NCBI GenBank assembly: GCA_965223665.1
Contig: OZ245011.1
Span: 2,720,001-2,784,000, forward strand
Source: Nitrospinaceae bacterium
Lineage (GTDB): Bacteria > Nitrospinota > Nitrospinia > Nitrospinales > Nitrospinaceae
DNA: 64,000 nucleotides
Reading direction: 5' to 3'
Below the pieces are notes generated by a model. That model did no database searches, was not told the origin of the DNA, and saw only the letters and a list, made by a program, of their open reading frames with translations. Both the position numbers and the translations under genes were made by a program. Shown piece after piece: positions 1 through 64,000 of the stretch. The stretch's first letter is position 1, and each line of letters starts with the position of its first letter.

Positions 1-691
1 GGTGATCCACCGGGTTCATTGCAACCGCCCTCACTCGAGGACGTCTCCCCATCCAACGGGTTCGCCCCGCTTTACCAATGGAAACATTTTCATGATCTGT
101 ATTACCCACCGTTCCAACGGTTGCACGACATTTAACATCCACCAACCGGACTTCCCCAGAAGACAACTTTATATTGGCAAAACGCCCTTCTTTCGCCATC
201 AATTGGGCAAAGGCTCCTGCGCTTCGAGCAATCTGACCACCTTTTCCAGGACGCAATTCAATATTATGAATTAAAGTACCTTCAGGTATTTTTTCTAGAG
301 TGAGACAGTTCCCGGGTCGCGCTTCCGCTTTATCCCCCGATAACAACTCATCACCTACAGAAATTTCTTTAGGAGCGATTATATAGCGCTTCTCACCATC
401 TTTATAAATTAATAAGGCAATATGAGATGAGCGGTTGGGATCATATTCTATCCCTGCAACACGAGCAGAAATACCATCTTTATTTCGCTTAAAATCTACT
501 ATTCGATACAGTTTACGGTGCCCGCCGCCACGGCGCCGCATAGTCACACGGCCATTGTTATTCCTACCTCCCTTGCGAGAAATAGAAACCAAAAGACTTT
601 TCTCGGGTGTCTTTTTAGTAACTTCTTTAAAATCCGATCGCGTTTGAAAACGAACGCCTGGAGATGTTGGATTAAGTTTTCTAACTGCCAT
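1..691 (-). CDS. rplB: 50S ribosomal protein L2 (partial, 3' end beyond window start)
   Basis: Not in ORF track. Manual translation from ATG at 691 gives [16 protein letters not shown]...[29 protein letters not shown] and ends ...[10 protein letters not shown] at the edge; follows rplW. Confidence 0.97.
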
Positions 692-696
692 TTTTG

Positions 697-984
697 CTAC
701 GCACCTTCAAAAAAGTCTATTCGGTCACCTTCTTTTAACAGAACGATGGCCTTCTTAGTCGCCTTAGTGAATCCTGTATGTTTTCCAAAACGTCGCCGTT
801 TGGGACCCACATTGACTGTATTAACTCGCAAAACATTAACCTTAAATATTTTTTCTATCGCTTGTTTAATTTGCACTTTATTCGAGTCAGGGTGCACCTG
901 AAACATCACTCGATTTCCATGATCTTGCATCAAGGTACTTTTTTCTGTAATGAGAGGTTTTTCTAAAATCTGATACAAGTTCAT
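697..984 (-). CDS. rplW: 50S ribosomal protein L23
   Basis: KPLITEKS and KKAIVLL motifs; S10 operon position. Confidence 0.97.
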
Positions 985-988
985 AGTT

Positions 989-1615
989 TTACGCTAGCCT
1001 CTCCTGCACTTTTTTAATCGAATCCTGAGTAAACACGATATTCTCATGGACTAGCAAATCATAAACATTCAATCCCTCTGCACGCAAAACGTCTACGTTT
1101 GGCAAATTACGCACTGCCAACTCTAAATTCTGGTTTTTATCTTCTAGCACAAAAATCACTTTGGAAGACAGACCCATTCCTTCTAAAAAAGCTAAAGCCT
1201 CTTTAGTCTTTGGTTCCGAGAGCTCAATTTTATCTACCACTCTCATTTTATTTTCACGCATACGATCCGTTAACACAGAAATAAGCGCTTGCTTTCTAAT
1301 CTTTTTAGAAACCTTAAACCCAAAGCTCCTAGGAGTAGGACCAAAAGTTGTTAGGCCGCCGCGCCAAATAGCAGATCGGTTACTACCTGCCCTGGCTCGT
1401 CCAGTTCCTTTTTGCCTCCAAGGTTTTTTACCTCCACCACGTAACTCACTATAACTACTTTTTGTAGAAGCAGTGCCACTGCGTCGATTAGCCAATTGTT
1501 GGTTTACACACATTTGCACCAGATGGTCTTTCACCTTAGCGTCGAAAATATCTGGAGAAACATCAACAGATCCCACTTTTTGATTTTTCGAATCCACTAA
1601 ATCTATTTCTGGCAT
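989..1615 (-). CDS. rplD: 50S ribosomal protein L4
   Basis: GGGKKPWRQKGTGRARAGS motif. Confidence 0.98.
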   Translation of the reverse strand: MPEIDLVDSKNQKVGSVDVSPDIFDAKVKDHLVQMCVNQQLANRRSGTASTKSSYSELRGGGKKPWRQKGTGRARAGSNRSAIWRGGLTTFGPTPRSFGFKVSKKIRKQALISVLTDRMRENKMRVVDKIELSEPKTKEALAFLEGMGLSSKVIFVLEDKNQNLELAVRNLPNVDVLRAEGLNVYDLLVHENIVFTQDSIKKVQERLA

Positions 1616-1639
1616 ACAACCACCATTTTCCTAAAAAAG

Positions 1640-2275
1640 TTATTTCGCGGCGGATCGATTTCCTAAAATACGAACAAGACCGCCATTTGCACCCGGTATT
1701 GCTCCGCGCAAAAGTAAAACATTATTTCCCGCATCCACTCGAACTACACGCAGGTTTTTTACATGGACTTTCTTACCGCCCATCCTGCCGGGCATCCCCT
1801 TGCCTTTAAAAGTCCGCCCAGGATAAGTACACATTCCAATTGACCCGGCACCTCGGAAAGACTCATGCGTACCTCGAGAAGCAGGCTGCCCACGATATCC
1901 AAAACGCTTCACCACTCCGGCGAAACCACGCCCCTTAGAAACCCCTAAAACGTCAACCAAGTCTCCCTCTTGAAACATATCAACTTTGAGAGGCTTACCG
2001 ATCTCATCTTCGCTCACTTCTTGGTTGCGAAATTCAGTAAGAAGCTTAGAAGGAGCAATATTTAGTTTTTTAAAAACACCCTGCATTGGCTTGTTAGTAT
2101 GCTTCTCTTTACGATCCCCATAAGCCACAAGAACTGATTGATAACCATCAGTATCACTATTCTTTTGAAGCACAGGAACACACTTCTCTACCTGAACAAC
2201 TGTCACAGGAACACAATCCCCGTTATCAGCGTAGATTTGAGTCATCCCAATTTTTTTACCCAACAAACCGTTCAT
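1640..2275 (-). CDS. rplC: 50S ribosomal protein L3
   Basis: GKKIGMTQ, SKGRGFAGVVKR and GMPGRMG motifs. Confidence 0.98.
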   Translation of the reverse strand: MNGLLGKKIGMTQIYADNGDCVPVTVVQVEKCVPVLQKNSDTDGYQSVLVAYGDRKEKHTNKPMQGVFKKLNIAPSKLLTEFRNQEVSEDEIGKPLKVDMFQEGDLVDVLGVSKGRGFAGVVKRFGYRGQPASRGTHESFRGAGSIGMCTYPGRTFKGKGMPGRMGGKKVHVKNLRVVRVDAGNNVLLLRGAIPGANGGLVRILGNRSAAK

Positions 2276-2289
2276 ACGTTTTTAATTTT

Positions 2290-2598
2290 TTAAAGTTTAA
2301 TCTCAATATCCACACCCCCTGATAGATCTAATTTCATAAGAGCATCTACCGTTTGGGGAGTGGGTTCTAATATTTCAAGAATTCGCTTATGAGTACGAAT
2401 TTCGAATTGCTCTCTAGATTTTTTGTCAACATGGGGAGACCGAAGAACCGTCCAACGATTCCGCACTGTTGGCAAAGGAATAGGCCCAACGACCCTGGCA
2501 CCGGTCCGCTTGGTAGTTTCAACTATTTCTCCAACGGACCAGTCCAATAATTTATGGTCATATGCTTTAAGCTTAATTTTGATTTTCTGGTTCGTCAT
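2290..2598 (-). CDS. rpsJ: 30S ribosomal protein S10
   Basis: [22 protein letters not shown]; start overlaps the tuf stop by 1 nt (TAATG). Confidence 0.99.
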
Positions 2599-3788
2599 TA
2601 TTCAATGATCTCACTAACGATACCAGCTCCAACAGTCCGGCCACCCTCACGAATCGCGAAACGCAACTCTTTTGCCATTGCCACAGGAGTAATCAACGCA
2701 ACGTCCATTGTTACATTATCACCTGGCATAACCATATCCACACCTTCTGGCAAGGTACAAACTCCAGTCACGTCAGTTGTCCTAAAATAAAATTGAGGAC
2801 GATATCCATTAAAGAAAGGAGTATGTCGTCCACCCTCATCTTTATTTAAAACATAAACCTCAGCTTTAAATTTAGTATGAGGAGTAATCGAACCCGGTTT
2901 TGCTAAAACCTGCCCACGCTCAATATCATCTCGCTTGGTACCGCGCAATAAACAACCCACATTATCACCAGCTTGTCCATTGTCCAAAAGCTTTCGGAAC
3001 ATCTCAACACCAGTAACGGTTGTTTTGGTGGTGGGTCGGAAACCAACGATTTCTACTTCTTCTCCTACATTAATAATCCCAGTTTCTACCCGGCCCGTAG
3101 CAACGGTACCACGACCAGAAATACTGAAAATATCTTCAATAGGCATCAAAAAAGGCTTATCAACAGGACGCTCCGGAACTGGAATATATTCATCCACTGA
3201 TTTCATGAGTTCCCAAATAGCTCCATTTTTCGTATCATCGCCCGCATTATTCAGAGCCTCTAAAGCACTTCCACGGATTACAGGAATATCATCACCAGGG
3301 AATTCGTATTTGCTCAACAACTCACGCACTTCTAATTCAACCAAGTCAAGCAGTTCCTCATCATCAACCATGTCACACTTATTCATAAAAACCACAATCC
3401 GAGGCACACCCACTTGTCGGGCCAGCAAAATATGTTCGCGAGTTTGAGGCATCGGACCATCGGAAGCGCTGATTACCAAAATAGCGCCATCCATTTGAGC
3501 GGCACCTGTAATCATGTTTTTCACGTAGTCCGCGTGCCCCGGGCAGTCAACATGCGCATAATGCCGAGTTTCAGTTTGATACTCTACATGCGCAATAGCA
3601 ATCGTAATTCCCCGCTCACGCTCTTCCGGCGCCTTATCAATTTGATCAAAGGCGATGCTATCAGCCAAACCCTTTTTGGACAAAACCTCGGTGATGGCCG
3701 CAGTGAGTGTAGTTTTTCCATGGTCAACGTGCCCAATGGTCCCTATATTTACATGCGGTTTATCTCTCACAAATTTTTCTTTAGCCAT
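2598..3788 (-). CDS. tuf: Elongation factor Tu
   Basis: [24 protein letters not shown] and NKCD motifs; 396 aa. Confidence 0.99.
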
Positions 3789-3823
3789 ACCGATTCACTC
3801 CATTAATTATTCTTGTTTCAAGG

Positions 3824-5926
3824 TTACACAGTCACTTCATTCGAAGTACCAGTAGATTTTGCGATCAATTCCTCAGCGATTGCAGAAGGCACTACGTCGT
3901 ATTTCAAAAATTCCATAGAAAAATTAGCTCGACCTTGCGTCGCCGATCGCAAATCTGTTGAATATCCAAACATCCCAGCTAAGGGAACTTCGGCTCGCAC
4001 CACTTTCGCTCCTGCCCTGTCACTCAGCTCTTTTACTTTTCCACGTTTGGAATTAAGATTTCCTATTACATCCCCCATAAACTCTTCCGGGGTCACTACT
4101 TCAACATCCATCACAGGTTCCAATAGATTAGGCTTTGCCTTCTTACAAGCATCCCTAAAGGCAATTGAAGCACAAATCTTAAATGCCATTTCAGAGGAAT
4201 CCACATCATGGAAAGATCCATCATCCAAAGACACTCGCACATCCACTACAGGGAATCCGCAAACTATACCACGGTCCATAGCTTCTTCAATGCCTTTTTG
4301 AACCGCTGGGATATATTCTTTTGGAATCGCACCCCCTACAATATTATTCACAAACTCAAACCCAGACCCTGGCTCACGCGGCTCCACCTTGATTTCAACA
4401 TGACCATACTGACCACGACCACCGGATTGCTTAACATATTTATACTCATGATCCACTGATTTAGATATGGTCTCACGATAAGCCACCTGCGGCTTAGAAA
4501 CATGAACATCCAAATTAAACTCCCGCCGCATTCGATCAACCAAAATTTCTAGATGCAATTCGCCCATTCCAGAGATAACGGTTTGATTCGTATCATGATC
4601 AATACGAACTTCAAAAGTAGGATCTTCTTGCTGAAGTTTAATGAGACAATCAGAGAGCTTTTCTTGTTCCTGTTTGGTTTTAGGTTCAATAGCAACAGAA
4701 ATAACGGGTTGCGGGAAGGAAATTGATTCCAAAATTACAGGCTTATCTTCGGGACATAATGTATCACCTGTAAAAGATTTTTTTAATCCGATGGCAGCAG
4801 CAATATCTCCCGGACCCACGGAACTTACTTCCTCTCTTTTATTAGCGTGCATGCGCAATAGCCGACCCACGCGCTCCTTAATATTCTTTGTAGAATTATA
4901 AACATAGGACCCACTTTTCATTTGACCAGAATAAACTCGAAAATATGCCAATTGCCCTACAAAGGGGTCAGAAATAATTTTAAAAGCTAACGCAGCAAGA
5001 GGCTCATCCTCGCTGGATTTACGTTCAACTTCTTCTTGTGTATTGGGATTTACACCCACAATGGAAGGCACATCATTTGGAGAAGGAAGATAGTGCACTA
5101 CAGCATCAAGCAACTGCTGAACTCCTTTATTTTTAAACGCTGATCCACAAAAAATAGGAGTGAAACTCAAATCCAAGGTTCCCTTTCGGACCGTCGCCCG
5201 AACTTCTTCTTCAGAAATATCTTCACCACCCAAAAATTTCTCCATGATAGATTCATCTATATCAGATAAAGCCTCCATCAATGCTTCCCTATATTGCTCT
5301 GCATCATCACGCAAATTATCAGGAATATCGACCTCTTCAAAGGTTTCACCTTTGTTAGTTTTATCGTTATAGACATTTGCCTTCATCGTTACCAAATCAA
5401 TAACACCTTCAAAATCATTTTCAGCACCCATGGGCAATTGCATAATGACAGGACGCGCATTCAGCCGATCTTTCATTTGCTGGACGCAACCCATAAAATC
5501 GGCACCCGTTCGATCCATCTTATTCACAAAACTGATTCTTGGTACTTTATACTTTGAAGCCTGCCGCCATACTGTTTCAGATTGAGGCTCGACTCCGCCC
5601 ACAGCACAAAAAACACCTATCGCGCCATCTAAAACCCGCAACGACCTCTCCACTTCGGCGGTAAAGTCAACATGACCCGGAGTATCAATTATATTAATCT
5701 GATGCCCTAACCAAAAACATGTTGTAGCAGCCGAGGTAATCGTGATACCACGCTCCTGCTCTTGCTCCATCCAGTCCATTGTGGCATTTCCGTCATGGAC
5801 TTCGCCGATCTTGTGGCTTTTACCTGTATAATAAAGAACCCGCTCGGTGGTGGTAGTTTTTCCTGCATCAATGTGGGCAATAATCCCAATGTTCCGCAAT
5901 TCTTCTAGTTTAATTTTCTTTGCCAT
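3824..5926 (-). CDS. fusA: Elongation factor G
   Basis: [17 protein letters not shown] and NKMD motifs; 700 aa between rpsG and tuf. Confidence 0.99.
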
Positions 5927-5953
5927 AATTCACCTACGCTCTTACCAATTCGA

Positions 5954-6424
5954 CTACCATCGATAATGCGCGAAGGCTTTGTTTGCTTCGGCCATACGAT
6001 GAACATCTTCCCTTTTTTTAATTGCTCCCCCCGCATTGTTGTATGCGTCTAAAAGCTCACTGGTCAATTTATCAGCCATGGAATGACCACTGCGCGATTT
6101 CGCAAATGAAATTAACCATCGAATACTTAACGCAGTTCGACGGTTCTGACTCACCTCCACCGGAACCTGATATGTTGCACCCCCAACACGGCGAGAACGA
6201 ACCTCCAAGAGAGGCGCCGCATTATCAATTGCCTTTTTAAAAACCTTTAATGGCTCTTCTTTAGTTTTTTCCCCAAGAGCATCAAGAGCTGAATACAAAA
6301 TCCTCTCAGCCAAACTCTTTTTTCCCTGTTTCAGCAGGCTGTTCACAAAACGAGCCACTAAAATATCATTGAATTTAGGGTCAGGTAAAATTTCTCGCTT
6401 TTCTGCTTCGCGTCTTCTTGCCAT
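5954..6424 (-). CDS. rpsG: 30S ribosomal protein S7
   Basis: [14 protein letters not shown] and [15 protein letters not shown]. Confidence 0.99.
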
Positions 6425-6442
6425 AATAGTCTTAAAATTTAT

Positions 6443-6820
6443 TTAGGATTTTTTCGGCCGCTTGGCCCCGTATTTCGATCGCCCCTGCATTCGATTTTCT
6501 ACGCCTAAGGTGTCCAAACTTCCCCGCACAACATGGTAGCGCACACCCGGCAAATCCTTCACACGACCGCCACGAATTAAAACAATGGAGTGCTCTTGCA
6601 AATTATGACCTACACCAGGAATATAAGTGGTCACTTCCATCCCATTTGTCAGCCTTACCCTAGCCACCTTCCTTAAAGCTGAATTAGGCTTCTTGGGCGT
6701 CGATGTATAAACCCTTACACATACTCCACGCTTTTGTGGGCAACTTTTTAGGGCCGGACTCGCTGTTTTAGAAACTGGCTTTTTCCTGCCAATTTTGACC
6801 AATTGATTAATGGTCGGCAA
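6443..6820 (-). CDS. rpsL: 30S ribosomal protein S12 (TTG start preferred over the ORF-track start)
   Basis: [18 protein letters not shown] and [20 protein letters not shown] precedes TTG at 6820. Confidence 0.98.
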
Positions 6821-6924
6821 AATAAACCTCTCTCTCAAAGGCCTGCACCACCATCCAGCAGGCCGCTGCTTAACGGTTTGTTTTTATTGATCTATGGATT
6901 TAGATGGTGACGGAAAAGTAATGG

Positions 6925-6952
6925 ATTTTATCACTCTTTCTGACGGAGTCAA
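6925..6952 (-). promoter_or_regulatory. Sigma70-type promoter for rpsL-rpsG-fusA-tuf-S10
   Basis: TTGACT-N16-TAAAAT with an extended -10 TG, in the rpoC-rpsL spacer. Confidence 0.65.
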
Positions 6953-6978
6953 GTGCAAATTAAGGGAAACCTAAATTT

Positions 6979-9900
6979 TCACTCTTCTACTGTCGCCGCA
7001 GTCTCTTCTTCTTCCACCTTGGGCTCTTCTGGTTCCTCAAATTCGGGCTCTTCTATGCGTATTCCACTATAAGCCCGACACCCTGTTCCTGCCGGAATCA
7101 AACGACCCATGATCACATTTTCTTTCAATCCTATCAGCCTATCCTCTTTTCCACTTACCGCAACTTCAGTTAACACCCGAGTGGTTTCCTGGAAGGAAGC
7201 GGCTGAAATAAAACTCTCTGTACTCAATGAGGATTTGGTAATCCCCAGAAGGACCGGCAATCCTTGTGCGGGCTTTCCCTTATCCTTTATAACTTCTTGA
7301 TTTTTAATGTTAAATATTTTTCGAGTTGACTGTTCACCTACCAATAGATCCGTGTCTCCCGGATCTTCAATCTGCAAATGACGCAACATCTGACGAACAA
7401 TAACCTCAATATGCTTATCATTTATAGTTACTCCCTGCAGCCGATAGACTTCCTGAACTTCGTTTACCAGGTATTTTTGCAACTCGTTTTCACCAAGGAT
7501 TCTTAAAATATCGTGTGGATTTGAAGCTCCATCCATCAAAGCTTCCCCAGCAATAACCGTGTCTCCTTCGTGAACATTAATGTGCTTTCCTCTGGGAATG
7601 AGGTACTCGCGCTCTTCACCATTGTCATTTACTACAACAACTTTACGCATTCCTTTTACAAAACCGCCAAATTTTACCGTCCCGTCAATTTCCGTTATCG
7701 TTGCTTGCTCATGCGGCTTACGCGCTTCAAATAATTCAGCAACCCTAGGAAGACCCCCGGTAATATCTTTGGTTTTTGCAGTTTCTCTAGGAATTTTAAC
7801 AATTACATCTCCCGCATTTACGAAGTCACCTTCATTAACATTAATGTGGGCTCCTGCGGGGAGAATGTATCGACGCAATGTCTCGCCACTATCATCTTTT
7901 ATGGAAATTCGCGGCTGCTTTTTCTCATCACGATGACTAATAATAACCTTTGAAGACAACCCAGTGATTTCATCGAAATCTTCCTTCATGGTTGTCCCTT
8001 CAATGATATCCCCATATGCAATAGTCCCGGCAACTTCAGTCAAAATCGAGTTGGTATATGGATCCCATTCCACCAGGGTTTGATTAGGCTGAACCTCCTG
8101 CCCATCATGCACCTTAAGCTTTGCGGCATACACAATGGAATAACGTTCTTTTTCGCGACCATGCTCGTCCTGCACAATAAGACTTCCATTCCGGTTCATA
8201 ACGATAATCTCTCCTCGCTGATTCCGGATAGTGCGCAATCCGCCATATTTAATTACCCCACCACGCTTTGTACTCAAAGTGGTTTGCTCAACTACACGAC
8301 TCGCAGTTCCACCAATATGGAAGGTCCGCATGGTAAGCTGGGTTCCTGGCTCTCCAATAGATTGAGCCGCAATTACACCAACCGGCTCACCCACTTCCAC
8401 CCAATCGTTTGTGGCCAAGTTTCGACCATAACACTTAACACAAAGCCCTTGATGAGATTCGCAGGTCAAACAAGAACGAATTTTCACTTTCTCAATCCCC
8501 GCGTTATCTATCAACTCAACCGCTCTTTCATCGATAAGAGAATTTGCTTCAATTAACACTTCATTAGTAAAAGGATCGATTATATCTTCCAAAGAAGTTC
8601 TACCTAAAAGACGATCACCCAATGGCTGAATAATCTCACCAGCTTCAACCAAGGAATAAGTTTCGACTCCTTTTAGAGTTCCACAATCTTCTTCCAGAAT
8701 AATAATATCTTGAGCAACATCCACTAATCGACGAGTTAAATAACCTGAATTTGCCGTTTTTAATGCTGTGTCGGCCAATCCCTTACGCGCACCATGGGTA
8801 GAAATAAAGTACTGAATCACAGACAAACCTTCACGGAAATTAGCAGTAATTGGAGTTTCAATAATTTCTCCAGATGGCTTAGCCATTAACCCACGCATTC
8901 CTGCTAATTGGCGCAATTGCTGAGAACTACCTCTCGCTCCTGAATCTGCCATGATGAAAATTGAATTAAAATCCTTCTTATCCACACCATCAACAACTCG
9001 CTCATCCTCTTCTTCCAATTCACGGAACATTTCTTCAGAAACCCTTTCCGTAACATGAGCCCAGATATCGATTACTTTGTTATAACGCTCCCCATTAGTG
9101 ATCAATCCATCTCGATACTGGTTGTACACCCTTAAAACTTCGTCAGCAGCTTTTTGAACCAAAGGCTCTTTGGCTTTGGGAATTTTCATATGATCAATTG
9201 AAATGGAAAGCCCTGCTTCAGTTGCAAACTTAAATCCAAGTTCTTTGACGTTATCCAACAAAGCAACCGTTTTCTCACGGCCCACTTGTTTAAAAGAAGT
9301 AGCAATCAATTCAGAAAGAGATTTTTTATTCATCTCCTGATTAACTAAAGTGAAAGGTAACTCCCTGGGCAACACTTCATACAAAAGAATTCGCCCTGTA
9401 GTCGTTACTTCCAGCTTACCATTTACATTAACCATAATACGCGCTTGTAAGTGCAGCTCGTCATGATCAAAGGCGGCACGCACCTCTTTAGCAGAACAAA
9501 AAACTTTACCCTCGCCTTTCACTCCCCCGCGGATTTTGGTCATATAATAACCACCCAGAACAATGTCTTGACTGGGAACCGCAATAGGCCTTCCATTAGC
9601 AGGCGACAAAACATTATTGGGGGACATCATAAGAAGTTGAGCTTCCACCCGAGCTTCCATTGACAGCGGAACATGCACGGCCATCTGGTCACCATCAAAG
9701 TCCGCATTAAAAGCTGTACAAACCAATGGATGAATCCTAATAGCTTTTCCTTCAATCAACACAGGCTCAAAAGCTTGAATTCCCAATCGATGAAGCGTAG
9801 GAGCGCGGTTTAAAAGAACCGGATGCTTTTGAATTACCTCTTCAAGAACTTCCCAGACTTCCGCTCGTTCTTGCTCAACCATTTTTTTTGCGGTTTTTAT

Positions 9901-11076
9901 GGTCGCGGCATACCCTTTCTGCTCAAGGCGATTAAAAATAAACGGCTTAAACAATTCCAAGGCCATCTTTTTAGGCAACCCACATTGATGCAGTTTTAAT
10001 TCAGGACCTACAACAATTACCGATCGACCTGAGTAATCCACCCGTTTTCCAAGCAAGTTTTGACGGAACCTACCTTGCTTTCCTTTAAGCATGTCACTTA
10101 AGGATTTAAGAGGACGCTTATTCGTTCCGCGAAGCGTTCTCCCCCTTCGACCATTATCAAATAAAGCCGATACCGCTTCCTGCAACATTCGCTTTTCATT
10201 ACGAATAATAATTTGGGGAGCTTTTAACTCCTGAAGTCGCTTTAATCGATTATTTCTATTAATTACCCTGCGATACAAATCATTTAAATCAGAGGTAGCA
10301 AAACGCCCCCCATCTAATGGCACCAACGGCCTTAATTCAGGTGGGATAACTGGAATAACATTCAAAATCATCCACTCTGGGCGATTTCCAGATTTCCGAA
10401 AAGCCTCAATAATTTTTAATCGCTTAGCAATTTTTCTTTTATTAAGAACAGAAGAAGTTTTTACAAATCCTTCCTTAAGCTCTACTGCGGTAGCCTCTAA
10501 ATCAATCGCTTTTAAGAGTTCAAATACTCCCTCCGAACCCACCATAGTTTTAAGTCCGGCTGGAAACTCCATTTCTGCTTCACGAAATTCATTTTCGGTC
10601 AAAAGCTGACCTGGATTAAAATCAGAGTCCCCAGGATCCAAGACTACATAATTTTCAAAATAAACAATCCGCTCAAGCTCTTTTAAGGTAAGATCCAAAA
10701 TATGCCCAATTCGACTCGGCAATCCTTTAAAGAACCAGATATGAGCCACCGGGCTGGCTAATTCAATATGCCCCAGCCGTTCCCGGCGAACTTTAGAAAG
10801 GATGACCTCAACACCACATTTTTCGCAGATCACCCCTTTATGCTTCATTCTTTTATACTTACCGCAGTTACATTCCCAATCCTTTACAGGACCAAAAATT
10901 TTGGCGCAGAACAAACCATCGCGTTCAGGCTTAAAGGTCCTGTAATTGATGGTTTCAGGTTTTTTGACTTCACCATAAGACCAAGACCGGATTTTCTCCG
11001 GTGAAGCTAAACGAACTCGAATAGCATCAAAAATAATTGGATTTTTGGGTTTTTCAAAAAAGTTCAGGTTATCCAC
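6979..11076 (-). CDS. rpoC: RNA polymerase beta' subunit
   Basis: [10 protein letters not shown] active site, N-terminal CNC...CEKC zinc motif, [15 protein letters not shown] start with AAGGAG RBS. Confidence 0.99.
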
Positions 11077-11152
11077 AAGCGTGGTCTCCTTGAAAAGTTA
11101 TCGATATATTTCGCCCAAGGATTGCATGATTATTTGCCGGGTAGAAATTACT

Positions 11153-14100
11153 TTATTTTGCCGTTTCAATCAGTTCTACATCAATCGCGAGGCTTTGCAG
11201 TTCTTTAACCAAAACATTAAACGACTCAGGCAAACTTGGAGTAAGGTTGGTATCTCCTTTAACAATCGCTTCATACATTCGCTTTCGACCCTCAACATCA
11301 TCCGACTTCACAGTCAACATTTCCTGAAGAGAGTAAGCTGCCCCGTAAGCTTCCAAAGCCCATACCTCCATTTCCCCTAATCGCTGTCCACCAAATTGAG
11401 CTTTTCCACCCAATGGCTGCTGAGTAACAAGGGAATAAGGCCCTGTAGAACGGGCATGAATTTTATCGTCGACAAGATGATGCAACTTAAGCATATAAAT
11501 ATAGCCCACCATTACCTTTTGCTGAAAGGGAAAGCCTGTGCGCCCATCAAAGAGATTTTCTTCTCCTGAAGGAGAACAACCACCCTCATTTAGCAAACGG
11601 CGAACATCTTCCTCATTAGCCCCATCAAATACAGGGGTAGCCATATGCTTACCTGTAGCTTTTGCCGCCATACCTAAATTAGTTTCAAATATTTGCCCCA
11701 CATTCATTCGGGATGGAACCCCAAGTGGATTTAATATCAATTCAATCGGCGATCCATTTTCCATATAAGGCATATCTTCTTCAGGAACAATTTTAGACAC
11801 CACACCTTTATTTCCATGACGTCCCGCCATCTTATCCCCAACTTGAAGCTTGCGTTTCATAGCCACAAAAACTTTCACCAGTTTAATTACACCTGGCGCC
11901 AAATCATCTCCTTTTTTTAATTTCGCCACTTTCTCACTCATCATGGCTTTAAGAATTTGAATTTGGTCTTTGCAACTATCATCTATTTGCTGCATTTCCG
12001 CAGAATCTACATCTTTAACTGGGATCTTTACCAGATCCTTAGAGACAACCCCCTTAAGGTCCTCTGCAGATAATACATGCCCTTTTTCAAAACTGCGCTT
12101 ACCCACTGTCTCGGATTTAGAAACCACTTTACCCAAGAGCATTGAGGTTAACTTTTTCTCTGATTCTGAACGGACAATATCAATCTCATCACTAAAATCT
12201 TTTTCGATTTTGGCAATTTCTTCTTCCTCAATAGAGAGACTTCGAGAATCCTTATCTACACCTTTCCTTGAAAAAACCTTTACATCAATTACAATCCCTT
12301 GAATTCCTGGAGGCACTCGCAAAGACGTGTCTCGCACATCCCCCGCCTTCTCACCAAAAATTGCTTTTAGAAGTTTCTCTTCGGGACTGAGCTGGGTCTC
12401 TCCTTTAGGAGTTATTTTCCCTACTAATATATCGTTTGGCTTGACACTCGCACCAATTCGAATAATCCCACTTTCATCAAGATTCCTCAGAGCATCCTCA
12501 CCCACGTTGGAAATATCTCGGGTAATTTCTTCTTTTCCCTGCTTGGTATCACGCGCCTCGACTTCAAATTCCTCAATATGGACCGAAGTAAAAATATCTT
12601 CTTTTACAACTTTTTCACTTATCACAATTGCATCCTCAAAGTTGTAGCCTTCCCACGGCATGAACGCTACCAAAACGTTACGACCCAGAGCTAACTCACC
12701 TTTATCGGTTGAAGGCCCATCAGCTATAACCTGTCCCTTCTTCACCTTTTCACCTGAAATCACTAAGGGACGCTGGTTAATACAGGTATTTTGGTTGGAC
12801 CGCTGATATTTTGACAACGTATAAATATCCACTTTCGAACCCAGAACCCGATTGTGCCGTTTAGCTTTTTCACTCGATCGAACTACAATACGGGAAGAAT
12901 CAGCACTAATAACCTCTCCATCACTATCCGAAACCACAACAGCACCAGAATCTCGAGCAACAATACTTTCCATTCCAGTTCCAACCAAAGGCGCTTCCGT
13001 TAACAATAATGGAACTGCCTGACGTTGCATATTGGAACCCATAAGAGCTCGGTTCGCGTCATCATTTTCTAGAAATGGAATCAAAGAAGCTGCAACACTA
13101 ATCAATTGCTTAGGAGAGACATCCATGAAATCGATTTTCTCTCTTGGTGACAAAATAAAGTCACCCCCCTGCCGAGCATCCACAATTTCGTTTTGAAGAT
13201 TATTACCGCTATCCATCTCAGCATTTGCCTGCGCAATAACAAACTCATCCTCCACAACCGCGCTATGAAACTCCACCTTATCGCTAACCTTTCCTTCTGT
13301 TACCTTCCGATAAGGAGTTTCAATAAAACCATAGTCGTTAACCCGCGCGTAAGTGCTAAGGGATGCAATCAATCCAATATTAGGACCCTCAGGGGTTTCA
13401 ATCGGACAAATTCTTCCGTAATGAGTGGGATGCACATCCCGGACTTCAAACCCTGCCCGTTCTCGAGTTAATCCTCCTGGACCCAAAGCGCTCAATCGAC
13501 GCTTATGAGTTACCTCTGAAAGTGGATTCGTTTGGTCCATGAATTGAGACAATTGACTGCTTCCAAAAAATTCCTTTATGGCAGCAGTAACGGGCTTGGA
13601 GTTAATCAGATCATGAGGCATAGCAACTTCTAAATCCTGAACAGACATACGCTCAATAATAGCCCGCTCCATTCGAACTAAACCAACACGAAACTGGTTT
13701 TCCAAAGATTCTCCGACTGCGCGAACTCGACGATTACCCAGGTGATCAATATCATCAATCACACCAATCCCATTTCTCAAATCAACTAAATACTTAACAA
13801 CTGCAATCAAATCTTCTTTTGCCAGCAGTCGATTTTCTAAAGGAATATCCAAATCAAACTTTTGATTCATCTTTAATCGACCCACAACAGAGAGATTGTA
13901 TCGCTTGGGGTTAAAAAATAGATTAAAGAAAAGGGTTTTAGCAATTTCAGTGGTTGGAGGATCCCCCGGACGCAATCGCTTATAAATTTCACGAATTGCA
14001 TCGTCTAAGTTATCGATTTTAGCCAAAACCATGGTATCTCGGATGGTAGTATCGGGCAAATCCTCATCAATATGCAAAATATGAAATTCAGAAATCCCAT

Positions 14101-15361
14101 GTTTTCCAAATAAATCTAAAATGTCGTTAGTGATTTCCTTATTAATATCAACCAAGACCTCTCCGGTTTCCGGGTCAACAATTTCTTTCCCCAGAAAAGA
14201 CCCGATCAAATCTTCACGGTCAATTTCAACCTTTTGCACTCGGCCACCGAGCTTATCTAATTTTTTAGAAATTGCTGGAGTGAGTTTTTTCCCAGACTTT
14301 AAAAGCACCTCTTCGGTTTTTGGGTCCACCACATCTTCTAATACTTTATACCCGGACAAAAGACTTTTGCTCGCCATAAAAAAACGATCATCTTTAAGCG
14401 AAACTTTCTCCAAGCTATAAAAAGATTCCAAAATCTCTTCATTAGACATCCCAAATGCATTAAGCAATATGGTGGCAGGCAACTTACGACGACGGTCAAT
14501 TTTTACGTGCAGAATATCCTTAATATCGAACTCAAAGTCCAACCAGGATCCACGATCTGGAATGACACGGGCAGAATATAAAAATTTCCCACTTACATGA
14601 GATTTTCCTTTGTCATGAGCAAAAAAAGCACCAGGAGAACGGTGCATTTGACTCACTATAACTCGCTCCACTCCGTTTATCATAAACGTCCCGGTATGAC
14701 TCATAACGGGCATTTCACCCAGGAAGATTTTTTGCTCTTTAACTTCACGAACTGAATTTATTACGATTTGAGGCACTTTTTCTTGAGCGAGCAAATCTAC
14801 AATTTTTTCGTCAATTTCAGTCCTTGCGGGAAGAAAGGGTTTACCGGTTTGCGGGTGCTTTACTTCTTCAACAATATATTTTCCTGGCAATTCCTTAAGT
14901 ACGCGAGGACTTAAATCAATCCGCTCACGATCAAACACAACCATGCGAACCATGATTTTAATCGGATCGGAATAGGTCAGCCCTTTTTGCCGACATTCAC
15001 TTAATTTAAATTTTTCTTTATAGGCAACCTCATTACCACAGGTCTCACAGGTAACACCGGCTCCGCCTAATTCCTTATACTCTCCGCAAGCACATTCCCA
15101 CACACCGATCTCATAACCCACATATTCTAATCGGGCATTTATATTTAAATCAGAAATAGGGAATACATCACGAAAAACTTCCTCAAGACCCTGATGCGCC
15201 CTTTCAACTGGGGGCACCTGGGTTTGAAGAAATTGCTCAAAGGATTTTTTCTGAATCTCTATTAAATTTGGTATCTCAATGACCCTAGGGATCTTTGAAA
15301 AGTTTAATCTTTCTCTTGAATCAATTTGGACACGATCGGTGGTTGTATTTGTCATAGACAA
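11153..15361 (-). CDS. rpoB: RNA polymerase beta subunit
   Basis: [22 protein letters not shown] and [18 protein letters not shown]; has N-terminal insertions (see findings). Confidence 0.99.
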
Positions 15362-15421
15362 TAAAATGTCTCCTCAAGAAATTAATGGATGACACATTTA
15401 ACAAAAGGCAGGATAATTAAA

Positions 15422-15799
15422 TTATTTGACTTCAACCGTTCCGCCAGCTTCCTCAATCTTCTTCTGAATTTCGTCAGCTTCTTCCTTTTTCACTCCTTCT
15501 TTAATGGCTTTAGGTGCAGCTTCAACCAAATCTTTAGCATCTTTCAATCCTAATCCTGTAATCGCTCTAACTTCTTTAATTACCTGGATCTTTTTATCTC
15601 CCGCTGCGGTCAGAACCACATCAAACTCCGTTTTCTCTTCAGCGGGACCCGCATCACCGCCTCCTGCAGGCATTGCCATCATAGCAGGCGCGGCCGCAGA
15701 AACACCATACTTCTCTTCTAGCTCTTTAACAAACTCGGACATCTCCAACACTGTCATATTATCAATGAAGGAAACTACATCCTCCTTAGTGACTGCCAT
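15422..15799 (-). CDS. rplL: 50S ribosomal protein L7/L12
   Basis: [10 protein letters not shown] and [18 protein letters not shown] at 15799 fits the AGGAG spacing. Confidence 0.98.
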
Positions 15800-15886
15800 C
15801 ACAAACTCCTTTCATTCCATAAGTAAAACAAATTCAATTCCCTAAAAACCGTTTAAATTTTCTGTCTATTGCGGCATTATGCCACT

Positions 15887-16414
15887 TTAACCTTGAGCCT
15901 TTTTCTCTCGAATCGCATCCAATGTGCCCACCAACTGACGGAGCAAGCTACTGAACACACCCACAAAGTTGGTAGTCGGACCTTGCATCACAGAGAGCAT
16001 TTGGGCAATCAAAGCCTCCTTAGACGGAAGCTCTGACAAAGCTTTGACTTGCTCTGGAGTAACCTCTTTACCCTCCACCATTCCACAAATCACTTGTGGA
16101 TGCTTATCTGCACCGGATTTTTCAAAATCCGCCAAAGCTTTAGCTGGCGCAACCGGATCGTCATAACTCACCAACAAGGACACAGGCCCTTTAAAGCTAG
16201 ACTCAATGATCTCAAAAGGTGTGTTCTTCGCAGCTTTTTGAGCGAGGGTATTTTTTATAACCCTAAAATCCAAAGACCGTTCTTTCATATGCGCACGCAA
16301 AGCTGCCATATGAGCGGCGGACATACCATGATAATGACTCAGCACAGCAGATTTAGCCTTCGTAAATACATCATTTAAATCTTCAATCACCTCTTGTTTT
16401 GCTGGTGTAGGCAA
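15887..16414 (-). CDS. rplJ: 50S ribosomal protein L10
   Basis: VIKNTLA and LSELPSKEALIAQ; lies between rplA and rplL; TTG start. Confidence 0.96.
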   Translation of the reverse strand: MPTPAKQEVIEDLNDVFTKAKSAVLSHYHGMSAAHMAALRAHMKERSLDFRVIKNTLAQKAAKNTPFEIIESSFKGPVSLLVSYDDPVAPAKALADFEKSGADKHPQVICGMVEGKEVTPEQVKALSELPSKEALIAQMLSVMQGPTTNFVGVFSSLLRQLVGTLDAIREKKAQG

Positions 16415-16462
16415 CGGACTTTTCCTTTCAAATAACCATTAATTAATTATGATACCCACAAT

Positions 16463-17149
16463 TTATGGAACATAAGCAACTTTAATCCCCGGCCCCATGG
16501 TTGTAGACAACGAAATCCCTCGGACATATTGGCCTTTTGCGGTAGACGGACGGAGCTTTATCAGAGCACCCATTAATTCCTGAAAATTATCCACCAAATC
16601 ATCAACCGAAAAACTGACTTTTCCTACAGGCGCATGGACTATTCCTGCTTTATCGACACGGAAATCCACCTTACCCGCTTGAATCTGATCAATAGCTTCC
16701 TTAACTTCAAATGTCACAGTTCCCGTTTTGGGATTCGGCATCATTCCTCTTGGACCCAGAATCTTTCCCAACTTCCCCACAACACCCATCATATCGGGAG
16801 TAGCCACCACGCGATCAAAATCCAACCAACCTTCTTGAATTTTTTTCACCAAGTCATCCCCGCCCACGAACTCTGCTCCAGCATCCGAGGCTTCCTTTTC
16901 TTTTTCACCCTTAGCAAAAACCAAAATTCGGAATTTTTTACCGGTTCCCTTGGGAAGAACCACACTACCTCGAATATTCTGATCAGCCTTTCGGGGATCA
17001 ACCCCCAATCGGACAGCTATATCCACTGATTGATCAAACTTAACATCCGAACCATCCTTTGCCAGCTGAAGAGCATCCTTCACCTCATACTTTTTGAGGT
17101 TATCCACTTTTTCAGCGGCCGCATTATATTTTTTACCGTGCTTTGCCAT
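16463..17149 (-). CDS. rplA: 50S ribosomal protein L1
   Basis: [16 protein letters not shown] and STTMGPG. Confidence 0.99.
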
Positions 17150-17169
17150 TTCAAAAACCCAAAAAGAAA

Positions 17170-17595
17170 TTAACCTTCAACTTTAATACCCATACTCTTT
17201 GCTGAGCCTTCTATGATCTTCATAGCCTGCTCGACATCATAGGCATTTAAATCTTCCATTTTCACATTAGCAATTTCCTTCACCTGCTCACGAGTTACTG
17301 TTCCAACCCCCTCGCGACTAGGATTAGAAGACCCCTTTGCTACTCCCGCGGCTTGTTTAAGCAAAATGGAAGCTGGGGGAGATTTTGTTATAAAGGAAAA
17401 GCTTCTATCCTCGTACACCGTAATGATCACCGGAATGATCATCCCTTCCTGCCCTTGCGTTTTTGCATTAAACGCTTTACAAAATTCCATAATATTGACG
17501 CCATTTTGACCCAAAGCTGGCCCTACAGGAGGCGAAGGAGTAGCCTGCCCAGCCGGGATCTGCAATTTAATCTGCGCCATTTCTTTTTTTGCCAT
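17170..17595 (-). CDS. rplK: 50S ribosomal protein L11
   Basis: [25 protein letters not shown]. Confidence 0.99.
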
Positions 17596-17618
17596 AACTC
17601 GAAACCTAGCCCTTAACT

Positions 17619-18155
17619 TTAAACTTTCTCAATTTGAGGAAACTCTAATTCCACCGGAGTAGCACGACCAAAGATTGAAACCATAACCTTAACCTTACCT
17701 TTATCCGGATTGATTTCCTCCACCACCCCGTTAAAATTCATAAACGGCCCCTCAATCACCCTCACGCTTTCACCTTTTTCAAAGGTAAACTTAGGCTTAG
17801 GCCGCGCTGATTCGCCACGAATCTGCTCCATAATGGTCCGAACTTCTGCCTCATTCAGAGGGGCCGGAGTTGCACCACCTGGAAATCCTGTAACTTTTGG
17901 TGTATTTTTAATTAAATACCAAATATCCTGGTCCATTTCGACGTTAACCAAAACATACCCAGGAAAAAATTTTCTGGAACTAATTTTTTTCTTGCCTTGC
18001 CGGATTTCAACCACTTCTTCGGTAGGGATAATCACTTCCCCTAACTTATCCCGAATCCCCGAATGCGTAAATCTCTCTTCCAAACTGGCCTTCACTTTAT
18101 TCTCATATCCGGAGTAGGTATGAATCACATACCATTCTTTGGCCATAGTTTCCAT
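17619..18155 (-). CDS. nusG: Transcription termination/antitermination factor NusG
   Basis: [19 protein letters not shown] and KOW domain ending [11 protein letters not shown]. Confidence 0.99.
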
Positions 18156-18164
18156 AATCCTCAG

Positions 18165-18350
18165 CTAGGAGATCAATTTCTCCACAATTTTTGAGAGAAC
18201 GGTATCTACAATACCCAAAAAAACAGCAACTAAAAAAACAACCACGACAACAACCGCTGTTCCGCCCAGGGCTTCATTCTTTGAAGGCCAAGTTACTTTT
18301 TTAACTTCTGCCTTCACTTCCGACAAAAAATCTTTTGCCTTATCAATCAT
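18165..18350 (-). CDS. secE: Preprotein translocase subunit SecE
   Basis: EVKKVTWPS plus one TM helix; upstream of nusG. Confidence 0.97.
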   Translation of the reverse strand: MIDKAKDFLSEVKAEVKKVTWPSKNEALGGTAVVVVVVFLVAVFLGIVDTVLSKIVEKLIS

Positions 18351-18373
18351 TCAACAATCAACTTTAAGACTTA

Positions 18374-18448
18374 CAGGCCAGGAGGGACTCGAACCCCCAA
18401 CACCTAGATTTGGAGTCTAGTGCTCTAACCAATTAGAGCTACTGGCCT
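18374..18448 (-). tRNA. tRNA-Trp (CCA)
   Basis: Cloverleaf AGGCCAG...CTGGCCT; anticodon arm CTAGA-CTCCAAA-TCTAG; GTTCGAG T-loop; 3' CCA not encoded. Confidence 0.96.
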
Positions 18449-18541
18449 AACCATAATCCATCCAGGCCATCCATCCTGAATTAATACTTCCATTAAAGAG
18501 CCCCGCCAACCCTCCGGGAGGACCAAAATATCTCAATCAGA

Positions 18542-18691
18542 CTATTTGGTTTCTTTGTGGGGAGTATGTTTTTTACAAAACTTACAATACTTATTAAACT
18601 CCAACCGCGCAGTGGTCTTTTTTTTATTCTTTGTTGTAGAATAATTTCTTCGCTTACAGTCACCACAAGCCAGAATAATAATATCTCTCAT
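18542..18691 (-). CDS. rpmG: 50S ribosomal protein L33 (Zn-binding, two CxxC)
   Basis: Below the ORF-track size cut-off; manual translation [49 protein letters not shown]. Confidence 0.96.
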
Positions 18692-18770
18692 AACTTATTC
18701 GCCCAGAACAAAATTTACCCAAGAAACCAAATTTTTAAATTTTTAAACCCCACAAAACCATATAAGACAG

Positions 18771-18842
18771 AGCCCACGATCGGGATTGAACCGATGACCT
18801 CTTCCTTACCAAGGAAGTGCTCCACCACTGAGCTACGTGGGC
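18771..18842 (-). tRNA. tRNA-Thr (GGT)
   Basis: GCCCACG...CGTGGGC acceptor stem; anticodon arm TTCC-TTGGTAA-GGAA; CCA not encoded. Confidence 0.96.
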
Positions 18843-18903
18843 GTGATCCCAAAACCTCCGTCACCCGGTTACCGATCCCGGACACCCTGATCACCGTTCA
18901 CCA

Positions 18904-18980
18904 TGGAGCGGGAAACGGGACTCGAACCCGCGACCCTCAGCTTGGAAGGCTGACGCTCTAGCCAACTGAGCTATTCCCGC
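18904..18980 (-). tRNA. tRNA-Gly (TCC)
   Basis: GCGGGAA...TTCCCGCTCCA; anticodon arm TCAGC-CTTCCAA-GCTGA. Confidence 0.97.
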
Positions 18981-18996
18981 ATAAAGCTAAAAAAAA

Positions 18997-19081
18997 TGGT
19001 GGGGAGAGGAGGATTCGAACCTCCGAAGGCTGAGCCGACAGATTTACAGTCTGTTCCCTTTGGCCACTCGGGAATCTCCCC
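18997..19081 (-). tRNA. tRNA-Tyr (GTA)
   Basis: GGGGAGA...TCTCCCCACCA; anticodon arm ACAGA-CTGTAAA-TCTGT; long variable arm. Confidence 0.97.
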
Positions 19082-19261
19082 AGCTTCCGAGGTGGTCACA
19101 CCCTCCACTTCATCTTAAATTCTTCAATTAACAAAGGAATACCCGACCTTTTATTATCAGCCAAAATAAAACAAACCCGCCGGGCATGAATCTCCGCTTG
19201 CCGATTCTATACCAGCCCCAAATTCTCTAGAGGATCACTCCAGTCAAAATGAAAAACGTCT

Positions 19262-19291
19262 ATATTACTTTTTTGTTTTGATTAGTGTCAA
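19262..19291 (-). promoter_or_regulatory. Sigma70-type promoter for the tRNA/rpmG/secE cluster
   Basis: TTGACA-N18-TAATAT with upstream T-tracts. Confidence 0.55.
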
Positions 19292-19475
19292 TAAAAAAGA
19301 GAAAAAAAATAGCCTATGGCGGTTAGAGGGCTTAAATGCCCTGAGGTCAATTATTTACTCTAGCATGAAAGTTATGTGATAACAAATTTTTTTGGGGATT
19401 TTTTACTCTTTGGATCCTTAAAATTTTCTAAAAAAAATGGTTATTTTTTTAAAAATAAACTTTCAAATTATCCAC

Positions 19476-20705
19476 TCAATTTGGGTGGAATTTTTCTCCG
19501 CGAATCATTACAAAATCTGCTTCCTTGAGTTTATTTTCAAATGGAATATCCCACCAATCCATAAACGACTCTGGATATTTAAAACCAACCAAATTCGCTG
19601 CATTTCCCTCGCAAACTATTCCATTATTTAGGTTTAAAGCTTTAGCTCCAAGACAAGTGGCCATTTCCAAAATTTGGATTCGACTTATCCCTGGGCTAAG
19701 CTTTTCAATTTTACGAATTTCTTCTAAAAAATTAAGAGAATCATTACTTGCCAATGAATCTGTTCCTATTCCCACAGGTACTCCCAAATCTAAAAGCTTT
19801 TTCACTGGCATCCACTGCTTTCTTTCGAACCAAAGAGTACTTCCCGGACAAAACGCAGCGGATAAGTAATCAGGGCCTAACCAATTTAAATCCTGGTCGA
19901 TATGATTCAGATGAACTCCCAATAATGGAAAGATCCCCAATTCTTTTAAATATTTTGCAGGAGTTTTCTGTGGTGGCTTCCAGGAAGGATCTTCTACCCC
20001 TCGGTTTCTTAATAATTCCAAAAAATCACCTTGACCAGATTGTAAAAACTCGGTTTCCTCTGGAACCTCAGCAACATGACAAGACACTGGGCAAGAATAT
20101 TTGTCCGCCAAATCACGCAACCTCTTTAATAAAACCGGTGAAACAGAATAAGGAGCATGTGGGGCAATGCCTAATCGCAAATGATCACTCTGTGGGGAAA
20201 TTTGCTGTAAAACTTCTTCAACCAATTGAACCCGATTTTCAGCCATTGCCGATTGAAATCCAAAAGTCTCAATAAAAAGAATTTGGTTAAAGGGTAGTTG
20301 AGCAAACTCTACCAGCAACTCTGGATGAGAAAAATAATCCCCTAATGCAGTTACTCCCGACCGAAGCATTACCTGGGTTTGCTCATGAACTGCTGAAATT
20401 CGTTCTTGCCAGAGTAAACTCTCATTTTCTTTAACAACTTGCTTTATCCAGTCGGTGAACTTTAATCCTTGAGGGATTTTTCCGGCTAAGGCAGAAAGAG
20501 AAAGATGACAATGGGCATTCACAAAACCCGGAAGGATTAAATGATTAGATAAATCGTAAGTCTTTCCAGAAAAAGAAGCACTGACTTGGGGGTGGATCGC
20601 CTCAATGAAACCATCCCTAAGAATAATTTCTCCATCGTCCCACTCTTCTCCAGTCATGGGAATAAGTTTTTTAAATAAAATACGTTTTAAAGAAATTGGG
20701 TTCAT
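19476..20705 (-). CDS. Metal-dependent amidohydrolase (nucleoside deaminase-like: MTA/SAH or aminodeoxyfutalosine deaminase)
   Basis: PGFVNAHCHL (HxH), PHAPYS, HVAE and GTDS motifs of the amidohydrolase superfamily. Confidence 0.8.
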   Translation of the reverse strand: MNPISLKRILFKKLIPMTGEEWDDGEIILRDGFIEAIHPQVSASFSGKTYDLSNHLILPGFVNAHCHLSLSALAGKIPQGLKFTDWIKQVVKENESLLWQERISAVHEQTQVMLRSGVTALGDYFSHPELLVEFAQLPFNQILFIETFGFQSAMAENRVQLVEEVLQQISPQSDHLRLGIAPHAPYSVSPVLLKRLRDLADKYSCPVSCHVAEVPEETEFLQSGQGDFLELLRNRGVEDPSWKPPQKTPAKYLKELGIFPLLGVHLNHIDQDLNWLGPDYLSAAFCPGSTLWFERKQWMPVKKLLDLGVPVGIGTDSLASNDSLNFLEEIRKIEKLSPGISRIQILEMATCLGAKALNLNNGIVCEGNAANLVGFKYPESFMDWWDIPFENKLKEADFVMIRGEKFHPN

Positions 20706-20828
20706 AAGCTATGAGTTTTTTTGGTCAAACCCAATTGTGACCGACCCAAATAAACTGTTTGATAAAGAAAATATTACCTTATGGAGAAAATCAAAATAGA
20801 AGTGCTTTTGTAAGAGGAGGTATAAATT

Positions 20829-21371
20829 TTATTCCACCCATTTTCCAACTCTATTCCATCGAATTTGATTTGTTTCACCATCTATAGACCAATAAATTAA
20901 CTTTACTATACCAACTACTTTCTGAATTTCTATAAATCCTTTAAATCTACTATCATTACTATTTTCTCGGTTATCACCCAGAACAAAAAGGAACCCTTCG
21001 GAAATTCTCAGAGGTTTAAGATCATCTCTGGGAAAAAAGGGTTCTTCCTTAACCAGTTCAGTATGATAAGCATATGGCTCCACGATTTCACTGTCATTTA
21101 TATAAACTTTTTGTTTTTTTATTTCCAATATTTCTCCCGGTAGACCGATCACTCTTGCGATAAATTTTCTACTGTCATCTCCAGAATAAGAAAACACAAT
21201 TATTTCACCCCTTTTAAGTCCTTCTTTTTTTCCAAACCATTTGTTAACTAATATATGATCCCCACTAATAAGAGTTGGAGCCATGGATCCTGAAGGAAGT
21301 CGGAATGAAGACAACCAAAATCCAATCAAAACTGTTAATAAAATAATGAAAAATAATTTTTTAAGGCTCAT
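20829..21371 (-). CDS. Signal peptidase I family protein (catalytic Lys replaced by Ala)
   Basis: N-terminal TM, SGSMAPTL, RGEIIVF, FIARVIGLPGE and GDNRENSNDSR. Confidence 0.9.
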   Translation of the reverse strand: MSLKKLFFIILLTVLIGFWLSSFRLPSGSMAPTLISGDHILVNKWFGKKEGLKRGEIIVFSYSGDDSRKFIARVIGLPGEILEIKKQKVYINDSEIVEPYAYHTELVKEEPFFPRDDLKPLRISEGFLFVLGDNRENSNDSRFKGFIEIQKVVGIVKLIYWSIDGETNQIRWNRVGKWVE

Positions 21372-21442
21372 TAAAAAATTTCCAAAACAGAAAATGCCTC
21401 AAAACAAAATAAACTTGGCAATTGAAATTCGAGAACAGTTAA

Positions 21443-23896
21443 TTAATCAGGAATATCAATTAACAAACCCCATTTAGATTGAAGTGTAATGGGAGGAGTA
21501 AGATGAGTTTTTGAAAACTTGTCATTTTCTCCAGTAGTATCGATTAGAAATCCAAAACTTCCTAAATTTCGGGATGCCTCAAATACTCCTTCTCCTTGAC
21601 CTATTTCTCGTAACAAATAATTATCTGTCCCATCCGTATCACTCAATACACCAATGCCGTTAGCGTTACCCATTCCCTGCGCCAACACTCCGGAAATATA
21701 TCGGTCGTTCCCCAATCCGTCCAATAAAAATCCCAGTCCAAAATCGTGACCACAGCCCTGCGACACTCCTAATTTTGCTAAATAATTATCATCCCCTGCA
21801 TTATCCAAAAGAACTCCAGAAGAAAAGTGCACCCCAGCACCCTGCGAGTAGCGTCCTGCGATATAGGAGTCGTGCCCGGATTGGTCAGCCAAAATTCCCA
21901 ATGCAAACCAATAACTACTCCCTTGAGAAAAATAATCTCCTATATAAGTATCATTTCCTTCCGCATCTGCCATTACTCCAATACCACCAGAAGTTCCTAC
22001 CAATGTCTCCCACGGACGAAGACCCAGGCCAAAACCCTGAGACATGGATTGATAAGCCTTTTTTGGTTCACGAAAATCAGGATACACTCCCCCGGCAAAA
22101 TATTTATCATCACCCTTTTCATTGACCAAAGCGCCAAAACCTTTTACAAATCCAAATCCCTGGGCAGAAATGGCTGCATTTAAATAATCGTTTCCTTCAC
22201 CCAACCCTAAAACACCAGCTCCAAAAAAACCGGATCCCTGGCAAAAAGCATGGCAATTAAATTCATCATTTCCCTGGATATCTATTAACATCCCTACGCC
22301 CAACAACGCCGACCCTTGGGAAAAACTTTGTGCAATGTAACGGTCATCCCCCCCAAGATCGATTAAAAATCCTCCTCCTAAAAACCCTGTTCCTTGTGCT
22401 AAAGATTCCGAAGATATATACAAGTCATTTCCTGAAAAATCGATAACTACAGAAAAGGGCCGATTGGGTTTACTGGAGGCGGAATTATTGAAATAGGAAT
22501 CGTTTCCTCCCAAATCAATAATAAAATCAGCATCTTCAGTATATTGATTATTTTTTGTGCCCCCTAAAATTACCGTTCCAAAAGAAGTCGAAATAATTGT
22601 TTTATTTTCACGTTCTTCAATACTCCATCCCGGTAAAAAAGGAGAAATTTCCCCTATGTTTTTTTTAATTTTTATTAAGTTATCTATATCTAATGCTTTT
22701 GCTACGAAATTGCAGGCTGTTAGAATTCCCCTTAAATCAACTTTTAAACCTATGTTCAAAAACTTAAGCAGAGTGACCTCCATTTCCCTTTTTTCCAACT
22801 CGGTTTTATCCTGTGAAGCCAATTCCGCTTTATTTGCCCAAATTTCATCGACACTATCATATAAAAATTTTAATTCTTCTGAAGAAAGTTGACTCAACGC
22901 TTTCCTTCTCATTTCCTTTGCTTTGTTTATAGATTGCAAAATAGTTTCAACCATAACTTTAAACGATTGAATATTCTCGTGACTAATTTCGTCAACCCAC
23001 ATCCCAGAAGACTCTATTTTTAAATCTAATTCTTCCCCGGCTAATTCAATTATTCCAGATAAGTTTTTTCTTTCTTTATTAAACTGGCTAAACAATCGCT
23101 CTACAATTTGTTTTGACACTATGGGCAATTCCATAGGTTGATTAAGGACAAAATTTATTTCTGACAAACGAAAGGGATTATAACTTTTTCCTTTTACCGC
23201 AGTACTCACAACATGAGCAGTGCGAATTCTCAAACTATTTAGTGTTTGCTCAAAGGGATCTATCAGTTTCTTTTCTAATAAAAGGGAATGAATTAGAGAA
23301 TTTCCTTTTTCCAAAGGATTCTCCAATTCCGGATGTAATTTCTGCAAAACATTAGTTGTAGGTTTTTCTTCCAGCGTTACGAAAAGATCAATCCATTCTT
23401 CATTTCGTAAAATTTTTAATGAAATTAATTGTCCTGGCCGAACCCTGGCAACTCGACGACGAAAACTTAGTAACAAAGAATTTTCATTTCCTAAATTAAG
23501 AGGCATCCCCTCCATTTCTATAATACGGTCACCCTGAAGAATTCCAGCCTTGCTAGCTGGAGAATCAGGAAATACCTGCAATACTTGAATGGCTGGAGAC
23601 ACATCATTTGCATGAGGCAAAAATACAGGCTTTGCTTCTTTAAGAGAGACACCCAACCAACTCATATTTGAAGAGGATGAAGCAATTTCCTGATTCAATT
23701 CGGAGGATAAGTCGGGAGGAATACTAAAAATTTTTCGTAGTGCCAAAGGATTATTTAATATTTCTGAACTAATACCCTGAGTTTGTGTTTTTAGGGATTG
23801 AATAAATTTAGGGTCTTCAGCATGTGCCAACAAAATAAAACTTTGATGAGCAATACTCACTATTACTCCGATTAGAACAATTAAATAAATCCGCAT
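21443..23896 (-). CDS. Exported PDZ-domain protein with about 12 DxxG(N/D)DxY / QGxG glycine-rich repeats
   Basis: Signal-like N-terminus from ATG at 23896; PDZ motifs WLGV and VFPDSPASKAGILQGDRI; C-terminal repeats with ~26-aa period. Confidence 0.8.
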   Translation of the reverse strand: MRIYLIVLIGVIVSIAHQSFILLAHAEDPKFIQSLKTQTQGISSEILNNPLALRKIFSIPPDLSSELNQEIASSSSNMSWLGVSLKEAKPVFLPHANDVSPAIQVLQVFPDSPASKAGILQGDRIIEMEGMPLNLGNENSLLLSFRRRVARVRPGQLISLKILRNEEWIDLFVTLEEKPTTNVLQKLHPELENPLEKGNSLIHSLLLEKKLIDPFEQTLNSLRIRTAHVVSTAVKGKSYNPFRLSEINFVLNQPMELPIVSKQIVERLFSQFNKERKNLSGIIELAGEELDLKIESSGMWVDEISHENIQSFKVMVETILQSINKAKEMRRKALSQLSSEELKFLYDSVDEIWANKAELASQDKTELEKREMEVTLLKFLNIGLKVDLRGILTACNFVAKALDIDNLIKIKKNIGEISPFLPGWSIEERENKTIISTSFGTVILGGTKNNQYTEDADFIIDLGGNDSYFNNSASSKPNRPFSVVIDFSGNDLYISSESLAQGTGFLGGGFLIDLGGDDRYIAQSFSQGSALLGVGMLIDIQGNDEFNCHAFCQGSGFFGAGVLGLGEGNDYLNAAISAQGFGFVKGFGALVNEKGDDKYFAGGVYPDFREPKKAYQSMSQGFGLGLRPWETLVGTSGGIGVMADAEGNDTYIGDYFSQGSSYWFALGILADQSGHDSYIAGRYSQGAGVHFSSGVLLDNAGDDNYLAKLGVSQGCGHDFGLGFLLDGLGNDRYISGVLAQGMGNANGIGVLSDTDGTDNYLLREIGQGEGVFEASRNLGSFGFLIDTTGENDKFSKTHLTPPITLQSKWGLLIDIPD

Positions 23897-23922
23897 TAAA
23901 AAATTTTTGAAAGATTGGAAGA

Positions 23923-24399
23923 TTAAAACCAAGTTTTGTTTTTGTAATGGCGATATTGATCACCAAATTTTTTAGTAAGAGCAACTTCTTCATAACGGGA
24001 TCGTAGCCTGTTTAAGGGCAAAACCACCAAAGCCCAAAATACCAAAGCGTGCACAGAACCCAAAGCTATAAAAAGACCACCTAAGGTTAGATTAATCCCC
24101 AAATAAACAGGATGACGAATAACCTTATAAATCCCTTTAGTAATCAAACGATCTCCCCCTGGGAGAACTTGAAGAGAACGGCCCAATTGAATCATGGCGA
24201 TTATCCAAAGACAGGCGCCGGATAATCCAAAAATCAAACCGGCAATTGCTAACTCTTTATATCCAAATCCAAATTGTTTAGGTGCCAACCAGGCAATTAA
24301 CAATCCCACGAGATAAACTGAAGGCACAATTATTGTTACTAATAATGCTTTTCCAGGAGAAAGTGATTCCCAGGAGTTAACCTTTTCATTTGATCCCAT
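23923..24399 (-). CDS. Isoprenylcysteine carboxyl methyltransferase / PEMT family membrane protein
   Basis: LITKGIYKVIRHPVYLG and EEVALTKKFGDQYRHY motifs; several TM segments. Confidence 0.85.
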   Translation of the reverse strand: MGSNEKVNSWESLSPGKALLVTIIVPSVYLVGLLIAWLAPKQFGFGYKELAIAGLIFGLSGACLWIIAMIQLGRSLQVLPGGDRLITKGIYKVIRHPVYLGINLTLGGLFIALGSVHALVFWALVVLPLNRLRSRYEEVALTKKFGDQYRHYKNKTWF

Positions 24400-24420
24400 T
24401 CTTTACTCTTCAAATAATTC

Positions 24421-25527
24421 TTAGGGAGATTGATTTTTAACGGCAGTAGTTTCTTGTGGAATTAAATGCCGTATCCAATCTTCCTGCCCAGCAACAAAAT
24501 TCATTTCAACACTTAGAACAAAAACAGGAAGCTTAAAATCATATTCGCGAATTTTTACTGAATCCTTTTCAGTGGTAACTATCCATTGAGCCCCTAAACG
24601 AATCGCCTCCTCTTCAATTAACCTAAAGTGTTCAGGTTGATAATAAAAGTGATCTGGAAAAGAACGTTTAGAAACTATGCGAGCTCCAGCCTCCTCCAAG
24701 GTTTTATTAAAATCATCCGGTTGCCCAATACCGCAAAAGGTGGCTATGGAAATTTTTTCTAATGAACTTAAAGGCTGTTTGTCTTTCGACTTTAATGAAA
24801 AAATGGTAGTAGGTTGAAGTTGAGTTTGAACCACTGGAACTTTTTTAATATTTACTTTTTCCAATAATTCAGAGTCACCATTAAAAGGCGATCTGGTTAA
24901 ACAAATTAAATCAGCCCGCTCAAACGCTCCAAGAGGTTCTCTTAATTCCCCAGCAGGAAACACCCTGCCGTTACCAATAGGTTGTTGGAAATCACAAAGA
25001 AGAATATTTAAATCACGATGCAAAGAAAGATGTTGGTAGCCATCATCGAGAATTAAAGTATCCACTCCAAAATGTTTTATGGCATACAAACCCGTTTTGA
25101 AGCGTTTTCTTCCCGTTAAGATTGGAACGGTTTGGAGACGTTTGGCCATCATTACAGGTTCGTCTCCCGCATCTTCAGAATCCAATAATAAGGTTTTACC
25201 ATCACAAACTACATTGACCTCATCATTAATATCTCCACCATAACCACGGCTAAGAATTGCAGGCTTAGAACCACTTTTCTGTAAACTTTCTGCGATCAAT
25301 ATAACTGTGGGTGTTTTACCGGTTCCACCTAAAGTCATATTTCCCACGCTAATAACCCGAACAGGAAGTCGGTGAGTTTTAAAGAATCTCCATTGATAAA
25401 ATAGCACTCGAATTTTTTGGATCCATTTATAAAAAAAAGAAACCACCAGGAGAAAAGCATACATAGGAACATGATAGAATTTCCGTTGAGGAGAAATTAC
25501 TTCATAAAACAACGTTTCGAGATTCAT
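24421..25527 (-). CDS. lpxK: Tetraacyldisaccharide 4'-kinase
   Basis: SVGNMTLGGTGKTP, LSRGYG, LDDGYQH, PAGELREP, FPDH and TTEKD. Confidence 0.96.
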   Translation of the reverse strand: MNLETLFYEVISPQRKFYHVPMYAFLLVVSFFYKWIQKIRVLFYQWRFFKTHRLPVRVISVGNMTLGGTGKTPTVILIAESLQKSGSKPAILSRGYGGDINDEVNVVCDGKTLLLDSEDAGDEPVMMAKRLQTVPILTGRKRFKTGLYAIKHFGVDTLILDDGYQHLSLHRDLNILLCDFQQPIGNGRVFPAGELREPLGAFERADLICLTRSPFNGDSELLEKVNIKKVPVVQTQLQPTTIFSLKSKDKQPLSSLEKISIATFCGIGQPDDFNKTLEEAGARIVSKRSFPDHFYYQPEHFRLIEEEAIRLGAQWIVTTEKDSVKIREYDFKLPVFVLSVEMNFVAGQEDWIRHLIPQETTAVKNQSP

Positions 25528-25587
25528 TAATGCCTTTCCTTAGGTTCAATAGTTTCCTGTTTCAGTTAAGTAGTTTATAATCGGTCC

Positions 25588-26874
25588 ATGGACACGATTT
25601 ATCATATTATCATAGGTATTGGACTGATCCTCGCCTCCCCAGTGGTTTTGATCAAAATGATATTCAACCCCAAATTTAGGGAGGAAGTAAGAGCTCGTTT
25701 GTTTCAGTGGAAAGAACTTCCCAAATATCGTTCTACCATCTGGGTTCATGCTGCTTCTGTTGGTGAAGTGCAAATGGCGAAACTTTTTATTCGTGCCTTA
25801 CAGGAAAAATATGATGACAAACAAATCGTTTTATCTACTTTTTCTCCTACAGGGTTTGAGTTGGCTTTAGAAGAAAACCTTTGTCCAGTATTTCGATTAC
25901 CCATAGACATTATTTTATTGATTCGTCCTTTAATAAAACGATTGAATCCCTCCGTTTTAATATTAATTGAAGCCGAGTTTTGGCCAGCCTTGTTAAGGCA
26001 ATGTGGATTGAAAGGAATTCCGATTTTACTAATAAACGGGAGGATGTCTGAACGTTCGTTCGAGCAATACAAAAAAATCCAACCCGTATTTCACTGGTTA
26101 ACCTTTGCTTTTTATCGCTTTGCAATGCGAAGTCCCCTCGATGCCGATCGTGTTCGTCGATTAGGAACCCGCAAGGATAGAATTCTTGTAACTGGAAATA
26201 TGAAATTTGATGGCATCCCCCCAGTACATTCCTCAAATTCTTCATTTAATCAAAATGGTTCATCAACTATAGTTTTTGGTTCTACTCGACCAGGAGATGA
26301 AGCCATCATTTTAGATACTATTCATAAATTAAGGGAGAAAAATCCTCTACTCCATTTTGTTCTCGCTCCCCGTCATATTCAAAGAACGGAAGAAGTGGAA
26401 AAAATGATTCTGAAAAAAGGGCTGGAATATCAATTGCACTCAAAACTGAAAAATCCAATTTCTGAAACTCAACCTTTCCTAATACTGGTAGATGTTCTTG
26501 GAAAACTGAATACATATTATAAAGAAGCCGTTGTGACATTTGTGGGTGGTGGTTTCAACCCTGAAATTGGTGGTCATAACATCTTAGAACCTGCGGTTCT
26601 TGGGAAACCAGTAATTTTTGGGAAACATATGCACAACTTTGAGGAAGAAGCACGGTTATTGACTTCCTCAGGAGGTGGAATCCAAATAGATGAGCCCGGT
26701 CTTCTCTATCCAACCTTAAAGGATTTAATAGACCATCCCAAAGAAATCGAACGAAGAGGACAATTAGCAGCACAAACAGTCGAAGACCATCGAGGAGCTA
26801 TTTATAGAAATTTACAGTTAGTGGACGAAATTCTTACTTCTCCTTGTCTGCAGAATAAAGGGTCTTCTTCATAA
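25588..26874 (+). CDS. waaA: Kdo transferase (copy 1)
   Basis: IWVHAASVGE, EAEFWP, INGRMS, GNMKFD, APRH and GGHNILEPA. Confidence 0.93.
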   Translation: MDTIYHIIIGIGLILASPVVLIKMIFNPKFREEVRARLFQWKELPKYRSTIWVHAASVGEVQMAKLFIRALQEKYDDKQIVLSTFSPTGFELALEENLCPVFRLPIDIILLIRPLIKRLNPSVLILIEAEFWPALLRQCGLKGIPILLINGRMSERSFEQYKKIQPVFHWLTFAFYRFAMRSPLDADRVRRLGTRKDRILVTGNMKFDGIPPVHSSNSSFNQNGSSTIVFGSTRPGDEAIILDTIHKLREKNPLLHFVLAPRHIQRTEEVEKMILKKGLEYQLHSKLKNPISETQPFLILVDVLGKLNTYYKEAVVTFVGGGFNPEIGGHNILEPAVLGKPVIFGKHMHNFEEEARLLTSSGGGIQIDEPGLLYPTLKDLIDHPKEIERRGQLAAQTVEDHRGAIYRNLQLVDEILTSPCLQNKGSSS

Positions 26875-26875
26875 A

Positions 26876-28168
26876 ATGATTTGGATTTATAAAATTCTTT
26901 CATCTGTTGCGGCCGTTTTCGTTCTTCCCGGATATGCATTGTATATTTGGATCACAAAAAAAAAGACTAGAAACTTAAAAAGCCACTTTGGACTTGTAAA
27001 GAAAATTAACAAATCCCCAGATCAAAAAACACTTTGGGTTTATGCACTTTCTTTTGGCGAAGTAAATGCCGTTATTCCCGTATTAAAAAGACTTCACCAT
27101 GAACATCCTAATATTGTTTTTGTGATAACCGTCACAACTGAATCAGGATACGATAGGGCTCATGAAAAACTTTCTTTTGCTCAAAAAATTGTTTTTCATC
27201 CACTAGATTGCTGGCCTTTCTTAAATTCATTTGTTGAAAAAATAAAACCAGATCTTTTTATCCTTGTGGACACAGGGTTTTGGCCAGGATTGCTACTAAC
27301 ACTAAAGGAGGCTGGAATTCCAAAAATTTTGTTGAACGGTAGAATGTCTAGTCGGTCATTTCGAAAATTTCAAAAATTAGAGAATTTAGTCCGCCCATTG
27401 TTTCAATCATTCGATGATATTTTTATGCAAAATAATTACGGCATTGAAGCGATGAAATCCTTAGGGGTAGATCCAAAAAAAATCCAATTAATGGGTGACA
27501 CCAAGCTAGATAGTTTGACTACAGAATCTGAACTAGAACGAATTCGTTTTCGCGAGGAGCTTAAAATCACAGCAAGCCACAAAGTTTGGGTCGTTGGAAG
27601 TACTCACTCAGGAGAAGAAGAAATTATTTTAAATGCATTTCAACGACTCAAAAAACTTCACCCTGATCTAATATTAATTTTAGCGCCCAGGAGACTCGAA
27701 AGAATTCCCATTTTAGAAGGAATCATAAAAGAGCATTCACTTAATTTCATTTTAAGAACCCAATTGAGTAAAAGCTCTACTCATGTAAAAAGTATTATCT
27801 TGATCGATACTCAAGGTGAACTTTCTAAAATTTATTCTGTTGGAGATATTGCGTTTGTGGGAAACAGTCTTATTTTCCCTGGGGGCGGGCATAGTTTAAT
27901 GGAACCTGTCGCCCAAGGAATAAGCGTTCTTCATGGACCTTACATTGAAAACGTTCAGCATACTTCCAAAAAATTACAAGAATTAGGAATTGCTCAAGAA
28001 GTCAGAAATTCTGAAGATATAGAAAAAAAAATCGATGATCTTTTAAAAAATCCTTTTCAAAAAAATCAAATTCATACCCAGGCTTTAGCCCATTTCGAAA
28101 CCCAAAAAGGGACCTCAGATAAAATAGCTAAGTCCATAATTAAATATTTGGATTTAAAAAATAATTAA
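26876..28168 (+). CDS. waaA: Kdo transferase family protein (copy 2, divergent motifs)
   Basis: LWVYALSFGE, DTGFWP, LNGRMS, GDTKLD, GSTHSGEE, APRR and GGHSLMEP. Confidence 0.85.
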   Translation: MIWIYKILSSVAAVFVLPGYALYIWITKKKTRNLKSHFGLVKKINKSPDQKTLWVYALSFGEVNAVIPVLKRLHHEHPNIVFVITVTTESGYDRAHEKLSFAQKIVFHPLDCWPFLNSFVEKIKPDLFILVDTGFWPGLLLTLKEAGIPKILLNGRMSSRSFRKFQKLENLVRPLFQSFDDIFMQNNYGIEAMKSLGVDPKKIQLMGDTKLDSLTTESELERIRFREELKITASHKVWVVGSTHSGEEEIILNAFQRLKKLHPDLILILAPRRLERIPILEGIIKEHSLNFILRTQLSKSSTHVKSIILIDTQGELSKIYSVGDIAFVGNSLIFPGGGHSLMEPVAQGISVLHGPYIENVQHTSKKLQELGIAQEVRNSEDIEKKIDDLLKNPFQKNQIHTQALAHFETQKGTSDKIAKSIIKYLDLKNN

Positions 28169-28222
28169 GCAAAAGAAAAAATCACTTTTTTCCAAAGTTA
28201 TTCAAATCAAGACCAAATTCAA

Positions 28223-29656
28223 TTAAGTTGATTTTGTTTTTAAGGTAAAAACACTAACGACCCAAACAGTGGCCGAGGAAAAAATAAATGCGGGTACAAG
28301 CTCGTAGATAATACTGTCTGACCAACCCATAAGTTTCCAAAAGATTGTCGTAGAAAATCCCATGATCATCCCAGCAACAGCACCTTCACGTGTAATTTTC
28401 TTTGAATACAAGGTATATAAAATAACCGGCCCAAAACTTGCCCCTAATCCTGACCATGCAAATAAAACAAACCAGAAAATAACCTGAGTTTTACCGAGGG
28501 CGATAAGCATCGCTCCAATACCCAGGACTAAAATAGTAATTCGGCTGATAAATATTATCCGATCATGCTTAAGATCTTTTCGAATCATTTTGGAGTAAAC
28601 ATCGTGGGCCACAGCGGAGGCCGCTACAATAATCTGCGCTGAAACAGTGGACATAATTGCTGCTAAAACTCCCGTAAGGACCACAGCAGTTACCAATGGT
28701 GGCAACAATGATTCTGCAGCTTTAGGAAACAAGTGCTCTGGATCTGTTAAATCTGGAAATAAGGCGGTACCGCTAAGCCCTAAAAGAATTGCTGACCCAT
28801 ACATCAGCAATCCCCACCCAAAGGCAATCCATACCCCTTGTTCAATGGTTTTTGTATCCTTTGCGGCCATGTATCGATTCAACACATGAGGTTGACCCGG
28901 GTAACCTAAACCAATTCCCAATAAACCCGCTACCGTACCCCAAAAAGCAGGAATAGTTTTTCCACCCATCCAATCTAAAGTTTCCGGTGAGGTTGTTTGA
29001 ACTTGAGTGATCATATCCCCAAGTCCGCCAAGTTCCACTATTGAAACAATCGATAAGGTAACCAATCCGATTACCATGATTAAACCTTGCACAAAATCAG
29101 TCCAGGCAACTGCGAGAAATCCCCCCATCATTGTATAAACAAGGATGATGGCTCCTCCGATGGGTATACTCCAAAAATGAGAAATTCCAAAGATTGCATC
29201 GAAAGTTTTACCTATAGCTGTAAATTGCGCAGCTACATAAGCCATCATACTGGCAAAAATAATAACAACTGAAATAATCCGTAACAGATGAGAGTTGTCC
29301 TTAAAATGCGTTTCAAAATAATCGGGTAACGTAATAGAGTGGGTTTCATGAGAATGTTTTCGGAGCCTTTCTGCCAGGAAAAACCAATTTAGAGCATACC
29401 CCAGAAGACACCCAGGTAAAAACCAAATTGCGGATAGGCCTTCTTTATAAGCTAGTCCCACGGTACCTAAAACAGCCCAAGCACTTTCCGAACTCGCGGT
29501 CGAGGACACTGCAGTAACCCAGGCTTTTAGGCTCCGATCACCAAGAAAAAATTCTAATGGCGATTTAGTTTTACGAGAGGTAATGAAGCCAATTAGCAAC
29601 ATTCCCAATACATAAATTATAAATACACCGGCAATTATGCCTGATAAATCGGTCAT
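28223..29656 (-). CDS. putP: Sodium:solute symporter, PutP (Na+/proline)-like
   Basis: Many TM segments; GLGYPGQPHVLNRYMA, LAAIMST and AWSGLGASFGP. Confidence 0.85.
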   Translation of the reverse strand: MTDLSGIIAGVFIIYVLGMLLIGFITSRKTKSPLEFFLGDRSLKAWVTAVSSTASSESAWAVLGTVGLAYKEGLSAIWFLPGCLLGYALNWFFLAERLRKHSHETHSITLPDYFETHFKDNSHLLRIISVVIIFASMMAYVAAQFTAIGKTFDAIFGISHFWSIPIGGAIILVYTMMGGFLAVAWTDFVQGLIMVIGLVTLSIVSIVELGGLGDMITQVQTTSPETLDWMGGKTIPAFWGTVAGLLGIGLGYPGQPHVLNRYMAAKDTKTIEQGVWIAFGWGLLMYGSAILLGLSGTALFPDLTDPEHLFPKAAESLLPPLVTAVVLTGVLAAIMSTVSAQIIVAASAVAHDVYSKMIRKDLKHDRIIFISRITILVLGIGAMLIALGKTQVIFWFVLFAWSGLGASFGPVILYTLYSKKITREGAVAGMIMGFSTTIFWKLMGWSDSIIYELVPAFIFSSATVWVVSVFTLKTKST

Positions 29657-29665
29657 AATTTCTTT

Positions 29666-29694
29666 ATTATAGAGGTGGGAATTTTAAGTGTCTA
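29666..29694 (-). promoter_or_regulatory. Sigma70-type promoter of putP (very short leader)
   Basis: TAGACA-N17-TATAAT, ending 9 nt before the ATG. Confidence 0.65.
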
Positions 29695-29783
29695 TCTGTG
29701 TTCTCGAGATACTCTTAATTTACTCTTGGAAAACCAGGATAAATTTTTTGTAGGCATGAATTGTTATTGAATTTTTTCTTAGG

Positions 29784-29823
29784 AAAATAAAGCAGGCCCT
29801 AACTTGAAAAGCTAGGGCCTGCT
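29784..29823 (-). terminator. Intrinsic terminator
   Basis: AGCAGGCCCTAGCT / AGTTAGGGCCTGCT 14-bp stem (one G-U) followed by TTATTTT. Confidence 0.85.
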
Positions 29824-29882
29824 CCCTGGGAGAGGGCTTAAGCAAGAAGCTCAAACCACTTACATGAGTTTGACTTACTCTC
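29784..29882 (-). ncRNA. Candidate ~100-nt small RNA (or structured 3' UTR)
   Basis: GC-rich island in an AT-rich spacer: GNRA-capped hairpin, CCCU-CUCCC-AGGG hairpin and terminator; TACAAT -10 immediately upstream (29884-29889). Confidence 0.5.
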
Positions 29883-29951
29883 AATTGTATTTAAATAAAA
29901 GACGAATAAAGTAAATATCAAAAAAATAATAAAAATTAGAAATGGTCCAAA

Positions 29952-30146
29952 TTATTTATGACCTTCATCTTTTTTATCGCCTTTTTTTTCATCTTTGTCA
30001 TCGTCAGAATCATGTTTGTCAGTGCTATCATCTGCTAAAACTAACGTACCAGAAACATTAGAAACATTTTGAGCAAAGGCAGAACCGCTGATTAGTAAAC
30101 AAAAAAGTACGCTAATTAATAGAGCTAAGATCCCTCGTTTCTCCAT
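29952..30146 (-). CDS. Small secreted Asp/Lys-rich peptide (64 aa)
   Basis: AGGAGA RBS; signal peptide ending AFA; highly charged mature tail. Confidence 0.75.
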   Translation of the reverse strand: MEKRGILALLISVLFCLLISGSAFAQNVSNVSGTLVLADDSTDKHDSDDDKDEKKGDKKDEGHK

Positions 30147-30257
30147 GATACATCTCCTAAAAATAAAAATGGTAAGTACGGAAGGCGGGTGCAGTTTTTC
30201 TATAATAACCAGAGCAGACCCATTCCCCCCAAATGAAATGAAATCTCTTGAATAACT

Positions 30258-30273
30258 TGCAAAGGCCAGGCCA
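30258..30273 (-). promoter_or_regulatory. Sigma54 (-24/-12) promoter for the small secreted peptide gene
   Basis: TGGCCTGGCCTTTGCA = GG-N10-GC, close to consensus TGGCAC-N5-TTGCW. Confidence 0.65.
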
Positions 30274-30721
30274 AAAAAAGAAAAAATTTAAAACTAATTG
30301 AATTTAGCCACTTTAATATTTCTGTTTCTTTAGGTTTTATCGTAATATCGATAATTTCATTATTCAAAGTGTCCAAAAAACTTATAAGGTGTTTAAATTT
30401 GTTTACAGAATCCTAAGGCAAAACAAGTTTTCTATTTAAACTGAATTATTTCTGTAAACACTTGTTCTTTTTTTAGATTAAGAAACTCATTCATCATAAA
30501 TTTCTTAGGACAAAACCAATTTGAATTAACTGTTTAAATAAAAAATCTACAAAATACATTAATCTTTAAACATTTCTTTAAGCCTCAAGTGTAAAATTTT
30601 CAGTTTTTTGCTAGACTGCACCGGGCAATGGAAATAAATATTTTTTTTAATTAATGATCAGTAAATATTCAAAAATTATGTATTTGATGGCTGAATTTTA
30701 GGTAAGGGAGAAATTGCATAA

Positions 30722-33217
30722 ATGAGGGAGTACGATTTTAAAACAATTGAAAATAAGTGGCAGGAAATTTGGCAAAAAGAAAAAACTTTCCAGGTCCAAG
30801 TGGATTCCAATAAGGAAAAATTCTATTTGCTGGAAATGTTTCCCTATCCCTCAGGTCGAATTCATATGGGTCACGTTCGGAATTATACTATTGGTGATTC
30901 TTTGGCTCGCTTTAAAATGATGAAAGGCTTTAATGTACTCCACCCAATTGGCTGGGACGCTTTTGGAATGCCAGCCGAAAATGCTGCTATTCAAAATAAA
31001 TCTCACCCCGCAACCTGGACTCAAGAAAATATCAAAACCATGCGATCCCAAATTCAGCGATTAGGATTCAGTTACGATTGGGACCGGGAAATTGCAACCT
31101 GTAACCCAGATTATTACAAGTGGAATCAATGGTGTTTCCTTAAATTTTTTGAACGCGGACTGGTCTACCGGAAAAATTCTCAAGTCAATTGGTGTGAAAG
31201 TTGTCAAACCGTATTAGCTAATGAACAGGTAATTGAGGGTCTGTGTTGGCGATGCGACAATGAAGTTCTCCAAAAAGAGCAAGAAGGATGGTTTTTCAAA
31301 ATTACTGAATATGCTGATCAACTATTGGATGGATGTAAAGAACTTCAGGGTGGGTGGCCCGATCAGGTTTTAACTATGCAATCTAATTGGATAGGCAAAA
31401 GTTATGGCGCGGAAGTAGACTTTAAAGTTCAAAATAAAGAAGAGACCATAAAGATTTTTACTACACGGCCGGATACTTTATTTGGTTCTACTTTTATGGT
31501 CCTCGCTCCGGAGCATCCTCTCACTCGGAAATTATCCCAAGGTACCCCACAAGAAGCGGCTGTTGATAAATTTATAAAGAAAGTCCAGGCAGAGGATAAA
31601 ATTTCCAGAACAAGTGAAACAGGTGATAAAGAAGGCGTTTTCACAGGAGTCTTTGCGATAAATCCCATGACTGAGGAGACAATTCCAGTTTGGACTGCTA
31701 ATTTTGTATTAATGGATTATGGAACAGGAGCAATCATGTCAGTGCCTGCACACGATCAGCGGGATTTTGATTTTGCAAAAAAATATGATTTACCCATTAA
31801 AATAGTAATTCAACCACCTGATGGAAATCAAAATAGCAATGCTCTTGAATCAGCTTTCACTGGAGAAGGTCCCATGGTAAATTCCTCATCCTTCAATGGG
31901 TTGACGGGTCAGGAAGCTAAAACCAAAGTGTGTGATTACTTAGAAACAAAAAAAATTGGGAAACCCACTATTCAATACCGATTACGGGATTGGGGTGTTT
32001 CCCGCCAACGCTATTGGGGAACGCCAGTTCCAATGATATTTTGTAGCCAGTGTGACATTGTTCCTGTTCCGTATGAACAATTACCTGTTGAGCTTCCGTT
32101 AGATGTCCAATTGGATGAAAAAGGCCAATCCCCATTAAAAAACCTGGAGTCTTTCATTCAAGTGAATTGCCCTAAATGTAAGGGACCTGCAAAAAGAGAA
32201 ACAGATACCTTGGATACATTTATTTGTTCTTCTTGGTATTTTGATCGATACACTACTCCTAAAAATTCTGAGCAACCATTTACCCAGGAAAATATTAAAT
32301 ATTGGATGCCAGTGGATCAATATATTGGGGGAATAGAACATGCAATCTTACACCTTTTATACTCCCGATTTTTTCATCATGTGTTTAATGATATGCAACT
32401 CGTTCATTCAAATGAGCCCTTTAAAAAGTTGTTAACCCAGGGAATGGTAATTAAAGACGGGGCAAAAATGTCCAAGTCGAAAGGAAATGTGGTAGACCCA
32501 GACCATATCATAAACCAATATGGTGCGGATACCGCCAGATTATTTATTTTGTTTGCCGCTCCTCCTATTAAAGATTTAGAGTGGAGCGACCAGGGAGTCG
32601 AAGGAAGTTCCAGATTTTTAAAACGTGTTTGGAGAATTTTTATAGACCATTTGGATTTCATAAAAGACGCTCCTTCTTCGGAAGAATTCAAAGAACCCAC
32701 TGAAAAGGAATTGAAAGAGCTTCTTAGAATGACTCATATAACGATAAAGCGAGTCACTGAGGATATTGAAAAACGAACTCAATTTAATACTGCAATTGCA
32801 GCAATTATGGAATTGGTAAACCACCTCTACACTTTTAGAGAATGGTGGGAAAACCAATCACATTCAATAGAGAGTAAAACTCTATTAAAACATTCTATAG
32901 AAACCTTAATATTATTGCTTTCTCCCTTTGCACCTCATATTGCCGAAGAAATGTGGTCAATGCTTGGAAACTCCAAAACTACCAACCAGATTGATTGGCC
33001 AAGTTTTAATGAAAAGTATTTAAGTGCCGAGGAAATGTTAATTGTCGTCCAAATTAATGGCAAGGTTCGACAAAAAATAGCTTTCCCTCAGAAAATCAGT
33101 GAATACGACTTAAAATTGGAAATCCTAAAAGATTCTCGGATTCAGGAATGGATGCAAAATAAACCTGCCAAAAAAATTATTGTAGTACCCAAAAAGTTAG
33201 TCAATATTGTAGTCTGA
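30722..33217 (+). CDS. leuS: Leucine--tRNA ligase
   Basis: MFPYPSGRIHMGH (HIGH-like), FTTRPDT editing domain and KMSKS. Confidence 0.99.
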   Translation: MREYDFKTIENKWQEIWQKEKTFQVQVDSNKEKFYLLEMFPYPSGRIHMGHVRNYTIGDSLARFKMMKGFNVLHPIGWDAFGMPAENAAIQNKSHPATWTQENIKTMRSQIQRLGFSYDWDREIATCNPDYYKWNQWCFLKFFERGLVYRKNSQVNWCESCQTVLANEQVIEGLCWRCDNEVLQKEQEGWFFKITEYADQLLDGCKELQGGWPDQVLTMQSNWIGKSYGAEVDFKVQNKEETIKIFTTRPDTLFGSTFMVLAPEHPLTRKLSQGTPQEAAVDKFIKKVQAEDKISRTSETGDKEGVFTGVFAINPMTEETIPVWTANFVLMDYGTGAIMSVPAHDQRDFDFAKKYDLPIKIVIQPPDGNQNSNALESAFTGEGPMVNSSSFNGLTGQEAKTKVCDYLETKKIGKPTIQYRLRDWGVSRQRYWGTPVPMIFCSQCDIVPVPYEQLPVELPLDVQLDEKGQSPLKNLESFIQVNCPKCKGPAKRETDTLDTFICSSWYFDRYTTPKNSEQPFTQENIKYWMPVDQYIGGIEHAILHLLYSRFFHHVFNDMQLVHSNEPFKKLLTQGMVIKDGAKMSKSKGNVVDPDHIINQYGADTARLFILFAAPPIKDLEWSDQGVEGSSRFLKRVWRIFIDHLDFIKDAPSSEEFKEPTEKELKELLRMTHITIKRVTEDIEKRTQFNTAIAAIMELVNHLYTFREWWENQSHSIESKTLLKHSIETLILLLSPFAPHIAEEMWSMLGNSKTTNQIDWPSFNEKYLSAEEMLIVVQINGKVRQKIAFPQKISEYDLKLEILKDSRIQEWMQNKPAKKIIVVPKKLVNIVV

Positions 33218-33231
33218 GGCAAACAATTTAT

Positions 33232-33750
33232 ATGATCTTAAGACTTAAACTCGTAATAATTCTATTTTTAATTTTTGGTTTAAACTCCTGTGGTTATCAA
33301 TTGGCTGGAACTGGAACCGCAAAGCTTCCCGCTTATATAAAAACCATAACCATACCCGTATTCGAAAACCGATCACAAGAACCTACAATACAAAGGAATC
33401 TCACCACTGAAATTCGTAAAGCCTTCATTACGGATGGAAGATTAAAAGTAGTAAATCACCGCAAAGCAAACCTATTGATGAAGGGAGTACTCACAAAATA
33501 TTATATTCGCGCCGTTGCTTTTGATACAAGGGACGTTGCAACAGAATATTGGGTTTACTTGACGGTAGATATCAAAGTCCTGGACCAGGTCAAAAACCGC
33601 CCGCACTTAAACCAAACCCTTAATGTTCGTTGGGACTATCGACCCGGAAATGATGTAATTAATGCTGAAGCAGCCCGACAAGCCGCCTTCGATGAAGCTT
33701 ATCGAGTTTTATCCATACGATTGGTTAGTCTAGTCAATGACAAATTTTAA
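33232..33750 (+). CDS. lptE: LPS assembly lipoprotein LptE family
   Basis: Lipobox LNSC-GYQL; conserved leuS-lptE-holA order. Confidence 0.85.
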   Translation: MILRLKLVIILFLIFGLNSCGYQLAGTGTAKLPAYIKTITIPVFENRSQEPTIQRNLTTEIRKAFITDGRLKVVNHRKANLLMKGVLTKYYIRAVAFDTRDVATEYWVYLTVDIKVLDQVKNRPHLNQTLNVRWDYRPGNDVINAEAARQAAFDEAYRVLSIRLVSLVNDKF

Positions 33751-33752
33751 CC

Positions 33753-34760
33753 ATGGCCACAAACGTAATTGACCTAATAAATAAGATAAAAAATCCGCTT
33801 CCTATATATTTCATATATGGAGAAGATCGGTTCTTGCAAACTGATTTTATTCAGTGTTTGAAACACTTACTAATTTCAGAAGAAAATCAAGATTTCAATT
33901 TTGAAACTTTTGAGGGAAAGTCTTCCTCAGTCTTGAATTGGATTGAAGCTGCGAAAATGATCTCCTTTCTGGGTGGAGACAAATTAGTGGTCGTACGTAA
34001 TATTGAAGATTCCGCTTGGAATGATTCAGGGATCAAAGATTTAATCAACTATACAAAACAACCTGTCAATGAAAGTTGCCTGGTTCTCACCGCAAATAAA
34101 GTTGATAGAAAACGAAAATTGTACAAGGAACTTTGCAAACTACCTGGTGCCGCGGAATCAAATTCTCCAAAAATTTCTTCTCTTCAAACCTGGCTACGTA
34201 ATCGATCCAAAGAACAAGGAGCAAACTTGACCCCATCCGGAATGGAAGCTTTATTAAATAGGGTAGGACCTAAACCAGGTTTATTGGCAAATGAGCTAGA
34301 AAAGGTGATTACCTTTGTAGGAAAATCCGCATCAATTGGTTCAAATGAGGTTGAAGCAGTTGTTGGAAAAATTAAAATGGAAAAGGTTTTCGCTTTAACC
34401 GATGCCATCAAAATGAATGAAGTGGGAAAAGCCTGGTTAATACTAAAAAATCAACTTAGCCATGGGGTGGAACCTCTGCAGCTATTAGGCACAATTGCAT
34501 GGCAATTTCGAATAATTTGGGAAGTAAAAGCCTGCCAGGACAATCAAATTCCAAAAAATCAAATCGCCCAAAACATTGGCGCCAATCCCTTTGTTGTGGA
34601 CCAGGCATTTTCCTATACAAGAAATTTTAGTGAGGAACGGCTCAGGAATTGTTTTAAAGAGTTGCTGAACACAGACAAGAAATTAAAAACCTCCAACCTA
34701 TCAGCAGAAGGCATATTAGAAGGCTTGATTTTAAAGTTGTGCTTAGCTGGAAGCGGATAG
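33753..34760 (+). CDS. holA: DNA polymerase III delta subunit
   Basis: IYFIYGED, LANELEK, VFALTDAI and DKKLKTS; gene context. Confidence 0.92.
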   Translation: MATNVIDLINKIKNPLPIYFIYGEDRFLQTDFIQCLKHLLISEENQDFNFETFEGKSSSVLNWIEAAKMISFLGGDKLVVVRNIEDSAWNDSGIKDLINYTKQPVNESCLVLTANKVDRKRKLYKELCKLPGAAESNSPKISSLQTWLRNRSKEQGANLTPSGMEALLNRVGPKPGLLANELEKVITFVGKSASIGSNEVEAVVGKIKMEKVFALTDAIKMNEVGKAWLILKNQLSHGVEPLQLLGTIAWQFRIIWEVKACQDNQIPKNQIAQNIGANPFVVDQAFSYTRNFSEERLRNCFKELLNTDKKLKTSNLSAEGILEGLILKLCLAGSG

Positions 34761-35015
34761 TAGATGGACTTGGCGAGCTAATCCTGCAATTTTTCGAGAA
34801 GCTGACCGTTTGTGAATTACACCTTTACTTGCCACTTTACTAATTATGGTTGTGGCTTCTGCTAAAAACTTTTCAGAATTTTCTTTATTTTTTTCAGCAA
34901 CCGCGGTTAACACATTTTTAGTCGCATTTTTCATTCGTGTTCGATAGCCAGCGTTTCTATCTTTCCTTTTTTTATTCTGACGAATTCTTTTTAACGCTGA
35001 TTTATGATTTGCCAA
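34743..35015 (-). CDS. rpsT: 30S ribosomal protein S20 (TTG start)
   Basis: ANHKSALKRIRQ and KGVIHKRSASRK; GGAGG before TTG at 35015; 3' ends overlap holA by 18 nt. Confidence 0.96.
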   Translation of the reverse strand: MANHKSALKRIRQNKKRKDRNAGYRTRMKNATKNVLTAVAEKNKENSEKFLAEATTIISKVASKGVIHKRSASRKIAGLARQVHLLSASS

Positions 35016-35119
35016 AAAATCCTCCAAATTCAATAAATTTATTAGTCAATGGATTTTGATTGAATAGGTAGTTTTACAAGAACTTATCTAAAGGTGCAAG
35101 GAAATTTTTTCACCTTATT

Positions 35120-35503
35120 CTAGGAAGCTTTTTTCAATAAGGTCTCTATTTTTTCTAGGAGCCGAGGAAAATCAATAGGCTTTGTATCATAATCATCACA
35201 ACCTGCATTGAGGGCTTCTTCTTTTTCCTGGATCATAGCATGTGCGGAAAGCCCCAATATAGGAATAGTCTTAGCTTTTAAGGAAGACTTAATTTTCCGT
35301 GTAGCTTCCCAACCATCCAAAATTGGCAAACTCATATCCATAATTACTAAATCTGGTTGATCTGAAAGGGTTTTCTCGACACCTTCTGCCCCATCCACTG
35401 CAATTATTACCTCAAACCCTTTTTTCTTTAATCTCCTGGATAACATGTCTCGGTTGAGATCATTATCTTCAACTAACAACAATCGATAGACCATTAGATT
35501 CAC
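35120..35503 (-). CDS. Single-domain response regulator (DivK/CheY-like receiver)
   Basis: LLVEDN, VIMDMSLP (phospho-acceptor Asp), LSAHA and TKP; no output domain. Confidence 0.92.
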   Translation of the reverse strand: MNLMVYRLLLVEDNDLNRDMLSRRLKKKGFEVIIAVDGAEGVEKTLSDQPDLVIMDMSLPILDGWEATRKIKSSLKAKTIPILGLSAHAMIQEKEEALNAGCDDYDTKPIDFPRLLEKIETLLKKAS

Positions 35504-36038
35504 ACTAAATTTTCTTCATTTTATTGCTTCCCCTAAGGGAAAATTTTTGAGAGGAGCGCACGCCTGTTAAAAATAGATTAACTATTTAAATTCTTATTTT
35601 CAACTATTGGAAAACCAAAAATTTCATTGCAAAATTTTGAAAAATAAGGAAATATACATATCATCAGCGTATAAATTTTCATCCAACGCTTCCATTATTG
35701 ACAAAATTTTTGACGCTTTTTTGACGTAACTAGGGAAAAATTAATCATTTTTCGGATATGTGAAATTAAAAAATTAAAAATAACCAATTATTCTTTTAAG
35801 GGTAGTAAATATTTTTTCCCTATCTTTCAAGAGATAAAAAGTTACTTTTTTTTCGACTTTCTTAACTTAGTGTTACAGATTAGAAAATAATCGTAATTTC
35901 GAATAAATTTAGACTTATTTCTTTTGAAAAAATTTTTGAAAATGGTATCGTATGTAAAAAAAGAAATTCGTTTGGGGTATTTTTTGGTTATTTAAATGAC
36001 CTTTACGAGGTATATATAAATTGTTTGGAGGATAAATA

Positions 36039-39000
36039 ATGACCTTTTTGAAATTAACAAAAAATCGACATTGGACATTAATAATGTCCCTATGTTTTTT
36101 GATTTTTGGAAAAACTGCGTCAGCAGATTTAAATGACTGGGGTCCCTTCCTTCAAACTCTTACTCCAAACAGCGTTATTGTAAAATGGCGTGTTCCCGCT
36201 TCCGAGGATTTCAATAACAGTATTCATTTTGGAACCTCTCCGGGAAGTTTAACCACTATAGAAACCGACACAACAGCAGTGACCAAGTCATGCGGTTATT
36301 GTCCTGAAAGTTGGAGGGAATATGAAGTGACGCTCACCAGCTTGACTGCCGATACCCGTTATTATTATGCAGTTGGAACATCAACCACTCCTTCCACAGA
36401 ATCAAAGCATAATGGAACTTTTTTAACTCCACCAAATGCTGGAACGGCAAAGCCGACTCGAATCTGGGTTGTTGGAGATTCTGGTACCGGAGACACTCGT
36501 GCGCTAGTGGTGGGTGAACGATTTAAGAATTATACAAAAGACCGTGATCCGGATATCTGGTTGATGCTGGGAGACAATGCCTATGATGATGGTAATGACC
36601 GTAATCACCATGATGGTGTGTTTTTAATGTATCCGGAATTCTTAAGGAATGTATCGGTGTGGCCAACGTTTGGAAATCATGATGCACGAAGTGCAACGTC
36701 TGGAAATGAAACCGGGACCTATTTTGACATCTGGCAACTCCCTCGAGCGGCAGAAGCCGGTGGAGTGGCCTCGGGAACTGAGGCGTATTATTCGTTTGAT
36801 TACGGCAATATTCACTTTATTGTCTTGGATTCGTTTGGTCATCCTCGAGTAGCGCCTTCCTCAATGATCACCTGGTTGCAAAGTGATTTAGCGGCCAATG
36901 ATAAGGAATGGATCATTGCGTATTGGCACCATCCTCCTTATACCCGTGGTTCTCATAACTCTAATGCAGAGCAGATTTTAATCGAAATGCGTGAGAACAT
37001 TGTTCCTATTCTGGAAAGCAATGGAGTGGATTTAGTGTTGTCGGGTCACAGTCATTCTTATGAGCGGTCTTATTTTCTGAATGGACATTATGGAGATCAG
37101 ACGACTTTTAATCTGGGCACTCATGCCTTAGACAGTGGGAATGGTAAATCCGAACCGCTGCATATGTCAGATGGAGCATATTCTAAAACATTAAATCCAA
37201 ATGGGACCAAGGCAGGAAATGACGGCGCTGTTTATGCCGTGGCCGGAAGTTCAGGCAAAATTTCTGGAGGATTACTGAATCATCCAGCTATGTACCTTTC
37301 ATTAAACAAATTAGGTTCAATGGTATTGGATGTGTATGAGAATCGTCTGGAAGCGATCTTTATCGATTCCCTGGGTAAAATCGAAGACCAGTTTACGATT
37401 ACTCATGATTTGAATACCTTTCCTCCGGAGTTGTTTTCGGTGTATGCGCCGAATCCGTTGACATTAGAAGTACAGTTTTCGGAGCCTCTGGAAAAAGTGA
37501 GTGCCGAGAATGCAGGAAACTATGTATTAGATAATGGAGCCACCATTACGGCTGCAGAACTGTTGGATGATTATCGAACCGTGAGGTTACTGACTTCAGA
37601 ATTGAGTAACACAACGACGTACAACCTTACAGTGACCAACGTTCAGGATCATGAAAGTAATACAGCGATCCCGGCACCGGGAAGTCAGTTCAGTTTTACT
37701 CCGAGTTTTGTAGATCCACCTGTGTATTCAGCACACTTTCAGGATGGGACGTACCCTCACTCCGGATACAACGGAACCCGGGATACTTATATTTTTGAAG
37801 GGGCACCGGATACGAATTACGGAACCAAAGCAGAACTGATTGCACATGGACCTTTTGAAAATACGATAGAAGGTGACGCTCTGGTGTTGGTGTCCTGGGA
37901 TTTATCATCGATTCCATCGAATGCGACGATTCAATCGGCGACGGTTTATTTTGACCTGTATAATAGAAGTGAGACGTCTTATCATCTGCACCAGATTTTA
38001 ACAACCTGGACGGAAATCGGAGCGACCTGGAATTCATTAGGTGGAACCACAAATGTAAGCGGTACGATCATGGGAACCATCACACCCCAGAAGTTTGCAA
38101 TGAACACGATTCCATTGAATGCAGCTGGGATTAGTGTAGTTCAGGGTTGGGTGGACGGAACCATTACCAATAATGGATTGGCAGTGCAGAATGGTGGTCC
38201 AGGCGAACATACCAAATGGTGGAACGCAATTCGGTTTTTTTCCAGGCAAACGGACACACGTCCGCGGTTGTCTGTGACTTATACCTTGCCAACCGGTGCA
38301 GACAGTATTGCACCGTCAATCATTGCTCCACCGGATGTAGTGGTGGATTCTACCGGGGATCAAACTTCTGTGACTTTAGGGTCTGCGGTTGCGGTGGATG
38401 ATAATGGATCTCCAACAGTCACTAATGATGCGCCAGCAGGTGGGTTTCCTTTGGGAATGACTATAGTAACCTGGACGGCGACAGACGCTGCTGGTAATAC
38501 CGGAACGGACACACAAAAAGTAACTGTCAAAGTTCCGGAAAGCCTTTTGACACACACGATAAGTTTTCAAAACGGTGTAGAACCAAGTGCCTTTTATTTT
38601 GGAACTGAGGATTCTTCCTTAAGGGAATCATCCCCTCATAAAAATGAAGGGAATGACACCGAGCTATGGGGTGACGGAAACGCCCCTGACCCTGAAACCG
38701 GTCAATATGGTGAAGTAACATTTGTAACCAAATGGGATGTATCGGCTATTCCTTCAGACGCGGTTGTTACAGCAGTTGATGTTTCATATAACGTGTTTAA
38801 TGACTCTCCGGTGAATCATAACATATATGCGGTTGAAGCAGATTGGACGGAACCGGAAGTTACCTGGGAAATTATCAGCCATTCTACTACTGTGGGAAAT
38901 ACCATTTTAGGAGCCATTCCCCCCTTTACTTTTAATGAAAACATTGTCACTTTAAATCAAGCCGGGATAGATCTTGTGCAGGGCTGGATAAATGGCACCA

Positions 39001-41996
39001 TCCCCAACTATGGTTTTTATATCCAATCCTCAGGTAGTAATAACGGAATGGGTGTGCATTCCAGTGAGGCAACCACTGCAACTACCAGGCCTAAAATTAC
39101 AATTTCATATGTAATCCCAAATGGTGCAGATGTAATACCTCCAGTAGTAACAGCGCCACCTGATATTACAACTACAGATACCACACCTGATATAGGAACT
39201 GGAACCGCAATTGATAATGTAGATGGACCGTTGACCCCCACGAATGATTCCCCTGGGACGTTTCCGCTGGGAACCACGATAGTGACCTGGAGCGCTACGG
39301 ACGCAGCAGGGAATACTGGAACGGACACCCAATCGGTCACAGTTCAGGAAGCCCCTGGTGGTCCGGTAACGGTGAGTTTTCAGGAAGGAGTGTTACCGGA
39401 TGCGGGCTATGCAGGAACACAGGATAGTTTGTTAAGACAAACGTCTCCGGATCAAAATTTCGGAACCGATGTGCAACTGTTGTCTGATGCGGTTGCTCCG
39501 GATCCGAGTAACGGTTTATTTGGGGAAGTGATGTCGGTGGTGTCCTGGGATTTAACCTCAGTTCCTAATACGGCTGTGGTGTCCTCCGCCAGCATAACGA
39601 TGGATTTCTTTGATGCGAGTTCAGGTCCGTATAATTTCCTGCAGGCGTTGACCCCGTGGAATGAGGGAACCGTAACGTGGAACAGTTTTGGGGGTGGGTC
39701 TGCGAATGTGGGCACCGATATTATAGCCACGATTCCTGGATTTTCCTTCAATGAAACCGAGGTGAATTTAACGGCCGAGGGTCTGAGTTTAGTTCAGGGT
39801 TGGATTGATGGAAGTATTGCCAATAATGGATTGGTTCTGAAAACCGGTGGAAGCAATAATGGAGTTGGAGCGAATTCGAGTGAAGCGACCACGAATCGAC
39901 CTAAGATCACGATCACTTATTCGATACCTACCGGTGGTGATACGGAACCCCCTGTGGTGACAGCCCCGGCAGATATTGTGACGGTGTCTACAGGAGATCT
40001 GACTCCGGTGAGTTTAGGTACCGGTACCGCGAACGATAATGTGGATGGTCCATTAGTGCCGACCAATGATGCCCCGGCAGGCGGATTCCCGGTGGGTACA
40101 ACGGTTGTGACCTGGTCAGCTACAGACTCTTCAGGGAATACGGGTACAGATACGCAAAATGTAACGGTACAAATACCGGTATCTGGAGGAGTGGAAGCGG
40201 TGAGTTTCCAGGAGGGAGTGGAACCGAACCCGGCTTATGTGGGAGTGCAGGACAGTTATTTAAGACAGACCTCTCCGGATCAAAATGTGGGAACGGATGT
40301 GCAACTGTTGTCTGATGCAGTTGCTCCAGATCCGAGTAACGGTTTGTTTGGAGAAGTGATGACTGTAGTGAATTGGGATGTGTCGGGAATCCCAACGAAT
40401 GCGACGGTACAATCGGTGAGCATAACGATGGATTTCTTTGATGCGAGTTCAGGTCCGTATAATTTCCTGCAGGCGTTGACCCCGTGGAATGAGGGAACGG
40501 TAACCTGGAACAGTTTTGGGGGTGGGTCTGCGAATGTGGGCACCGATATTATAGCCACGATTCCTGGATTTTCCTTCGATGAAACCGAGGTCAACTTAAC
40601 GGCGCAGGGAATCAGTCTGGTTCAGGGTTGGATTGATGGCAGTATTCCTAATAACGGATTGGTTCTTAAAACTTCAGGCACTAACAACGGCGTCGGGGCT
40701 AACTCCAGTGAGGCAACCACTAACAGACCTAAACTTAATATTACTTTCTCAACACCAAGTGGTGGAGGAGATACGATTCCTCCAGTAGTAACTGCACCGG
40801 CGGATATTACAACCACAGACACAACACCCAACCTGGGAACCGGAACGGCCGTTGATAATGTGGATGGGACTTTAGTTCCAACGAATAATGCGCCGGCAGT
40901 CTTTCCATTAGGGACAACGATTGTAACCTGGAGCGCTACCGACTCTTCTGGAAATACCGGAACTGATAATCAATCGGTCACCATTACAGATCCGACATCC
41001 ACGGATACCACACCTCCTGTAGTGACCGCTCCGGCCGATATCACAACAGAAGCCACCGGGCCGACCACCAGCGTTTCTTTAGGCACCGGCACTGCCAATG
41101 ATAATGTCGATGGGCCTATAACTCCGACTAATGATGCACCTTCCGGGGGATTCCCTGTGGGGACCACCATAGTCACCTGGAGTGCTACGGATACCGCTGG
41201 TAATACAGGAACGGATACCCAATCCGTCACTATTACAGATACCACTGCACCAACAGTAACTGCACCAGCGGATATTACCACTACAGACACAACACCCAAT
41301 CTGGGAGCCGGAACGGCCAGTGATTTAGTAGATGGATCGATCACGCCAACGAATAATGCTCCGGGAACATTTCCAATTGGAACGACGATTGTTACATGGA
41401 GCGCCACGGATACCGCCGGCAACACTGGTACAGACACACAAAGTGTTACGGTGCAGTCTGGAGGTTCTACCACAGTGAACTTAACAAGTTCTAATGATAC
41501 TTTTATCCGGGAATACCAACCTTTCGATGTTAATGGTTTGATGACAACTCTGGAAGTGGATGCAGATCAATTAAACCCGCCCTCTGGTTTCAATGATGAG
41601 ATCTTCGCAGTGCTTGCCTGGAATGTTTCATCGATCCCGAGCACAGCCAATGTGCAATCAGTGACGATAACTTTTAATGTGACTAATACCAGTTCAGGAA
41701 CCTATGAGCTATTCCAAACATTGACTGCCTGGTCAGAGACCACAGCTAATTGGTATACTTTTTTACCACTTTCCACCTCTCTGGGAAGCAGTGTTCTGGG
41801 AACCTTTAATCCTACAGCAGGATCCAATGTGATCACTCTCAATGCTTCCGGAATTAATTTAGTTCAAGGTTGGATCAATGGTTCAATAACTAATAATGGA
41901 ATTGCCGTTCGTAGTGGAGGCACAACTGATAATACAATTTTTAATTCAAAAGAAGCGGCTTCTAACAAACCTCAAATTTCCATTACCTATAACTAG
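36039..41996 (+). CDS. Giant secreted purple-acid-phosphatase-like metallophosphoesterase with Ig-like, five DNRLRE-like and six HYR-like domains
   Basis: Signal peptide; GDSG, GDNAY, GNHD, WHH and GHSH motifs; repeated FQxG...D(S/T)...RPK(I/L)xxTY modules and PPVVTAPxD...VTWSATDxxGNT repeats. Confidence 0.88.
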   Translation: MTFLKLTKNRHWTLIMSLCFLIFGKTASADLNDWGPFLQTLTPNSVIVKWRVPASEDFNNSIHFGTSPGSLTTIETDTTAVTKSCGYCPESWREYEVTLTSLTADTRYYYAVGTSTTPSTESKHNGTFLTPPNAGTAKPTRIWVVGDSGTGDTRALVVGERFKNYTKDRDPDIWLMLGDNAYDDGNDRNHHDGVFLMYPEFLRNVSVWPTFGNHDARSATSGNETGTYFDIWQLPRAAEAGGVASGTEAYYSFDYGNIHFIVLDSFGHPRVAPSSMITWLQSDLAANDKEWIIAYWHHPPYTRGSHNSNAEQILIEMRENIVPILESNGVDLVLSGHSHSYERSYFLNGHYGDQTTFNLGTHALDSGNGKSEPLHMSDGAYSKTLNPNGTKAGNDGAVYAVAGSSGKISGGLLNHPAMYLSLNKLGSMVLDVYENRLEAIFIDSLGKIEDQFTITHDLNTFPPELFSVYAPNPLTLEVQFSEPLEKVSAENAGNYVLDNGATITAAELLDDYRTVRLLTSELSNTTTYNLTVTNVQDHESNTAIPAPGSQFSFTPSFVDPPVYSAHFQDGTYPHSGYNGTRDTYIFEGAPDTNYGTKAELIAHGPFENTIEGDALVLVSWDLSSIPSNATIQSATVYFDLYNRSETSYHLHQILTTWTEIGATWNSLGGTTNVSGTIMGTITPQKFAMNTIPLNAAGISVVQGWVDGTITNNGLAVQNGGPGEHTKWWNAIRFFSRQTDTRPRLSVTYTLPTGADSIAPSIIAPPDVVVDSTGDQTSVTLGSAVAVDDNGSPTVTNDAPAGGFPLGMTIVTWTATDAAGNTGTDTQKVTVKVPESLLTHTISFQNGVEPSAFYFGTEDSSLRESSPHKNEGNDTELWGDGNAPDPETGQYGEVTFVTKWDVSAIPSDAVVTAVDVSYNVFNDSPVNHNIYAVEADWTEPEVTWEIISHSTTVGNTILGAIPPFTFNENIVTLNQAGIDLVQGWINGTIPNYGFYIQSSGSNNGMGVHSSEATTATTRPKITISYVIPNGADVIPPVVTAPPDITTTDTTPDIGTGTAIDNVDGPLTPTNDSPGTFPLGTTIVTWSATDAAGNTGTDTQSVTVQEAPGGPVTVSFQEGVLPDAGYAGTQDSLLRQTSPDQNFGTDVQLLSDAVAPDPSNGLFGEVMSVVSWDLTSVPNTAVVSSASITMDFFDASSGPYNFLQALTPWNEGTVTWNSFGGGSANVGTDIIATIPGFSFNETEVNLTAEGLSLVQGWIDGSIANNGLVLKTGGSNNGVGANSSEATTNRPKITITYSIPTGGDTEPPVVTAPADIVTVSTGDLTPVSLGTGTANDNVDGPLVPTNDAPAGGFPVGTTVVTWSATDSSGNTGTDTQNVTVQIPVSGGVEAVSFQEGVEPNPAYVGVQDSYLRQTSPDQNVGTDVQLLSDAVAPDPSNGLFGEVMTVVNWDVSGIPTNATVQSVSITMDFFDASSGPYNFLQALTPWNEGTVTWNSFGGGSANVGTDIIATIPGFSFDETEVNLTAQGISLVQGWIDGSIPNNGLVLKTSGTNNGVGANSSEATTNRPKLNITFSTPSGGGDTIPPVVTAPADITTTDTTPNLGTGTAVDNVDGTLVPTNNAPAVFPLGTTIVTWSATDSSGNTGTDNQSVTITDPTSTDTTPPVVTAPADITTEATGPTTSVSLGTGTANDNVDGPITPTNDAPSGGFPVGTTIVTWSATDTAGNTGTDTQSVTITDTTAPTVTAPADITTTDTTPNLGAGTASDLVDGSITPTNNAPGTFPIGTTIVTWSATDTAGNTGTDTQSVTVQSGGSTTVNLTSSNDTFIREYQPFDVNGLMTTLEVDADQLNPPSGFNDEIFAVLAWNVSSIPSTANVQSVTITFNVTNTSSGTYELFQTLTAWSETTANWYTFLPLSTSLGSSVLGTFNPTAGSNVITLNASGINLVQGWINGSITNNGIAVRSGGTTDNTIFNSKEAASNKPQISITYN
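39591..40591 (+). repeat. Near-identical intragenic direct repeat (39591-39763 vs 40419-40591; offset 828 nt)
   Basis: Manual alignment: 173 nt with 3 mismatches, including an 80-nt and a 72-nt identical run. Confidence 0.9.
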
Positions 41997-42067
41997 TCTT
42001 AAATATAAATAGGTAATCAAAAAATTTTGGTTTGTTAATTTTTTAAACTGTTTCGTAAAGGAATGGA

Positions 42068-42931
42068 GTGGCTTTAGTTAATATGAAACCGTCAAAATTG
42101 GGTTTGCTAATTAAAAAGCTTTGCATTATTCTTTTGTTTCCCTCATTGGTTTCGGCACATGGAGATTTACACCAACGCATCCAAATCTTAACTAATAAAA
42201 TAAAAATTGATAATAAAGATCCTGAGTTATTTTTAAAACGAGCTGAACTTTACCGGCAACATCAGGAATGGAATTCAGCAATTAGAGACTTTAAAAAGGT
42301 CCGTGAATTAAAACCCCAACACCCATTACTTTCTTATTTATTCGGAAAGTTATTAATTGAAGCAAATAAACCTCTTGAAGCTAAAAAAGAATTAGATCAA
42401 TTTATTAAACTTAATCCCAATCATGGACCCGCCTTTTTATATCGAGCACGAACCTGGGTTAAGTTGAAAAATAATAAAGAAGCTGAGAAAGATTATAATC
42501 AGGCCATTCAGTTTTTTACTCCTCCCGAACCCGATCTATATTTAGAGCGAGCCAATATTGTTTTCTCAATGGGAAAACCATTTAAAGAAAGAGCGGTACA
42601 GGGATTGGATGAAGGAATAAAAAACATAGGCCCCATTGTTACCTTAATTAATCAAGCCATCCAATTTGAAAGGGAAATCGGAAAATATAATCAGGCTATC
42701 CAACGAATCGAACTTTTGCCTGTAAAGTTAAAGTCCCATCCTTTTTGGCTGAACATCAAAGGTGATATATTAATTGAGGCGGGAAAAAACGAAGAAGCAA
42801 AACATACTTTTTCTTTAGCATTGGAAAAGATCAAAAATTTCTCTTCAAGGCGCAAACAAACCAAAGCAACCCAAAAACTTGAAGAAGAAATACAGCAAAA
42901 ATTAAAAAGCATAAACCCATCAAAAAAATAA
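42068..42931 (+). CDS. Exported tetratricopeptide-repeat protein
   Basis: Signal peptide ending LVSA, then HGDLH; TPR-like helices (LFLKRAELYRQHQEWNSAIRDF, AFLYRARTWVKLKNNKEAEKDY). Confidence 0.85.
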   Translation: MALVNMKPSKLGLLIKKLCIILLFPSLVSAHGDLHQRIQILTNKIKIDNKDPELFLKRAELYRQHQEWNSAIRDFKKVRELKPQHPLLSYLFGKLLIEANKPLEAKKELDQFIKLNPNHGPAFLYRARTWVKLKNNKEAEKDYNQAIQFFTPPEPDLYLERANIVFSMGKPFKERAVQGLDEGIKNIGPIVTLINQAIQFEREIGKYNQAIQRIELLPVKLKSHPFWLNIKGDILIEAGKNEEAKHTFSLALEKIKNFSSRRKQTKATQKLEEEIQQKLKSINPSKK

Positions 42932-42932
42932 A

Positions 42933-44390
42933 ATGTCCTTGGATAACCCATCCAGCCCGGTAGTGCATCCCTATGAATTGTTAGGTCACTCCTTAAAAAG
43001 CGAGTACGATTATTATCCAGAAGTCGAAGGATCCCTTCCCAAGGAAATTCAAGGTAACCTTTATAGAAACGGCCCAGGGTTATTTGATCGTGATGGATAC
43101 TTTAAGCAACATTTGCTGGATGGAGATGGAATGATTCAAAAGTTCCATTTCCACAATAATCAAGTTCATTATCAAAATCGATTTGTAAAAACAGAAAAGT
43201 TTCATAAAGAAAATACCAAAGAAAAATTCCTTTTCCCCACTTGGACAACCTTAGCACCCAATTGGTTTAATAACCTTCCTGGATTTCCATCAAAATCACA
43301 AGCAGGAGTGACCACATTAGTAAAAAACAAAAGGTTACTCGCCTTTGATGAAGTCAACCCTCCCTATGAACTAGATCTTAATTCTCTGGAAACACTTGAG
43401 GAGTTTTTCCCCGATGTTGGTGATGTAAATTATCGTTACTCATTAAAAGCACATACAAAAACTGATGGGATTACCGGTGATTGGATTTTAGTGGGAGTAG
43501 AACCAAAGTTTTTTCATATCTTGATTAATGATAAATATGGAAAACTAAAAACTCACAAAATCGTCAAAACTCCACGATTGACTTATTTGCATGATTTTTT
43601 TGCAACTCCCAATTACGTGATATTCCTTTTACATCCAATAAAAATTTCTTTATTTAATTTTTTTTCAATCCTTACCGGCTTTAAAAGCCTAACGGATGGC
43701 CTTGAGTGGAAACCCGAACTGGGAAACTTGATAATGGTAGTACCAAAGGATGGGAAAGATTCTTTGAAAACTTTTGAGGCCTCATCTTCCTTCATGTGGC
43801 ATAGTCTTAATGCTTTTGAAAGAGAAGAAGAAATTTTTGCAGATTTTGTTGGATATGATAACCCTGATCATTTTATTGGATTAAAACCTCAACTAAAATC
43901 CATTATGACAGGTGAAATAGGAACTGCAAATTACTCTGGAAATTTTCGACGCTATAGAATTAACGTTAATTCTAATACCCTTCATGAGGAAATATTGGAC
44001 TCGGAAAACTTCGAATTTCCTTCCATTAATCCAAGGCGATCCTGCTACCAACATCCTTTTGGATACTTCACAACATCAAAAGTTTCCACAATATTTCATA
44101 ATGGATTGGCAAAAATAGACCTTAACACAGGAAAAAAAGATACTTTTTATTTTGACAATAAAACTCATGTTGGAGAGCCTATTTTTGTCCCGAAATCTAT
44201 AAAAAAAATACAACGTGAAGAACAAAATGATACTGGATGGATTTTTACCCTTGCTTTAGACGGGTTGACTCAAAAAAGTTTTTTGGCAGTTTTTGATGGG
44301 GATAATTTATCATCCGGACCTATTGCAAAAATTTTATTAACCCATCATACTCCTTTAAGTTTCCATGGATGGTGGGAACCCACATTTTAA
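42933..44390 (+). CDS. Carotenoid oxygenase (RPE65/CCD) family dioxygenase
   Basis: LYRNGPG, HLLDGDGM, EFPSIN and EPIFVP; four candidate Fe-ligand His (KAH, YLHDF, MWHS, SFHG). Confidence 0.9.
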   Translation: MSLDNPSSPVVHPYELLGHSLKSEYDYYPEVEGSLPKEIQGNLYRNGPGLFDRDGYFKQHLLDGDGMIQKFHFHNNQVHYQNRFVKTEKFHKENTKEKFLFPTWTTLAPNWFNNLPGFPSKSQAGVTTLVKNKRLLAFDEVNPPYELDLNSLETLEEFFPDVGDVNYRYSLKAHTKTDGITGDWILVGVEPKFFHILINDKYGKLKTHKIVKTPRLTYLHDFFATPNYVIFLLHPIKISLFNFFSILTGFKSLTDGLEWKPELGNLIMVVPKDGKDSLKTFEASSSFMWHSLNAFEREEEIFADFVGYDNPDHFIGLKPQLKSIMTGEIGTANYSGNFRRYRINVNSNTLHEEILDSENFEFPSINPRRSCYQHPFGYFTTSKVSTIFHNGLAKIDLNTGKKDTFYFDNKTHVGEPIFVPKSIKKIQREEQNDTGWIFTLALDGLTQKSFLAVFDGDNLSSGPIAKILLTHHTPLSFHGWWEPTF

Positions 44391-44460
44391 CTTTAAAAAT
44401 TCGCTTATTAATTCAAAGACGTAAATTTTTTTTATAAACCCTTATTATTTTTTCTATGTT

Positions 44461-45567
44461 ATGACCAAACCATTAGTCACTGTTGATGCAAGGATGGTGG
44501 GAAATAAGACACATGGAATTTCTAAATTTGTTCAATACATCGCTCAAGGTTTAAGCCAACTAAACAGTATCAACCCTCTTAATTACCGATTACATTTTTT
44601 ATCGAATAAGAAAACTAACATTTCTGAGTTTTTTAATAATTTTGAATTTTCTTATATTGAAACTCCATTTCTAAATGTAAAAGAAATTTTTACCCTCCCA
44701 TCAGAAATAAAAAAATTGGGGACCCGACTATATCATTCTCCCAGCATTTCTAGCCTACTTTATAGTCCTTGTCCTTACATCCAAACCATTTATGATCTTA
44801 ATCATTTACATTTTGGAACTTTTACAAAAAAACTTTATTATCATACTTTATTAAAAAGATTTGCTAAAAATTCAAAAAAAATAATTACGGTTTCTGAAAC
44901 ATCAAGGACAGAAATTGAAGAATGGTTATGCATTCCTCCAGGTAAAATAAAAACTGTACCCTGCGCTTTAGAACAAAATTGGAAAAAATCCTCTCAAAAT
45001 GAAATTAACCATTACCTAAAATCGCTGGATCTTAAATTTGGTAAGTACTTTTTTTCCTTAGGAAATGAAAAAAACCATAAGAATTTTCCCTTTCTATTTA
45101 AATGCTTTGAAAACTTTTATAAGAAACACGAAAACCTGGAAATTTGGCCCCTTGTTACCAATTTAGAGACTCGCCTCGCCAAGGGAAAGAATATTATTTC
45201 TCTTACGGAATTGAGTGATTCTGAAGTACAGCTTTTAATGGCCGGAGCAGGTGCTTTTGTCGCTCCTTCTTTATATGAGGGATTCGGATTAACTCCCCTA
45301 GAAGCTGTACTTCAAGGAACTACCACAATTCTTTCCGATATTCCAAGTCATCGAGAAAGTTTACGTTCATTTGATGACCCGGGAATAATATTTTTAAATC
45401 CTAAAAATAATTTAGAGTGGGAAAAGACTTTTGAGAAAACTTTAATAGGAAAAATTCCCAAACCTCAACAAACAACTCTAGAAGGGATTCAGCAAAAATA
45501 TTCATTAAACAATTTTGCGAAATCTATAGATGGTATTTATCAGGAAGCATTATTTAATCTTGCTTAA
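44461..45567 (+). CDS. Glycosyltransferase family 4 (group 1)
   Basis: TIYDL, ITVSE, HKN, PSLYEGFGLTPLEA and SDIP. Confidence 0.9.
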   Translation: MTKPLVTVDARMVGNKTHGISKFVQYIAQGLSQLNSINPLNYRLHFLSNKKTNISEFFNNFEFSYIETPFLNVKEIFTLPSEIKKLGTRLYHSPSISSLLYSPCPYIQTIYDLNHLHFGTFTKKLYYHTLLKRFAKNSKKIITVSETSRTEIEEWLCIPPGKIKTVPCALEQNWKKSSQNEINHYLKSLDLKFGKYFFSLGNEKNHKNFPFLFKCFENFYKKHENLEIWPLVTNLETRLAKGKNIISLTELSDSEVQLLMAGAGAFVAPSLYEGFGLTPLEAVLQGTTTILSDIPSHRESLRSFDDPGIIFLNPKNNLEWEKTFEKTLIGKIPKPQQTTLEGIQQKYSLNNFAKSIDGIYQEALFNLA

Positions 45568-45755
45568 CTAAAATAAAACTTTAAGAGTTTTACAACCCAT
45601 AAAATTAAAAAAGCCCAAAATCCTGCCACCGCAATTTTAAAAAAAATGTTCTCCCAGTATTTACTCAATGGTGAGATTAATAAAGCTACCAAAAACAATA
45701 AAAGGAGAACACCTGTAATATAATAGTTGGGGACATCCCAGCCAAATTCGGGCAT
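45564..45755 (-). CDS. Small two-TM membrane protein, hypothetical
   Basis: 63 aa with two hydrophobic helices; fills an otherwise empty gap. Confidence 0.55.
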   Translation of the reverse strand: MPEFGWDVPNYYITGVLLLLFLVALLISPLSKYWENIFFKIAVAGFWAFLILWVVKLLKFYFS

Positions 45756-45870
45756 AACAAATCATTATTGAATTTATCATTCAAAATACGCTGGGTTCAA
45801 TTTTACAGAAAACTATTTAGCAAAGGTGGGAAAATTAATTTATTTCATAGAGATTTATTGATTTTTGAAA

Positions 45871-46725
45871 CTATACATCATAGAAGTTTTTTAGAGTAAT
45901 ATCCAATTGTGATCTTACAAAAGATTGAATGTTTTCCAAATGCTTCCGATTCATTCCAGCGATTTTAATAGCTTTTTTATCTAATTCTGGAACTCCGGAT
46001 TCACCTGCTGTTCCCAATTTCATTTCATAAACAATAATATCAGCTAAATGAACTACGGATGCATGGAGAGAATGATTTTCGGCTTCGGAGGGTTTGTGAT
46101 GATAAAGAACAGCCTCCACAAGAGTAGAGGGCAAACCCCATTCTTCAAATATTCGCGCGCCAATTTCATTATGAGTGAATCCTAATATTTCTTTTTCAAT
46201 AGTTGCAATAGGCTTTTTTGATTCCCGACAGATAGATAGGACTTCCATGGCTTCATCTGGTAATTCCTTATAAATTATCAGACTTCCCACATCGTGAAAC
46301 AACCCAGCAAGATAATAGGGTTCTAATTGCCCTTCTTCTCTGGTTTGAGCTAGTGTTCGTGCAGCCAACGCACAGGCCACACTGTGCATCCAAAATGTTT
46401 GCATGTCCACAAGATTTCTTGAAATTCCATGGAATTGCTTTACCATAGTGGTCGCAAGAACAAGTTCGGTGAGATTATCAACACCAATAACGTTTATAGC
46501 ATGCGTAATGCTTTCAACTTTTGATTCAAAACTAAAAAAAGCGCTGTTGGCAATTCTCAGCAAACGAGCAGCAAGATTTGGGTCGGCTAGAATAATATCC
46601 GCAAAATCCTGAAAGGAAACTTCAGGATCTTCCAAGGCTTTTTGAAGTTTATAAAAAACAAGCGGAGGAGACCCGGCCCACTCAGACACTAATTCATTTA
46701 ATTTTATATTTGATGATGTTGTCAT
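45871..46725 (-). CDS. HDOD domain protein
   Basis: DPNLAARLLRIANSAFF, FWMHSVACA, AGLFHDVG and WGLP...YHH. Confidence 0.93.
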   Translation of the reverse strand: MTTSSNIKLNELVSEWAGSPPLVFYKLQKALEDPEVSFQDFADIILADPNLAARLLRIANSAFFSFESKVESITHAINVIGVDNLTELVLATTMVKQFHGISRNLVDMQTFWMHSVACALAARTLAQTREEGQLEPYYLAGLFHDVGSLIIYKELPDEAMEVLSICRESKKPIATIEKEILGFTHNEIGARIFEEWGLPSTLVEAVLYHHKPSEAENHSLHASVVHLADIIVYEMKLGTAGESGVPELDKKAIKIAGMNRKHLENIQSFVRSQLDITLKNFYDV

Positions 46726-46828
46726 GATTTAATAAGTACTTTTAGGATAACAGAATTTTTTCCAATGAAAATACCCTAAATTATCTATTTTATTGATTTT
46801 AAAGCAGTTAATCTAGTCAAAGATATTT

Positions 46829-47701
46829 ATGTTTGTATTAAAAGACCTTAAAAAAGGCCCTTCTAAATGGGTTTATATTTGGATTTCCATTTTTTATTTT
46901 TCCTTAAGTGGGACCATTTTTGCAAAAACCATTGGAGAAATTTCCCCTACAAAGGAGATTCCAAAAATGTCAATTATTTCTGGTGGAAGTTACTCTGCAG
47001 GATTTAACCCCAAATTGGCTTATCAACTATGCCAAAAACAACATCCGAATAATTGCAAATTAAAATGGTTTAAAGACGAAAAGCCTATTCGAAAAATTTT
47101 TATCTCCTCATTCTATATAGACCAATTCGAAGTAACACAAAAAGAATATTCTAAAATAATGGGGAAAAACCCCTCTTCAGTCAAAGGAGACAATTTACCC
47201 GTTCACAATGTGACATGGCATGAATCAAAGAAATATTGCCAAAAAGTTAATAAGAGGTTGCCTACCGAAGCCGAATGGGAAAAAGCTGCCAAGGGCGGAA
47301 CTGATTCTATATTTCCCTGGGGAAATGAGATGATTTCCTATCGCGCAAACTTTTGTGACAAAACTTGTCTAAAAAGATGGAATGAAGATAATTTCAATGA
47401 TGGTTTTGCACATGTCGCTCCAGTTGGAACTTTCCCTTCAAATAACTTCAATCTTTACGATATGGTTGGCAACGTGTATGAATGGGTAGAAGATTGGTAT
47501 TCTGCAGACTCTTATAATACTCGCCCAACCAAAAATCCATTAGGCCCCAAAAAAGGTTCTTATAAAGTTATGAGAGGGGGTTCATGGATTAATTATTCTG
47601 TGGGCACTCGTCCTGCTGACCGAACCGACACTAAACCCAATGAACGTTTGGATTTTGTTGGCTTTCGCTGCGCCAAGTCAATTACACAAAAGGATCAGTG
47701 A
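46829..47701 (+). CDS. Formylglycine-generating enzyme (SUMF1/FGE-sulfatase domain) family protein, exported
   Basis: RLPTEAEWEKAAKGG, LYDMVGNVYEW, RGGSW and GFRCA. Confidence 0.9.
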   Translation: MFVLKDLKKGPSKWVYIWISIFYFSLSGTIFAKTIGEISPTKEIPKMSIISGGSYSAGFNPKLAYQLCQKQHPNNCKLKWFKDEKPIRKIFISSFYIDQFEVTQKEYSKIMGKNPSSVKGDNLPVHNVTWHESKKYCQKVNKRLPTEAEWEKAAKGGTDSIFPWGNEMISYRANFCDKTCLKRWNEDNFNDGFAHVAPVGTFPSNNFNLYDMVGNVYEWVEDWYSADSYNTRPTKNPLGPKKGSYKVMRGGSWINYSVGTRPADRTDTKPNERLDFVGFRCAKSITQKDQ

Positions 47702-48699
47702 AAAACTGCAGGACGCCGCAGATAAATAATCGTAACGAGAACCAAAAGAAAAAATACCCAGAAAAATATATATAAACTCATGGATTGACGAGCCTTCTTT
47801 TTTTCCAACCATGTACGCGGCTTGATTCCTTTTGCAAGAAACGCAACTTTTGCAGCCAGGTTTACCGAGACAATATTTGCTGCTAAAAGCAACCCTGCAT
47901 TTGTGGCTAAATCAAATTTTTGGGCTCCCAACATTATTCCCATCGTAGCCGTAGGGGGAAGCAACGCCACTGCGACCATCACTCCCACCAAAACACTAGG
48001 TAATCCAGTAGACATAGAAATTACGGCAGCAGCCCCAGAAGCCATAGCTAAAGCAATAGAGTCTAAGCCCACTTCGGTCCGGGATAGCAATTCACGGCTT
48101 TCAAGATGTAGAGGCCACAAGATTCCTATTATTACTGATAATACAAGCGCAATGGCCAAACCGGTCAACCCTGTTTTCAAGGATTTCCACATTAAATCCA
48201 TATCCCCTAAAGCAGTGGAAAAAGCTAAGGCAATGTTTGGCCCTAATAAAGGAGCAATTACCATAGCACCGATGACCACTGCCACATTATCCTCTAGTAA
48301 TCCAATGGCAACTACTATTGTGGATAAAATGACCAAAACTGTATAAGTATTATTTAGGTTAGAATTGGCTGCAATTTGGTTGTAGAGTTCTTCTCTTGTA
48401 GTAATAACGTTTTTACCTTTTTTGCCTTTTTTACCATTTTCTCCATTATTTTCCTCAAGGCGAGGCAAAGCCGCTTCTGGGGCCAAAACAATTATTTTAG
48501 CAGTTTGACTATTTCCCAACGCCCCCTGAAGAGCGTCCAGCAATTCTTGTCTTTTTTCGTTTCCCACTAAAATGCGAATATAGCAGGTACCATCCTCACT
48601 TTTATGCCCCGTCCAAACAAAAGCCACATCATGGTGCTCCGCAATTGTCGTAATAATGTCCTGGTAGCTAATGTCAGCAAACACTTCTACGATCTTCAT
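47695..48699 (-). CDS. TIGR00341/DUF389 family membrane protein
   Basis: VVIGAMVIAPLLGP and VGVMVAVALLPP motifs. Confidence 0.88.
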   Translation of the reverse strand: MKIVEVFADISYQDIITTIAEHHDVAFVWTGHKSEDGTCYIRILVGNEKRQELLDALQGALGNSQTAKIIVLAPEAALPRLEENNGENGKKGKKGKNVITTREELYNQIAANSNLNNTYTVLVILSTIVVAIGLLEDNVAVVIGAMVIAPLLGPNIALAFSTALGDMDLMWKSLKTGLTGLAIALVLSVIIGILWPLHLESRELLSRTEVGLDSIALAMASGAAAVISMSTGLPSVLVGVMVAVALLPPTATMGIMLGAQKFDLATNAGLLLAANIVSVNLAAKVAFLAKGIKPRTWLEKKKARQSMSLYIFFWVFFLLVLVTIIYLRRPAVFH

Positions 48700-48811
48700 A
48701 AAACTCCTTCAATAACATTTGGCCAATAAGCGAACTAAGTTAGTACTCCTGACTGGCTATTTTAAAAGCAAAAATGTATTTTTGAAAATTAAAATTAGGG
48801 TAGAAAAAAAT

Positions 48812-48844
48812 AAAAAACCAGGAGAGATAAATCTCTCCTGGTTT
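48812..48844 (-). terminator. Intrinsic terminator downstream of the MCP gene
   Basis: AAACCAGGAGAGAT / ATCTCTCCTGGTTT inverted repeat with a T-run on the minus strand. Confidence 0.85.
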
Positions 48845-48878
48845 AATTAAAATGATCACCACTTTTGAAAAGTGATTA

Positions 48879-51629
48879 TTAAACTTTAAATCGACTCACC
48901 AATCTTTGTAGTTCACTGGCCATGGTTGATAAGTCTCCAGAAGCAACTTTTGTTTCGCCGGCACCTTCAGAGGTACTGCTGGCAGCTTTTGCCACACCCG
49001 CAATGTTTTGGGCGATTTCTCCACTACCTCGAGCTGCTTCAGAAACACTACGACTCATTTCTGCCGTGGTCGCCGTTTGTTCCTCTACCGAACTAGCAAT
49101 GGTGTTAGAGATATCATTGATCTGGTTAATAATGGAAGTGATTTCACCAATAGCATCTACGGACTCCTGAGTGCTTTGTTGAATGTCCTGTATTTTACTA
49201 CTAATGTCATCCGTAGCTTTGGCTGTCTGATTTGCTAATTCTTTTACCTCGTTGGCAACAACTGCAAATCCCTTACCTGCCTCACCAGCACGAGCCGCTT
49301 CGATAGTAGCATTTAAGGCAAGTAAATTAGTTTGCTCTGCAATCGAAGTGATCACCTTAATGACCTGTCCGATTTCTGAACTGCTTTCGCCAAGTTTTTG
49401 GATCGTATTATTAGTACTTTCTGCTAATTTGACCGCGGTAGAAACTACATGAGCAGCATCATTCGCATTTTTGGCAATTTCTTTAATACTGGCACTCATT
49501 TCCTCCGTTCCTGTAGCAACCGTATCTACATTTTTGCTCACTTCTTCTGAAGCAGCAGATACCACCGTTGCTTGAGATGAGGTTTCATCTGCATTAGCAA
49601 CCATTTGTTGACTCACTAATGATAATTGCTCAGAAGAGCCGGTTAAAGAAGTTGCGTTTTGATTAATTTTAGAAATGCTATCCCGAAGATCTGTGAAGAA
49701 AGTAGATAAACCTTCCCCAATTTTTCCGATAGCATCTTCACCTTTCACCGGAACATCTTGCGTCAAATCACCAGTAGCAGCTGCCTGAACGAAATCCAAC
49801 ATGTGGTCCACTTTAGTTTTAAGTTTCTCAGCCTCTTCTCTTTCTTTTTCAGCTCTTTCTTTTTGACGCTTTTCCTCAGCAACTTTCTCAGTAATTACTT
49901 CCCAAGCCATCATGGCACCCAGGTATTCCTGATTCTTGTCAAAAATAGGTGAAACCTCAATGGAAAGAATTTCTGGACCTAATTGAATGGTAGCTTCATG
50001 AGGTAAGTTAGATGGGTCTCCAACAATTTTGGCAATCCGATTCGGATCCTTATGAAACACATCCATAGATTGACCTACAATCTGATTAGATGGAACAGGT
50101 AGAAGCTTTTCTAAAGAACCTAAAGTCTTTTGTGCATAAGGATTCATATATTGTATTTTTCGATCCGTACCTGCAAAAAGAATATTAATTGGTGCATTTT
50201 CAACAATGGAATTGATCCTTGCCGCTTCACGGTCCGCCTCTTCTTTCGCTTTCGCTTGGTCCAACATACCTTCCAAAGAATTCTTGAAATCTCCTTCAAC
50301 ACCAAATTGAGTGACTTGGGTATTACCATTCAAAATATTCTCAGTATGTTTAATGAACTTTTGAAGTCCTTCAAGCAGTTCATTACAAGACCTGCTAAGC
50401 ACACCCATTTCATCCTGGGAATTCACCATTAAAGTATCTTGTCTCAAATCACCTTTGGAAGCACCCCCCAATACAGTAGATATTTTTTGGATAGGCTGAA
50501 TCATTACCTTGGTTAAAAAGAAGGCAATACCAATTAAAAGAACCATAGTAATGATGGTGGAAACGTTCACAGCCCAGCTAATGTTCTCTTGATTTTTGGC
50601 GGCAATGCCAGAGAAAATATCTACTAAATCGTTGGAAACTTTCCTCAATTTATTAGAACTATCCATCAATTCAGCTCGAGCCTCTCGATAGGGGGTGGAA
50701 TTCACTTCAGAGTTTAAAAGTTTATCCACAAACTGAGTGAAATGATTAAACTCTGTTTCAGCCGCAACAACAGAAGATTGAAACTCAGAGTGTTCTACCC
50801 TTTGAATGGATTTCTTTTCCGTCATTTTTAGATTTGCCGGATAAGAGCCACCTGATTTTACCGCACTTAATGTTTCTCCGAATATGGTTTTAGCAGTTTC
50901 ATATTCAGATAAATCGGCATTTAATTCACTTCTTCCAAACGCAATGTTTTCTGAAAATACCAACTGGTATCTTCGTATTCCTAAAATGTCACCCACCTTA
51001 AACTGGGTCCCCATCATTGCGGAATGACAACCAGCACAGGCTTTAACTACGGCTCGATCAGCGGTATATAATCCCATATAAAGCTTTCCTTTATCCTCAT
51101 AAAATTCGCTGAAAACTTTATCGGGATTTGCTTTTAGATATTTGTTTGCTTTTTGATCTAATGGGGTTTTTAGTTTTTGATTCTTATTAATAGGGTTTTC
51201 TGAAATAATTTGGACATTAAAATCTCTGCCTTTTCCAAATTTTTCATTCACCACCCGGGTGAAAGTAGCGGGAAAAGGAACTGCTGGGTGAGTTTCTTTA
51301 GAAGGATCCATACTGATCCCCAGGTCAATCTTTTTAGCTGTTTTGATAACCTGCTGGGTATAAGTTCCTCGCATTTTTGTAATGTAATTATCTAAGGAGG
51401 CAATTTGTTGTTCAATAGTTTTTACGCGGCTTTTTGCCGTTGAATATCCTAAGGCCGACTTTGCCATCGCTTGAGTAAGCATGCGTTGCCGACCCAAAAT
51501 GCTTGTTATTTTATTATCTTCACCAGCTGATTCCAATGAGTCCCGAATCACCCAGCCAGAAGCTAAAACAATAAGGAACATTACCGCAAACATTCCATAG
51601 ACTTTGTACTTGATTGACAAATTTTTCAC
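48879..51629 (-). CDS. Methyl-accepting chemotaxis protein with PilJ/NarX-like and DUF3365 c-heme periplasmic region, HAMP, PAS and MCP signalling domains
   Basis: Two TM helices; [13 protein letters not shown]...[11 protein letters not shown] with [45 protein letters not shown] at 51629 follows an AAGGGGG RBS. Confidence 0.93.
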
Positions 51630-51784
51630 AAAAACCCCCTTCAAGTTTATAACGATCGAGCTATTTTCTTAATTAAATGACATATTTAAAACAAAATGGC
51701 CATTTAATCCCTATATTTTGAATTCAGAAATCAGAGTTCAAAAATTACTTTAAAAATTACGGAAATTGGGAAGCGATATAAACG

Positions 51785-51800
51785 TGCAAACTTTATTCCT
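51785..51800 (-). promoter_or_regulatory. Possible sigma54 promoter for the MCP gene
   Basis: AGGAATAAAGTTTGCA = GG-N10-GC; perfect TTGCA, weaker -24 element. Confidence 0.4.
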
Positions 51801-52129
51801 TTTCCTAAGTTTATGGTTTTTGAAAAATTTTGTGTTTGGAGGACTTAAAATTAATTTCAGCACCTAATTTAGGGGATTGTAGGGAATTCCAAGATTATAA
51901 AAAATCCTCTATACGGGTTTCCGTGAAAATTAATGTAATTTAAGTAATTTCAATTCCCTTATTTTGCTCTAGAAAGTCAAGTAGTTAGACAAAGCTATTG
52001 GAGGGGTTCAAAATGTGGCTTTATTCTTTAAAACCAAATCTCTTTTCTAAATTAGAAATTTTGATGGGGCAGTAATTTTTATAAACTTCAAATTCAGAAT
52101 AAGGAATTTTATTTATTGGTTTTTTGAAA

Positions 52130-53011
52130 TTATATTGTTCCGATCCAGGTCTTCCAATTATCCCCAATCATTCCTTTTTCTCGATACCTTTGCATGGCTT
52201 TTTGGCAATCACATGACAATTCCGTACCAAGTAACAATTCGAACAATTGATTTAAAATTTTGGGAAACATTTGGATAGAATTATTCACCGTTTCTTTTTC
52301 TTCTTTTGTTTGCATCCCTTCAAACAATTGTCCAACCTTGAATTCTCTATCTTTAGTCCCTTCTGCATAGTTGGTTAAATAACAAATCGACGCATAACAC
52401 ATTTCCAATTCTCTGGCTAAAAACATTTCCGGGATTAGGGTCATACCGACTAAGTCCCCTCCCAGAATTCGAAACTTTCTAATTTCGGCAGGCGATTCTA
52501 AACGGGGTCCTTCTGTGCAAACATAGACTCCATTTTCATGGTGAGACAGGTTCAGATTATGAAATGATTCATGAAGACACCAACGGATACTAGGGCAAAA
52601 AGGTTCTTTTTGACGAATAAATCCATAACCCCTGTTTTTAAAAAAGGTAGTTTCACGTTTCTTGGTTTCATCAATTACATCATGAGGAATAATAAACTCT
52701 CCCGGTCGAAAGGTTGTATTTATTATTCCCGGACCAGACCAAGAAATAATGCGTTGGGCTCCACATTCTTTTAAGGCATAAATATTAGCTCGGTAATTTA
52801 CAAAAGGCGCTGTAAGAGAATAATCGGTTTCACCATGTCGAGAGAGAAAATAAAAGTTATGATTTTTAGATGCAAATTGATGAACGGGAGCACTTGGACC
52901 AAAAGGAGTCTCATAGGTCAAACAATTTGTTTCTTGGCCTAAGGATTGGGTTTTTAATAGATCGTATGCCCCACTACCTCCAATAACAGCTATTATTGGT
53001 TTTTCAGACAT
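52130..53011 (-). CDS. MTAP-family purine nucleoside phosphorylase (methylthioinosine phosphorylase-like)
   Basis: IGGSG, LSRHG, VNYRANIYAL, TEGPRLESPAE, VGMT and TNYA. Confidence 0.88.
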   Translation of the reverse strand: MSEKPIIAVIGGSGAYDLLKTQSLGQETNCLTYETPFGPSAPVHQFASKNHNFYFLSRHGETDYSLTAPFVNYRANIYALKECGAQRIISWSGPGIINTTFRPGEFIIPHDVIDETKKRETTFFKNRGYGFIRQKEPFCPSIRWCLHESFHNLNLSHHENGVYVCTEGPRLESPAEIRKFRILGGDLVGMTLIPEMFLARELEMCYASICYLTNYAEGTKDREFKVGQLFEGMQTKEEKETVNNSIQMFPKILNQLFELLLGTELSCDCQKAMQRYREKGMIGDNWKTWIGTI

Positions 53012-53037
53012 GATTTGGGTTAAGGAAAGAAAATGAT

Positions 53038-53547
53038 TTAATAATCCAAATAGGTTTCAATATCTGCAACATAGTTTGCAGCAGATTCTCGAATTCCTCG
53101 GCGTTCCTCTTCGGTAAGTTCTCTAGTCACCTTGCCAGGATGCCCCAATACCATACTTCCAGAGGGTATCTTGGAACCTGGAACAACAAGAGATCCAGCC
53201 CCTATAATGCAATTGTCCCCTACCTCGGCACCGTCCATGACAATGGCTCCCATTCCAATGAGACACTGATTGCCTATGGTGCATGCATGCAGAGTGACAT
53301 TGTGGCCCACAGTTACCTCATCTCCAATGTTGAGAGATAAAGTTCTTCTTGCAACATGCAAAACACATCCATCTTGAATATTTGTGCGCTTTCCAATTCG
53401 GATAGAATTGACATCCCCGCGGACCACTGCATTAAACCAGATACTGCTTTCCTCGCCGATGGAAACATCGCCAATCACTTGAGCACTTTCGGTTACCCAT
53501 GATGAAGAATGTATTTGAGGGCTTATCCCTTTAAATGAAAGAATCAT
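53038..53547 (-). CDS. Gamma carbonic anhydrase family protein (YrdA-like)
   Basis: Hexapeptide repeats, RGDVN and NIQDG; three His ligands (LHV, GHN, LHA). Confidence 0.92.
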   Translation of the reverse strand: MILSFKGISPQIHSSSWVTESAQVIGDVSIGEESSIWFNAVVRGDVNSIRIGKRTNIQDGCVLHVARRTLSLNIGDEVTVGHNVTLHACTIGNQCLIGMGAIVMDGAEVGDNCIIGAGSLVVPGSKIPSGSMVLGHPGKVTRELTEEERRGIRESAANYVADIETYLDY

Positions 53548-53620
53548 AAACCTATCCGTTAAATATTATTAAAGGTTCAAAAGACACAATGCCTTTTGGA
53601 CAGAATATTTTGAAAGGTGC

Positions 53621-53649
53621 ATTGTATACCGACTTCTTGCAATTGGCAA
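53621..53649 (-). promoter_or_regulatory. Sigma70-type promoter for gamma-CA / phosphorylase
   Basis: TTGCCA-N17-TACAAT. Confidence 0.6.
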
Positions 53650-53717
53650 AACCTACCCTTAACCTGAAAATAAGTTTAATTCAATCCTTATTAGAAAAAA
53701 CTCTCATAATGATATAA

Positions 53718-55568
53718 ATGTCAGGAAAAAACCTACTTCAAATAAACCATTCTGAGGAATCAATCCTTCCAAACTTTAAATCCGAATACTGGGGTCCCAT
53801 AGCTATAGTTTTATTGGGATTGTTTATGGCCACGATCAGTTGGCAAAAATGGTCTGATTTAATTATTGATTATGGCCAGCAACTCTATATTCCCTGGCAA
53901 CTTTCTGAGGGGAAAGTTTTATACAAAGATATACATTATTTATACGGGCCCTTATCTTCCTATCTTCATGCTGGACTATTTAAAATTTTTGGAACCGGAA
54001 TAATAACTCTTGTCTGGTTTAATTTAATTTTAATTTGTTTGCTCACTTGGATAATTTACTATTTATTTCTAAAGATCTCAGACCAATTGACTGCGATGGT
54101 TGTTTGCTTAACTTTTGTAGGTATTTTTGCTTTTGGACAGTATGCTCTGGGTGGAAATTATAATTTTGTTTGTTCTTATGAATATGGCTTACCTCATGGA
54201 ATATTTCTCTCCTTCTTAGGCTTTTTAATTCTTGATCATTTCATAAAATTTGGAAAGTCAACTTCCTTAATGGGTTTAGGATTTATTCTAGGATTAATTT
54301 TTTTAACAAAACCAGAAGTTTTTCTGGCCGCTTTTTTTGCATTTATTTTAGGTTTGTTTCTTAATTACCCAGCCATTGATTCCCAAAAAATCAAAAAACC
54401 ATTTTTATTGTTCTTTCTTTTATTTTTAATACCCCCCTTGGTGACCCTTTTATTCCTTGCCCAATCTATGCCAATAATCGATGGCCTTAAATCATTATTC
54501 ATTCCTTGGGATTTAATTTTATTTTCTCCAATAAAATCATTACCTCTATACAAATGGGTATTTGGAACTGATGCATTAGGAGCAAACTTATCCAATGCAG
54601 CCATATTATTTATGACCTTCTCTTTTATATTTTTTTCCGTAATATATCTCAACATTTTGATCCATAAAATTAAAAGAAGTCAGATTTTATTGTCCATTAC
54701 AATATCCTTAACTCTATTTATTATATTATTAAAATATCAAGAACAAATACCCTTGTTAGAATTAGCTGCCCCCTGGCCAATATTTTTGATTTTTTATTTA
54801 GGTTTTTATTCAGCTAAACGGAGTCCATTAAAACAAATTCAAACAATCGATGTAACTTTAACTCTGTTCTCTCTTTTATTATTATTAAAAATATTTTTTA
54901 AAGTTCATTTATACCATTATGGATTTGCCTTGGCATTACCAGCAACTTTAGTTTTAATTAAAATAATTTTATTTAACATCCCAACTTGGGTTTCTCAAAA
55001 ATTTAACAAAGTAGCTTTTTATAGGACAACTACTCTAACGTTAGTTTTCGCCTTTATATATTTACATGTTGAGTTTTCTAATAAAATATATTCCCTAAAA
55101 GGTTTCACAGTGGCCTCTGGCTCAGACAAGATCATCGATTACTATCCTGAATATGACAATAGAGGGGTTATTTTTAATGAAGCTCAAAGGTACGTAAACG
55201 AAAATCTTTCAAATACAAATTATCTCTTATCCCTTCCAGATGCGGTGATTTTTAATTACCTAACAAAAAAGCAATCTCCCATAGGATATATAAATTTAAA
55301 TCCAGCCGTATGGTTAGCTATCGGAGAAAATAAAATCCATAAACAAATCAAATCAAGTATTTCGGATTATATTGTACTTGTAGATCAAGAGTTTCCCTAT
55401 TTTGGAGCAAAACATTTTGGAAAGGACTTTGGCAAACCAACTTTTGATTGGATAAAAAATAATTACAAACTTGAAAAACAATTTGGTGAGGTCCCGTTTA
55501 CTGGCAATGGGTTTGGGATTCAAATTTTAAAACGCAGGGAGGACAACACTCAAACTCATGTTGGCTAA
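53718..55568 (+). CDS. GT-C fold (ArnT/PMT-like) integral-membrane glycosyltransferase, paralogue 1
   Basis: Polytopic; WSDLIIDYGQQLY...GKVLYKD...YGPLS, LTKPE; C-terminal soluble domain. Confidence 0.72.
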   Translation: MSGKNLLQINHSEESILPNFKSEYWGPIAIVLLGLFMATISWQKWSDLIIDYGQQLYIPWQLSEGKVLYKDIHYLYGPLSSYLHAGLFKIFGTGIITLVWFNLILICLLTWIIYYLFLKISDQLTAMVVCLTFVGIFAFGQYALGGNYNFVCSYEYGLPHGIFLSFLGFLILDHFIKFGKSTSLMGLGFILGLIFLTKPEVFLAAFFAFILGLFLNYPAIDSQKIKKPFLLFFLLFLIPPLVTLLFLAQSMPIIDGLKSLFIPWDLILFSPIKSLPLYKWVFGTDALGANLSNAAILFMTFSFIFFSVIYLNILIHKIKRSQILLSITISLTLFIILLKYQEQIPLLELAAPWPIFLIFYLGFYSAKRSPLKQIQTIDVTLTLFSLLLLLKIFFKVHLYHYGFALALPATLVLIKIILFNIPTWVSQKFNKVAFYRTTTLTLVFAFIYLHVEFSNKIYSLKGFTVASGSDKIIDYYPEYDNRGVIFNEAQRYVNENLSNTNYLLSLPDAVIFNYLTKKQSPIGYINLNPAVWLAIGENKIHKQIKSSISDYIVLVDQEFPYFGAKHFGKDFGKPTFDWIKNNYKLEKQFGEVPFTGNGFGIQILKRREDNTQTHVG

Positions 55569-57420
55569 TTTAAATAATTCTTACCAAAATAATTCAAATA
55601 TTTTTAATTCAAAACTCTGGTATTTAATAACTATCTTAAGTTCAGTCTTATTTATGGCCAGTATTAGTTGGTTTAAATGGCCAGATTTACTCATTGATTT
55701 TGGTCCTCAAGTATATATTCCATGGCAAGTATCAGAGGGGAAAATACTTTATAAAGATGTTCTCTATTTGTATGGACCATTTTCTGTTTATCTTCACTCC
55801 TTTTTATTTAAGATCTTTGGACCCGGTGTTTCAGTCGTAATATACTTCAATCTATTGGTGGTTTTACTTTTTTCCTATTTGATATTCATTTTATTTAAAA
55901 ACCTCTCTAACCATTTTTCAGCCACGGTAATTTGCATATTGTTCATCACAGTATTTGCTATGGGTCAATACAATGTGATGGGAAACTTCAATTTTATTTG
56001 TGCCTATGTTTATGAACTTCCCCACGGTTTAATTTTAAGTTTCTTGGCGATTTATATTTTTAATAAATATGTATCCAAACCTAAATTTAATAAAGTTTTC
56101 TTATTAGGGTTTATTTCGGGCTTAGTACTTTTAACAAAGATTGAAGTATCTGTTGCTCTAGTTTGTGCTTTAATTTTAGGATTGCTTTATTATCAGATTC
56201 TTTATTCCACGTCCCAAGTTTGCAGGATTAAAACTTTCTCGCTATTCAGTCTCGGAATTCTTCTTCCACTTTTATTATTTTTAATATATTTATGCTCTCA
56301 TTTATCATTTACGCAAGCATTAAGTGCAATTTTTTCTCCCATAAAATATGCTCTCAATGATCAACTTAGGGCTCTTCCTTTATATCAATGGGTTTCTGGT
56401 ACTAGCGCATTATCAAAAAATCTAATAAATATTACTTTGGGTCTAATTTCTCTGACATTTATTTTTTCATTCATCGCAATGGTTTCTTATAGTCGAATTC
56501 CTTTTCTTAAAAGTCACACCAATTTACCTATAATTTTTATCATTTCTTTATTTTCAATAATTCTATTATTTAATAATCAAATATCATGGAAAGAAATCAT
56601 TAAACCACTTCCGGTGTTTCTTTTAATCTTAACCTTTTACTTTATTAAAAAAATAAATGAATCTCCTAGATCTTCTAATAATATCAGTCATTATTTTACT
56701 CAGTTAATCTTTTCAATTTTTTCATTTATTCTTCTTTTGAAAATTATATTTAATGTTCATTCATTTCATTACGGGTTTGCCTTAGCACTTCCGGGAACCT
56801 TAATTCTAGTAAAATTTTTTCTAAATGATTTTCCAAAATGGTTTTCAAAAAACGTAGTTATTTCACCCTTATATATAAATTCTTGCATGGGGTTGATCCT
56901 GATTTATATTTTTAACCACATTTATATTTCCAAAGAATTTTATGAATTGAAAAACTACCCAGTGCAACTCGAAAATAACAAAATAATGACTTATTTTCCC
57001 AATTTAGATCCTCGCGGAAAGATTGTACAAGAGGCATTAAATTTTATAGATACAAAAATTGAAAAGGATGTTCCAATAGCTCCGATACCCTATGGTCTTA
57101 TGATTAACTTTTTCACTAAACATCCTAATTCCTTAGTATCTTCAACCTATAATCCAGGCGAAGCCTTAATTTTTTCCGAAAAAAAATATTTATCAGACCT
57201 TAAGGAAAAATCTCCGCCATATATTTTACTTTTAGAGGTTGACTCTCAAATTTTAGGTGCCAGATATTTTGGGCAGGATTATGCTAAGACAATTTACAAA
57301 TGGATTCTAGGTAACTACACTCTTATTAAACAGTTTGGAGAAACTCCTTTTACCGGAAAAGGATTTGGTATTCAGATTTTAAAGCGGAAGGAAAACAATC
57401 AAAAAACCAATGTTAGTTAG
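55558..57420 (+). CDS. GT-C fold glycosyltransferase, paralogue 2
   Basis: WPDLLIDFGPQVY...GKILYKD...YGPFS, LTKIE and HYGFALALPG. Confidence 0.72.
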   Translation: MLANLNNSYQNNSNIFNSKLWYLITILSSVLFMASISWFKWPDLLIDFGPQVYIPWQVSEGKILYKDVLYLYGPFSVYLHSFLFKIFGPGVSVVIYFNLLVVLLFSYLIFILFKNLSNHFSATVICILFITVFAMGQYNVMGNFNFICAYVYELPHGLILSFLAIYIFNKYVSKPKFNKVFLLGFISGLVLLTKIEVSVALVCALILGLLYYQILYSTSQVCRIKTFSLFSLGILLPLLLFLIYLCSHLSFTQALSAIFSPIKYALNDQLRALPLYQWVSGTSALSKNLINITLGLISLTFIFSFIAMVSYSRIPFLKSHTNLPIIFIISLFSIILLFNNQISWKEIIKPLPVFLLILTFYFIKKINESPRSSNNISHYFTQLIFSIFSFILLLKIIFNVHSFHYGFALALPGTLILVKFFLNDFPKWFSKNVVISPLYINSCMGLILIYIFNHIYISKEFYELKNYPVQLENNKIMTYFPNLDPRGKIVQEALNFIDTKIEKDVPIAPIPYGLMINFFTKHPNSLVSSTYNPGEALIFSEKKYLSDLKEKSPPYILLLEVDSQILGARYFGQDYAKTIYKWILGNYTLIKQFGETPFTGKGFGIQILKRKENNQKTNVS

Positions 57421-59284
57421 TTTAAATATTTTAAAATCCTCAATTCCTATAACTCAAAATAATAAATTTTGGTGCTGTCTTTTTATTTGGATAATGGGTT
57501 TATTTATGGCATGGATAAGCTGGCTCAAGTGGCCAGATTTAACTATAGATTTTGGGGAACAGCTTTATATCGCCTGGAGACTTTCAGAAGGCGAGGTTTT
57601 ATATAAAGATATAAATTATTTTTATGGTCCCTTATCATCATATCTTCATGCAATTCTTTTCAAGCTATTTGGGGTAAACTTTTTAATAATTGTAAGCTTT
57701 AATATATTCTTAGTTGTGTTAACCGCATGGTTAATTTTTAGAATTTTCGCTTCAATTGGAACCAATATCTCAGCCTTCTTTTCCTCTCTAATTTTTGTGA
57801 CAGTTTTCGCTTTTTCTCAATACCTATGGATGGGTAACCATAATTTCGTTTGTTCCTATGTTTACGATATTACACACGGTATATTATTAACGTTTGCCTC
57901 TATATACCAATTAATAAAGTTAGTTAAAAACCAGAAAACTAAAAATTTATTTTTTTTGGGCTTACTTACCGGTTTGGTTTTTCTGACAAAATTTGAAGTC
58001 GCCCTTGCCTGGGGCATCACGGTAATAACAATATTATCTTATTATTTTTATCATCATGTTCCAGTTCAAAAAAGTAAAATTAGAGAAGTCCTGATTTTCA
58101 TTCTCTCTTCACTACTTCCACTAGCAATATTCTTTTTCTATTTTTCATTTCACTTATCTTTTACAGAAGCATTTTTTACCTTATTAAAACCCTGGGCCTA
58201 TGCATTTAACCCCTTAATTAGAGACCTTCCTTTTTACAAATCTGTAATGGGAATCAATCAGCTTAAAGAAAATATTTTAATTAACGTTAAGTTTGCCAGT
58301 CTGGGGGTTGCATTAATATTAACCCTGTTTTTCATCAACTACAAACTTCTAAAAAATAAGAAAAATAATTACTTACATTATGTATCTTCTATAATTTTTT
58401 TATTAGGATTTCATTTTTTATTTTTTAATACAATTCCCTGGCTTGAAACTTTAAGACCAGTTCCATTATTTATAATTTCTGCATTTCTTATTTTTTTAAT
58501 CAAGTACCACAAAGAAACAAATTTAAATAAAAAAAAATTATTACCATTAATTGCCTTTAGTTTATTTTCTCTTTTATTACTTATAAAAATAATTTTTAAA
58601 ACTCATGTATATCACTATGGGGTTGCTCTAGCACTCCCCGGGACTTTACTTTTAACTAAGTTTATTATTGACGATATTCCAATGTGGATTCAAAAAAGAG
58701 GAGTCCACAATTTATTTTTTAAAACTTCCATATATGGGATATTGGCATTATTTATTTTTGTCCATATAAAAATTTCTTATTCTTATTATGAAAAGAAAAT
58801 TCTTCCAGTAAATCAAAATGAAGATTTATTAATAGGTTATTCCCCTTATGTAACACCTCGAGATATGAATTTTAAAATCGCCTTAAGCTTTATTGAGGAA
58901 ATCATTGAACCTGACCAGGAGTTATATTCTTTTCCCACGGGCACACTTCTAAACTTTCTAGCAAGAAGAAAGAATTCTAATCCCAATATAAGTTTTAATC
59001 CGGGAACTTGGAAATTGGTCGGAGAGAATATTATATTAAATTCTTTAAAAGATTCCCCTCCTCATTTTATAGTCATTGTTTTTCACGATTATCTTGAATT
59101 TAAATATAGATTTTTTGGAGTAGATTTTGGGCAAAATATATATCAATGGATCCAAAAAAATTATCAATCAATTCACCAAATTGGCAACCACCCAGTAAAG
59201 GACAAGAAAGAAGGAATTATTATTTTTAAAAAGAAGCCCTTCAACCCAGGAGAGAACAAACTAACTGAATTTCCCAGAACTTAA
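57410..59284 (+). CDS. GT-C fold glycosyltransferase, paralogue 3
   Basis: WPDLTIDFGEQLY...GEVLYKD...YGPLS, LTKFE and HYGVALALPG. Confidence 0.72.
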   Translation: MLVSLNILKSSIPITQNNKFWCCLFIWIMGLFMAWISWLKWPDLTIDFGEQLYIAWRLSEGEVLYKDINYFYGPLSSYLHAILFKLFGVNFLIIVSFNIFLVVLTAWLIFRIFASIGTNISAFFSSLIFVTVFAFSQYLWMGNHNFVCSYVYDITHGILLTFASIYQLIKLVKNQKTKNLFFLGLLTGLVFLTKFEVALAWGITVITILSYYFYHHVPVQKSKIREVLIFILSSLLPLAIFFFYFSFHLSFTEAFFTLLKPWAYAFNPLIRDLPFYKSVMGINQLKENILINVKFASLGVALILTLFFINYKLLKNKKNNYLHYVSSIIFLLGFHFLFFNTIPWLETLRPVPLFIISAFLIFLIKYHKETNLNKKKLLPLIAFSLFSLLLLIKIIFKTHVYHYGVALALPGTLLLTKFIIDDIPMWIQKRGVHNLFFKTSIYGILALFIFVHIKISYSYYEKKILPVNQNEDLLIGYSPYVTPRDMNFKIALSFIEEIIEPDQELYSFPTGTLLNFLARRKNSNPNISFNPGTWKLVGENIILNSLKDSPPHFIVIVFHDYLEFKYRFFGVDFGQNIYQWIQKNYQSIHQIGNHPVKDKKEGIIIFKKKPFNPGENKLTEFPRT

Positions 59285-60034
59285 ACAAAATTCAATATAA
59301 GTTTGATTTTTTTCCTCAATTAATTTTTGACTTTTTGAAGCAAGTAATCGTCGGTCGGCCTCCTGGAGGGAAGGAAGAATTGTTATGGTTAGTAAGAGTT
59401 CTTTATTTTTTAACAAACGATATAGGTGTTGAGAAAATGTAATGTGTCTCCAGCAGGCTACAGAAGGTTTTTGATTATCCAGGTAAGTTATTAATACCGG
59501 CTGAACGTGTGAATGTGTTTTTGCTGCCGCTTCAAATGCTGATGACTTAAAGGGTTGGATTTCATCGTTAGGGGAAACTCCTCCTTCAGGAAACAGGGTA
59601 ACCGAAAAACCACAGACCAATCTTCTTTCAATCTCCCTAACCATATCTTTAACAGCTAACTTTTTGGTTCGATTGATAAAAATTGTTCCTCCCAATGCAG
59701 CCATTTTCCCGATCATTGGCCAGGACCCAATTCCAAACTTAGATACAAAAAATGTTTCAAAACAGCTAGCCAACACAAATATATCCGGTGTACCTACATG
59801 ATTCGCTACTATTAAGGAACCTACTTTTCTATTCTCATTTCCCTCAATCTTAATTTTAAAATTTAATATCCAGCAGCATAAAATTCCCCAATAACGGGTG
59901 TAGCGTATTACAAGGTGCCAATGCTTTTTTTGGTTTCTAGAATAAAGTAAATATAAAATTAATCCCGTAGAAAATGCCCATACCTGTATTAAAAGAAGGC
60001 CTATTAACCTGTAACCAACTCTTACCCATCCCAT
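59261..60034 (-). CDS. Lysophospholipid acyltransferase (PlsC family)
   Basis: NHVGTPD (NHx4D), FINR, FPEG and PFKS. Confidence 0.9.
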   Translation of the reverse strand: MGWVRVGYRLIGLLLIQVWAFSTGLILYLLYSRNQKKHWHLVIRYTRYWGILCCWILNFKIKIEGNENRKVGSLIVANHVGTPDIFVLASCFETFFVSKFGIGSWPMIGKMAALGGTIFINRTKKLAVKDMVREIERRLVCGFSVTLFPEGGVSPNDEIQPFKSSAFEAAAKTHSHVQPVLITYLDNQKPSVACWRHITFSQHLYRLLKNKELLLTITILPSLQEADRRLLASKSQKLIEEKNQTYIEFCLSSGKFS

Positions 60035-60038
60035 AGCT

Positions 60039-60842
60039 TCAATAAAAATTTTCCTGATTCTCTTTTGTTAATTTAAATAGATCCTTAGTAACCCAACGAA
60101 AAAAATTGCTTTGGTAGGATCTGATTATATCCAGAAAATGAATTTTCCGGTTAGACGAGATTCTCATTTTTTCCAAAATTTTCCTTCCAATTGCAGTCCA
60201 TGCCTCAGGAGCTTTAAACAATCCATAATGAACCTTGTCCCAGCCTAAAAAGGAATCGAGAGAAGATATTTTGAATACATTTTTATTTGCTAAGGTCTCC
60301 AAAAACTTGTTGATATCCTTAACACTATTCTTAACAGATCCTGCAGAAACCTTAGATTTTGGATATAGCATCGATCTAACCGTAACAAAAAACCAATTCG
60401 GCAATGGGTTCTCAAAAGCTTTTGGGAGAGTGGTAAAAAAAATAACAGAATTTAAACTTTTTAATTTTTCAATTATGGACTGAATACTTTCTTTAATTTC
60501 GTTAGGGGTTTTATTATAAAGAATATCATTACCAATGTCCGTCATTAAACATATGACTTGAAAACCTTGGCCTGCTTTTTTTTTTGCAAGTGGATACCAT
60601 TCGCAAGAAGCAATAGGGGAGTAAATGGCGGTAAAAATTCCTCCATAAGCACAATATCCTCTTCCTGGGCCCATGGCAGAAATTATATCAATTTTACGGT
60701 TGGATAAATGTTTTTTCAAAAACCGAACTAAGGCATCGTGACCTCTACCTAAATTGCTGGCTCCTAAAAGGATCAATAGAATAGGCTTTGGAGAGGAATC
60801 GAGAGAAAAGTTCTCTGAACTCTTCTTCATTTCACTTTTCAT
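60039..60842 (-). CDS. SGNH/GDSL hydrolase-like protein
   Basis: LLGASN (block I), DIGND (block III) and DKVH (DxxH). Confidence 0.65.
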   Translation of the reverse strand: MKSEMKKSSENFSLDSSPKPILLILLGASNLGRGHDALVRFLKKHLSNRKIDIISAMGPGRGYCAYGGIFTAIYSPIASCEWYPLAKKKAGQGFQVICLMTDIGNDILYNKTPNEIKESIQSIIEKLKSLNSVIFFTTLPKAFENPLPNWFFVTVRSMLYPKSKVSAGSVKNSVKDINKFLETLANKNVFKISSLDSFLGWDKVHYGLFKAPEAWTAIGRKILEKMRISSNRKIHFLDIIRSYQSNFFRWVTKDLFKLTKENQENFY

Positions 60843-60851
60843 GGAAATGAG

Positions 60852-61751
60852 TTAAGGATAAGATCGGTATTTTTTTGGCAAACCGGCTCGATCAGCCCGC
60901 TGCTCTAATGCCTTATGAAGTTTCTCATAATATTTTACCATTTTTTTCGCATCTTTCACCCTTTTGGATTGACCTCTTACCATATGCTGAAATCTTTGGT
61001 ATTGACGAATGGAATTGGTATAACCATCATATTTTGTTTTCCACCATTTGGCAGTGTGCCCATCCCAAAGAGGTTCTCCATTACTCTTTTGGCGTTTGAG
61101 GACCAATTCATTTGAAGAAGAGCGCACCTCTATTTGGTATTCACTAAGAAAAGACATCCCCAACAAACCATCCATCATACCCATATGGGGATTGATACTT
61201 GCTTCAACATTTTTTACAATTGCCGACCCAACTTGTACTTTCTTTAAAATAAGTAAAGGTGAGGAAATAGTTCCCCCTGCAGTTGAAAACTGCATATGGG
61301 GTCCTTTATCGAGATTTCTAAATTTTAGAAGCTTAGCAATACGATCAGACAAAATTACTAAAGAAGCTCCCGTATCCAGCATTAAATCCGCTCTAACATT
61401 TCCATTGATAATCGTTTCCACAGAATAGTTTCCCCCACTTACTTGCTTAAGAGGAATTATATGTTTTCCTCCACTTCTGCGAACGGTAGGAAAATTGATT
61501 GAAACCGGAACCGTTATATTATCGGGAGGACCTCCCCTTACAGTTTCTAAATTGCTACCTTTTTTATTATATTGTTTTGGAATTTTGGAAGGATTATCAG
61601 TGTAATGAGTCTTACCGTTTTCGTCTTTCCATTTATAGATTTTTGCAAAAACAGAATTAGGAAACAGAAGTATAAATACAACAAAAAAACAAAATAAATT
61701 CTTAGTCCATAGAAATCGGTTTAACAAAAACTTCTCTTGGTTTAATTCCAT
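60852..61751 (-). CDS. Retropepsin-like aspartic protease (clan AA) with N-terminal DUF4124; true start may be downstream
   Basis: Signal peptide, IYKWKDENGKTHYTDNP (DUF4124), LMLDTGAS and GLLGMSFL. Confidence 0.88.
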   Translation of the reverse strand: MELNQEKFLLNRFLWTKNLFCFFVVFILLFPNSVFAKIYKWKDENGKTHYTDNPSKIPKQYNKKGSNLETVRGGPPDNITVPVSINFPTVRRSGGKHIIPLKQVSGGNYSVETIINGNVRADLMLDTGASLVILSDRIAKLLKFRNLDKGPHMQFSTAGGTISSPLLILKKVQVGSAIVKNVEASINPHMGMMDGLLGMSFLSEYQIEVRSSSNELVLKRQKSNGEPLWDGHTAKWWKTKYDGYTNSIRQYQRFQHMVRGQSKRVKDAKKMVKYYEKLHKALEQRADRAGLPKKYRSYP

Positions 61752-64000
61752 CTGATCTTCCTACAACTCCCTCCCTCTCCATTATTTCAATCATTCGGGC
61801 AGCCCGATTGTAACCCACTCGCAGTTTCCTCTGAACCATTGAGATGGAAGCCTGCTGTTCTCTCGCAACCAGGGCTACTGCCTCATCATACTTCTCATCG
61901 TATTCTTCATCTCCCTCTTCCTGATCTTTTTGATCAGCTACTACTTGAAAAACGTCTTCAGAGAACTCGGGACCAGATCCCTGTTCTTTAATAAATTTTA
62001 AAATACGATTGATCTCTTCATCGCTCACCAAAGCTCCATGAATTCTTTGTAGTCTCGAGGTACCGGGAGGCAAAAACAGCATGTCACCCTTGCCCAGCAG
62101 CTTTTCCGCGCCCATACTATCCAAGATAGTTCTGGAATCTACCCTGGATGTCACCTGATACGAAATTCGCGCAGGGAAATTTGCTTTAATAATACCCGTT
62201 AACACATCAACCGAGGGTCGCTGTGTAGCAACAATCAGATGAATGCCAGCAGCTCTGGCCATTTGAGCTAACCTTGTTAATGATTCTTCAACTCCTCGGG
62301 AAGAAACCATCATCAGATCCGCCAACTCATCAATTATAATTACAATATAAGGAAGCTTAGATGGCCGCTTATCTTCTTCACTTATATTCTCTGCCTCAAA
62401 ATCATCGTCTAAAAACTCTGAAGTACTGGGCGAGGGTTTTTTTAGTTTCGATTGCTTTCGGCTTTCAATATCATGTTCGCTTTGTAATTTTTCTATTCTA
62501 TTATTATAACCAGAAATATTCCGAACCGCCAACTCCGCCATCAATTTATAACGTCGCTCCATTTCCGAAACGGCCCATTGTAATGCAGCTGCTGCTTTTT
62601 TGGGATTCGTCACTACGGGAGAAATTAAATGAGGAATTCCATCATACATTGACAATTCAAGCATTTTGGGATCAATCATTATCATTTTTACTTCATCAGG
62701 ACTCGCATTTAAAAGTAAACTACAGATCATAGAATTGATTCCCACTGATTTTCCAGAGCCTGTAGAACCTGCTAACAATAAATGAGGAACTTGTGCCAAA
62801 TCTTGAACAATTGGCTGACCAATATTATCTTTCCCAACGGCTAGTGCCAATTTTGAATGCGCATCTTGAAAATCCTCAGAACTGAGGATTTCCTTTAAGA
62901 ATACGGTCTCCCGTTTGGGATTTGGCAACTCAATTCCCACCACAGGTTTTCCTGGAACCGGAGCTAAAATTCTAACGCTAGGGGCACGCATGGCTAATGA
63001 TAAATCATCAGTTAGAGACATAATACGACTCACTTTAATGCCTGGAGCCGGTTCAAATTCATAAAGGGTGATTACTGGTCCAGGAAGCACCTGCACCACT
63101 CGTCCTTCAATTCCAAAATCTAATAATTTTTTTTCTAAGATGGTTGAGTTGAGAATTATTTCCTGTTTCAATTTTTCAACATTTCTGATTTTTGAGGGAT
63201 CATTTAATAAATCCAAAGGAGGTACTTGATAATTCTCAGAATCTTTCATAAATGGGAAGTCTTCCTGAATGGCAAAATCTGCTTTATCTTTTTTCTCTTT
63301 ACTCTTTTTTTCAGGTAGGTCAAACTTTTTGGGAACTGGAGTCATGAGTTCATTTGATATTATTACGGGCTCACTTAATTTATGTTTTTTCACTTTCCCT
63401 TTATTTGTGGTTTTCCAAATATTCCAAGACTCTATCATCCAGGACTTAAAACCTTTAACCACTTCCAATCCCCATTGCAACCCCTGAATCAAACTTCGAA
63501 ATACAAACCGAACAGTCCTTTTTATAAAATTTCCAGTAATATCAATAAGGGTACTGATAGGCACGCCAAACATAGCAAACATGGAAATAAAAATAAGGGT
63601 GACCAAAAGCAATTGAGTTCCTACCGGGTTCAACCAAAGAACCAACCAGTTTGCCACCCATTTTCCAAGAAGGCCCCCAGATTGTGCCGCAATTCCGAAA
63701 AACAAATCATCCTTATATTGGATGGCCAACAGAGCACAAAAAGCAATTAAAAATAATGAACCGAAACCCAGTGCCACTGGCCACCGATAAAACTCTCTTC
63801 CTCGTATTAAAGCCCATCCCACCAGTAAAGTTACCAAGGGAAAAATAAATGCGCCCGTTCCCAAAGATTGCACTAATAAATCAGATAAAAATGCCCCAAT
63901 TTTTCCTCCCATATTGTTGACTTTTTCTACACCGGAAGAAAACTTATTAAATGAAGGATCTTTTGGCGAAAAAGTCACCAAAGCCATTAAGGTATACAAA
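61702..64000 (-). CDS. ftsK: DNA translocase FtsK (partial, 5' end beyond window)
   Basis: N-terminal TMs, AGSTGSGKS, IIDELADLM, ATQRPS and gamma domain SMVQRKLRVGYNRAAR. Confidence 0.98.
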   Translation of the reverse strand, partial: LYTLMALVTFSPKDPSFNKFSSGVEKVNNMGGKIGAFLSDLLVQSLGTGAFIFPLVTLLVGWALIRGREFYRWPVALGFGSLFLIAFCALLAIQYKDDLFFGIAAQSGGLLGKWVANWLVLWLNPVGTQLLLVTLIFISMFAMFGVPISTLIDITGNFIKRTVRFVFRSLIQGLQWGLEVVKGFKSWMIESWNIWKTTNKGKVKKHKLSEPVIISNELMTPVPKKFDLPEKKSKEKKDKADFAIQEDFPFMKDSENYQVPPLDLLNDPSKIRNVEKLKQEIILNSTILEKKLLDFGIEGRVVQVLPGPVITLYEFEPAPGIKVSRIMSLTDDLSLAMRAPSVRILAPVPGKPVVGIELPNPKRETVFLKEILSSEDFQDAHSKLALAVGKDNIGQPIVQDLAQVPHLLLAGSTGSGKSVGINSMICSLLLNASPDEVKMIMIDPKMLELSMYDGIPHLISPVVTNPKKAAAALQWAVSEMERRYKLMAELAVRNISGYNNRIEKLQSEHDIESRKQSKLKKPSPSTSEFLDDDFEAENISEEDKRPSKLPYIVIIIDELADLMMVSSRGVEESLTRLAQMARAAGIHLIVATQRPSVDVLTGIIKANFPARISYQVTSRVDSRTILDSMGAEKLLGKGDMLFLPPGTSRLQRIHGALVSDEEINRILKFIKEQGSGPEFSEDVFQVVADQKDQEEGDEEYDEKYDEAVALVAREQQASISMVQRKLRVGYNRAARMIEIMEREGVVGRSDGIKPREVFVKPISMD

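Follow-up and report, generated by a model that had tools for sequence, protein, structure and literature searches.

Most descriptions of bacterial RNA polymerase come from a few model enzymes, which carry two zinc sites, both in the beta-prime subunit. The zinc-binding domain (ZBD) at the N-terminus of beta-prime lies on the clamp; in cyanobacteria the N-terminal half of beta-prime is the gamma subunit. Insertions known from the polymerase, such as the BBM2/BEAN and SBHM/HABAS modules (PMC11515920), are compact, are placed in surface loops that separate universally conserved segments, are restricted to certain phyla and are related to a module of the other large subunit. The five beta insertion sites given in the accessible part of Alvarez-Carreno et al. 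2024 (PMC11515920) are in beta-uD2, uD3, uD5 and uD4, and the word 'zinc' is absent from its main text. The feature described here, in the beta subunit of a member of the Nitrospinota, belongs to this known class of lineage-specific polymerase insertions and is not unique to the genome or the phylum. It differs from the modules above in being a 31-residue cysteine-rich module, probably a zinc ribbon, with neither the BEAN nor the HABAS fold, and it lies off the five catalogued beta sites. New in this study are a PDB-wide test of its specificity, its exact site by the strand that binds Mfd and CarD, and the repeated loss of its cysteines with retention of the loop between them.

In the full-text literature, the insertion catalogues of 2004 and 2010 aside, no account of a zinc module in the bacterial beta subunit was found. 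Since Aquificaceae have an insert at this position, an entry for E. coli beta 77-79 may already stand in these catalogues (Iyer et al. 2004; Lane & Darst 2010). The accessible text of the Nitrospina gracilis genome paper (PMC3578206) mentions rpoB as a marker only.

The window, meaning the whole stretch of 64,000 nucleotides that was analysed, carries on its minus strand the canonical block secE-nusG-rplK-rplA-rplJ-rplL-rpoB-rpoC. The beta subunit gene rpoB (11153..15361, minus strand) is a 1402-amino acid ORF, listed with a TTG start, and it adjoins rpoC (6979..11076, minus strand), the 1365-amino acid ORF of beta-prime, on the same strand. Both proteins have their full Pfam domain sets: RpoB matches six Rpb2/beta families, for example PF00562 with an E-value of 3.5e-141, and RpoC matches Rpb1/beta-prime families such as PF04997 with an E-value of 5.4e-84. 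The RpoB of Nitrospina gracilis is 86% identical across residues 70-135. This species is culturable, so its enzyme could be purified and tested directly for metal, structure and factor binding.

The initial annotation had pointed to an ungapped copy of the RpoC zinc-binding motif within RpoB, and both translation and BLASTP bear this out. The ZBD-like core of RpoB covers the 25 residues W88-V112 (15026..15100, minus strand), with cysteines at positions 90, 92, 105 and 108. It aligns without gaps to the ZBD core of RpoC, W67-V91 (10804..10878, minus strand), with 15 of 25 residues identical, 43.5 bits and an E-value of 1e-7 in a comparison of the whole proteins. This is the top-scoring alignment between the two proteins, and the RpoC ZBD core is the second match of the RpoB query within its own genome. 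All four cysteines align and share the spacing C-x-C-x12-C-x2-C. The two copies also share the motifs around the knuckles: W-E precedes the first and G-x-Y-K follows it, and the second lies within G-V-x-C-x-x-C-G-x-E-V. They differ in their location, the beta-prime ZBD being at the N-terminus of beta-prime on the clamp and the RpoB module in beta on the protrusion, and in the loop between the knuckles, where RpoB has E-Y-K-E-L-G-G in place of the basic loop of the ZBD.

To see which proteins of known structure the insert resembles, a profile of the insert only (34 columns) was made from 20 Nitrospinota sequences and compared with 177,635 distinct PDB sequences. It matched 76 sequences at E ≤ 10, with a best E-value of 4.9e-5. 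The best 60 of these 76 matches are all beta-prime or cyanobacterial gamma chains, aligned at the N-terminal ZBD, and neither a beta chain nor any zinc protein of another kind is among them. The suggestion that a domain is common to both subunits is therefore upheld by this search. A single-sequence phmmer search of the PDB with RpoB 29-237 reached beta-prime ZBDs as well, at an E-value of 1.6e-6. When the profile included the flanks of the insert, it retrieved one RpoC fragment (P0195, E-value 1.9e-8) from 1.84 billion representatives. Searching Pfam with the 39-residue RpoB insert gave only Ribosomal_S14 with an E-value of 0.13, and the RpoC ZBD alone, used as a control, scored nothing, so Pfam is uninformative on membership in the ZBD family. 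These comparisons indicate that the RpoB module is homologous to the beta-prime ZBD, and that the likeness is specific and goes beyond a generic resemblance between zinc fingers.

The site of the module can be placed by comparison with beta chains in the PDB. In phmmer alignments RpoB 29-86 pairs with residues 23-76 of E. coli-type beta and RpoB 118-146 with residues 80-108. RpoB 87-117, which are residues 59-89 of the query fragment that starts at residue 29, are without a partner in PDB beta chains. These 31 amino acids (15011..15103, minus strand) replace E. coli beta 77-79; the Nitrospinaceae protein thus has 31 residues where the E. coli-type chains have 3, in agreement with the statement of the initial annotation that RpoB of model organisms is without the motif at this position. 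RpoB 87-117 is a lineage-specific insertion into a surface loop, absent from the model enzymes and conserved within particular phyla; the loop is a hairpin in beta1, the protrusion domain. The PDB sequence searches, including the best 60 of 76 profile matches, returned no solved polymerase with the insert.

A second lineage-specific insertion, RpoB 147-202 (14756..14923, minus strand), is found in the next hairpin loop, where it replaces E. coli beta 109-112. BLASTP showed that RpoB 158-196 resembles RpoC 823-864, and phmmer matched the second insertion to residues 834-882 of the PDB beta-prime chain 7ye1_D with an E-value of 1.8e-7. The second insertion resembles in its sequence a BBM2/BEAN-type module, a known kind that is common to beta and beta-prime. 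It is missing from some deep Nitrospinota lineages that retain the zinc insert, and the two insertions are therefore independent of each other.

The core of beta1 is a four-stranded antiparallel sheet in which a flexible loop joins strands 3 and 4; strand 4, at the edge (E. coli I117-K118-E119), is the pairing partner of the RID domain of Mfd (Westblade 2010, PMC3001067; available text). According to this description the second insertion falls in the flexible strand 3-4 loop, just before the strand that binds the RID domain of Mfd and CarD. The zinc insert is in the hairpin loop preceding it, and both insertions would emerge from the same end of the beta1 sheet. Several factors are known to act at this place. 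In the accessible portions of the respective papers, CarD is described as binding the protrusion and reaching the DNA just upstream of the -10 element, at -13 to -15 (bioRxiv 10.64898/2026.02.09.704077), and the NGN domain of NusG as docking on the protrusion and on the backbone of the upstream DNA (PMC8940904; PMC3094117).

Conservation within the phylum was followed with a query of 90 residues spanning the insert, which was matched over its full length in 39 of 41 relatives. It matched 105 of 120 Nitrospinota genomes, and 56 of the 57 genomes of good quality. Five of the 105 genomes matched through RpoC only; the RpoB N-terminus could be read in the other 100, which comprise 99 loci and one genome where the gene is split over two contigs. 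All four cysteines are present in 87 of these 100 genomes. In the remaining 13, which belong to five genera, three or four cysteines are lost and the tryptophan, G-E-Y/F and L-G-G are retained. The cysteines were expected to be conserved in close relatives; this holds for the 87 genomes and fails for the 13, among them those of a genus in the window's own family.

Cysteine loss is seen in three genomes of this genus (G003, G007 and G010), in four of a second genus (G025, G028, G031 and G034), in two of a third (G026 and G029), in three of a fourth (G030, G076 and G077) and in one of a fifth (G047). Together the five genera span four families, and every one of these also has members with all four cysteines. 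On a quick tree of 60 flanking columns, which is poorly resolved, five changes of the cysteine state are needed and the well-supported branches force at least two. Across all cysteine states W1 is kept in 96 of 96 loci, G6 in 95, L11 in 94, G12 in all 96 and G13 in 92. The part retained even in cysteine-less relatives lies within the inter-knuckle loop G93-G103 (15053..15085, minus strand).

Since the tryptophan and the inter-knuckle loop are kept in all states, the module persists where its zinc ligands are gone, and these residues are what selection acts on. The module is old and under purifying selection. Zinc is not essential to it, as 13 of 100 genomes have lost at least three cysteines; it is probably bound in the genome studied here, yet dispensable to the module. 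These 13 genomes, which run the module without cysteines, constitute a natural experiment. Ribosomal proteins such as S4 with zinc and zinc-free forms (PMC3087516, accessible text) likewise have a small Cys4 ribbon with loss of the cysteines in some lineages, but there the two forms are paralogue pairs, whereas in RpoB both states occur in a single-copy essential gene.

The distribution outside the Nitrospinota is known from samples. A 79-column profile with flanks matched 454 representatives at E ≤ 0.001. Among the 150 of these that were listed, many are N-terminal RpoB fragments with a longer insert, which starts with N-W-E-C-K-C-G and contains three further C-x2-C pairs. This long type belongs to Acidobacteriota: 5857 proteins were found at E ≤ 0.001, and all named rows are acidobacterial. 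The initial annotation's mention of cysteine-rich inserts at a similar position in acidobacterial RpoB was thus correct, as the source names show. A different version is present in Aquificota (P0158 and relatives), namely in Hydrogenothermus, Persephonella, Sulfurihydrogenibium, Hydrogenivirga and Thermocrinis. All 16 of the 16 Aquificota sequences inspected have the pattern W-E-C-x2-C...L-G-G-x-G-V-x-C-P-x-C-G...Y-K-E-K. In the ESM Atlas P0158 and P0183 match RpoB clusters only, whose taxa are given as Acidobacteriota or left blank; P0183 is, like P0174 and P0151, a further variant of the insert.

Scanning species genomes with the insert alignment gave 80 loci. Of these, 71 have the Nitrospinota type, a few in bins that are labelled otherwise. 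The other nine loci have an eight-cysteine insert starting with W-E-C-S-C-G-K, and they come from CSSED10-310 (three), Candidatus Schekmanbacteria (one) and others (five). Forms without cysteines also occur in the metagenome fragments P0152, P0153, P0169 and P0210.

The inserts of Acidobacteriota, CSSED10-310, Schekmanbacteria and Aquificota are at the same site as in Nitrospinota, after a conserved Y/F-E-[IV]-G-x, and they share with it the W-E-C start and the return to K-Y-x-x-x-E-C. They differ in size and cysteine pattern. The acidobacterial insert has C-x-C followed by three C-x2-C pairs and so eight cysteines, a number also seen in CSSED10-310 and Schekmanbacteria, in contrast to four in Nitrospinota. 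The Aquificota insert has four cysteines with a C-x2-C first knuckle and a longer spacer, unlike the C-x-C of Nitrospinota. The Nitrospinota insert is the shortest version and the only one for which direct matches to the beta-prime ZBD were seen. In our main reading the insertion predates the Nitrospinota, and these inserts are diverged versions of it. The likeness to the ZBD appears strong in Nitrospinota and weak elsewhere, a contrast drawn from single-sequence searches with one whole acidobacterial fragment on the other side. This fragment, P0141, gave no beta-prime chain among its best 60 PDB matches at E ≤ 1; its insert region matches the zinc modules of RBM10, GATA-3, RPA12 and eL37 instead.

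We modelled the fold of the module with AF2. For residues 83-123 (41 residues, alignment of 94 sequences) the mean pLDDT is 81.4, rising to 86-91 in the blocks for the first 30 residues, and short beta strands are predicted at model residues 5-8, 11-13 and 31-33. The prediction for RpoB 1-237 without an alignment has a mean pLDDT of 38.7 and is unusable. Foldseek found nothing in the PDB at E ≤ 0.001 with the 41-residue model. Its first row is the E. coli beta-prime chain 6alf_J (E-value 1.4, 47% identity, RMSD 5.1 Å over this small model), and polymerase chains of beta-prime length make up 28 of the 50 rows listed, with RMSDs of 3.1-5.4 Å. Ordinary zinc ribbons superpose better (Nob1 2.7 Å, Nop10 2.1-2.3 Å and Rpb12/RpoP 3.0-3.1 Å), so the beta-prime rows appear to be carried by sequence identity. 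VIA-align, run on the same model with 86 chains, kept only the Nob1 zinc ribbon (Z 2.3, RMSD 2.9 Å, 35 residues aligned); at Z ≥ 2 it gave no chain of beta-prime. The model is consistent with a zinc ribbon and speaks neither for nor against a ZBD-like conformation. Unlike the domain that it resembles in sequence, the RpoB module is without cysteines in 13 of 100 relatives, and its superposition on the beta-prime ZBD is unconvincing with a model of 41 residues.

The origin of the module would most likely be an ancient copy of the ZBD piece of the adjacent rpoC, with RpoC W67-V91 as the presumed source. The structural comparison leaves some place for another reading, that the insert is an ordinary zinc ribbon from an unrelated source, whose likeness to the ZBD in Nitrospinota arose by convergence or shared constraints and not by descent. 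Generic zinc ribbons are the best structural neighbours of the model, the acidobacterial P0141 finds such modules and not beta-prime, and the Aquificota insert has the standard first knuckle with a longer spacer. However, the PDB contains many zinc ribbons and the best 60 matches of the Nitrospinota profile are nevertheless confined to beta-prime ZBDs. With the ZBD the insert shares an unusual first knuckle, C-x-C, together with the W-E and G-x-Y-K around it and the x12 spacer, and inserts in Acidobacteriota, Aquificota, CSSED10-310 and Schekmanbacteria likewise begin with W-E-C. We therefore consider an unrelated ribbon to be quite improbable.

A similarity of recent date, either by gene conversion from rpoC to rpoB or by a chimera in the assembly, has in its favour that the two genes are adjacent on one strand, which makes conversion mechanically easy. 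At the DNA level, though, the two copies are identical at only 46 of 75 positions and the synonymous sites look randomised: of the 14 identical residues that have a choice of codon, 7 use the same codon in our reading of the alignment, which argues for an old copy and against both a recent conversion and a chimera. Moreover, the insert has its own characteristic residues in 100 Nitrospinota genomes and in other phyla. The initial annotation had called a chimera unlikely; conservation across 100 genomes excludes it, and with the DNA divergence it rules out recent gene conversion too, leaving this reading next to no probability.

The favoured reading of an ancient ZBD copy raises the question of whether the module kept the role of its source. 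The basic, K/R/H-rich loop by which the beta-prime ZBD contacts nucleic acid is absent from the RpoB module. As the initial annotation had noted, the basic residues of the RpoC copy are largely replaced by acidic or small ones, and across the 12 residues that separate the knuckles RpoB has a net charge of -1 where RpoC has +5. Over 99 Nitrospinota genomes this loop averages -1.3, compared with the +5 of the RpoC ZBD in the genome studied here, and the 25-mer has a mean net charge of -3.26 (range -7 to +1). The seven residues after the core (Y-K-E-K-x-K) are conserved and positive, with a net charge of +1.8 on average, and deep-branching Nitrospinota have C-E-K-C-K-K.

A second ZBD-like contact with nucleic acid, on the protrusion side, to upstream DNA, the non-template strand or nascent RNA, is conceivable for its location: the upstream edge of the bubble lies along the protrusion, and CarD and NusG bound there contact DNA in the published accounts, as far as accessible, that were cited above. 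The positive tail after the core leaves some room for a phosphate contact, and the C-E-K-C-K-K of the deep-branching forms also speaks for this reading. Against it stand the neutral to acidic loop and the mostly negative 25-mer, which would make a protein-docking or purely structural role likelier than a nucleic acid contact of the beta-prime type; the docking surface proposed in the initial annotation fits the acidic charge. We regard such a contact as unlikely.

In our preferred explanation, the four cysteines probably hold one structural zinc in this genome. With the two known sites of beta-prime, the core enzyme would then carry three zinc sites, not two. The zinc may merely stiffen a knob, and selection would retain the tryptophan and the loop G-E-Y/F-x-x-L-G-G. 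This knob would stand on the main cleft's rim, next to the docking strand of Mfd and CarD and near the contact of NusG with the protrusion, and the surface of the conserved tryptophan and G-E-Y-K-E-L-G-G may bind protein, be it another part of the enzyme or a separate factor. Because the loop has lost its basic residues, a protein-contact or structural knob is the most likely role and a second nucleic acid-binding ZBD an unlikely one. We hold the explanation as a whole, that is a ZBD-derived insertion with a probable zinc that acts as a protein-contact or structural knob, to be likely. Its structural and evolutionary part is very probable, and the docking reading is considerably less certain than that part.

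A further cysteine module of beta, copied from beta-prime, appears to be present in several environmentally important phyla, which include the main marine nitrite oxidisers and the Acidobacteriota of soils. Added to the shared modules already known, it would be the third case in which a piece has moved between beta and beta-prime.

A more speculative idea, to which we give little credence, combines both insertions. The beta copy of the ZBD might be a working counterpart of the beta-prime ZBD on the other jaw of the cleft, and with the BBM2-like insertion it might form a built-in platform at the site of Mfd, CarD and NusG, which would grip the upstream fork or bring in a lineage-specific factor where a separate CarD is missing. 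The four cysteines would make this platform sensitive to zinc or thiol oxidation, and the cysteine-less genera would have given up this control. The genome studied here contains a single match to CarD_TRCF_RID, located inside an open frame of 807 codons, which is consistent with Mfd being present and a separate CarD being absent.

The RpoB subunit encoded in the window carries a second lineage-specific insertion, RpoB residues 147-202 (window 14756-14923, minus strand), which adds about 52 residues in the loop immediately preceding the Mfd/CarD-binding strand, the docking site of RID domains. On the basis of sequence similarity this insertion is assigned to the BBM2/BEAN type, because it is similar to RpoC residues 823-864 and to two more repeats within RpoB, residues 335-380 and 385-428. 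It is found in the order to which the window belongs and in certain other lineages, while deep Nitrospinota families keep the zinc insert (RpoB residues 87-117) without it.

The sole match to the CarD_TRCF_RID family model in the same genome (G000:C1:819569-819739, minus strand; locus L104) sits inside a long open frame of 807 codons, which is consistent with Mfd. Thus no separate CarD/CdnL was found in this genome with the CarD_TRCF_RID model.

The cysteines of the zinc insert are missing from the RpoB N-termini of 13 Nitrospinota genomes (loci L029, L031, L082, L084, L086-L090, L092, L094, L097 and L100), which are spread over five genera and four families. At the four Cys positions the replacements recur, namely T/N, Q/E/G, D or C, and T; one example of such an insert reads [25 protein letters not shown].

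In the species-genome scan, RpoB inserts of about 70 residues were detected at the identical site in candidate division CSSED10-310 and Candidatus Schekmanbacteria (loci L176-L184). Their cysteines form two pairs of the C-x-C type and two of the C-x2-C type, and the stretch G-V-G-D-L-L-K between these pairs is conserved. Typical Nitrospinota RpoB N-termini were also present in several public bins labelled Nitrospirota/Nitrospirae or Verrucomicrobiota (L115, L130, L157, L171 and L175), which are probably wrongly labelled or wrongly binned.

Among the proteins matched by the 79-column profile of the zinc insert with its flanks there are large repeat proteins which match profile columns 17-58 many times (P0130, P0146, P0261, P0265 and P0249). 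Matched stretches number 22 in P0130 (3013 aa), 13 in P0146 (1552 aa) and seven in P0261 (692 aa). The repeats resemble the W-x-G-x-C-G...C...F-E-K units of cell-surface repeat proteins, and the matches in all five proteins probably reflect a chance pattern match rather than zinc ribbons.
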